A DNA stretch of 63,131 nt, the filler included, from Octopus bimaculoides (Eukaryota): assembly GCF_001194135.2 (NCBI RefSeq). It is 4 parts of 4 records of this genome, joined end to end, with 100 filler letters (N's around TTAATTAATTAA, not from the genome) between each part and the next. Parts side by side here need not be neighbours in the genome. Positions count along the whole stretch, not along the records: positions 1 to 17,394 come from NC_068986.1; 3 more parts are not named here. One strand, written 5' to 3'. Positions within the stretch are counted from its first letter, which is position 1; the number at the start of each line of letters is the position of its first letter. Position numbers and translations under genes: made by a program. Below the pieces are notes generated by a model. The model worked only from the letters and a program-made list of their open reading frames with translations. It was not told the DNA's origin and searched no databases. Positions 1 to 63,131 of this stretch are shown here, piece after piece.

Positions 1-240
1 AAAAAAAAAAAAAATTTTTTTACTCAGCATTCGCAGCATACAGTATGCAGCAGATAACATTTTTTTCAAGTAAGAGAAATACTGCTTGATATTAAGGAAT
101 ACTGTCAAGATAAACTTTTTAACATTTACTTCCTGTATGGGAAAGTAAATGCAAAGCAACATATGTTGTTACAGGAATAATTTTATATTTTCAATTTATT
201 TAGCTGGTCAAATACACTAGATAATTGACTTTAGCTATCA

Positions 241-453
<213 letters not shown>

Positions 454-546
454 TTAACAATCTACAAGAAAATAAGGAACCAGTATAAATGTGAACATAT
501 AAAGATTAAAAAAAAAAAAAAAAAAGCAAATTACTATGAAATTTAC

Positions 547-729
547 CTGATTAAGATCAGCAAGAGGCTCATCATCTTGAACCAACATCTGTGAAAACTG
601 AAGTCCTTGTTCAGGGTTCATGCGCATTATGTTCCGCAATAAAAAGATATAGTCTGGTGTGTAACCCACTTTTTTGGCATAAAGGACTATCTTTTGGAAT
701 TGTCCTGTTTCAGCAAAACATTGGATCAC
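547..729 (-). CDS. CLTC: Clathrin heavy chain exon ([27 protein letters not shown]...EPLADLNQ), 183 nt
   Basis: AG at 731-730, GTAAAT donor after 547. Confidence 0.97.
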
Positions 730-1073
730 CTAAAAGAGAAAATTAAACTCTTACAGCAAATAGTCATTTAATACTTAGATCTTTCATAGATGAAACTTAT
801 GAAATAATTAATGTAATCATTACACTTTCAAGTAACAGTTAAGGTTGTTTTATTCCTACCCATTTCAATCCTTATATTTGAAAATGAATTCAACAGCATT
901 TCACTAGTGAGGAGTAGTTGATGTTTAGCCCCACACCATCCCAAAACAAAGTCATATAAATCAAAATCATTCCAGCATTGACAATCCAGACTTTCTCAGC
1001 CATGGCATACCTTGGACATTACCATTGAATATCTCCTCCTTTAAGATGACAGGGTGAAATTTGAAGGAGATTA

Positions 1074-1247
<174 letters not shown>

Positions 1248-1286
1248 TTATATGCATATACATTAAAAATTTAATATTCTGAACTA

Positions 1287-1637
<351 letters not shown>

Positions 1638-2532
1638 TTATAAAATAAACGTATAACCAATACACCTACTCCATTTAAAAAATGCTGTCCCTTAAATTCA
1701 TGAGAAAGAACAACTCTTTTTAGAGAAAAATTTTTTTTTAAATGCAACAGTTTTACTTTTTCAATTATAAAGGGGACTATCTATAGAAAGGTACATTTCT
1801 TCAATCTCAAGTGTAAGTTTACAAACATAGGCATTCTGAGTAGCTTTTCTTTTTAATAATAATAATGATTAAACTTCACAAATTTAACTTTTGCTAACAT
1901 GTCCTTACTCTAGCTATTATTAAACTTTCACAGCATCCACCTCCTTTGCTAATTAGGCCACCTAGGTAAAAGGTACTTGTACTGCTTCTAGCAAATGCAA
2001 GCATTTGAAAGAATATATTTCATGAGCGTTTTTACTGTTTAAAACACCTGTACATCTACCACATACACAATGCTTTTCTGCCACCACTGCTCAGAACTGT
2101 GAGCAAGTGTCTTTTGTTGTAACCCTGGGCTAACCAAAGCTTTGTGAGTGGATTTAATAAATGAAAACTCAAAGAAGCCCATCATGTGTGTGTGTGTGTG
2201 TGTGTGTGTGTTCTCTTGTCTTGACAAAATATGATTATATATAAGCATCACTCTCATACAAGTGATGTTCATTTCAAGTCTTCCAAGAAAAACTAGTCTA
2301 GTTATGGGGAAATAATACTCTGCTTGGAAACAAGCAAGGGTTGACAAGAGGAAGGGCATGCAGCTGTAGAATGTCTGCCTCAGAAAATTTCATTTGACCC
2401 ATGCAAATATGGGAAAGTAGATGTTAAACAACGACAATGAAGAACTACATTGAAATACGTTTCTGTATATTTCTAATGTAACAAGTATTTTCTGAGTCCT
2501 ATAAATACAGATTAAAACAATGAGAAACTTAC

Positions 2533-2730
2533 TTTTGGTGCTCCAGCAGCAGCCTTAGCTGCTTCTGCATACTGTCCATTCTGGAAGAGGTTATTGAACT
2601 TGCGAACAAAGAGATCTTCTGCACCTGGCAAGTTGCAACGAGATGCTAAGCGCAAAGCAAGATCAGGATTTTGTAAAGTTGTTGTGATGTACTGAACAAC
2701 ATTATCTTCTTCAATGCTCACAGATAAAAC
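2533..2730 (-). CDS. CLTC: Clathrin heavy chain exon ([29 protein letters not shown]...AAAGAPK), 198 nt
   Basis: AG at 2732-2731, GTAAGT donor after 2533; linker-region sequence of CHC. Confidence 0.97.
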
Positions 2731-3139
2731 CTAGAAAATAGAATATTTTCCAAGTGACAAAGAAAAAAACAAAAATAAACAAAATAACCCAAATAAAACA
2801 AACACACACAGCTTAAAATGCAATTAACAACTGTTAATTACTTAATAGTTTAGAAATTATTGAATAAGAATAATCATATGTCAAGCATTTTGCCCAGACA
2901 ATTTTTTCATTCAGAAAGTAGTATACTGATCCAACAAATCAGTAATGCAGTAAGAAATAAATCTTCCAAGGTCTGCAATGATGGTGTATCTAATATACAC
3001 AAATGGCTATGAAATGTAAGAACTAGTTAAGATGTGCCCATATCAAAAGCCAACTCAACAAAAATAATAGTAGCAAAAACACTAGGATCAGTTCTGTGAA
3101 CACAGCTCTAAATGAGCAAGATATAGGAGAATGAAATTT

Positions 3140-3318
3140 GCACCCACTACACTCTCGGAGTGGTTGGTGTTAGGAAGGGCATCCAGCTGTAGAAACTCTG
3201 TCAAATCAGATTGGAGCCTGTTGTAGCCATCTGGTTTCACAAGTCCTCAGTCAAATTGTCCAACGCATGCTTGCATGGAAAGCAGCCGTTAAACGACGAC
3301 GACGATGATGATGATGAG
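3140..3318 (+). mobile_element. Short retroelement 3' end/SINE (AGGAAGGGCATCCAGCTGTAGAAAC...GTTAAACGAC) with (GAT)n tail; a related fragment lies at about 2330-2440
   Basis: The motif recurs at 2345-2370 and in reverse in the 40425-40640 repeats; (GAC/GAT)n tail at 3295-3318. Confidence 0.55.
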
Positions 3319-4097
3319 AGATGACATCAAAATAAGAATTATTGAAAAGATAAATTAGTCAATTAAAAAAATTACTAGTTGAAACACACAGCAATTATTA
3401 AATATTCTGAGCGAGAGTCATTAAATCACAACCAAATTTGGGCATCACCTCCAAGGGTTTTATCAAGTATATAAATGCTAGTATCATCATCAGTACTTTG
3501 GTAGTTTACTGTTACCAAAAGAACGAAAGGGAAAGTTGTCTTGTGTGAGATTTGAACTCTGAACTTAAAGGATTTTATCTTCGACCATGATTATTATGAG
3601 AAAATTGTATAAATCTACATTTATTTATTGCAAGCTAATCTGGATAAAAAAGAAAACCCCAAAGCTATACAATCAACATATGTCATTGTATAATTTTCTG
3701 TATGTTACTATGCAAAAAGTATTTACTTCAGACGTAAAAGAAAATGTAGGCAACTGAATGAGAGAGAGAGAGAGACAAAGAAAGAGAGAATGAAGAGAGT
3801 TGTTTATTGCAAACTAATCTGGATAAAAAAACCTTAAACATAAAAGAAAATGTGAGAAACAAAATGAGAGACACACACACACACGGAATAAGAAAGTCTT
3901 AGGAAAGCTGAAGTTTATGTGGTCAAGTACTCTCATTTACAAGGAGTAGTGGGTTGTCCTACTCTAAATCAATTTTTTCTCAACATGACTAAGCATGTTT
4001 ACTTAGACACTAAATTATCAAATACGATGTGTGGTGAAAGCTGTGAAAAATACAAGTAATTTTGCAAATATAGTGGGTAAAAAAAAAACAAGCCTAC

Positions 4098-4271
4098 CTG
4101 TCCCTTTCTGTTTACACCAATGATTCCATTAGTGGGCTCATGTGGAGCAGTTACAAAAATGGTATCACCACTGATCCTGTTCATGTAAATACATGTTGCA
4201 GTTTCTATGTCATAGAGATGTATGTAGCCATATTTGGTGATTAGAAATATCACATTATGTTTATTGCTTGT
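4098..4271 (-). CDS. CLTC: Clathrin heavy chain exon ([34 protein letters not shown]...GVNRKGQ), 174 nt
   Basis: AG at 4273-4272, GTAGGC donor after 4098; overlaps ORF 3999..4253. Confidence 0.97.
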
Positions 4272-5331
4272 CTAAAACAGATAAAAATTTACATTAGTAA
4301 TTGACATTGCACCATCTTTCTTGGTTTTTGTTTTTAAATTTTTGTTATACAATCTACTTAGAAACAAGGGGGCAGTCACAATTAAATTAAAACAAGTTTT
4401 TTTTTTTCTTTTTAGGTTCCAGTCACTGAATCCTCACCAACCTTCGAATATTTTAGTCGATCATGTCTGTACTACAGCATGTTATTAGGTAATTATTTTA
4501 TTAGTCACATAAGAGAAAATAAAAGGAGTTGATAGGTTTCAAAGGGATGTAATTAAGATCAAGACCAAAGCTTCAAGTATTTTTGATCAATGCAATAATT
4601 CCAATAAAATTTCCTTTTGTGAAACTTGCTGCACACACACAATCAAACCAGAACCAGATTGCTGAGAAGTGAACTTCTCAACCACACAGCCATGCATGAA
4701 CATCTGTCCACTGTTCAACTGGAAGGTAATNNNNNNNNNNAAAAAAAAAAAAAAAAAAGTGAATCTCCAGGATTCAGAAATTCAGTATTTAATTTCAAAT
4801 AGTAATAATTTTCATTCACTTGAACATTTTACCTCTTTCAATTGAATGCTGCTACTTCTAGTCTTCACTCCAATATGCAAATAATATTCATTAGTCTTTA
4901 TTGAAAACATGATTTAATGGAGACCTGATGAGGTGGTCTCAACAGTAAGATAGACACATACCAAGGATACACAACTCCAACACAACACCTTTACTTATCA
5001 CACAGCTGAAGCCTTCACCACAACCATTCTTAAGTCAAATAGCTGAACTGAAAATTAAATCCCCAAAGCAAGGCACTTTTTTTTTTAGGACTTCTCACCC
5101 AACAAACTTCACCCGATTCTTACTATTCAGAATTGCAACACAGTAAAACCTTACACTGGTCAAGTTAAGCATTAAAACCATATTAACCTTGGCTTTAAAA
5201 AAAAAAAAAAATTGTTACTTAAAATATTTCATTTTTGTATTTGGTCTGTGAGATTGATGTGAACTCGTGTTGAAACAAACTTTGCTGCATCTTTAGGGGG
5301 TCTTTATGCCAATAACAACACACTAGTTGAA

Positions 5332-5561
5332 TTTCACTGCTTTACTATTAGTCAGTTGGTTAGTTAGTTATTTAACCAACTTATTGCTTGCTTAATCAGT
5401 TGGCTAATCAATCAAACAGCTGTTTGCTAAAGTCCTTTCGTTACTATTCACGACCTCATCAAGGACACCCTCTCTCCCCCAAGTCTCCACAAATCTCAAA
5501 AATAAGTAATAGATTAGCTGATTAAGTAACTAACCAACTGACTAATAATAAAGGAGTGAAA
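5332..5561. mobile_element. MITE-like inverted repeat in a clathrin intron (38-bp arms)
   Basis: Arm 5332-5369 matches the reverse complement of 5524-5561 with about 3 mismatches. Confidence 0.65.
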
Positions 5562-5807
5562 CTTACACAGGGTGTTTATTTATTATTGTCATAATGATCC
5601 TACCAAGATACAGCATTTGTTATTTAAACAATTTTATCTTATTTAAATTATAAATACATTTATGCAAAGCTCTTGGCTTTTAGTTTCCAATAAAAATATT
5701 AGCCTACATGTTACAAATGATAAATGAAATATAGAAAGGAAGAAAGAAAAAAAAAAATCAGTTCACAATTTCCAAGATATCTTAACAGTATATAATAACA
5801 GCATTAC

Positions 5808-5921
5808 CTGCATAGCAACAGGAAAGTCATTCTGGGCTTCAGGAGGAAAGAAAACGTCAACAGCTTTCTTTGTAAATGGTGAGTTCCCTTGAGGTGGCTG
5901 ACCGACTTCAATGATATGTAG
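5808..5921 (-). CDS. CLTC: Clathrin heavy chain exon ([38 protein letters not shown]), 114 nt
   Basis: Not in the ORF track (no ATG); read manually. AG at 5923-5922, GTAATG donor after 5808; hallmark [18 protein letters not shown] motif. Confidence 0.97.
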
Positions 5922-6682
5922 CTATATGAAATAGAACAAACAAGCACATCATTAATAAAATATGAACAATGAACACAATCAAGTACATGCCCTTTGGAAT
6001 TATTTCTGATGAAGACTAGAAATCTGAATTGAGAGATATTAACTTATATTTGTAATGGCTGATCTATGTACAAGACTAATATTTAAAAAAATTCTTGTTA
6101 TTTAATGAACAACAGGAAAAACTAGTCTTTAAATATAAATATAACTAAAAATTAGAAATCCTACAAATTTGACTTGTGTTCGAGATTTAGCTTTATGTTA
6201 ACAAGTGGAACTTTCAGTACATTACATAGATATTTTAGAAAATAGTTATATTTAAAAGTGAGGTTATTTATTTTTCATTGAATTTCTGAGTCCATCTCAT
6301 GCAAACAACTGAAGATGATGATACTGTCATTTGAGATACACTCAACATTTTTCTTCACTGTTTAAAGACAGTTATCTTAAGACAAGAAGTTTTCCAGAAC
6401 AAGAGTCAGAAATTAACAATGTAAATTATAATTCAGTAAAATATGCAGAATTTCCATATGTAAACATAATTGCAATGTAATTCTCTAAAAGGAAAACCAT
6501 TTTACCACAGCAATTGACTTTACCTGATTAACCAAATTAACACAAAGTATGAAATTAAGAATGTGCCAGGAGAGTATTTTTAAATACACTTTCTTAATGT
6601 TTAGTATTGAGAAATCATGTAATTCAATTTTGACATAAGAAATGTTTTTAAATGTAACCAAATATATATTTTTTTTTTTTAC

Positions 6683-6844
6683 CTTTCCTCCCTGTGCTCC
6701 TCTGACAGCAAAACAAAACAACGTAGAAAGAGCTTGGTTACCATCCATTTTAAATTGGGCAAATGCAGCTGCATGGCCTTCTATTGGCTGACTTACTTTC
6801 CTCTCCATTGAATAAAGTTGCATGGCTCCAACTACACGGTTTTG
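6683..6844 (-). CDS. CLTC: Clathrin heavy chain exon ([31 protein letters not shown]...RGAQGGK), 162 nt
   Basis: Acceptor ttttctag at 6845-6846, donor GTAAAA at 6682-6677; translation matches the CHC terminal-domain propeller. Confidence 0.97.
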
Positions 6845-6892
6845 CTAGAAAATGAAAACAAAATTACAGATATTAGGAAAAATACTAAGTTA

Positions 6893-6933
<41 letters not shown>

Positions 6934-8879
6934 AGAATATTTATGAATATGCAAAGAAATTTAGGAAAGCATATTTAGAAAGTTGAGCTGATTTTGCAAT
7001 ATTTGCAATATTGAATTGCCAGCTTATAAGAGGGATGGGAGTGGAAAAGCACCCTAGCCTTCAGATTTGTTTATGAAAGCTTAATTGAAAGAAAAAAAAT
7101 TCATACCACTTAATAACCAGGCTGCTAGAGTCTTACTAACATTAAGAGATAGGGAAGGGGATAGTTACAATAATATTTATTCCGTCTAGTAGTAGACAGT
7201 TTAAAATTATAAATGCCTTGATAGAGTTAATATTGATATCTTCACTAGGAGAATAAGCGTTGGAAATTGCAATTTTTGGAAAATAGCAATCATTAGAAAA
7301 TAATTTAAACTGTATTTTTAATATAGTTATAAAGCAAATGAAGCTTTATCTTTATAATTTTTGAATTTCCAATTGAATTAGCTTGATCATTTACAAAATT
7401 TGGTTGGTATAAATGTTAGACAACAGAAATCAAGATTAATAGGCATAATAAAGAAAACCTGACATACAAATCACAAATAGTTTGCCAATTCAGATAACGA
7501 AAAAAAAGTAAAATGTAGAGGTAGAGTGTAGAAAGAGACATATTTCTCTTTAAATTAAAAGCTTAAAGCTTGTTAGTCATGTGATATTTTATGACAAGCA
7601 ACAGTACTTGTAGAAAACCAACTAATCCTTCAGCAAAACAAGCTTGTCAATAAACAAACTTGGTATAGAAAAAGAAATAAAAAGAGTATGTTCTGAGACC
7701 TAAGTGGTTGATAGACAGAAAGTGAAACAATATCACAGAAAAACTTACATACAAAAACTACATTGGTCATCTAATATGAATCTGACAAAATATGGAACAC
7801 CTAATTTAAAGGACAAAGTAATTAGAAGATAAATTTAATACATTTCATTTATAAATGAAATAATTTGTCATGAGCAGAAGTTACTAAATATCAAGCGTAG
7901 GGTTTGATAAAAGAATCTATTTTGGATGTTTGTTAATGTATGCCCAAACAAAATAACAAGATTGTCTGCATATTTCACAATAGCAATAATTACACTTAAT
8001 GTAACCCTCATTCATCAGAGTATATAAACTAACAAACATTTAACCGATTATTGCTTCAGACAAGATACCTGACTAATTTTGGAAAGAGTAAAGCTGAATG
8101 ATTCAAACACCAGTACATAATTTAGTGGGATAAATGAATCACAAAAACTAATTCAAAATGAAATGAAATCATGATATTAACATATTAATAAAGTATAACA
8201 ATAGAAATCTTTTCATAATTGTATGCATCCCTATATTCTATACCAATGAAGCTAAAATATGCTAGTTGTCAAATCTACAAGGTAATTATAATTATAAAAA
8301 AAAGAAGAAAAAAACCCTGGTAATGAATATTGTTAATGAGGAGTCTAAATTGTCTTAGTTGAAGAAATCGTAAGCTTGAAATCAAATTCAGAACAATTAA
8401 TTTCTTAAGTTTTCAAAATGAATTATAAAGTCAAATGCATGTAACAATAAAAATATTAAATCTAGATTGGTAAAAACTAAGGTATACTATTTACTGCTTC
8501 TATTGTAAATAATCTTGAATTATAGCACTTAGCACTGCAAATTTCCAATATCCATTGTTCTATTCAATTAGAAGTGTAAGTACACAAAAAATAGTTTGCA
8601 TAACTGAAAATTTGAATATTGGATAACAATATGATCAAAGTCATAGAAATAATTCAATATTGGAGGAATTTTATCCAATAATAATTGCTTTCTAGTGTTT
8701 GAAGTCATTTAGTGTCATTCTTTTAATGTTTGGTAAACTCTTGTGACAACTAAATAAAATCTATCATACTTATTTGTGTGATTCTTCAAAACCAACACAT
8801 ACTTTAAAAACCTAACAAAATCTCTTCAAAAAAGTGATAAAAATCTAATAGCGTAAGCTTTAAGATACAACAATCTGAA

Positions 8880-10480
8880 AGCTAGTGAAATGATTCCACT
8901 GAAATCATCTTCAACTGTTATTTACACCCCCACCATCCCAACACCTGCAAGACAACTATCAAGAAAGCAAAGAATGATGAAAGCCTTCATGCATCAGTTT
9001 GCAAGCTTTTGCTCTCTAAACTACTAACAATGCACAGGAATCCTCCTATGAAAACAGCTTAGAAGGTTGTAATGTTACGGTTGATATAATCACATTCACT
9101 GCTCATTTTGCCATCAACACCATTGTACAAATACATAATCCCTACAACTTTTTCATTTTATGCAATTTCACCAAATGCAAAAATATCCCTGATCATTCCA
9201 ACTCAAATGGTTTTCAACTCCAGGATCCATTCCAATCAACAGAACACTAAAATATGTTCCATTCAGAATATCTAACTCTATTGCCCTCTAAAGGTTCAAA
9301 AGGTGATGTCGAGTCATAAATCTCTTTCATCACCTAAATTTCCTCTCCTTTTTTACTAATTCCTTTAACCATTTCCATAGAGATAGATCTACAGGAGATT
9401 TATTCTCATATGCCACACTGCAATGCTCTCTCTCCCTTCGAGAACTTTGGCAAAAACAATATTGTCCTCTACATTAGCAAAGCCTTTAATGTGTCTGGTA
9501 TGAAAACCATCTTCACTTAACTACTAGCTTGTTGATTCTATCCATCTCACTCCTCAGACTAGAAGTTGCTGGTCAAACTGTTTCCATTAAAGGATGCTCT
9601 GACAATGTGTGTGTGAGAGAGAGAGAGAGCAACAGAGAATATCAATTCGAAATATGGTTTCTCACACCCTTCCCTTCTCTACATTAATGACCTTGCTGCC
9701 ACTTCTAACAACACAGTCAATATCATTTACCATTTCATTTCTGTTAAACTTCAGACAAGCTCCATTACATACAACTGACACCAGACAAACTGCCTTCATG
9801 AACAAGAACTTGAAAACAGTCCCCTATGGGAAAATGATAACTCGGTCTATTTGCACAGTATCAAGATAATCACCACGAAAAAATCCTGTCTATATATAAA
9901 AAACATACTAAGCTTCTAAATTTGCTTCAAAGGCTAAGTTTCTAAAGCTTGATTTTTCAAGGCAATTGCTTCTAGACAGCCTTACTAAAACCACTTCTTA
10001 AAAAGTAGTCAGAAAATACTTGTCCTGGTCCCTCTACAATAGGCTCCTTTGGTGAATTTCATGCAAATATGGCATGCTATTATTGCACAAATACAAATGT
10101 TTAAGACCATGTCCAAAGCAGTCTTTTGGCTACTATACAAAGTTTTACTTAACACTTCAATTGTTGGCTTGCTGTTTCTTCACTGCTTCTACAGTTGAAC
10201 TCAGGCCTACACCTGACATATTAGAACTACTTCACCCTTTCCCATTACCCCTACAATGTCTCACTCCCAAGATCAAGCACTAAACACTTTTAGACAATCT
10301 TTCCTGTACAGGACTAAATTTTCCCAAGAATTCTACAATTGCCCTTTTTTGATTATTAATCTTCAACTGCATCCATCCCTCATATATACTGTGAGAAATA
10401 TGGATACCATTGAGTTTCACACAGGAAAAAATTTTCTGTGTCTACATTTACACACACAATTAAGTAAAGAAAAAATTAAT
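8880..10480 (+). mobile_element. Decayed LINE reverse-transcriptase remnant (CR1/L2/Jockey-like), antisense to clathrin
   Basis: ISKAFNV (cf. DISKAFD) at 9473-9493 and LYINDL at 9677-9694 in the expected order; many stops and frameshifts; boundaries approximate. Confidence 0.7.
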
Positions 10481-13400
10481 AAATAAATAATTCAAGTGAA
10501 TGAAATAAAAATGATACTTATAAAGAAAGACTCATTCTATTATTTTATAATTTGTTGGAAAATGAACAGATTACATTTTTCTTATATTTAAGTTTAAACT
10601 GTTTCCAATAAATACTTGAAATGTAGACACTGCCGACAGTTAAGTTTTTGCAAAGTGGAAAAAGTGGAAGATAATCAGAATTAAAAAATATGAAACAATA
10701 CAATGTAATTATCAATGTCTCTTGCAACAGAAAAATAATCTAGATAATATATTTGAGAGTGTTAGGCAATTGCATTGCACTGCCAGCAAAGTATATCCCA
10801 AAATAAAACTGAAGCCTTTGTTAGAGTAATTTAATGGAAAAGTTAAGGAAACCCAATTTAGATCTTTTAACTCTTTTCCAATCTGATAAATATTCTTTAT
10901 TTAGATTTTCACAAGTCATTTCAACTATAGAAACAAAGGGCAAGGCCAGGTATATATAATATAGTGGGCAGGGTGTATTTGTATACACACACACACACAC
11001 ACATACATACTCTGCCCATATTACTTGAAAAACAAAGACTGGCAACAAGAAGTGCATATGGTTATAGAAAACCTGCCTCAAGAAGTTTTATCCATCCCAT
11101 GCCAACATTAAAAAAAAAATGGATGTAAAAGTGAGGCATATATTCACAACTAAATTATTACACTATAATGTATGTTAACATTGCTACAGTTGCAAACCAT
11201 TTTTGTAGAATTAAATAGCAACAGTTCAGTAGCCATGGTCTGAAATGACCAATTTTACAGATAAGTTTCAATTGATTCTTGTAAAATGAGCAGGTTAAAT
11301 TTTATTTCAAATGACTAGAATTTGAACAATGAAAGAAAAAACTTTCAATGTTTGGAAATAAGATATGCACAACATATGAAGGAGTAAAGGTGCAAGACAT
11401 TTGAATAAACTAAATAATATTGAAAATACAACTATAAGTGAGAGAAAAAGAGGGTGATAATAAATATGGAATAAAATCAGACAGGTAAAATAAAGCTACT
11501 TGACTGAAAAAGAGGAACGAAAAACCCAGCTGTAAAATACCCATGTAAATTTTCTTAACCCGTTCGATAAAAAATCAAAGTATTGAATAGCAATAAACTA
11601 ATGAAAGGAGAACTAACAAAGGATAAATTTTAAAATAGGATAGAACAACACATGTATGAATATATGTACAGTGATTGTCTCTCCCCTTTTGACTGCACTC
11701 CTTTAGTAATTTTTTTTTTTTTTTTTCAGATAAGAGGAAAAAATTATCAAGGATGATAGGGATTTAGTAAGAGTAATAAGTATTAATCCAAATGACTTTG
11801 ATTTAACTAATCCACAGAAATATCAAACTTTTCAAGGTTTATTAGAAATATGGCTGAATAAAAATCAAAGGAGAAGTTTGTCTTTTTAGTTTCATTAGGG
11901 GCTAAATATTCCTCTGAATAAAGATTCCAGCAGATGGAGCTTCATAAAAGGAGGTATTAATAAGTATTAATAAGTATTAAAAGATCTATATTTAAAAATC
12001 TTGAATTGTAGTATTCATCTGAGTTTATTACTAAAAGAACTTATTTTTAGTGTGCATAGGCATTAACTACATTGGAAGAATTTGCTAGAAAAATAGTCAC
12101 TGAATTTCAGGTAACACTGAGAAAATTGAAAGTTAAATTTTTAGATTTACATTAAATATAGGTGTATGCCGTATGTGTGTGTAAATCTAGCAAAATACAA
12201 AATAAATTTTTAGAATCATTGTATGGCTTGAACGAAATGGATTAATTCATGAGGATAAAATCAAGAATAAATGATAACGTAATCTGATTTTGACAAGAGT
12301 GCACATTGAGACAAGTGGAAATACACATCAAACAATTATATGAACATCCATTAATTTATTTTAAACTTATGCACCAGTCCTTAAAGCATGCTTTTAGTAT
12401 TGACAATAAAGCTCATAAAGAGCACAAATGAAACTGGTGTGACAATACTCAACAACATAGGAGAGTGGTGTAAGAGAAGACTATTGTTCAGAGCTTCTAT
12501 GTTAGCAAGACACCCATGCATCAGAACACTGTCCACAGAATATTGGCACATTAACAATTCTGTAATTACTAAATGATTTATTACAATTGTACAAGAAAAT
12601 TTGAAGATTTTAAAATATGTTTCAACAATTTTGATGTTTAAAAAAAAAATAAATAAACATGTTCCTACAAGGTGGTTGAAGAGATTAAAAAAAAGATCTT
12701 TTTACAATAAATTTTCTTTACAATTTAATAATTTCAAAATTATTTAAAATTATAGTGATAGTTTTTACCAAGTGCTGGCCAAGAAGCATGGACATGCTTT
12801 CCAACTGGATCTATACTAATGGCATGCACTAACTAGCTAACCCAAACATGCTTCATATTCAGCCTTTCCAGAAACTCAAAATTAAGGCTTTCATTTTAGA
12901 ATTTGAGCTCTCTATGCAGAGAAAAAAAATACTCGATATTTTATATATTTTCTGTGATTTTCTTGAAACTATTTAAAAAAAAATATAATTACTAATTGAG
13001 AGGTGATATGGTATTGTAAATTGAATGTGTTGTGCTTGCATGCATACACACAAGAACTGTTCAATCAGTTAAATTTATTTCTATTCCATAACAAGAACGA
13101 AAAAAAACTATTATTTTATATATTTTAGCCAAATGGAAGTTATTTCTATGTCAAATTTTTTTTTAAATGAAACCGGTTGTGAAAATATTAGAGATATAGG
13201 GAATATATGTAAAATTCTAATGTTTGCTAGATTAAATCAAAAGCCTACGTACTGTAGAGAAAAAAAAAATTAAAATGAGAATTTTAAAAATCAGTTTTAT
13301 TTTTAAAGATTAAGTCTTACTTTTTAATCACTAATATTTTAAACTTTATTTAAAAAAAAGTTGTATCATGTTTTTGAAGAATTAAAGATTAAAAAATAGA

Positions 13401-14649
13401 ACCAGTTTATCTTAAAATATCATTTTAGAGAATAATAACATAATATGATTGGTGCAAATGTGTTTTTATCAATGAAGCCTGTAAAATAACAAAATTCAAA
13501 TTTTTGCCAACATATATTTAGCATGTGTGTATATTAGTTAACATAAGTATGTTTTGTATATGAAATGCATAGTCAGCTAAAGAGAAGCAGCCTAATCAAA
13601 AGTATTTTATGTTGAAGTCAAATTATTTATTATTTTCATTGCAATTTGATTTTTATACTATTCATGATAAAAATCAAATTGTAATGAAGATGATAAATTT
13701 ATAAAGAATTGCAAAAAAATGTTTAAATGTTCTTTTTCTAAGACAAGCCATAAAACTTCTTTAGATAACATTTTTTATAAACATATAAGAAAATAGCTCC
13801 TTTTCTTTCATCTTATAAGGAAAAAAGAAACAATCCAAAATGCCTGAAAAAGACAGCTAAGATAAAAACTGAGAGAGTAATTAAAAATAAAAATACAAAA
13901 GAAATATTGTCAAAGAATTTGAGAAAATAACAGCCTCAGTAAAAATGTCTTCTAACTTTATTTACATAATCAGATCCAACATCTGACTATTTACTGTTTG
14001 GGCGAGAATTATTTTTGATAATACTTGACATCATGAAGAGTTCTTTAGGTAGTAGTAAACAGTAAATGATAAAAAAAACAAAACCTAATTATATAACATA
14101 CCACAGAGTATATGAATTCTATAAGCATATATATTTAGACATGCTGCCCTGTCTCAGGGTTATAACCTCAACATTACTGAATATGGTTATTCAGAATTGA
14201 TATGCTCTATGGGGTTACATAATTTTCTTCTCACTGCTAGACAATTAATGCTGAATTTTCATGGTTGACAACAACAATGAAATTAGACCCAAGCTAGATG
14301 AAAATTGTGACCACCCTTTGTCTGACTCCTTGTTTCTTCCAAGGGTTTATAAACAATTTTCTATTTTTGAGTTGGGTTAATTACTTATCACATGGAATTT
14401 AGATCTTAAGTAAGTAGTAGCACTAATTATTTCATTAGTTACCTATTGTACAATATACTACATATACAGATGAAATTAATACAGATTCTTTTCTGATGAT
14501 GATGAAATGAAGTTGATATTAGTAAGTTTAACATTCATGTATGAAGAGCAATCAATAAACATTGGGCAGCTGACAGAAAATGACATCAAAGTTTTTTCTA
14601 AAACAGTAAATGATTTCTAAGACTGGAATGCTAGGAAAAAAAAAATGTA

Positions 14650-15950
14650 ATTAAATTGTGAAAATTTCACAAATTGAGATTTAATTGAATGTTCACTAGA
14701 GTTGTAATATTTTTCTATCAAAGATCAAGCTACATAAGGGATACATCAGCTCGATATTTAAGAGAAAACAAGAAAGTTATGTTCACAGCTTTCTCAAAGA
14801 ATTACCATGACCTCAGTGGAAGCAATTCTAGAAGAAAATTAAAATTAGTTAGCAGACTTTGTTCAGAACTTACCACCTCATGATGGTGCTTACCATTACT
14901 AATATATCAAGTTTGTAAAGACAAACAGAAGTTAGCCCAGGATAATGGTCGGTTAGTTCAAAGTGAAAGCAAATACAATGTCTTTAACAGAAGACAAGAA
15001 AATTAGTTATAAGGAGGCAAAAAGCAAGCGAGATTTAAGCTCAATATATTTTTTTATGAATAATAAAAGGGACTAAACAGCTCAACAATAAAGAATAAAT
15101 GATTTTTTGAAAGATTAACAGAATAAAATTAAAAGGAAAAATTTGGCTAATAATCTGAACTGCTTCATCAGAAATTTGTCAAAGAGAAATCTAATGAGCC
15201 GATCTGAGGTTTACCACTGTTCAGATCTTTCAAGATACATTTAATTGGTTCAAAAGGTTGCAGTTTTCTGCACTTGAGCAGTGCAAAAACACAGGAGCTA
15301 TACAGGGCTTGAACTAAAAGCTTAAGAGGCTTACAACAAATAACATCCAAATAGCTACGAGGGTAAGGAAGGAATGGTTAGTATTGGTGTAAACATAAAT
15401 CTCCATTCCCATGAATTAGGTGGAGATTTTTATAAACGCAGATGGTTTAAGGAATAGATTTCAGTGTCATCCACGAAATGCTCTAATTAATTTCATATGA
15501 TTTATGTTTGATAATTGGATCACAAAGACCATCTTCTTCAATGCTTGGGATCAGGTATAAATCAAATGCAAACAATTTATGAAAATAAAGAACTTATTTA
15601 TTGTTTGGTAATTGAAATTATACTAAATGATCTATTTTCAATAAACATTTCCATTATGTTCAGAATGTGGACCTTTATGTGAAAGAGTCTTAACTCATAG
15701 AATTAAACTCAATTTACAAACCTCTACCCACCTTGCAGTTTAGAAGTGCTAATAATGGAAAGTAATATTTAAACAAACTTTCATTATTTCATGCAAAAAT
15801 CACATCACATTTTAGAATGGAAAGGCTGCTGGCCACAATGTCATATCATGTGGATTCATTAAGCATTCATTGGATAACAAACTTTGATAACAAACCAACA
15901 GGGGAAAATATATAAAACTATTTTTTTTATGGATTACAAGGCATTCGAAC
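14650..15950 (+). mobile_element. Probable highly decayed LINE 5' part (ORF1-like, then endonuclease-like remnants)
   Basis: Purine/Lys-rich coding-like sequence with weak resemblance to ORF1 C-terminal patterns (YKEAK..RD...IYFF.N); no intact frame. Confidence 0.3.
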
Positions 15951-16916
15951 TAAGTAGATAATCTAGCTACTAGATATGCTGGTTTCAAGGTATGTCAAAA
16001 ATAGATGTAATGCTTACAAGACTTTTATTTAGTTATAAAATATCTAATGTACTTTTAAGAGTAAGGAAAAAAATTAATAAATAAAGGGAAAAACTATGTT
16101 TAGATCTTAGTGTTATACAAACATTTAACTAAAGAATTCTATAGGATGCAAAATATTTTAAAAACTACTCTTCATTTAAAGGAAACTGGAAATGCTGAGA
16201 AAATTTATAATTTTATATTTTTGAATGGTTTCATAACTAAATTATAAGCAAAACATTACAAATACATTGAAATATAGACTTAAAAGTATAAAAACTATAA
16301 TAATAGATCTGATCTCAAGCATTTTTAGATTTAATAAACTCTAATTTATGTAAAAGAAAAAAATTTAAATGATATCAAAAGGGAATTGAAAGGCAAAATT
16401 AAGCAAAAAGTTGGTAATACAGGGAAACTAAATTAAAAGAAAAAAAAAATTGAGGCTTAAAAATAGAACTTAAATTATTTTAAATGAATAACTGCCTAAA
16501 CACATTACTCATAGTTTCTTGCACAACCTTGTGGCATTGTCTTTACTTTCAAAAAGTTGCCAACATATCTCCAGTGGCAAATGTTAGTTGAATTCATTAA
16601 AATAACATTTAATCTTAATGGCAGTAGTAAATTTTCTTTCAAAACCAAGATATTTCAAAATTTCATCTTGAATTAGTGCTATCTATTATTGTAAATTTAT
16701 GTAATACTCAATGTAAATATATTGAAAGACTAATGTGCATTTGACATAAAATATCTATCATTTTTTTTCATTAATTTAGTATGGGATTATAAACATCAGC
16801 TTGAACATAGCTGGAGTGATACCAAATTTCATAGCTAGGACAGGTAAGGTAGGTAGGCATCCTTTGGAAAAAAGAAGGCTTTGGAAGGCTCCCCTGTCCA
16901 ACCTCCTCATATTTAC

Positions 16917-16955
16917 CTGAGTTGGTGGTGTCACAGCAGAGTTTTCAGCATTTAC
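16917..16955 (-). CDS. Candidate 39-nt cassette microexon of clathrin heavy chain (VNAENSAVTPPTQ)
   Basis: Minus strand reads ttctgttatttgcttttag|GTAAATGCTGAAAACTCTGCTGTGACACCACCAACTCAG|gtaaat. Only frame 0 is stop-free, matching the phase-0 intron upstream of the 6844 exon. GC-richer than its flanks. No transcript evidence available. Confidence 0.55.
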
Positions 16956-17394
16956 CTAAAAGCAAATAACAGAACTCCAATTTCTTATAAATCTTTAGAT
17001 ATTTGTTTTAAATTAGTTTAACGAAGTACAGTGATCAATCCTTCACTTATAAGATAGCTCTAATGATGTGAATTGGCTGTTTAAAAAAAAAAAAACATCA
17101 ACATGTAATAAAGTTAATTGTTTTAATCTGCAGCTATTTGAGAGCTTCTTTTTGCTATATGATTAAGTAAAAATTAAATTTTCTAAATTAACAGTTAATA
17201 ATATAAACTTAATTTACAATAAATGAAAAATAACATTTAATGAATATAATATAAAAGAAACTTTAAAATTAAAACTACAGTTTAAAACAAAATATAATTC
17301 AGAACTGATTAAATTATAAAATGTCTCAATGCACTCCCCATTTCTGATTATTAAAAGAAATAGTGAAAGCATCCCTTGAGCAACTCTAAACCAT

Positions 17395-17494
17395 NNNNNN
17401 NNNNNNNNNNNNNNNNNNNNNNNNNNNNNNNNNNNNNNTTAATTAATTAANNNNNNNNNNNNNNNNNNNNNNNNNNNNNNNNNNNNNNNNNNNN
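17395..17494. other. Artificial 100-nt scaffold join (44 N + TTAATTAATTAA + 44 N)
   Basis: Identical geometry at three places; the 12-mer is palindromic with TAA in all six frames. Confidence 0.95.
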
Positions 17495-17849
17495 TACGGT
17501 GGATTATTTAAGACTTGGCTCTTATTTCTAGCAGCTAGATGCTCATTAAGCATCATTACGATATTTCATAGCTCCTTAAAGCTATCATAACTGCGTTCCA
17601 CCAATGCTACTACTGGTGATATCAAATTTTGAATTTATCCACAGATGATATGAACAGTAGTGACATCTAACTTCAAATCTAGACAGCTGATGAAGGGATA
17701 TTCCAAGTGGCTTTCCGTTTTCCTATGTGTTCATTCCGTTGTCTGTAGTTTATTGTTCTAACGTCCTGTACCCTGATATGCATGTATATACACATGTAGA
17801 TGTAAGTATGTACATATATGTGTGTATACATGTATATATATTCTTTGTA

Positions 17850-18015
17850 TTATTATATATCTATATATATATACGACGAGCTTCTTTCTCACAAGGCTTT
17901 GGTCGGCCCGAGACTATAGTAGAAGACACTTGGCCAAGGTGCCACGCAGTGGGACTGAACCCGGAACCATGTGTTTCGTAAGCAAGCTACTTACCACACA
18001 ATCATTCCTACGCCT
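17850..18015 (-). mobile_element. tRNA-derived SINE family B fragment (head GGCGCAGGAGTGGCTGTGTGGTAAG type)
   Basis: GTAGAAGACACTTGGCCAAGGTGCCACGCAGTGGGACTGAACCCGGAACC block recurs at about 20860, 41240, 51750, 60740 and in forward orientation at 38775 and 62650. Confidence 0.8.
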
Positions 18016-18949
18016 ATATATACACACACATAAATAATATTTTTATAAACAAACCTTCGTGGAAGTTTTTACTAGTTAAAGGCTGAAACACCTCCATGAG
18101 CAGAGTTCCTCCTCTGGAGACCTTCGGTTCACTTAACCCTACAGTTTTCTAAGCACGATACTGTAACACCGACTACATATACAGTGTATATATACTATGC
18201 ACACATATACTCTCACAGGAAGTGTTTGTACACCTTTCTACATGTCTAACATGTATGTACATTCTTTTACAGATGCAACACTTTCGCACAGCTGGCTTAC
18301 ACACACACAGACACGCAAACGCTTACTCAGAGCCACACACACACACACAATAACTTACATATATATATATACACTCAACTTGATGCATAGTAGACATGGC
18401 TACTCACACACATTCCTTAATTCACATAACACACGCATACACTTTCATACACACACACATTCATTCACACATACTCTCGAACCTACATTCACACACACAC
18501 ACACTCAAACATACATTCATTCACATAACCCCTCTCATACATTCATAAACACGCAAACTCTCACATAAACACTCTTCCACACATATACAAATATTCATAC
18601 ATATAGGCTTCCTTTTCTCTCTCTCTCCCTCACACACCCAATCTGTATCTCTCTTTCACAAGCACAGTCTATCTGTCACTCTCTCACACATACACACACA
18701 GACTTTGTCTTACATATGCACGCTCTTTCTTTCGCACACACGAAGTCTCTCTCCCCCTTTCTCTTTCTCACACATACAAACATTCATTCTCATATATTTT
18801 CTCTCTCACACAATCATTACAAGACACCATATTTATTTAATGTTGTTTTCTACTGGGAATTTATTCAAATTTCAGCCATAATAAACCAACCAAAAAAAAA
18901 CCAAATTATTTTCTCTCTTCTTTTCTAACAAATTTCCAAAACATTACAC

Positions 18950-20112
18950 TCGTGTTGTTGTTGTTGTTGTTGTTGTTTTAACCCCGGGTCAGTCCTGATC
19001 AAACAGAACTCAGATCAAAGAGATTCCAGCTGTGGCCATTATGTCTTGTCTTCTGCAGACATAGTTTATCTTGGACTACATTATCTAATGTAGCCTTTCT
19101 TGTTTAACTCCAACTCAACCCAGATCCAGGTGACTTATGATGAAAGACGTTCCAACTGTGACCATCCAATCTTTGGATCTATTTTAAAACGGGGGCGCCA
19201 GTATTTTCTTAACGAAACACTTTGAAACTTGGAACACTGGTAGAATGTGTCATATAAAACATCTTTTTCTCTTAGTCTTCTTAACAAAAAAAGTACATCG
19301 CAAGTTATTCCATGTTAAAGTTGTCGTATTTCTGTAATTTCAACCAATGACTGACGTCCATTCAGCCGATATACATTAAGTGCCGACTACATAAACAAAC
19401 GATTCTGAAACAATTCTAGCAGTGATAAAATTATTATTTCCTTGTCAAAAAATGGCTGAAGCATATTGGCAGTAGCTAATAAACCTTTCTATTATAGGCA
19501 TATGGCCTGGTTTTTGAGGGAAGGAGCAGGGTTAGGGTTAGAAAGCAAATAAAACGAAGGAAAACGAACACACGTGTTGCCTCTCTGCAAATGTCAGAAG
19601 TTATGGAGATTAAATACGCTTTACACCACTTAATCAGCCAAAGGAGTAAATATAAACAACTGAATACTTGTCAGTGATTGGTTGAAATTATCGAAATAAG
19701 ACAATTTTTTAAATGAAATAAATTCGAATACAAAAATTTTTTTCTGTTCTATAACACAAAATAGATAAGTATACGAAGTTTGAAAGTCTTTCGGTACCAA
19801 AAACACTGCATAAAACATTAATGAAAACTGGCGCCCCCGTTTTAAAAAAGATCCCAATCTTTTACTCAGGCATAGTGTATCTAGGACTACATTATTTAAT
19901 GTATCTTTCCTTGTTTAGCCTCAGCTCAGCCCTGATCCATCAGATCTATGGTCAAATATACTCCATCCGTGACCATCCCATGTGATAGTATATCTGGGAC
20001 AACACCTCTTGTATATCTTTCCTTGTTTAGCACCTGGTCATCCCAGATCCCACAGGTCTATGATCAAATGTGTTCCCGATGTGACCTTCCCCTCTTTTAC
20101 TCAGACATAGTA
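18950..20112 (-). repeat. Head-to-tail array of about four diverged 110-125 bp units with (GTT)n tail; the second unit is interrupted by a MITE
   Basis: Repeating cores ...GATC...GTGACCAT..C....TTTTACTCAG.CATAGT.TATCT.GGAC.ACA..TGTA.CTTTC.TTGTTTA; the same unit occurs singly in reverse at about 55480-55595 and 59180-59280. Confidence 0.65.
19175..19854. mobile_element. 680-bp non-autonomous DNA transposon (MITE) with GG-starting TIRs and a perfect 8-bp TSD; Merlin- or MULE-like
   Basis: TIR GGATCT(A/T)TTTTAAAACGGGGGCGCCAGT at both ends; TSD CAATCTTT at 19167-19174 and 19855-19862; subterminal inverted block 19336-19355 vs 19669-19688. Confidence 0.85.
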
Positions 20113-20569
20113 CTTACCAACGACATGGTTCTGGGTTCAGTCCCACTGTGTGGCACATTGGGCAAGTTGAGAGATCGTGGGTTCAAATCTTAGACCAAGC
20201 AATGTGTGCTTAGGAGTGAAACACCTAAGCTCAACATGGCTCTGGCAGAACTTCTGCTGACTCTCTTGCCACGACTTTCTCTCACTCTTTCCTCCTGCGT
20301 CTAACACCTCACCTGTGTTTCATCCAGGTGGGGAACCTATGCTCCAATGAAACAGGGAATCCTGTCCTTATTAGCCAGGAATGGCTCGAGAAGGAACAAA
20401 CAACAGCATTGGTATAGTGCTTAAGTGCACTACAACTCATCAGAAAAAGTGGGCAAAAGTGCATGAAGAGCTCAGAATAATGCAGAGAAAGCGAATATTC
20501 TAGAAAATGGGGAAAAAGAAAAAATAAATATTGGGAAATTTGTGTTATGTAGAAGAATATGCTATTTAT

Positions 20570-20958
20570 TTCTTTTACTCGTTTCAGTCATTTGACTGTG
20601 GCCATGCTAGGGCACTGCCTTTAGTCGAACAAATCGACTCCAGGTCCTATCCTTTGTAATCCGAGTACTTGTTCTATCGGTCTCTTTTACTGAACTGCTA
20701 AGTTACAGGACTATAAGCATGCCAACATCGGTTATCAAGAAATGGTGAAGGTGGGGCAAGCATAGACACTCAAATACTTATATATATATATATACTATGG
20801 GCTTCTTTCAGTTTCTGTCTACCAAATCTACTCACAAGGCTTTGGTTAGCCTGAGGCTATAGTAGAAGACACTTGCCCAAGGTGCCATGCAGTGGGACTG
20901 AACCTGAAACCATGCAGTTTGGAAGCAAGCTTCTTATCACACAGCCACTCCTGCGCCT
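20570..20958 (-). mobile_element. Near full-length SINE family B copy (about 390 bp)
   Basis: Tail ...TTTCAGTCATTTGACTGTGGCCATGC through head ...ACACAGCCACTCCTGCGCC; internal (TA)n. Confidence 0.8.
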
Positions 20959-21235
20959 AAATCTTGCACATAAATTTTGATAACAAAATCTTGCTTGGAC
21001 TCTGATTGAGAAGCACCGTTTTAGAGGAACAACTCAGTTCCAGTACTTATGTGTTTCTAAGTCTGGTACTTATTCCATCAGTCTTTCTTTGGCAAGATGC
21101 TAGGTTATAGGGATGTAAACAAACCAACACTAATTGTCAAGCTGTGGTGAGGGACAAACAGTCTTCTATTATATTCTTGGGCTGACCAAAACCTAGTGAG
21201 TGGATTTGATAGATGGAAACTGAAAGAAGCCCATC

Positions 21236-21280
<45 letters not shown>

Positions 21281-21972
21281 CATGTTTGTCTCACACCACT
21301 GCTTGACAACCAGTGCTGGTGTGTTTACATCCCTCTTAACTTAGCAGTTCAGCAAAAGAGAGGCTGAAAAAGAAAAAGTAACGGGGTCAGTTCTTTGAAC
21401 TAAAAATTCTTCAAGGTAGTGCCCCAGCATGGCCACAGTCTAATGACTGAAGTAAGCAAAAGATAAAAAGAAACACTGAAAAAGGTTTTGTTTTTTAAAT
21501 ATTTTTTATTTCTTTTTATTCAATTTTTTTCTTTTCTATTTTAAATTTATTTTTTAAAATTTTTTAAAATTTTTTATTTAATTATGTATTTTTTTTATAA
21601 CATATAAACAATTATTGGCAAAAAAAAAAAGAAATAACATTACAAGCATATTCAATCATCATCATCATCACCATTAACATCATCCTCGTATAGTCATCAT
21701 CATCATCATCATCATGTACTTGTGGTCATCGATGTCAACCATCATCTTCACCACCACCACCACCACCTTATGTAATCACCGTCATCACAGTATCATCATC
21801 ATCATCATCGTTATGACGATCATCATCTATCTCATCATCCTTCATTTTTGTTATAAATGTTTATTTTGAAAATCTTTTTGTCATTTTTTTTTTTTTACAT
21901 ATATATTCTTGTTCCTTTCTCTCCATGAAACCATCTCCTCTGTCTCTCTTTCTCCATAAAATTATATACACA

Positions 21973-22021
<49 letters not shown>

Positions 22022-22701
22022 TATATATTCACATATACAAATAAACATAGACATGCACATATGCATAAATCCACATACATATATACATACACACACATGC
22101 ATACATACATAGATAAATACACACACAAATATATATACATGTGGGAGTGTTTGTACCTTCAAGTATTTCTACTTAGAAAAAAAAAACAAACTCTTACAGG
22201 AAGAACTGAAAAGAACTCAACACTTGATAGAGAGTAAATCTACAATCCCATGCCCCTTGACATCTTATTCTTATTTCATGTTGGGAGAGACATTCCTCAC
22301 CCCATGTGTGTGTGTGTGTGTGTGTGATATATCAACACTTGAAGAGCTGATAATCTGTTTCAGCACTACCATTATTTTATTTCTGTTTTTTAAATTTGTT
22401 TTTGTGCATTTGTTCCTCTCTTGTGTTGGCTCCAAGAATGCATGAAAGTGAAGAAATTCAAAGTAGCAATGGGACAAAGGATTCATCCACTTCGTACAGG
22501 AAGCAAGAATCTTTTCCTTCATTTGTACTCCCAAATATGTGTGTATTCATGTGCATATATATATATATATATATATGTATGTATAAATCCATTGAGTGTT
22601 GACTGTGAGAAAAGAAAGAGTACTCATTTCCAAAGCAAAGATAAATAATATTTCAATTTTGGTTGAGTCAGTCACGTTATGACTCTAAATGTGTGTATGT
22701 G

Positions 22702-22753
<52 letters not shown>

Positions 22754-22958
22754 CATATAATGATATCTCCACAATGTATTGGTAAGATAAAACGTGTAAT
22801 CATTACCAAAATATCAAAAATTCGTCTACAAAGGTCTATAGTAAACTCCTTATGGATCGATCTCCTTGGTTATATATAAAAAAAATTTAAATAAGAACTT
22901 TGACGCTAAATCTTTAATATATAAGGATTTAGCGTCAAAGCTCATATTTGAATTTTTT

Positions 22959-22985
<27 letters not shown>

Positions 22986-22997
<12 letters not shown>

Positions 22998-23230
22998 TTA
23001 GGGAAAATAACCAATTTTCAAGAACTCATCGATGAAAATCCACTATCACATATAGAAAAATTAATATTAAAAGCACAATAAATATTTATTTATATTTATC
23101 TTATGATATTTACTTTACTTTATATTATACTCATTTATTGTGCTTTTAATATTAATTTTTCTATATGTGATAGTGGATTTTCATCGATGAGTTCTTGAAA
23201 ATTGGTTATTTTCCCTAAAACTATATATAT
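22986..23230. repeat. Perfect inverted repeat, 98-bp arms with a 49-bp spacer
   Basis: 22986-23083 is the exact reverse complement of 23133-23230. Confidence 0.92.
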
Positions 23231-23519
23231 TTTATATATACTTTATCTATAAGGCTCAATTTAATTTTAATTTTTTATAAATTGATTTTAATTGAGTTTT
23301 TTACCTGTAATTTTGGATTTTGTCCCTAATAATATTATTATATATATATATATATATATGCAAAAATACATTGTTAGTATTAATAATAATAATAATAATA
23401 ATCATGATGCTTAAGACCTAAGTACCAAGTCTTATAATTTGTGGAAAGAGACTCTGTCCAATTTCACAAAATTAACCAGAGCAAGTAATATCAAGAGCAC
23501 TGAGAAGAGGAAAATAATA

Positions 23520-24189
23520 GTAATTCTGGCACAAAGCCAGTAATTTTGATGGGAGGGGCATGTTGGTTTCATCAAAGCCAGTACTCGACTGGAGCCTTGA
23601 TGTATCAACTTTGAAGACATGAAAAGTAAAGATGACCGTGACAATCTAAAGAACCAGAAGAAATACTGCTCAGCATCTTGTGTGGCGTGTTAAAGATTCT
23701 TCTCACTCAGTCCCATCATTAAAAATAATCTTTTCTACTTTAGGCACAACGCCAGCAGTTATGGAGGAGGGGCACAAGTCGACTGCATTGAACCCAGTAT
23801 TTGACTGGTATTTATTTTATTAACCCCCGAAAGGATGAAAGGCAAAGTTGACCTCGATGGAATTTGAATTCAGAATGTAAAGATGGACAAAATGCCGCTA
23901 AGCACTTTGCCTAGCATTTGCCTAATGATAAGGCTAGCTCACCACCTTAATAATAATAATAATAATAATGATCCTTTCTACTGAAAGCACAAGGCCTGAA
24001 ATTTGGGGAGGAGACTAGTCAATTACATTCACCCACCCCAGTGTTTCACTGGTACTTAATTTACTGACCCCGAAAAGATGAAATGCAAAGTCAACCCAGG
24101 CGGAATTTGAACTCAGAACGTAGTAGCGACAGGCGAGATACCACTAAGCATTTCGTCCAGCGTGCTAACAATTCTGCCAGCTCACCGCC

Positions 24190-24190
<1 letters not shown>
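23520..24190 (-). mobile_element. Chain of three SINE family A copies (head GGCGGTGAGCTGGCAGAAT, B-box GTTCAAATTCC) separated by (AAT)n
   Basis: Each unit carries GGCACAAGGCC...CCCCGAAAGGATGAAAGGCAAAGT..ACC...GGAATTTGAACTCAGAA on the plus strand. Confidence 0.85.
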
Positions 24191-24239
<49 letters not shown>

Positions 24240-24651
24240 TAATAATCATAAAACAATTTAGTCTCTTTTATATGAAAATGTGTATATACACATTTATACA
24301 ATAAAGATCCTTTGTACATATTTATCATTATTATTATTATTATTATCATTATTACTATCAAAATGAGTTCTTACCAGTTTTTTCATACACACATAAACAC
24401 TTATGCATACACACACACACAATGCTGTATAATAAGCTATGTATAAACATTATTTTTGTAGATTCTCAAATATATTTGAAAATCAAAATTTAAAAAATAT
24501 ATATATATATATATATATATATAATACAACTAAAATAAATGAATACACAAATAAAAAGACTAAATATAAAGCGTATTTATATGGTCTCGCATGTACACGT
24601 ATGTATATGCATGTGTGCAATTATGTATATATGCATATGTAATAATGTGTT

Positions 24652-24714
<63 letters not shown>

Positions 24715-25469
24715 TTTTATACATGCATGCATGTATGTATACACATAAGCACCATATCTGTGCATGTCAATTTCCATATGTATAATGACTATATACAGTT
24801 GTCAGTGCACATCAGTGTCACAGCTTATATGTTTAATTGGGTATGTATATATGTATGTATGTGTGTATGTGTGTGTGAGTGAACATGTTTATATTCTAAA
24901 TATTTCTTCAAAGTGTATATAAAATCAATATGGAATTTAAATATAAAAAAAAAACTTTACAGAGAATATGTATAAAAAATATTGCAAAATAACAAATTAT
25001 ATATACATTTACACCAACAACAACAACAACAACAACAACAATAGTAATTGTTTCAAATTTTGGCGCAAGGCCAGCAATTTTAGGGGCGGTGGGGGTTGTT
25101 GATTACATCAACACTCCAGTACTTGAATGGCACTTTATTTCATCAACCGCGAAAGGATGAAAGGTAGAGTTGGACATGAGCAGGATTTGAACTCGGAACG
25201 TAAAAGAACCAGAATTTAATGCTGCTAATTATTTTGTCTGACAGGCAAATGATTCTGCCAGCTTTCTGCCTTACCAATAACAATAATAATAATAATGATA
25301 AATAACAATAATAATAATAATAATAATCATAAAAGTAGGAATAAAAAATTTTATGACAAGGAAGATAGTAACAAAAATACATATATGTACATATATATAT
25401 ATATATACACCCGCTCTCATATTTATGCTTACTGCAAGGCATACAAATATATGTATACACATACATATA

Positions 25470-25560
<91 letters not shown>

Positions 25561-26316
25561 GAATAAAAGTTTATATGTATATACAGATATATATACACAC
25601 ACACAAAATTTTTACCCCACCTCTCTCTCATATATATATATATATATTTATATACATACGCACACACACATACATACATATATATATATATGTACATCAA
25701 GACAATGAGATGATAAAGTGAACACAAGGCGAACCCCTTCATACAGGGTTCAAATCAGTGAAATCTACCTCAATATATGACTGGTATAATATTTTATCAC
25801 CTTCACAGAATGAAAGACTAACAAACACTAACCATAGAAATAGCAGCCAATTCTCTCCCTCTCAAATCATGACTTGCTGTATTAAAACAGAAAGAAAAAA
25901 AAAAAAACAAACCAGAGGGTGGGGTACATTGGAGAATGTAGTCTCTTGTACATATCAAAATGATGAAATGTTCATGGTTGGAACGTCTTTTGATCAGGAC
26001 TGACCTAGGGCTAAACAAAGAGATGATAATTTTTGGAGGTGTCTGTGTTATCAGCTGGGCACAAAGATCTTTTGTAGCTGGTGAGTTTAAAGGGGGCATA
26101 GGAACAGAGGGGAGAAATATAGATAGATAGGTCGACATAGGGTGAGAGAGAGAGAGAGAATGGAAAGTTGTGGCCTCAATGCCTCTCCTCTTTATTTAAC
26201 ACAGGGTGTATGTTATATATTGTATTAGTGCCAGAGATGAAGCAGAATACACTGCACATCGATAAACCCTACAATCACACCCAGGTGGACATAGTAATAA
26301 TAATAATAATAATAAT

Positions 26317-26645
26317 CCTTTCTACTTAAAGGTACAAGGCCTGAGATTTTGGGGGAGAGTGCAGTCGATTATATTGACCCCATTTGCTCAACTGGTAACT
26401 TATTTATTGACCCCTGAAAGGATAAAAAACAAAATGGACGTTGGCAGGATTTGAACTCAGAATGTAAAGATAAACGAAATGCCAAACAAAATGCTTAGTG
26501 GCAGAGTTCAAACTCCGCCAAGGTCAAATTTACCTTTCATCTTTTGTGGGGTCAATAAAATAAATACCAGCAAAATACTGGGGTCAATGTATTTGACAGC
26601 ACCCTCTCTCCCACAAATTTTAGGCCTTGTGCCTATGTCATGAGG
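26317..26645. mobile_element. Head-to-head inverted pair of SINE family A copies (minus about 26317-26482, plus about 26483-26645)
   Basis: GGATTTGAACTCAG (minus copy) faces AGAGTTCAAACTCC (plus copy); the tails point outward. Confidence 0.75.
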
Positions 26646-26669
26646 AAATAATAATAATAATAATAATAA

Positions 26670-27730
26670 TGGTTTCTAATTTAGGCACAAGGCCAGCAAT
26701 TTTGAGGGGTTCGGGATTGATGTCATCAGCTCCAGTACTTGACTAATATTTTATTTTATTGACCCCCAAAGCAATGAAAGGCAAAGTTGACTTGGCAGGG
26801 TTTTGATCTCAAAATGTAATGAACTGGAGCAAATACAACAAGGGATTCCAACCCGCTCCCTCCCCAATGCTTTAATGATTCTTTCAGCTAATTGTTTCTA
26901 ACTTAGGGACAAGGCCTGAAATTTGCAGTAAGGGAGATAAAAAAGGGGATTACCCCAGCCCTTTGTTGGTGCTTCCAACCTTCATGCGAGTTGAACACAG
27001 AACAGATAAAATGGAAATTTAATAATAATAATAATAAACTTTTCTACTCCAGGCACAGGGCCTGAAATTTGTAGGAAGGGGTTTAGTCAATTACATCAAA
27101 CCCAATACTCAACTAGTATACGTATTATTCCATTGACCCTTAAAGGATGAAAGGCAATGTTGAGTTCAGTGGAATTCAAACTCAGAACATAAAAATCGGT
27201 AAAATGCATGGATCTGCATTTTGTCCGACATGAAGATGCTTCCACCAGTTTTCCACAACAATAATAATAATAATAATAATGATTTCAAATTTTGCCACAA
27301 GGGCAGCAACTTTGGGGGAGGGGATGAGTTGATTACATCGACCCCCCAGTGTTCAACTGGTACTTATTTTACTGACCCCCAAAGGATGAAAGGCAAAATC
27401 TTCCTCGGCAGGATTTGAAACTCAGAATGTACAAATGGATGAAATGTCATAAAGCAGTCTGCCTGGTGCACAGACGATTCTACCAGCACACAGTCTTAGA
27501 ATAATAATAATAATCCTTTTTATTCTCTAGGCACAAGGCCTGAAATTTGGGAGAGGGGGATAGTTAATTACAATGACCCTCAATACTTGACTGGTACTTA
27601 TTTTATCGACCCCCAAGGGATGAAAGGCAAAGGTGACCTCGGCAAAATTTGAGCTCAGAATCTAATGACAGACGAAATGCCATTAAGCATTTTTGTTCAA
27701 CTCACCAATGTTTCTACCAGCTTGCCACAA
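26670..27730 (-). mobile_element. Chain of about five SINE family A copies separated by (AAT)n
   Basis: Units start near 26671, 26893 (partial), 27038, 27281 and 27514, all in the same orientation. Confidence 0.85.
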
Positions 27731-27779
27731 TAATAATAATATTAATAGTAATAATAACAATGATAATAATAATAATTAG

Positions 27780-28218
27780 TTGAGCATGTCCCTTGGTGGC
27801 TGACGATATGTGCATCTCTGATCACGAGCAGAAGTTGTGGGAGGGAGCATCATAGCCATGTGTTGAGAGGTAGTCTTTGGGGTTTGAATAATTCACCCTT
27901 GGAAACATGGNNNNNNNNNNTTTGGGGTTTGAATAATTCACCCTTGGAAACATGGGTGTTTTGCTCAACATCCTTAAACAAACCTTATTCAGGGACCTTT
28001 TGAGCAGGATGGGCTACTCGACCTGAAGAAAATTCTAACTGGGCCCCACCTGAAAGGTCATGCCCTGTTTATCTTGATACGAGATCAGCATGTCGCGCAC
28101 ATATGGTTGTGATGCACGTGCCTGGTGTACCCTTATCAGACGGGTAGTCATGATGGGTAGAATGGGCTTCGTAAAACTCCAGTGTCACATTGATGGCATG
28201 CACTGCTCTCTCACTCAA
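27780..28218 (+). mobile_element. Young, CpG-retaining retroelement 3' segment embedded in (AAT)n
   Basis: GC-rich about 430-bp block flanked on both sides by (AAT)n, ending ...CTCTCTCACTCAATAAT; contains a 10-N overlap gap. Confidence 0.5.
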
Positions 28219-28940
28219 TAATTATAATAATAATAACGATGATGATGCTTCAAATTTCAGAACAAGGCCACAAAGAGTCGATCCCTAGTATTTGATGAGT
28301 ACTTTTTTTTTAATTCTTCCCCCACAACTTCCCAAAAGAAGAAAAGCAAAAATAAACCATGGCTGGATTTGAACTTAAAATACAGAGTTGGAGGTAATGT
28401 TAAAAATACCAAAGTGTGTTGTCTCTTGTTCTATCAATTCTGTCTGTCATTCTACTAATTACCAATCTTGTCTTTCATTCTACTGATTCTGACCAACATT
28501 TTAGTGATTCCAATTGTCATCCTGGCCATTGCTTCATGAATCTTGGCTGTCATTGCACCAATTTCAGCAGTCATCTTGACGAACTACCTATCACTTGTCC
28601 AATCCCAACAGGCACTTTACCATCATTTTACTGATCCCAACAGTCATTTGACCAATCCCGACTGTCAATTCATGGATCTGTCATCACTTCACCAATTCTG
28701 TTCTTCTGTCCCCTGATTTTGACAACTGACTAACACAATGAACTACTACTACTAATATTTTCTTAGACACATGACTACACATTAAGGAGGGGAGTGGTAG
28801 GGTATAATTGGTTTTACTTGGTCCCCAGTACATGACTGGTACATTATGTGATCGACTCTTAGTCCCAGGATAATGGAGGCATGAAATTAACCCCAGAGAA
28901 TTTGAAATGAACTTAAAAAAAGTTTTTAAATTACCATAAT

Positions 28941-29160
28941 CCTTTCTACAATTGGCACAAGGCCTGATATTTGTGGGGAGGGGACTAGGCAATTACATCA
29001 ACCCCCACCCAGTGCTCAACTGGTACTTGTTTTTTTAATCCTGAAAGGATGAAAGGTAAAGTTGACCTCAGTGGAATTTGAACTCAAACTGTGAAGACAG
29101 ATGAAACACCACGAAGCATTTTGTCTGACATACAAATGATTCTGCCCGCTTGCCATCTTA

Positions 29161-29195
<35 letters not shown>

Positions 29196-29532
29196 TTTCA
29201 AATTTTGGCACAAGGCCGGTAATTTCAGGGGAGCAGGGCTGGTCAGTTACATCAACCCCAATGCATGACTGGTATACTTATTTCATTGTCCCTGTAAGGA
29301 TGAAAAGCAAAGTCAGCCTCTGCAGAATTTAAACTCAGAACGTGAAGACAGACAAAACGCTACTAAGCATTTTGCCCGGCATGCAAACAATTCTGAATAA
29401 TAATAATAATAAAAAAAATAATTAAAAAAAAAAAATAATAATAATAATATGGTTTCAAATTTTGGCACAAGACCAGCAATTTCAGAGGATAGGGTAAGTT
29501 GATTATATCAACCACGGTACTTGACTGGTACT
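28941..29532 (-). mobile_element. Chain of SINE family A copies (about 28941, 29194 and partial 29451)
   Basis: Same diagnostic motifs; separated by poly-A and (AAT)n. Confidence 0.8.
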
Positions 29533-29553
29533 TTGATAACAACAATAATAATG

Positions 29554-29584
<31 letters not shown>

Positions 29585-29670
29585 TAATAATAATGATAAA
29601 TAATAATGATGATGATGATAATGATGATGATAATGATAATAGTAATGATGATAATAATAATAATGATAGT
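29533..29670. repeat. Compound (AAT)n/(GAT)n microsatellite
   Basis: Directly visible triplet runs. Confidence 0.95.
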
Positions 29671-29689
29671 AACACCAGCAAGTTTAGGC

Positions 29690-30165
29690 AGTGATGATAT
29701 TCATGCATTTCCTAAGGTCATTATTGAATACTCAACCCCTGGCAGGAGAGATGATGGTCGAGAGGAAGGTTGCTACCCTCCTGGGGTAAAATTGCTGAGA
29801 GTAGCGAGTTTGGCTCGGTTTGAATGGGCCTACCTTCTCAAGCATGCACCCAGTAGGCCCGGAGAACACAGCTGGTAGAGAAGAGGGGGAGGGAAGAGGA
29901 GGGGCACTTTCCGTAGGTAGTAAAAGTCATTTGGGAATCTTTTGGAGGTGGAAGGGGTGGGTGAGTCCCATGAATGACACTTCTGCTCCCTCCCCCCCCT
30001 CGTTTGGAACATACCATTCTCTACTTTTAGTTTCTGCATTCATTTACACATTCTTGATTCAGTTACCATTTCTCATCACCATTGTTTGTTTGTGTTGTTT
30101 GTTTTTCGTAACATATGCAGGTAATATCCCATTGTTTGCAGCTCTTGTGACAAATATAAAGAACA
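29690..30165 (+). mobile_element. Possible LINE (L1/Tx1-like) 3' end
   Basis: GC-rich coding-like segment followed by T-rich UTR-like sequence and an A-rich end (AAATATAAAGAA); no diagnostic motif recognised. Confidence 0.3.
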
Positions 30166-30887
30166 GATTATTATTATTGTTATTGTTATTATTATTGTTA
30201 TAATTATTATTATTAAAATAAATCATTTTTTTAATATTTTGTGTGTTCGTGTGTGTGTGTGTGTGTTTGAATAAGGAATTTTATGGAGCACCAGAAATAT
30301 TTACAAATAACACATCACCATCGTCGTCATGATGAACATTTGTCATCATCATCATCATCATCATCACCACCACAAACATTGTCAACAAATGTAGCGCTCA
30401 CCACTGCCACCACCACCATTAGAAGTATTGAATAAGGTCATGGGCCCTATTCCCCCCACAACCATTTTCCTTTGGTTGGTTAATGCGATAAAACTGTTCC
30501 AACCCCACAAAAAAAAAAAACATTAAAAAAAAAACCTTGATAAATTCAATATGGTTTTCTTTAACTGGTTTGGTCCTAACCTGAAGACATCTTGAATAAG
30601 CAGCTGAATGACCTCTGACTCAAGGTCAAACACCTCATCTCATCAAAGGTCACACTAAAATTTCAAACCTTACCAAAAGCTTTACAGCTTTTATCTTTTC
30701 ATTTCTTTTTCGTTTCAGACAAACATATACATACATACATATATNNNNNNNNNNNNNNNNNNNNNNNNNNNNNNNNNNNNNNNNNNNNNNNNNNNNNNNN
30801 NNNNNNNNNNNNNNNNNNNNNNNNTATCTTTGTGGTTTGACTTTATACACATCCTAGCAATAAAGTAAAACAGAAATAACAACAACA

Positions 30888-31428
30888 ATCCTTTTTACAA
30901 TAACCAGGGGGCCTGAAATGTTCGGGGGGAGGGGGGAAGGGGATAGTCAATTACATGTATCCCAATACTTAAATAATAATAATAATAATCCTTTCTACTA
31001 TAGGGACAAGGCCTGACATTTTTGTGGGAAGGGGTATAGTTGAGTTCATTGAACCCCACCCCCCTAACTGGCACTTAATTTATCAACCCCGAAAGGATGA
31101 AAGGCAAAGTCGACCCCAGTGGAATTTGAACTCAAAACGTAAAGACAGACGAAATACTTCTAAGCATTTCGTTGGGTATGCTAACAATTCTGCCAAATAA
31201 TAATAATAATAATAATCTTTACTGCTATAGGCATGAGGGCAGGAATGTTGAGGAGGGTTAGGTTGTTTGCACTGACCCCAGTGCTCAACTGGTACTTCTG
31301 CCGTCGACCTCAAAAGGAAGAAAGGCAAAGTCAACCTCAGTGGAGTTTGAACTCAGAACATAAAGCCAAACGAAATACTGCAAAGCATTCTGTCAAGCTT
31401 TTTAACGATTCTACTTGTTCACCACCTT
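30888..31428 (-). mobile_element. Chain of three SINE family A copies (first partial) with (AAT)n spacers
   Basis: Units near 30888, 30989 and 31216; a further copy lies at 32316-32532. Confidence 0.85.
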
Positions 31429-31440
31429 AATAACAATAAC

Positions 31441-31488
<48 letters not shown>

Positions 31489-32599
31489 ATGATATTATTA
31501 TTATAATAAAAGGATAGTTATTTTGAAACAAGTTACATTTGGAAAATGCTTTTCTCTCATCAGTGTTAAAAGCTTGATAGCTTTCTCTCCTTCTTTATCT
31601 TCTTTCAGAAACATAAAAGTCAGTCAAAATATTCTAATAAAATTGTTCTATTTTGTTGGGTTTTGTTGTCACTGCTTGGTATTTTGCTTAAAATGCAGTA
31701 ATCTTTGAGTCTGTTTGCAAGATATCTTTTATAAATATTTCAATTTTTTTTTTCTCAAGATATATTCTAATTTCCCTCTCTCTCATTAACGTTACAATCA
31801 GATATATTTTTTCCAATGCATCAATGTTGAAGGCTAGTTAGTTCGCTTGCGATGTGCCCATCCATTCCAGCCCCCACCACCATTCCAAGAATCTACATTC
31901 TAATCAATTTTCCCTTCCCCGATACATAATAATCCTTTAATCTCATCTCTTTTGTAGTATTTTTTTACAAATTAAGTGCTCTTTATACCAGATACCACTA
32001 TCTTCTATCTAACATTTATCTCTCTAAGACAGCATCATGCCAAAAATGGGAAAGAAGAAGATCTAGCAAATACCTATAATTAAGACTAAGAGAACCAAAA
32101 ATGTCACCAAAGACTATTTGAACTCCTCCCCAACTCTTCCTATTATGTCTAAAACTTTAGGGTAGCCACGTGAAGGCTGGTAATATAAAAGGGACGAGAG
32201 AGAGAGAGAGTGCGAGCAAGGGCAGGGGACTGGTGTAAAAATACCTAAGCAACACCAGAAACCCCAGACTATCTCCTTCTAAAAGTTACAACCATGGGGC
32301 AGACAGCCATGATACTGATTTCAAATTTTGATACAAGGCCAGCAATTCTGGGGGGAAGGGGTAACTTGATTACCTTGATCCCAGTGCGTGAATGGTACTT
32401 ATTCTATCGACCCCAAAAGGATGAAAGGCAAAGTTGACCTTGGTGGAGTTTGAACTCAGAGCATAAAGATGGACAAAATGCCTGCTAAGCATTTTGTCTG
32501 GTGTGGTAACAATTCTGCCAGCTCGCTGCCTTAGATAGCCTTAATATTAACAATACAAAAGGGATACAGAGCAGCCTTTATTCAAGTAACTGAGGCCCT

Positions 32600-34400
32600 T
32601 CTGTAACACTTGGTAATCCGCAAATGGATCATATCTTGAAGTGAGAGAGAAAGGGGAAGAAAAAGAAGCCTTCTCAGAATGTGATGCATCAATACTAACA
32701 ACACAATTCTAGAGGAGTAAACCTTGAAAAATGTATCTGGGTGGGTTAGGGTTCATGAACAGGGGACAGCAGACAACCGAGAAAAGGACAACTCTGAAAA
32801 TAAACCAAGCGTAGTAGTAAAAACGCCAGTGTGAGACTGGATGTGGTTTAACTGCCTCATATAGAGGGTGGATGGAGTTTCTATGAACCTTCACTGGTAA
32901 TCCATCTAATGATGTCACAAAAAAAAAAACACAAGAAAACAAAAACCACTTAAACAAACCCTATGAGTGAAATATTTGAAAGAAATATTATAGATAATGG
33001 CATAAACAGAACTGGAACCAGTGATGAAGGTGCTATGCCTAGGTATCCCATTGAGAAGCAAGATGGGTCTGGTTGTCAAACTGTGACTGCTAGCATAGAA
33101 GAATTAAAGAAAAAATTCAGCAAAGAAATAAATGCAATTGTCATAGAGTGCCATTAATCCTTTAGCGTTTAATCTGGTCTCGTCCAGCCCAAATATTCTG
33201 CCTGTTTTATGTTAATAAAACTGACCAGATCCAACCTCTCACGCCTACCCTACAATGTCTAAAAATATAGAAACACACCATTGAAATCTTGAAGCTACAA
33301 GAGAATGCCTGACTAATTCAAAAGAATGTGAATAAATAAGCTTCACATTTGACAGAGTAATCTGAATGATAAAGAGAGAGAGATGTACTGAGAATGGCAG
33401 TATTGTGGAATATGTGAAACGAGAGAAGAAAAGTTTTGTCAGAGTGACAAGAAAGAAAATCTGGTTAATAGATTCAGAAGTGGAAATTATCGAGAGAAGA
33501 GTATACGAAGAGGATGACAATACAAGATGAATGTAATAGCGCTAATAATGACGAGCTGATCAAGACCAATACAGCTCCTTAAATGGCAGAAGAAATACAA
33601 ATCAATCTGCTTGAGGTGTCAATGGTAACTGACACGGCCACCACCGATGAAGAAAAATGAATTGTAGATAGAGTAGAAGAGTTGGTAAGGACGGAGAATT
33701 TTGGAGTGATGTGTGACTAAGAAACTGGAGAAGTAAACAGGATCTTAAAAGTATACACATGCAAACAATATCACCGAAACTAGCAGACTAAATGCAACAA
33801 ATATAATGGTGGCAGAAAATATAGGATTTGAATAAAACAGCCAAAACAGATAGAAAATGGACCACGGTGGAAGAGGAGGATCGTTGGAGACGTAAAAAGA
33901 ATGCAGAATAATCTGTCAGAAGAAAGAAGAGAGAACTGAAGAATCAGTGGAAATATAACAGGTTGAAAAAAAGGTATGATGTTGATTTCAAAGGATTACA
34001 GGTAGGAATCAAACTAAAACACAGGCAACTGAAGAGAGTCAAAAAAAAAAATCACTCAATATGATCAGAGAATCAAAGAGTACAGAGAAAAGAGAATCTT
34101 CAAAACTGACCAAAAATAGATTTTATCAGGAAATAAAAGGAGAAACAAAGATTTTGGAGCAATATGGGGGTGGAGGAGAAGGAAACGTACAACATTAATA
34201 CAAAGTGGCTACACAACATGAAAGAAACAAATATATCTCCTGGAACAAGACATTAAGATAAATAGGGGACATGTGAGTAGTAAGATAAACAACTGAAAAG
34301 CATCCGGCTCAGATGGAGTTGAGGGGTTTTGGATGATGAAATTTACAGTTCTACAAAAAGATAGCAAAAACAGTTAGGCACATGTCTTGAAGACCATACA
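32600..34400 (+). mobile_element. Decayed 5' half of an R4/Dong-clade non-LTR retrotransposon (putative 5' UTR plus ORF from ATG 32963)
   Basis: Ordered motifs KKKFSKEINAIVIEC (N-terminal), LFKTDQ-RFYQEI (about 34100) and N*KASGSDGVEGFWMMK (34291-34341, cf. WKAPGPDG..GFW.K). Confidence 0.75.
33158..33374. mobile_element. piggyBac-like MITE (TTAA + TCCTTTAGC start) interrupting the R4/Dong ORF; a second copy lies in reverse at about 58595-58750
   Basis: TTAA at 33154-33157; shared core CCAAATATTC...CAGATC..CCTCTCAC.CCTAC; the other copy ends AAGGG-TTAA at 58746-58754. Confidence 0.5.
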
Positions 34401-35704
34401 GAAATCCCAGGTTTATTTCTTGCCCTTTCTACTCCATACTTGTTAAATAATTCCCAATGGATCATTCAAGCATCTGTTGTATTCTTTCTGGGCCAATTTG
34501 CTTCAAATGTGCCTCACTTGTCTCTCCAATTTCACCAAGAATGAATCAAAAAGAAATCCCAAGAATGGATCAGTTTGGAAAAGATCTTCACAAAAGCATT
34601 GTTAATCAACTCCGCAAAAGCTTCCAATGTACATCTTGTATTCTCATTCATGAGAATATTCACTGAGAAATAGTCACAGACTTTGGAACTCATAAGACAC
34701 TGAAAGAGGGCAAACTCAAGATGTAATAGCACTTCCATTTCTTTTTAAAATCACTGATTAGGAGACATTGATCTATTCCTAGACAGGGCTCGTTCCTCTC
34801 CAACTGATCCAGAATTTCAAGAATTATTTCTGTTTTTGATATTATTATACAGATTGGAGAAGGCACATGTAGCTGTTCATTTAGCCAGTTTCTCTTTTGG
34901 AAATATTGGTCTTTCAAGCTTCTTTGCTTTTGTAGAAACAAACAGTAAGAGATACACTACAAACCCCAAATTCAAAATAGCAGGAATTGACATGTTTGTT
35001 AAATGATTTCCAAATGATCCATGAGATGGGGTCAGAGTCGATTCTCAATCAACAGGGTATGAAAAATGTGCAACATTAGAAGTCTTAAGATTTGCTTCAA
35101 AGATTAAATGTCACAGTCCTGAGAAAACGCTGTGATGTATCTTTTACAAGAAAGTTACATTAATGGTAAGGATGATTTTATAGTGATGATGAAGAAATTG
35201 ATAGCACTAACCCCTATCATTACAAATCTAAGGGGATAATATCTTGTACACCTTTTTTATCACAAAGAACAAAAACTATTTCACTTAGTTTCATGATGTG
35301 GATGGCTTTACAAGGAGAGAGAAGAGCCTTGAATGCGATAAAATTAGATGGAGTTGACGACAATGAAACTGCTGAGATAGCAATAAGATTAATGAGAACC
35401 AGAGAAGTAAAAGATACAAGGAAAGGATTCTTTGAATGTGAATGAGTTTAGAGAAAGGGCTGAAGAACCTGAACTTTCCACTGACACAGATGAATCTATA
35501 TCCGAAGACCTAGAATCAGATGTAGACCAAATATGGAGGAAATAAGATGTGATGACGAAAGTTGTCCAAGGTCATCCTGTACAGGTTATCATCTGTCAAT
35601 ATTTTGAAACAAGACCATCAGGGAATTCTTGGTGAAGTAGCGGCTTGCACAGAAGACTCTGTTATTTGCATGTTACATGTTTGGATTAGTTGTATGTGTG
35701 TGTG

Positions 35705-35744
<40 letters not shown>

Positions 35745-35793
35745 ATATATGTATATATAAAATATATATATAGATATATATGTATTTAAAATA

Positions 35794-35831
<38 letters not shown>

Positions 35832-35889
35832 TATATATACATACACAAATATATATACACATGTATATAAATATATATATGGAATAAAA

Positions 35890-36160
35890 ATTTAAGTTAG
35901 GAAAAAAGAAGTCAAATTAACATTACAATTGTTTTCATAAACGATTAATTCTTTTATTTCCCATGTCATGCAATGTTACGTAATAGCCATGAGTCAATTG
36001 TATTTTCAAATCAAGGATGTCTGACAAAGTGAACAAACTATAAATTCATTAGGACATATTTCTATATATGGAAATGCATTACATAACATTGTATGAGATG
36101 GGAAATAAAAAATACATCGAGCGTAACATCGATTTGACTTCTCCTTTACTCATTTAGATT
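35890..36160. mobile_element. Foldback/MITE-like inverted repeat
   Basis: TTTTATTTCCCATGTCATGCAATGTTACGTAAT (about 35952-35985) pairs with about 36078-36110; outer arms AGAAGTCAAAT/ATTTGACTTCT. Confidence 0.65.
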
Positions 36161-36577
36161 ATTACCAATATTATTATTATTATTATTATTATTATTGTTG
36201 TTATTATTATTATTGTTATTATTATTTACTCTGCATGGCTTATATTAAACCTACAGGATCTTACCTTGGAGTTGCGAACGGCTCCTGTTTGAGTTAATTG
36301 AAGTCTCACTCATTTTCCTTTGATTATTGGAAAGCTATGCTAAACAGGATCCTATGTGATCTGCTGATGAGCAATTGCGTGGGTTATAACTATCCCCTCA
36401 ATCAATCAATCAATCAATATATATAATAATATGAGATGTTTTAGTATCCGGAAGACCCCAAAATGCAGGTAAGGCTACGTAAGTGTTATGGAAGGACTGC
36501 TTTTAAGCTCCTGGTTCAATAATAGCATGAGTGAGGAGTCTGGTAGGTTGTGTATGAGCATGTATATGTGTGTGTGC

Positions 36578-36619
<42 letters not shown>

Positions 36620-36620
<1 letters not shown>

Positions 36621-36830
36621 GTGAAGGCATGTGGCCTAGTGATTAGGGTGTTGCACTCACGATCGCTAGACCATGGGTTCAATTTCCAGACTGGGAGGTG
36701 CGTTGTGTTCTTGAGCAAAACACCTCATTTCATTTTGCTCCAGTCCCCCCCTATCGATCAAGGGGAAGTGTTGGCCTGCTTGCCTAGCCAGCAGGGTGGC
36801 ATCATTCGATGGCTAAAACAATTGTAACAT
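36620..36830 (+). mobile_element. tRNA-derived SINE, third family (CORE-like central GTGTTCTTGAGCAAAACAC)
   Basis: A-box-like TGGCCTAGTGA and B-box-like GGTTCAATTTCC, followed by a CORE/V-type block. Confidence 0.65.
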
Positions 36831-36861
36831 GATACTCTGGTTGGTCATGTGATCACGTGAC

Positions 36862-36914
<53 letters not shown>

Positions 36915-38134
36915 CACACAGATACATACATAAAATTCTATATACAAAGCAATACAGGTTATGCTATCAGATGAGCTAGCACTGGTCTCGTGGTCTGGCT
37001 GTTAAAAGGCCCATTTCACATAATCTGGTATCCTCAACATTATTTGCAGTGTGTGTGTGTGTGGGGGGGGGGAAAGGTGGTTACATATGAGGGTGAGAGA
37101 GAGGAAGAGGGAGAGGGAGAGAGAGACAGGGAGAAAAGTGCTAAACTAATGGTAACAAAACAAGTTTTTAAGAATAAAATATTCGTCAGGAACCCTGTCA
37201 CTTTCCCTCAATTATTTTTTCAAAATAAAAAAACCAAAAACAAATATATTTCAAATATGGGGATTAAGGAGCGACCCCAATTTGAAGGAATGACCCTTAT
37301 TTCTTTTTAGTTTTTCTTTTGAGAGATTTTCCACTGCCTTGGTGGTAGCAGAAATAGTAGTACATGTGATTGTTGTGGCATGTAGTGGTAATGATGGTGG
37401 TATAGGCTACAGTTGTGACAGCATCATTATTGTTATTGTATTGATGGTTGTGGTGGTAGTATTTGTGAATTTGTCCTATCAGTATTGGTGGTAGTTCCCA
37501 TGGTGGGGTGGTGGTGGTGGTTACAATGGTAGTGACTGTTTTGGTTGCAGTAGCTGATATTTAGTGGTAGTATTGGCAGTTGTTGCAGTGTGGATGGTCG
37601 TTTTGATGATGTTGGCTGTGGTTGTAGTTTTTAAGTGATTTTTTTTGTAGTATAGGTTACAGCGACGGTAGTAGTGATATTGGCTGTCTGTAGTTTTTGG
37701 TAGTGGTAATATTTGGTTATATAGTTTTGTGGTTAACACAGGCAGTGGTTCTATGTCAGTATTGGATGTAGCACAGTGATAGTAGTGGTGGTAGTCTTTA
37801 GTCAAGTTTAGCAAGGGGTATAAGATTATGTAGGTATGGAAGAGTGTGTGTGTGTGTGTTTAAGAGAAGACAGAGATAGTTTTACAAGGGAGAGAGAGAG
37901 AGAAACAGAGGAAGGGCTGCTCCTCTTTTCCCAAAATATCCTTTTTAAAATTTTGTTTGATATATATATGTATATATATATATATGTGTGTGCGTGTGTG
38001 TGTGTGTATTTATTCACTTCTGAGTCTTGGGGTGTTGGTGGTGGTGGTGGTGGCGGCAGGGGAAGAAAGTTTGTGTGTCTGTCTGTTTGTCTGGTCATCA
38101 CTGACTATAATATGACGTGTTCTTGCACGTTGTG

Positions 38135-38670
38135 TTATGCTGCGTGGTGATGATGATGCGGAGGAAGATGTTGCCTATGAAGCTGGTTCTGTTGTTGTTG
38201 TTGTTGTTGCTGTTGTAGATTCTGCTGTGGTGGTGGTGGAGGCTGTGAATAAGACGAGTGAGGATGATGAGAAAGAGTCTGTTGTTGTTGCTGCTGTTGA
38301 AGTTCAAAGTCCTCTAAGATCGGTGCACTCGGTGCAGACGCACGGTAAGGCGTGCAATTTACCGGTGCATGCGGTGGTATGATGACGGCTGTACTTAGCG
38401 TCTGTTGTGCATCCATTGCATCTGTTGCTGCTGCTAATGGTGGAAGCCCCGGCTGTTGTGTCTGGTGTTGCAGCTCCGCTCCGCTTTCCGTGTCCAAAAG
38501 CCTGTTCATGGTTTCCGGTTTCTCGGATGCCTTCTCTTCCGACGGGTAGCGACGCTTCTTGCCGAGGCAAGGAAACATGCTGTACAACAGGCTACCCATG
38601 TAGGACGGCTTCTGTTTCTGTAGACTGTCTTCCTTGTCAGACAGTTTCTCAGGAACATCGAGGGAGTCGA
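38135..38670 (-). CDS. Terminal coding exon (536 nt, phase 1, TAA at 38137-38135) of the same unidentified protein; low-complexity Q/P/H-rich tail
   Basis: Acceptor tttttctattgcag at 38672-38671. The split codon A+TC joins KLNE-I-DSLDVPEK in frame, and 177 sense codons follow in GC-rich, coding-like sequence. Confidence 0.8.
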
Positions 38671-38698
38671 CTGCAATAGAAAAATGAAATAAAAAACA

Positions 38699-38751
<53 letters not shown>

Positions 38752-38769
38752 TATCAAATTTTGGCAAAT

Positions 38770-39725
38770 TTCGGCACAGGAGTGGCTGTGTGGTAAGTAG
38801 CTTGCTTACCAATCACAGTGTCCTGGGTTCAGTCCCACTGCGTGGCACNNNNNNNNNNNNNNNNNNNNNNNNNNNNNNNNNNNNNNNNNNNNNNNNNNNN
38901 NNNNNNNNNNNNNNNNNNNNNNNNNNNNNNNNNNNNNNNNNNNNNNNNNNNNNNNNNNNNNNNNNNNNNNNNNNNNNNNNNNNNNNNNNNNNNNNNNNNN
39001 NNNNNNNNNNNNNNNNNNNNNNNNNNNNNNNNNNNNNNNNNNNNNNNNNNNNNNNNNNNNNNNNNNNNNNNNNNNNNNNNNNNNNNNNNNNNNNNNNNNN
39101 NNNNNNNNNNNNNNNNNNNNNNNNNNNNNNNNNNNNNNNNNNNNNNNNNNNNNNNNNNNNNNNNNNNNNNNNNNNNNNNNNNNNNNNNNNNNNNNNNNNN
39201 NNNNNNNNNNNNNNNNNNNNNNNNNNNNNNNNNNNNNNNNNNNNNNNNNNNNNNNNNNNNNNNNNNNNNNNNNNNNNNNNNNNNNNNNNNNNNNNNNNNN
39301 NNNNNNNNNNNNNNNNNNNNNNNNNNNNNNNNNNNNNNNNNNNNNNNNNNNNNNNNNNNNNNNNNNNNNNNNNNNNNNNNNNNNNNNNNNNNNNNNNNNN
39401 NNNNNNNNNNNNNNNNNNNNNNNNNNNNNNNNNNNNNNNNNNNNNNNNNNNNNNNNNNNNNNNNNNNNNNNNNNNNNNNNNNNNNNNNNNNNNNNNNNNN
39501 NNNNNNNNNNNNNNNNNNNNNNNNNNNNNNNNNNNNNNNNNNNNNNNNNNNNNNNNNNNNNNNNNNNNNNNNNNNNNNNNNNNNNNNNNNNNNNNNNNNN
39601 NNNNNNNNNNNNNNTAGAATAAGTACTAGGCTTACAAAGAATAAGTCCTGGGGCCGATTTGCTCGATTAAAGGCAGTGCTCCAGCATGGCCACAGTCAAA
39701 AGACTGAAACAAGTAAAAGAGTAAA
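38770..39725 (+). mobile_element. SINE family B copy spanning an N gap, in the last intron of the death-domain gene
   Basis: Head GGCACAGGAGTGGCTGTGTGGTAAG before the gap; tail ...GACTGAAACAAGTAAAAGAG after it. Confidence 0.75.
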
Positions 39726-39729
39726 AAGT

Positions 39730-39913
39730 AAGGCCAGCAAATTAAGTTGATTACATCGACCCCAGTGTTCAACTGCTACTTATTTTATTGACCCCCGAAA
39801 GGATAACAGCCAAAGTTGCCCTTGGTGGAATTTGAACCCAGAATGTAAAAACAAACAAAAATGCTGCAAAGTATTTCACCCAACGTGCTAACAATTCCAC
39901 CAGCTCACTGCCT

Positions 39914-39952
<39 letters not shown>

Positions 39953-50608: not shown

Positions 50609-51842
50609 TTGCAACACTGGTTGAATTATGCATCTTCAGGCAGGCACACACAAGGAGTTTGCTAAATCATACTTACATCTCACTGAAGATATACTATGTC
50701 CAGTAATTTACAGTGAAACAAAAAATAAAAATAAAGAACCAGAATCATTTCGATGTAAATTACAAATTTAGAGTTGCCTGGCAGGAATTTTAGGAAAAAA
50801 AAAGAAAAATATAAGTAAAAAAATACGTGGATATCTGGTACAATAGATAAGAAAAAATAAACATAAAATTTTACTGATGTCCAAAAAGTTTCTCCTTTAA
50901 GACAACCACTTATCACAGCATGATACATCTTCCTCTACTTGAGGATGTCTTGTTGCTGACTTCATTTATGATATACAAGGCATATCCAGCGTTTAGTATC
51001 TTTATTGTTTTAAACCATTAAAAAACTAGTAGTAGAAGAGCATGCAAACACACACACACATATAAAACTAAAGCTGTGTTGGGGGTAAGCAGTGAAGTCT
51101 GATCTCAAGACCTTTTAGTTACAGGTACATTTCATCTGACAAGTTTCTATTTAGATTCCATCTACCCCAGTTCCATTCACAAGGCTAGGGCCAGCCCAGG
51201 TCTGTGGTAGAAAACAGTTGCACATGATGTCACATACTGGATTCAAACTTGGTCCTTCATGATTGCATGAATTTCTTAACCACACAACCATGCCTACAAC
51301 ACACACACACGCACACATCATTGCATTGATTCAATAACTAGCTTGTTACCAAGAGTTCATAACTTGTCATTCCTGAGTTCATGTTGCACTACAAACATTA
51401 TACTAACATTCTTAATCAAGATACCCAGTTCAATTTATACCTGCTAACATAGTTGGAAATAATAGCAACCAGTTTGCATATATTGCTAATTGTTTCCAGA
51501 GTAATTTAGTATGTATTTAAGGAGTTATATATAATAAATATATTATAATGTGTTTAGGGAGTAATATATGATGTACAAATTATCAAGTATTCATAGTGTT
51601 ATAGCATGTCATCATTATTTAACATTCACTTTTTTATGCACAATAGTCTTCTTTCAGTTTCTGCCTATCAAATTCACTCACAAGGCTTTGATCAACCCAG
51701 GGCTAATAGTACACCATGTACTACAGTACACTATGGGCAAGTGTTTTGAAATACAAGACACTTGGCCATAGTGGAACTGAACCTACAATCACATAGTTGA
51801 GAAGTGAACTTCTTAACCACACAACCATTACATGTGCCTGTA

Positions 51843-53121
51843 TCTATATATATAAAAATGAGAATGTGTGTCTGTCTGTGTGAATCCATAAAACTCGAGA
51901 ACTACGCAACCAATTTCATTCAAATTTTACACATGCCTTACTTAGGGTTCCAGTTGTGTTTTAGTCAAAAAAAATTATTAACTTCTTGCAGAGTTCGAGC
52001 ACACGGCAACATAATATCTCCTCCACTATTTAAGTATTACGTGTCAAAAGTGAAACAAAAACACTCATGTCAAATACTTTCACTTTAAAAATGAAACTAT
52101 TCCACTAACTGAAACAATCACATTTCGATACTGTAGTGACAGATACTTTCACAGAGAGAGACAGAAAGAGAGAGAGAGAGAGATGTATATGTATACATAT
52201 ANNNNNNNNNNNNNNNNNNNNNNNNNNNNNNNNNNNNNNNNNNNNNNNNNNNNNNNNNNNNNNNNNNNNNNNNNNNNNNNNNNNNNNNNNNNNNNNNNNN
52301 NNNNNNNNNNNNNNNNNNNNNNNNNNNNNNNNNNNNNNNNNNNNNNNNNNNNNNNNNNNNNNNNNNNNNNNNNNNNNNNNNNNNNNNNNNNNNNNNNNNN
52401 NNNNNNNNNNNNNNNNNNNNNNNNNNNNNNNNNNNNNNNNNNNNNNNNNNNNNNNNNNNNNNNNNNNNNNNNNNNNNNNNNNNNNNNNNNNNNNNNNNNN
52501 NNNNNNNNNNNNNNNNNNNNNNNNNNNNNNNNNNNNNNNNNNNNNNNNNNNNNNNNNNNNNNNNNNNNNNNNNNNNNNNNNNNNNNNNNNNNNNNNNNNN
52601 NNNNNNNNNNNNNNNNNNNNNNNNNNNNNNNNNNNNNNNNNNNNNNNNNNNNNNNNNNNNNNNNNNNNNNNNNNNNNNNNNNNNNNNNNNNNNNNNNNNN
52701 NNNNNNNNNNNNNNNNNNNNNNNNNNNNNNNNNNNNNNNNNNNNNNNNNNNNNNNNNNNNNNNNNNNNNNNNNNNNNTCTCTTGGAAGAGCCCTGCTTCT
52801 CACATGGACAACTGTATGTTGGCTGCTCAAGAGTGGGCAGCAACAAAAAACCTATTTGTATATGCTCCACAAGGGAAAACAAGGAACATAGTTTACAATG
52901 AGGTGTTATAACCACAACAGCAAGAAAGTATGTACATGATCACCTTCTTTTACGAAATTTCATTGACTTTCATATATTTATATTGATATACATATATATA
53001 CGTGTGTTTGGGTGCGTGTGTGTATATACATCTCTCTATATAAAGATGATGCGTAGTCTAGACGGCGTTTTTAGATTTCATTATTCTCTTTAACCCGGGC
53101 AACGCCGGGTATTTCTGCTAG
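51843..53121 (+). mobile_element. Non-autonomous or deleted Helitron with both termini (spans gap 52202-52777)
   Basis: A|TCTATATATATAAAA 5' end; helicase C-terminus EEPCFSHGQLYVGCSRVG then a frameshift to NLFVYAPQGKTRNIVYNEVL* (52778-52911); hairpin ACCCGG-GCAACG-CCGGGT at 53093-53110; CTAG|T at 53118-53122. Confidence 0.88.
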
Positions 53122-53233
53122 TATCTTTATAAAACCTAAGTTAGTTTGACATAAATATAAATAGTTTTGTATAAAATGAAACTATTACTTAATAAATACT
53201 AATAATATTATATCTGAGGTAATGAAATAAATA

Positions 53234-54520
53234 TTGGGTCATCCCATAAATAATGCAGTTTTTTCAATTGCATGAACTAAAAGTTGGAGGGGAATGAGAT
53301 AAATTACCTGCATCAACTTGCTATAAAAGCAGGTAGTAATTTTACCATATACTTATTCTTAGTGCAAATTTTGAAGAGTGCAGATCGATTTTAACAGTTA
53401 TTTTTTCAAAGCTATAATGGAAGTGACAAAGGAGCATATTCGGCATATTTTGCATATGAGTTCAATAAAGACAACAATGCAATGGAAAGTGTGAGGAATA
53501 TTAATGCAGTATATGGGGATTGGACAACAAGCACAAGCCAATGTCAATGGTGGTTCCAGAAATTCTGAGCTAGAAACTACAGCTTAGAAAATGAGCCTTA
53601 TCCTGGAAGATCTGTAGAGCTTGATGAGCATGTCCTGCAAACTCTGGAACAAAATCCCATTGTAATTGTTGAGTGACTAGCAGAGAAGCTTGGATTTGGT
53701 CATTCAACCATTCATTGACTCCTGCATGCCATTGGAAAAGTCAGCAAATTGGGTCAATGGGTTCCTCACCAACTTTCCAAGTCTAATCGCATGCAGAGAG
53801 TGTATGTGTGCTCTTCTTTGCTGTCATGGCTCATGAATGAACCTTTTTGGGACCAAATAGTGGCTGGTGACGAGAAATAGGTTCCCTATAAAAATGTCAA
53901 GTGCTAAAGACAGTGGGTAGGGAGAGGAGAAATGCCGGCACCTCAATCTAAAGAAGGTCTTCACCCATGTAAGGTGTTGTTATCTGTTTGGTGGGATATG
54001 AAAGGTTTAGTCCATTTTGAACTTTTAAACCCTAACCAAACGATAACAAAGGAAATCCACTGTGAGCAGCTTGAGCGGCTTAAGTAAGTGCTAGAAGGAA
54101 AACGACCATCTTTGGTTTCAAGACGAATGGTATTCTTCCATCAGGATAATGCTTGGACACATACAGTAAGGTTGACATTCCAAAGGCTGGAGCTGTTTGA
54201 CTGGGAAACATTGCCCCACGCACCATATTCACCAGACATTGCCCCATCTGATTATAATTTATTCTGTAGTGTTCAAAATCATTTAAATGGAAAAAAGATG
54301 AATTTTGTAGACGAGGTCAGAATAGTACTGGAGGAGTATTTTTCATCATGGACAAGTGAAATTTGGAAGCGGGGCCTTGCAAGTCTACTAGATAGATGGA
54401 AGAGCATTGTAGAAAATGAAGGAGAGTATATTTTAGATTGAAAAAGAACTTTGTTTATCTTAATTTTGAAAAATAAAAGAAGTATAAAAAAAAACCCACA
54501 TTATTTATGGGATGACCCAA
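53234..54520 (+). mobile_element. Full-length (1287 bp) mariner element with TIRs and TA TSDs; transposase inactivated
   Basis: TA-TTGGGTCATCCCATAAATAATG ... CATTATTTATGGGATGACCCAA-TA. Confidence 0.95.
53417..54441 (+). pseudogene. Mariner DD34D transposase pseudogene
   Basis: ATG at 53417; WVPH, GDEK*, HQDNA and PYSPDIAPSDY, with 34 residues between the second and third Asp; several in-frame stops and frameshifts. Confidence 0.93.
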
Positions 54521-54656
54521 TATAAACAAAGTTGTCAGTATCTCATTGAAATTCATAGTCATGAGACTAACATTATTAAATTTAACACAATGATATGCAG
54601 TTGCTGAAGTTTGTACTACAAATTATATGATTTGATAATGTAATATTTGGACTCAT

Positions 54657-54709
<53 letters not shown>

Positions 54710-55988
54710 GGTTTGTTATTGAAGCATAACTGCTGGTTTAACTATTTAAATACCAACAAACCTGAAACCATTTTTTGTTTTATGGTATAAAATTCTATCA
54801 GTGTTCATATTTTAAATTAGTCTTCCAACATGATTTTATGAGACCATTTTCCCCAAACAACAACTTGTTAATGAAAAAGTTGGTTTTCAAATTAATTAAT
54901 TAATTTCAAAATTAATTGAAATTCCTAGACTGTGCATTTCATTAGAAATGTGGTCATGAATGGGTTAAATGCATATATATCGTACACATAGTCTTCCATC
55001 ATAAATGCCATGTATTAATTAATTCTGTAAGTGCTAGGTGACAAATTTACATGGTTTCAATTCTATGGTGAAGTAAAGACCAGCCTTAACATTTAGTGTT
55101 TATGATATTACTGTTGATGTTAGACATATTCAGTTATATAGTCGGGGGAAAAAATTATTAAACTAAGAAAAATGAGATCTCTTGAGATTTAGTGCTACCT
55201 TTCCTACAAGTAAAGATAGGGTATCAATAAAGCTGGTTAAGGCCTGTTTGGACAATTACCACTGCCCTGAGCCAATGAGGGAGCCTCTTTGTGGTTGTTT
55301 GGATTGGATTGGATTGGATTGGATGTATTGTCCACTGTAGAACAAAGGCTTCAGCATATTCTCAACCACAGTCTAATGTGGAAGCCATGAATTTGATCTT
55401 GAGTTTATACTGGTTTGCTTGTCATGCTAGAAATAGAAGCTAAATCTCCCTCAAATCACTTCCTACAGTCTTAAAGCTACAGTGAGACATTGGTTAATGT
55501 AGCCTGAAAGGCATTCTCTGAAAATATGATGGAATGGTCATGACTGGAACACTTGATCATAGAGTAGCTAGCCCACACTAATCTGGGGTTAAACAATAAT
55601 TATACTATAAACAAGATAGTGTAAGTAATTACACTACCGTGTTAGTCAGAATTAGCTGGTTTTAATGTTAAAGAGATTAAAATGATTTGGATATATCAAG
55701 TTAATATATTTAAGACAAAATCTTGTAACACTAGTCATTAATTCTTGATGCTTCAAACATACTTTTATGGGAAGAAAATGACAAAATTGAAATCCTGGAC
55801 AATCTCTAAACATTCTTTGTATTTTAACATTATTGCATGCAAGCAATTATAATACCTAGCTGTTTTTGCACAATTTACATTTAAATAATATATTAGCTTG
55901 TGTTATGTTTGTTGTCACATTAATGGGCTAGTATTGAAGTAGGAGGCAAACTGTGTGTGAAAAGTAACAGTAGGAATAAAATGAATAT

Positions 55989-56205
55989 TCTTTTCTACTC
56001 TAGGCACAAGGCCCATAAATTTTTGAGGAGGAGGCTAGTCGATGAGATTGACGCCAGTATGCAACTGGTACTTAATTTACTGACCCCAAAAGGATGAAAG
56101 ACAAAGTCGACCTCGGCGGAATTTGAACTCAGACCGTAATGACAGACAAAATACCGCTAAGCATTTTGCTTGGCGTGCTAACGCTTCTGCCAGCTCAGTG
56201 CCTTA
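55989..56205 (-). mobile_element. Well-preserved SINE family A copy
   Basis: AAAGTCGACCTCGGCGGAATTTGAACTCAG with CpGs retained; flanked by the repeated AGGAATAAAATGAATA (about 55972 and 56205), a possible TSD. Confidence 0.85.
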
Positions 56206-56325
56206 GGAATAAAATGAATACTAATGAAAGAATGTGTTTATTTTAATCCAATTTAACTTTCATTTTAGTTCCTGTACAGTATATTACATTGTACAAAAGA
56301 TATACTCTAAAATTCAGTTTCACAT

Positions 56326-56359
<34 letters not shown>

Positions 56360-56489
56360 AAGTTAAATATGTGTCCAGTCATAGTCACCAATGGTTTCAC
56401 TCTATGATCAGACATATATTTAACTTCATGTAAATACATTACTGCTCTAACTTTTAGAGTGCCCTTCTTTTTGGGATATATGATCCACT

Positions 56490-56529
<40 letters not shown>

Positions 56530-56685
56530 TCTTTTATACTCTTTTACTTGTTTCAGTCTTTTGACTGTGGCCATGCTGGAGCACCGCCTTTAGTCGAGCA
56601 AATCGACCCCAGGACTTATTTTTTGGAAGCCTAGTACTTATTCTATCGGTCTCTTTTGCTGAACCGCTAAGTTGTTCTAATTATA

Positions 56686-56842
<157 letters not shown>

Positions 56843-59800
56843 AATTAGAACACAACCCATTTGTGTTTTTATTTTATGCAAACACCATACCTGGATCTTG
56901 TATTGGATCGTGAACTTGCATGCCTGTGTACATGAGTATGTATTTGCATGTATATTTATATGTATGTGTGTATTTGTGTGTACATCTACATATATATGTA
57001 GGTGTAAGGATATGTCCATATATGCATGGGTGTGTATGGATGTATTTCTATGTGGTATATACACATATGTACTGAACTCCACTTTCTCTTGGTTTCCTAC
57101 CTGCTAAAAGTACGTTGTCTCAAATGAATCCTACAAATAATTATATGCATACATACATGCATGCATGTATGTATGTCTATCAGACTGGAACCTGGTGCGG
57201 CTTGCCAGCTCTAGTCAAACCGTCCAACCTCTGCCAGCATGGAAAATGAACGTTAAATGATGATGATGATACACACACATACACGTACATATGCACACAG
57301 AATACATTGTGTGGTATAGAAATTATTTTGTAGAGTAAAAAAAGAATTTTATATTTAATTTCATTTGAACATGTGTACCCTTCTGATAACATAGATATAC
57401 TAGTATGTATGTGCGCATGCAAAGTGTACATGCACGCATACACTAAGAAAATTTTTTTTTTTTTTCTTTTTCCCTTCTATCATAAATAGTTCTTACCCTT
57501 AAGTAAACTGAAAGCATCTAATATTTTCCTCTGTATATTGATAATTATAGGGTTAAAATGTATTGCGAAAAGACTGTGTAATAGTATATAAAAAGATATT
57601 TTAAAAAAGAAAAAAAAGAAAGGAAATGAGAAAATTTGCTCCTGTAAATCTATGCTGATAGGTTATTATAAAGACGGTTAAATAGATGATAATTGACTGA
57701 TGAAGAAGATATCAATTTGATAACATGATAGAACTATTTTAAACAGTACTGAAAATTGCATGAATAGTCATCACTCTTAAATGAAGTATAATCCTCTATT
57801 ATATGACTGTTTGATTAATGGGTTCTAAAGATAAAAGACTAACCTAGATTATAGTCATATCTGTTTTTGACAGATTCCCATCTCTTTGCAGCCTTATTAT
57901 TTATTATCTATTAGGAAATGTTATTAAATTAAACCCTTTTGTTAATGAAATTAATAAGCTGGTATATCATTTTGTTTTAAGTATCAGCTAATACACTGGT
58001 TTCACCATCTCTGCTATTGATACTATCAACATAGACTTGTTTTCAGTTCTCTGGAATAACAATCCTGTGAAAAGGTTGATAGTGTTGAACCCTGGTGACA
58101 TAATTGTTTAAGAAATCTGACTGGGTCAACAAATCTTGTTCTAATATCACAGTTGATGATAGGGGTGGCGATAGATGTTAGAAATGGTAGAGTGTTGATG
58201 GAAAAAGTATTTAGTTACATCATTTATGGTCTGAGTTCAAATTCCACTGGGGCTGATGGTGACTCTGCTTTTCATTTCTCTTGTGTCGATGAAGTACTAA
58301 TTGTATCTTCAAGTAGCCATAACTGAGATGTATGACAATGCTCTGCTGCATTAGATATCTCTGCTCTCATTAGCATTGGTAAATCTTTAATTTCATGTAG
58401 TGTTATATAACTGGGAGTTGTAAATTCAATATTTGAAGTCTTGTGCCTTTGTTAGAATTCATTATTTATCACTATAGGAGAAACATTAATGTAACTCAGT
58501 TAACTGGGTTTTGTTTGACAAAGTTGCTGCCTAACCATTTAGTGATCTTTGTTCAGATTATTCTATGCTTATTTATTTATATTGTTTTGAATTTATCATG
58601 CATTAACTATTTCAGAGCTTTGAGATTTCAATGATGTGATGATTTTTAGTATGACATTATAAAGTAGGTGTGAGAGGCCAGATCTGACTGGTTTGATCAC
58701 AAAGCAGGTCGAATATTTTGACCAAATATGGCTGATTGAAATCCTAAGGGTTAAACTTAGGTGAAATAAAATCAGTTACTACAGTCTTTTAAATAGTAAT
58801 GTGAATAGAAAATCATATTTATCACCATTTCACTTGCCTTTTCCATGTCTAAATATGGAAATGTTCAACAAATATATTTCTACTGTATTGCTTGGTATAT
58901 TACTCCAGGAATCTATAAATTTGAAGTTAAAGAAAATAACTTTTAAATTCATAAGTTGGTTGTGTTCTTTTATCTGATCACATTATTCAGTTGTAAACAG
59001 TATTTTTTTGTTGATAAATGTAAATAAACTTAACGTAAACTTTAAAATTTTGTACATTTACAAATTATTTCAACTTTAGAAGATGATGAGCCAACAAAGA
59101 AGTTTCTAAGTAGTTACTGGACCTACTAAAAGTGACAGCCAGTTTTTATCTTGAATCACACTCTGGCTGTTTGTCTTAATTAAGAAGGGATACATTATAT
59201 AATGTAGTCCTACATACACCAAATCATGGCTGGAATGCTTTTAATCATAGGTCAGCTCAGAGTTGACTTGGGGCTAAACAGGTATCTGCGTTCTGTTTGA
59301 AATAGTAAGCAAATTCCCTTTAAATCAAACTCTACAATGTTACTACTACACATGAACATTGTAGTCCTAGATACACTGTATTTGAAAAAAGAAAAGGGGT
59401 AGCCATCACTGTTGCTATACAACACTAACTACCACCTCTAGAAAGTATTTAAATCACACAACAGGCAGTCTAGCTCTTGTTTCCTTCATTGGCTTCTCAC
59501 ATTTCTATGTCTTATCTGATTATGTTTCTGACTGTGAAGAAAACTTATTTCTTTCTTTCATTGTTTGACTAAGGTCAATATGTGAATAAGTTCATGATAA
59601 CTTTGTATTTTCAGTCGCTTTCCCCACCACCGAATTTATTAAATTAGAGAACTAAGATAATTTTTCCTTTAATTGATACCATTCTTTTTTATATGTCTTT
59701 TAGAGTAAATTGAATTAATTTTCTCTTCTTTTATTTCTGCTTCTTTTTTGACTGCTACTTACCCTGGATCTATTTGCCTGATATTCTATTGTTTATTCCT

Positions 59801-60375
59801 TGCACAACTTTTAAATGTAGTGTAGGGTAATTAAGATTCCAAATATTTACAATTATCCTTTTTAAATATTTTTGTGGAAATTAAAGTACTAAAATAAGTA
59901 CTAGCATCCTTATGGTCATGAATTCACATCACACTTATGACATTGTCATACCCTTGAGAAAGATGCACAATTTGCTTTAGTTAGCTAAATATAATCACAA
60001 GAATTCAAAATGTTTATCGGTGGTGATCCATATTTGTAAGTGTCAGTTCAGTAAAAATATCAAAATATTGAGGTGTGTATACTACAAAGAAAGAATATTG
60101 ATATTTAAGGAAGGGCTCTGCACATGAGGTATTTCTTTTCTTTGTAATATGCTAACATACTGCAGTTTTTGAGACTTACTGAATGACTAACAAACAGGTT
60201 CCAGTCGTAGAGAAACCAACTGTAAAATCAATTGCTCGTACAGTATTGAAATTTGTCAAAATTTTTGGACTGCATGCTTGCAATTAGGTACATTATGAAT
60301 AAATGTTTTCTCCCACTATATCCACATAAGCAGTGAAAGAAAAAATGCAAAGATATGAAAGCATTTCATAGAGTT

Positions 60376-60491
60376 ACCCCCTCCACCGGAAGTTCACTCC
60401 TCTGTCATCCCACCCCCTCCACCGGAAGTTCATTCCTCTGTCATCCCACCCCCTCCACCGGAAGTTCATTCCTCTGCCATCCCACCCCCTC
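60376..60491. repeat. 36-bp minisatellite, 3+ copies, running into the scaffold join
   Basis: ACCCCCTCCACCGGAAGTTCA(C/T)TCCTCTG(T/C)CATCCC at 60376, 60412 and 60448, partial at 60484. Confidence 0.92.
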
Positions 60492-60591
60492 NNNNNNNNN
60501 NNNNNNNNNNNNNNNNNNNNNNNNNNNNNNNNNNNTTAATTAATTAANNNNNNNNNNNNNNNNNNNNNNNNNNNNNNNNNNNNNNNNNNNN
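60492..60591. other. Artificial 100-nt scaffold join
   Basis: 44 N + TTAATTAATTAA (60536-60547) + 44 N. Confidence 0.95.
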
Positions 60592-61785
60592 CTTTCTTCC
60601 TGTTTCTGTTGTCCCTGTAATTCAAAGGGTCAGCCTTGTCATATTCTGTGTCACGCTGAATCTCCCCGGAAAACTACGTTAAGGGTACACGTGTCTGATC
60701 CGCTTTTAATCGGTACGAAAATATAGTAGAAGACGCTTGCTGAAAGTGCCACCGCAGTGGGACTGAACCCGGAACCATGCGGTTCGGAAGCAAACACCTT
60801 ACCACCTCGCTATCACCAACACCATCATCATTATCATCATCATTCCCAGATAGTGTTAAATGTTTAAGAGGAAATATCTAGCGAGTAATACAGAGAAGGA
60901 GAGAGAAAGAGAGAAGAAGAGAATGAGTTATTTCTTTACTGCCCACAAGGGGCTACACACAGAGGGGACAAACAAGGACAGACAAACGGATTAAGTCGAT
61001 TACATCGACTCCAGTGCGTAACTGATACTTAATTTATCGACCCCGNNNNNNNNNNNNNNNNNNNNNNNNNNNNNNNNNNNNNNNNNNNNNNNNNNNNNNN
61101 NNNNNNNNNNNNNNNNNNNNNNNNNNNNNNNNNNNNNNNNNNNNNNNNNNNNNNNNNNNNNNNNNNNNNNNNNNNNNNNNNNNNNNNNNNNNNNNNNNNN
61201 NNNNNNNNNNNNNNNNNNNNNNNNNNNNNNNNNNNNNNNNNNNNNNNNNNNNNNNNNNNNNNNNNNNNNNNNNNNNNNNNNNNNNNNNNNNNNNNNNNNN
61301 NNNNNNNNNNNNNNNNNNNNNNNNNNNNNNNNNNNNNNNNNNNNNNNNNNNNNNNNNNNNNNNNNNNNNNNNNNNNNNNNNNNNNNNNNNNNNNNNNNNN
61401 NNNNNNNNNNNNNNNNNNNNNNNNNNNNNNNNNNNNNNNNNNNNNNNNNNNNNNNNNNNNNNNNNNNNNNNNNNNNNNNNNNNNNNNNNNNNNNNNNNNN
61501 NNNNNNNNNNNNNNNNNNNNNNNNNNNNNNNNNNNNNNNNNNNNNNNNNNNNNNNNNNNNNNNNNNNNNNNNNNNNNNNNNNNNNNNNNNNNNNNNNNNN
61601 NNNNNNNNNNNNNNNNNNNNNNNNNNNNNNNNNNNNNNNNNNNNNNNNNNNNNNNNNNNNNNNNNNNNNNNNNNNNNNNNNNNNNNNNNNNNNNNNNNNN
61701 NNNNNNNNNNNNNNNNNNNNNNNNNNNNNNNNNNNNNNNNNNNNNNNNNNNNNNNNNNNNNNNNNNNNNNNNNNNNNNNNNNNNC

Positions 61786-62039
61786 CACCACCACCACCAC
61801 CATCACCACCGCAACCACCACTACCGCCGCCACCACCACCACCGCCACCGCCAGAAACAACAACAACAACCACAACCCGTCCTACATCTCGTCATCATCA
61901 TCATCGTAACCATCAACATCACTATAATTCATCGACGTTTGTCGTTGCTAAGAATTTAGGGTGTGTGTTTGTTCGTTTGTAAAACATATGGTCAGTTAGT
62001 GACTACCATCACCCACCACCACCACTACAACTACTATTA

Positions 62040-62093
<54 letters not shown>
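61786..62093. repeat. (CAC)n/(CAA)n/(CAT)n/(CTA)n triplet microsatellite cluster
   Basis: Directly visible. Confidence 0.9.
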
Positions 62094-62294
62094 ATTCCGT
62101 TATCATTGCTGTTGTTCTAAATTCTTATTTTAACCCTGAGTGAGTCGAAGATTAGTTGTACAAATCAACACTAGACAAGTGGAAGTGAAGTGGAAAACGC
62201 CTGTTTTTCTTGTCTTCTGCTGCTGAGCCACCATCTTGAAATATATACATATACACACGTATAAACATACATACATACACACACACGCAAACAC

Positions 62295-62333
<39 letters not shown>

Positions 62334-62614
62334 TATATATATGTGTATTTATATAATCATATCTTTACACTGATATCTTTACAGTTGACTAGCCTCAGAG
62401 CATTTTAGGCTTCAGTACAGAGACAAAGTTATCATATATATACATACATACTTAACTACCCTTATATGGGCATATATACACATGTCCACGCACACACATT
62501 CACAAATATATGTCGTATGTATACGCTTGCGTATTTGCGCATTTTCATCCGAATGTATGTCCGGATACATATGTATATATATAGGTTTATGTGTGTATAT
62601 AGGTTTAAGTATAC

Positions 62615-62645
<31 letters not shown>

Positions 62646-62819
62646 GGCAAAGGCATGGTCGTATAGTAAGAACTTTGCTTCTCAATTACATGGTTCCGGG
62701 TTCAGTCCCACTGCTTTGTACCTTGGGTAGGTGCCTTCTACTGTAGCCTCTATCTTGCCAAAACTTGGTGAGTGGAATTAGAAGGAAACTGAAAGAAGCC
62801 CGTCACACGCACACACATA

Positions 62820-62886
<67 letters not shown>

Positions 62887-62937
62887 GTATATACGTACAT
62901 ACATATATATATATATGTGTATATATATATGTATATA

Positions 62938-63042
62938 ATTATTGCAAATTTGGGATTTTACCAATAGGACCACATCTTCAATTTCAGGACAACCTTATTT
63001 GGAATTGTGGTCCTATTGGTAAAATCCCAGATTTGTAATAAT
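62938..63042. repeat. Hairpin/MITE-like inverted repeat, 37-bp arms
   Basis: ATTATTGCAAATTTGGGATTTTACCAATAGGACCACA pairs with TGTGGTCCTATTGGTAAAATCCCAGATTTGTAATAAT (2 mismatches). Confidence 0.85.
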
Positions 63043-63131
63043 ATTATAATTGATACTATTTGCTTTGCATTAGTAAAATGTAAAACAGTAAATATCCTGA
63101 TAACCTGGAATAATTATTCTTTCCTAAGGTT

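What the first reader, a model, noticed from the sequence alone, without database searches (positions are those of the whole stretch)
16917..16955. Hidden 39-nt in-frame microexon that would insert 13 aa into the clathrin terminal domain beside the W-box site
Seen: strong acceptor (ttatttgcttttag), strong donor (CAG|gtaaat), length divisible by 3, and only frame 0 open (the other two frames hit TAA/TGA at once). That is exactly the phase of the intron preceding the QNRVVG exon. A UGC sits at -9..-7 from the 3' splice site. Established: in human CHC this intron falls at Q173/Q174, three residues after I170, which lines the W-box pocket (F27/Q152/I154/I170), and near the blade 4-5 arrestin-binding groove. 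UGC near the 3' splice site is the signature of SRRM4/eMIC-regulated neural microexons. Inference: a possibly neural, lineage-specific CHC isoform (...ISAQ-VNAENSAVTPPTQ-QNRVV...) that retunes adaptor binding, with a TPP possible proline-directed phosphosite. I do not know of such an insert in vertebrate CHC.
Basis: partly seen in the sequence, partly recalled or inferred. Interest (0 to 1): 0.8.

Follow-up and report, generated by a model that had tools for sequence, protein, structure and literature searches.

The report
Exon-like 39-nt element in clathrin intron
A 39-base stretch deep in a long intron of an animal clathrin heavy-chain gene looks on paper like a small in-frame exon, but nothing I could reach shows it is ever spliced in. 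Chance, or a recursive-splicing stepping stone, explains it about as well as a new clathrin isoform.

Summary
On the minus strand, ttatttgcttttag|GTAAATGCTGAAAACTCTGCTGTGACACCACCAACTCAG|gtaaat (16955->16917) is 39 nt and open only in frame 0 (VNAENSAVTPPTQ). It lies 10,072 nt upstream of the QNRVVG exon, which is CHC residue 174 with a phase-0 start. UGC sits at -9..-7.

Its use as an exon could not be tested.

Chance is not excluded. An in-frame, open micro-pseudoexon this strong appears in 4-6% of shuffled introns, and in 50-60% at the strength of the weakest real sites. Equally strong decoys exist in the window.

The eMIC/SRRM4 reading meets 1 of 4 sequence features: the AG-exclusion zone is only 17 nt, it holds no CUAAY branch site, and there is no long UCUC tract.

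That is the anatomy of a recursive-splicing ratchet point with a short RS-exon, found in 0.8-1.7% of shuffles.

My estimates:
- unused pseudo-exon: about 0.5
- recursive-splice element: about 0.2
- expressed 13-aa microexon: about 0.2, of which neural eMIC-type is at most 0.05

Junction reads, or an alignment with the 81%-identical sister species, would settle it.

The parts
16917..16955 (-). 39-nt exon-like segment GTAAATGCTGAAAACTCTGCTGTGACACCACCAACTCAG. It is open only in frame 0 (VNAENSAVTPPTQ), is 46% G+C, and occurs once in the window.
16956..16974 (-). 3' splice-site look-alike ttctgttatttgcttttag. 14 of 20 upstream bases are pyrimidines. The next AG upstream is at -21/-20, so the AG-exclusion zone is only 17 nt, with no CTAAY/TTAAY branch motif inside it. 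The nearest CTAAT is at -61.
16962..16964 (-). UGC at -9..-7 from the putative 3' splice site. This is the only eMIC-type feature present.
   Evidence: PMC8797185
16950..16955 (-). GTAAAT directly after the AG, giving a tandem acceptor|donor (ratchet-point-like). If an upstream exon ending ...CAG were joined here, a 5' splice site CAG|GTAAAT would be regenerated.
   Evidence: PMC8605326
16911..16916 (-). Donor look-alike CAG|gtaaat at the 3' end of the segment. It is identical to two real donors of this gene.
16790..16916 (-). G+C-rich flank (46-48% against about 22% around it) downstream of the putative donor. It holds a G-run (GGGG) and CU-rich stretches with two copies of TTCCAAAG. Frame 0 stays open to 16779, giving 59 codons in all. 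Several frames on both strands are open here, which is not coding-like.
6683..6844 (-). The next real CHC exon ([16 protein letters not shown]...GGK, residues 174-227), with a phase-0 start after ttttctag. It lies 10,072 nt downstream of the candidate.

Best explanation
This is most likely an intronic pseudo-exon. It is a pair of good splice-site look-alikes that arose, by chance or with a G+C-richer insert, in a long (>10.5 kb), AT-rich, U-rich intron of the clathrin heavy-chain gene. It is not part of the normal mRNA, or is used only at noise level. Because it happens to be 39 nt and open in frame 0, occasional inclusion would be harmless to the reading frame. Nothing available here shows selection on it.
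For: Chance rate:
- At thresholds equal to the weakest real sites of this gene, at least one in-frame, open pseudo-exon of 3-51, 3-100 or 3-300 nt appears in 52-62% of shuffled introns.
- At the candidate's own scores the rate is still 3.5-5.9%. A scan of many windows easily reaches that level.

Decoys:
- The simple site scores do not separate real exons from decoys here. Pairs at least as strong sit at 8944-8934, 1167-1011 and 3639-3449.
- The 8944 decoy is not conserved in the related species L001.

Weak 3' region:
- The AG-exclusion zone is only 17 nt and contains no CTAAY/TTAAY branch motif.
- Of the eight acceptor contexts compared, five have a longer zone and one has a TTAAT inside a zone of 16 nt. 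In the other two the script landed a few bases off the true acceptor.

No coding signal:
- The loop GISAQ|QNRVVG carries no insert in any CHC fragment recovered: 511 hits, 120 listed, 33 read.
- Two other animals with this intron (about 1 and 4.1 kb) have nothing resembling the peptide, and one animal lacks the intron.
- G+C islands are common in this gene's introns, with 9 non-exonic islands.
- Several frames on both strands are open across this island, as expected from composition rather than coding.
- No homologue of any frame was found.
Against: - The full architecture is rare in shuffles. An acceptor directly followed by a donor, plus a second strong donor within 100 nt, occurs in 0.8% of Markov shuffles and 1.7% of block-wise shuffles. 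With frame and openness added it is 0.05-0.13%. These thresholds are post hoc.
- The segment has the G+C content of real exons (46%), and the G+C island begins exactly at the putative acceptor.
- The donor is identical to real donors of the gene.
- It is the only in-frame, open pair at this strength in the intron, and none exists on the opposite strand.
Confidence: 0.5

Rival explanations
1. Recursive-splicing ratchet point with a short RS-exon. The spliceosome would define the 39-nt segment as an exon and join the upstream exon (...ISAQ, probably ending CAG) to it. That regenerates a 5' splice site CAG|GTAAAT at the junction. The regenerated site is then used to remove the 39 nt together with the remaining 10 kb, so the long intron leaves in two steps and the mature mRNA is unchanged.
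For: - Defining anatomy as described for Drosophila (PMC8605326): a tandem acceptor|donor, a short cryptic RS-exon of about 50 nt, a downstream donor, and a long intron.
- All are visible here: ttag|GTAAAT, 39 nt, CAG|GTAAAT, and an intron >10.5 kb.
- This architecture occurs in only 0.8-1.7% of shuffled introns.
- GTAAAT is a working donor in this gene, in 2 of 8 real donors.
- In two other animals the upstream exon ends CAG.
- In L005 the intron's own first 10 nt are GTAAATGCTG, identical to the start of the candidate.
Against: - A tandem AG|GT motif alone, at this strength, is expected 0.26 times per intron.
- The pyrimidine tract is short and lacks a branch motif. Fly ratchet points have very strong sites.
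- The donor lacks G at +5.
- Recursive splicing is described as confined to the longest 3% of introns in flies (PMC6110457), and the full length of this intron is unknown.
- Cryptic RS-exons are generally out of frame, whereas this one is in frame.
- The one literature search I ran on recursive splicing in molluscs was badly formed and says nothing either way.
- Conservation, the hallmark of the class, could not be tested.
Confidence: 0.2
2. A genuine alternatively included in-frame microexon. The 39 nt would be retained in some transcripts, by ordinary cassette splicing or as an expressed RS-exon like Ubx m1/m2. That inserts VNAENSAVTPPTQ between Q173 and Q174. From my memory of the fold, not tested here, this position is the b-c loop of blade 4 on the top face of the terminal-domain propeller, beside the W-box pocket. 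The insert would alter adaptor binding. The neural, SRRM4/eMIC-dependent version is a sub-case (at most 0.05).
For: - The length is a multiple of 3 and only the host frame is open. A random 39-mer of this composition has roughly a 0.13 chance of both (my estimate from base frequencies; compare).
- Site scores lie within the range of real sites and the G+C content is exon-like.
- The G+C-rich, G-run and CU-rich flank downstream could be a regulatory region.
- The two competing donors have the same hexamer. In the recursive model that predicts partial inclusion (PMC8605326).
- The insertion point maps next to I170 (W-box) and to N175/G179 of 'site 5' (PMC8805674; numbering).
- UGC is present at -9..-7.
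Against: - There is no transcript or protein evidence.
- Only 1 of 4 eMIC sequence features is met.
- The loop receiving the insert carries no insertion in any CHC fragment recovered. CHC is extremely constrained, so the prior for a 13-aa insert there is low.
- There is no similar exon in the other animals checked.
- A plain cassette exon has only about a 2% chance of starting with a good donor hexamer (my estimate from base frequencies).
Confidence: 0.2
3. The G+C-rich island (about 16780-16960) is a fragment of something else, such as a decayed mobile element or an exon of an antisense transcript. The sense-strand splice look-alikes would then be by-products.
For: - The island has sharp edges in a 22% G+C background.
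- The plus strand carries its own exon-like unit, ttcattaatttag|TATGGG...GGACAG|gtaaggtaggtagg (16780-16843). Its donor hexamer is the strongest among the AG|GT sites scored on either strand.
- Other G+C islands in the introns coincide with repeat-like structures, for example the inverted repeat 5317-5576.
Against: - There is no second copy in the window.
- There are no terminal repeats or target-site duplication and no tRNA-like or Rfam match.
- No protein similarity was found in any frame.
- No RNA structure signal was found on either strand.
Confidence: 0.07

Closest known systems
Drosophila intronic ratchet points with cryptic RS-exons (e.g. kuz, Bx; Joseph et al., PMC8605326)
   Same: A tandem acceptor|donor, a short exon (about 50 nt there, 39 nt here), a second donor just downstream, and a position deep in a long intron.
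   Different: - The fly sites have longer pyrimidine tracts and GTAAGT-type donors, and are ultraconserved.
- Their RS-exons are generally out of frame.
- Here the tract is short, the donor is GTAAAT, the exon is in frame, and neither conservation nor splicing intermediates could be examined.
Ultrabithorax microexons m1 and m2 (51 nt each; expressed RS-exons, cited in PMC8605326)
   Same: Frame-preserving microexons that begin with a donor sequence. Inclusion or skipping is decided by competition between the regenerated donor and the exon's own donor.
   Different: Ubx m1/m2 are experimentally shown and lie in a linker of a transcription factor. The element here is unproven and would fall inside a folded beta-propeller.
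eMIC/SRRM4-dependent neuronal microexons (PMC8797185)
   Same: It is at most 51 nt and frame-preserving, has UGC close to the 3' splice site, and sits in a membrane-trafficking gene.
   Different: It lacks the long AG-exclusion zone, the long UCUC-rich tract and the strong CUAAY branch site. Tissue specificity is unknown.
The known alternative exon of vertebrate CLTC near the trimerisation domain (PMC8925968; Moulay et al. 2020 cited there)
   Same: A short frame-preserving alternative exon in clathrin heavy chain that changes coat behaviour.
   Different: It lies at the opposite end of the protein, near the trimerisation domain rather than the terminal domain. It is regulated by PTBP1/QKI in muscle, and is documented at RNA and phenotype level.
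Ordinary intronic pseudo-exons / decoy exons
   Same: Good splice-site matches in a long intron without evidence of use. Equally strong decoys are present in the same window.
   Different: It is in frame, G+C-rich and starts with a donor. That combination is rare in shuffles (0.05-0.13%).

Membership tests
Frame-preserving cassette microexon | Length 3-51 nt, a multiple of 3, no stop in the host frame | tested here: met
   39 nt, frame 0 open, the other frames closed. Host phase 0 comes from the downstream exon and from the upstream exon of other species.
Frame-preserving cassette microexon | Functional 3' and 5' splice sites, including a usable branch point | tested here: inconclusive
   The PWM scores lie within the range of the gene's real sites. 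However, the AG-exclusion zone is only 17 nt, with no CTAAY/TTAAY motif inside it.
Frame-preserving cassette microexon | Inclusion in mature mRNA (junction reads, cDNA, protein) | not testable with these tools
   No insert-bearing protein was found among the hits. The collection holds no spliced CHC of this species, and the source genome is not on record.
Frame-preserving cassette microexon | Conservation of the exon and flanking intron in related species | not testable with these tools
   Contigs of the close relatives cover only window 6454-9183. Searches for the orthologous region failed. The peptide is absent from the distant taxa checked.
eMIC/SRRM4-dependent neural microexon | UGC motif close to the 3' splice site | tested here: met
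   UGC at -9..-7. However, 10% of arbitrary intronic AGs here have TGC at -15..-4.
eMIC/SRRM4-dependent neural microexon | Long AG-exclusion zone | tested here: not met
   17 nt. Five of the eight acceptor contexts compared have 30 to more than 78 nt.
eMIC/SRRM4-dependent neural microexon | Long polypyrimidine tract enriched in UCUC, and a strong CUAAY branch site | tested here: not met
   The tract is ttctgttatttgcttttag, with no UCUC run. The nearest CTAAT is at -61, with three AGs in between.
eMIC/SRRM4-dependent neural microexon | Neuron-specific inclusion that depends on Srrm234/eMIC | not testable with these tools
   No expression data could be reached.
Recursive splice site (ratchet point) with RS-exon | [quoted passage not shown] | tested here: met
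   ttatttgcttttAG|GTAAATGC. It ranks 5th of 49 AGGT sites on the sense strand, below three sites at real exon boundaries and one intronic site (1961). By chance 0.26 such sites are expected per intron.
Recursive splice site (ratchet point) with RS-exon | Short RS-exon closed by a downstream donor | tested here: met
   39 nt to CAG|GTAAAT. Motif plus donor within 100 nt occurs in 0.8-1.7% of shuffles.
Recursive splice site (ratchet point) with RS-exon | Location in a very long intron | tested here: inconclusive
   The intron is >10.5 kb, but its 5' end lies outside the piece. The same intron is 1-4 kb in two other animals.
Recursive splice site (ratchet point) with RS-exon | Regenerated donor stronger than the RS-exon donor (for skipping) | tested here: inconclusive
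   Both are GTAAAT. The exonic half of the regenerated site depends on the unseen upstream exon, which ends CAG in other species.
Recursive splice site (ratchet point) with RS-exon | Strong conservation of the acceptor|donor junction; ratchet junction, lariat or sawtooth reads | not testable with these tools
   No orthologous sequence and no RNA data could be reached.
Clathrin heavy chain gene (host) | Exons encoding the terminal domain and linker, collinear with solved CHC | tested here: met
   Eight exons cover residues 174-596. PDB CHC chains match at 174-324 with E about 1e-85.

The most novel reading that the evidence does not exclude
The 39 nt are an expressed recursive-type microexon in a non-insect invertebrate. 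Competition between two identical GTAAAT donors would decide whether 13 residues (VNAENSAVTPPTQ) are inserted between Q173 and Q174. From my memory of the propeller fold, that position is the blade-4 b-c loop at the rim of the W-box pocket of the clathrin terminal domain. The result would be a lineage-specific clathrin isoform with altered adaptor choice.
Probability: 0.15. Interest if true: 0.65.

Novelty: new member of a known kind. Interest (0 to 1): 0.3.

Why it matters
Clathrin heavy chain is one of the most conserved animal proteins. The only alternative exon of it that I found described lies near the trimerisation domain.

A regulated insert at the rim of the W-box pocket would be a new way to retune which adaptors clathrin binds. 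It would be testable with peptides and with the existing crystal forms.

If the element is instead a ratchet point, it would extend recursive splicing to another animal lineage with long introns.

If it is a decoy, which is my leading reading, it is ordinary. It then shows mainly that in-frame pseudo-exons with good sites are expected in AT-rich introns of this length.

Tried and rejected
Searches for the insert or its orthologue:
- Protein search with insert plus exon: 511 CHC hits, none with the insert. The hits are mostly single-exon ORF calls on genomic DNA, so the negative is weak.
- Six-frame ORFs of 16774-17021 and ORFs of 15171-17394, meant to fish orthologous contigs of relatives: no hits.
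- Profile-free search of the 59-codon frame against 1.84 billion representatives: only spurious hits to translated tandem repeats.
- Exact look-ups of four window ORFs: none on record, so neither the upstream exon nor the rest of the intron could be fetched.
- Metagenome DNA scans with a codon-degenerate pattern and with the junction 25-mer: nothing.

Related and distant species:
- Contigs of the related species, L001 (81% identical intron) and L002, stop far short of the candidate.
- Distant taxa L003-L005 have either no intron or a short intron, and no similar peptide.
- The 10-nt identity to the intron start of L005 does not extend further.

Other kinds of element:
- Rfam, tRNA, tandem-repeat, repeat and folding analyses found nothing at the site.
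- I considered a truncated CHC ending in the 59-codon frame as an alternative terminal exon and rejected it. It has no poly(A) signal and would break the propeller.

Literature and limits:
- The two-term search for microexon plus clathrin heavy chain returned 8 papers, which I judged from title and abstract. None concerns a terminal-domain insert.
- The cephalopod microexon search found nothing on clathrin, and the recursive-splicing search for molluscs was badly formed and uninformative. The run accessions are not in the paper library.
- The organism could not be named.
- Structure prediction with and without the insert was not possible, because the N-terminal 173 residues are not available from allowed sources.

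Full report
WHAT IS THERE

The piece (1-17394) carries part of a clathrin heavy-chain (CHC) gene on the minus strand. A tblastn probe with a from-memory human CLTC sequence, used only to place exons, finds eight exons for residues 174-596. They lie at 6844-6683, 5921-5808, about 4268-4098, 2730-2533, about 1613-1410, about 1241-1149, 729-547 and about 429-292.

A search of solved structures confirms the numbering independently. The first three exons align to residues 174-324 of mammalian CHC chains (1BPO, 1UTC, 1XI4 and others) at E about 1e-85.

The exon starting QNRVVG begins at 6844 with the whole codon CAA after ttttctag. No exon for residues below 174 is in the piece. The intron in front of it therefore runs from 6845 to beyond 17394 and is longer than 10.5 kb.

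THE OBSERVATION

On the minus strand, 16969->16911 reads ttatttgcttttag|GTAAATGCTGAAAACTCTGCTGTGACACCACCAACTCAG|gtaaat.

- It is 39 nt = 13 codons = VNAENSAVTPPTQ.
- Frames +1 and +2 close at once (TAA at base 2, TGA at base 9), and only frame 0 is open.
- UGC is at -9..-7.
- The donor CAG|GTAAAT is the same as two of the eight real donors in the window.
- With a generic splice PWM (frequencies from memory, background from the window), the acceptor scores 8.0 against 5.6-11.7 for real sites. The donor scores 8.4 against 5.8-11.6.
- The segment occurs once in the window and lies 10,072 nt upstream of the QNRVVG exon.

Phase 0 of the intron is inferred rather than seen, because the upstream exon is outside the piece. 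In two other animals that exon ends ...GISAQ on the whole codon CAG. ORF calls from many animals break at exactly this point.

IS IT MORE THAN CHANCE?

I scored every AG and GT on the sense strand of the 10.5-kb intron. I counted pairs of 3-51 nt that are in frame and open.

| Null model | Thresholds | Shuffled introns with at least one hit |
|---|---|---|
| First-order Markov shuffles | candidate's own scores (post hoc) | 3.5% |
| Block-wise shuffles keeping local composition | candidate's own scores (post hoc) | 5.9% |
| First-order Markov shuffles | weakest real sites of this gene | 52-62% |

- At its own thresholds the candidate is the only such pair on the sense strand, and the opposite strand has none.
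- Ranked by the weaker of the two site scores, the candidate is 9th on the sense strand.
- Decoys at least as strong exist at 8944-8934 (11 nt), 1167-1011 and 3639-3449. Only three of the eight real exons make the top 25. Site strength alone therefore does not tell real from false here.
- The 8944 decoy falls in the part of the intron covered by a related species and is not conserved there.

The segment begins with a donor consensus directly after the AG (ttag|GTAAAT). A tandem acceptor|donor, followed by a short exon and a second donor in a long intron, is the defining anatomy of a recursive-splicing ratchet point with its RS-exon (PMC8605326; PMC6110457).

- The tandem motif alone, at this strength, is expected 0.26 times per shuffled intron.
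- Together with a strong donor within 100 nt it occurs in 0.8% of Markov shuffles and 1.7% of block-wise shuffles.
- With frame and openness added it falls to 0.05-0.13%.

All these thresholds are post hoc, so they overstate the case. Even so, the combination is not common.

If the upstream exon ends CAG, as in other species, the regenerated site would be CAG|GTAAAT. That is the same hexamer as the RS-exon's own donor. In the published competition model, a tie predicts partial inclusion rather than clean skipping.

A curiosity: in one other animal (L005) the orthologous intron itself starts GTAAATGCTG, identical to the first 10 nt of the candidate. The similarity does not extend further.

THE NEURAL / eMIC INFERENCE

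eMIC-dependent exons are described as having four features: long AG-exclusion zones, UGC near the 3' splice site, long UCUC-rich pyrimidine tracts and strong CUAAY branch sites (PMC8797185).

- Here the AG-exclusion zone is 17 nt. Five of the eight acceptor contexts compared have 30 to more than 78 nt, and a sixth has a TTAAT inside a 16-nt zone. In the other two the script landed a few bases off the true acceptor.
- No CTAAY/TTAAY lies inside the zone. The nearest CTAAT is at -61, with AGs in between.
- The tract is short and has no UCUC run.
- A TGC at -15..-4 precedes 10% of arbitrary AGs in this intron.

One of four features is met, and it is the cheapest one. The weak branch region also lowers the odds that the acceptor works at all.

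SURROUNDINGS

The candidate opens a G+C-rich island, 46-48% against about 22% around it. The island runs to about 16790. Frame 0 stays open across all of it, 59 codons from 16955 to 16779.

- Five of the eight real exons show up as such islands, but so do nine intronic stretches.
- Several frames on both strands are open across this island, which points to composition rather than coding.
- The flank downstream of the putative donor holds a G-run and CU-rich stretches. These could be splicing-regulatory, or could mean nothing.
- On the plus strand the same island holds another exon-like unit, 16780-16843, with a very strong donor CAG|GTAAGG.
- No repeat copy, terminal repeat, tRNA-like or Rfam match, or RNA-structure signal was found.

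EVIDENCE FROM ELSEWHERE

- A search of the 5.8-billion-protein collection with insert plus exon gave 511 CHC hits, none with the insert. Those read are mostly single-exon ORF calls on genomic DNA. No spliced CHC of this species or its nearest relatives is among them, so this is a weak negative.
- The GISAQ|QNRVVG junction carries no insertion in any fragment recovered.
- Two close relatives exist only as contigs of about 2.7 kb. L001 is 81% identical over window 6454-9183, and L002 has 510 nt of the intron. Neither reaches the candidate.
- Attempts to fish the orthologous region by ORFs in all frames, by a full HMMER scan, by DNA patterns and by exact look-ups all failed.
- More distant animals either lack this intron (L003) or have it at about 1 kb and 4.1 kb without any similar peptide. 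If the exon is real, it is lineage-specific.

WHERE THE INSERT WOULD FALL

[quoted passage not shown] The arrestin site lies between blades 4 and 5 (W164, L183, R188, V190, Q192, I194 ...). A proposed fifth site includes N175 and G179 (PMC8805674).

From my memory of the fold this is the b-c loop of blade 4. That assignment was not tested here, because the N-terminal 173 residues could not be handed to the predictor.

The known alternative exon of vertebrate CLTC lies near the trimerisation domain, not here (PMC8925968).

WEIGHING

- For a plain microexon: a prior of about 1-2% per long intron, against a chance rate of 4-6%, gives roughly 10%.
- The donor-first start shifts weight towards a recursive-type element. 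However, the prior for recursive splicing in this unnamed lineage is unknown, and the site is only moderately strong.

| Reading | My estimate |
|---|---|
| Unused pseudo-exon | about 0.5 |
| Ratchet point with a mostly skipped RS-exon | about 0.2 |
| Expressed 13-aa microexon by either route (eMIC-type neural at most 0.05) | about 0.2 |
| By-product of a foreign fragment or an antisense exon | about 0.07 |

The sequence and the statistics are shown. Every statement about use is inferred.

VERDICT

The pattern is real and reasonably good, but its function is undemonstrated. Junction reads, or a single alignment with the 81%-identical sister species, would decide. Interest is modest (0.3) until then.

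Noticed in passing
window 16780-16843 (+ strand): A second exon-like unit lies on the opposite strand, inside the same G+C island: ttcattaatttag|TATGGG...GGACAG|gtaaggtaggtagg, 64 nt. Its donor hexamer is the strongest among the AG|GT sites scored on either strand. No protein similarity was found for its frame.
   Followed up: partly
window 13625-13698 (sense = minus strand): An AT-rich hairpin with 32-nt arms (91% complementary) and a 10-nt loop. It folds at -20.9 kcal/mol against -8.4 for shuffles (z = -5.4). It has a weak Rfam mir-737 match (38 bits, below the gathering score of 60). It could be an intronic miRNA-like hairpin or a small palindromic element.
   Followed up: partly
window 5317-5389 / 5504-5576: An inverted repeat with 73-nt arms (78% complementary) lies in the intron between the exons at 5808-5921 and 4098-4268. 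It gives weak MIR6135 hits on both strands and looks like a MITE-type element.
   Followed up: no
window 8934-8944 (minus strand): An 11-nt decoy, tcttgcag|GTGTTGGGATG|gtgggg, has splice-site scores above those of the candidate. Its donor is destroyed in the related species L001. This shows what a neutral decoy looks like at 81% identity.
   Followed up: yes
L005 5875-5900 versus window 16946-16955: In another animal the orthologous intron starts CAG|gtaaatgctg. That is identical to the first 10 nt of the candidate. The similarity stops there.
   Followed up: yes
L003 7072-7392 and 5890-6740: This species has no intron at Q173/Q174, with one exon running through ...LLLIGISAQQNRVVG.... Upstream it carries a tandem array of copies about 46 nt long of a CHC exon fragment (translating TVSVIH*SADYHWGMDGK).
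   Followed up: no
window 4731-4740 and 6894-6929: A run of 10 N (an assembly gap) lies in an intron. A 36-nt homopolymer (T on the sense strand) lies about 50 nt upstream of the QNRVVG acceptor.
   Followed up: no
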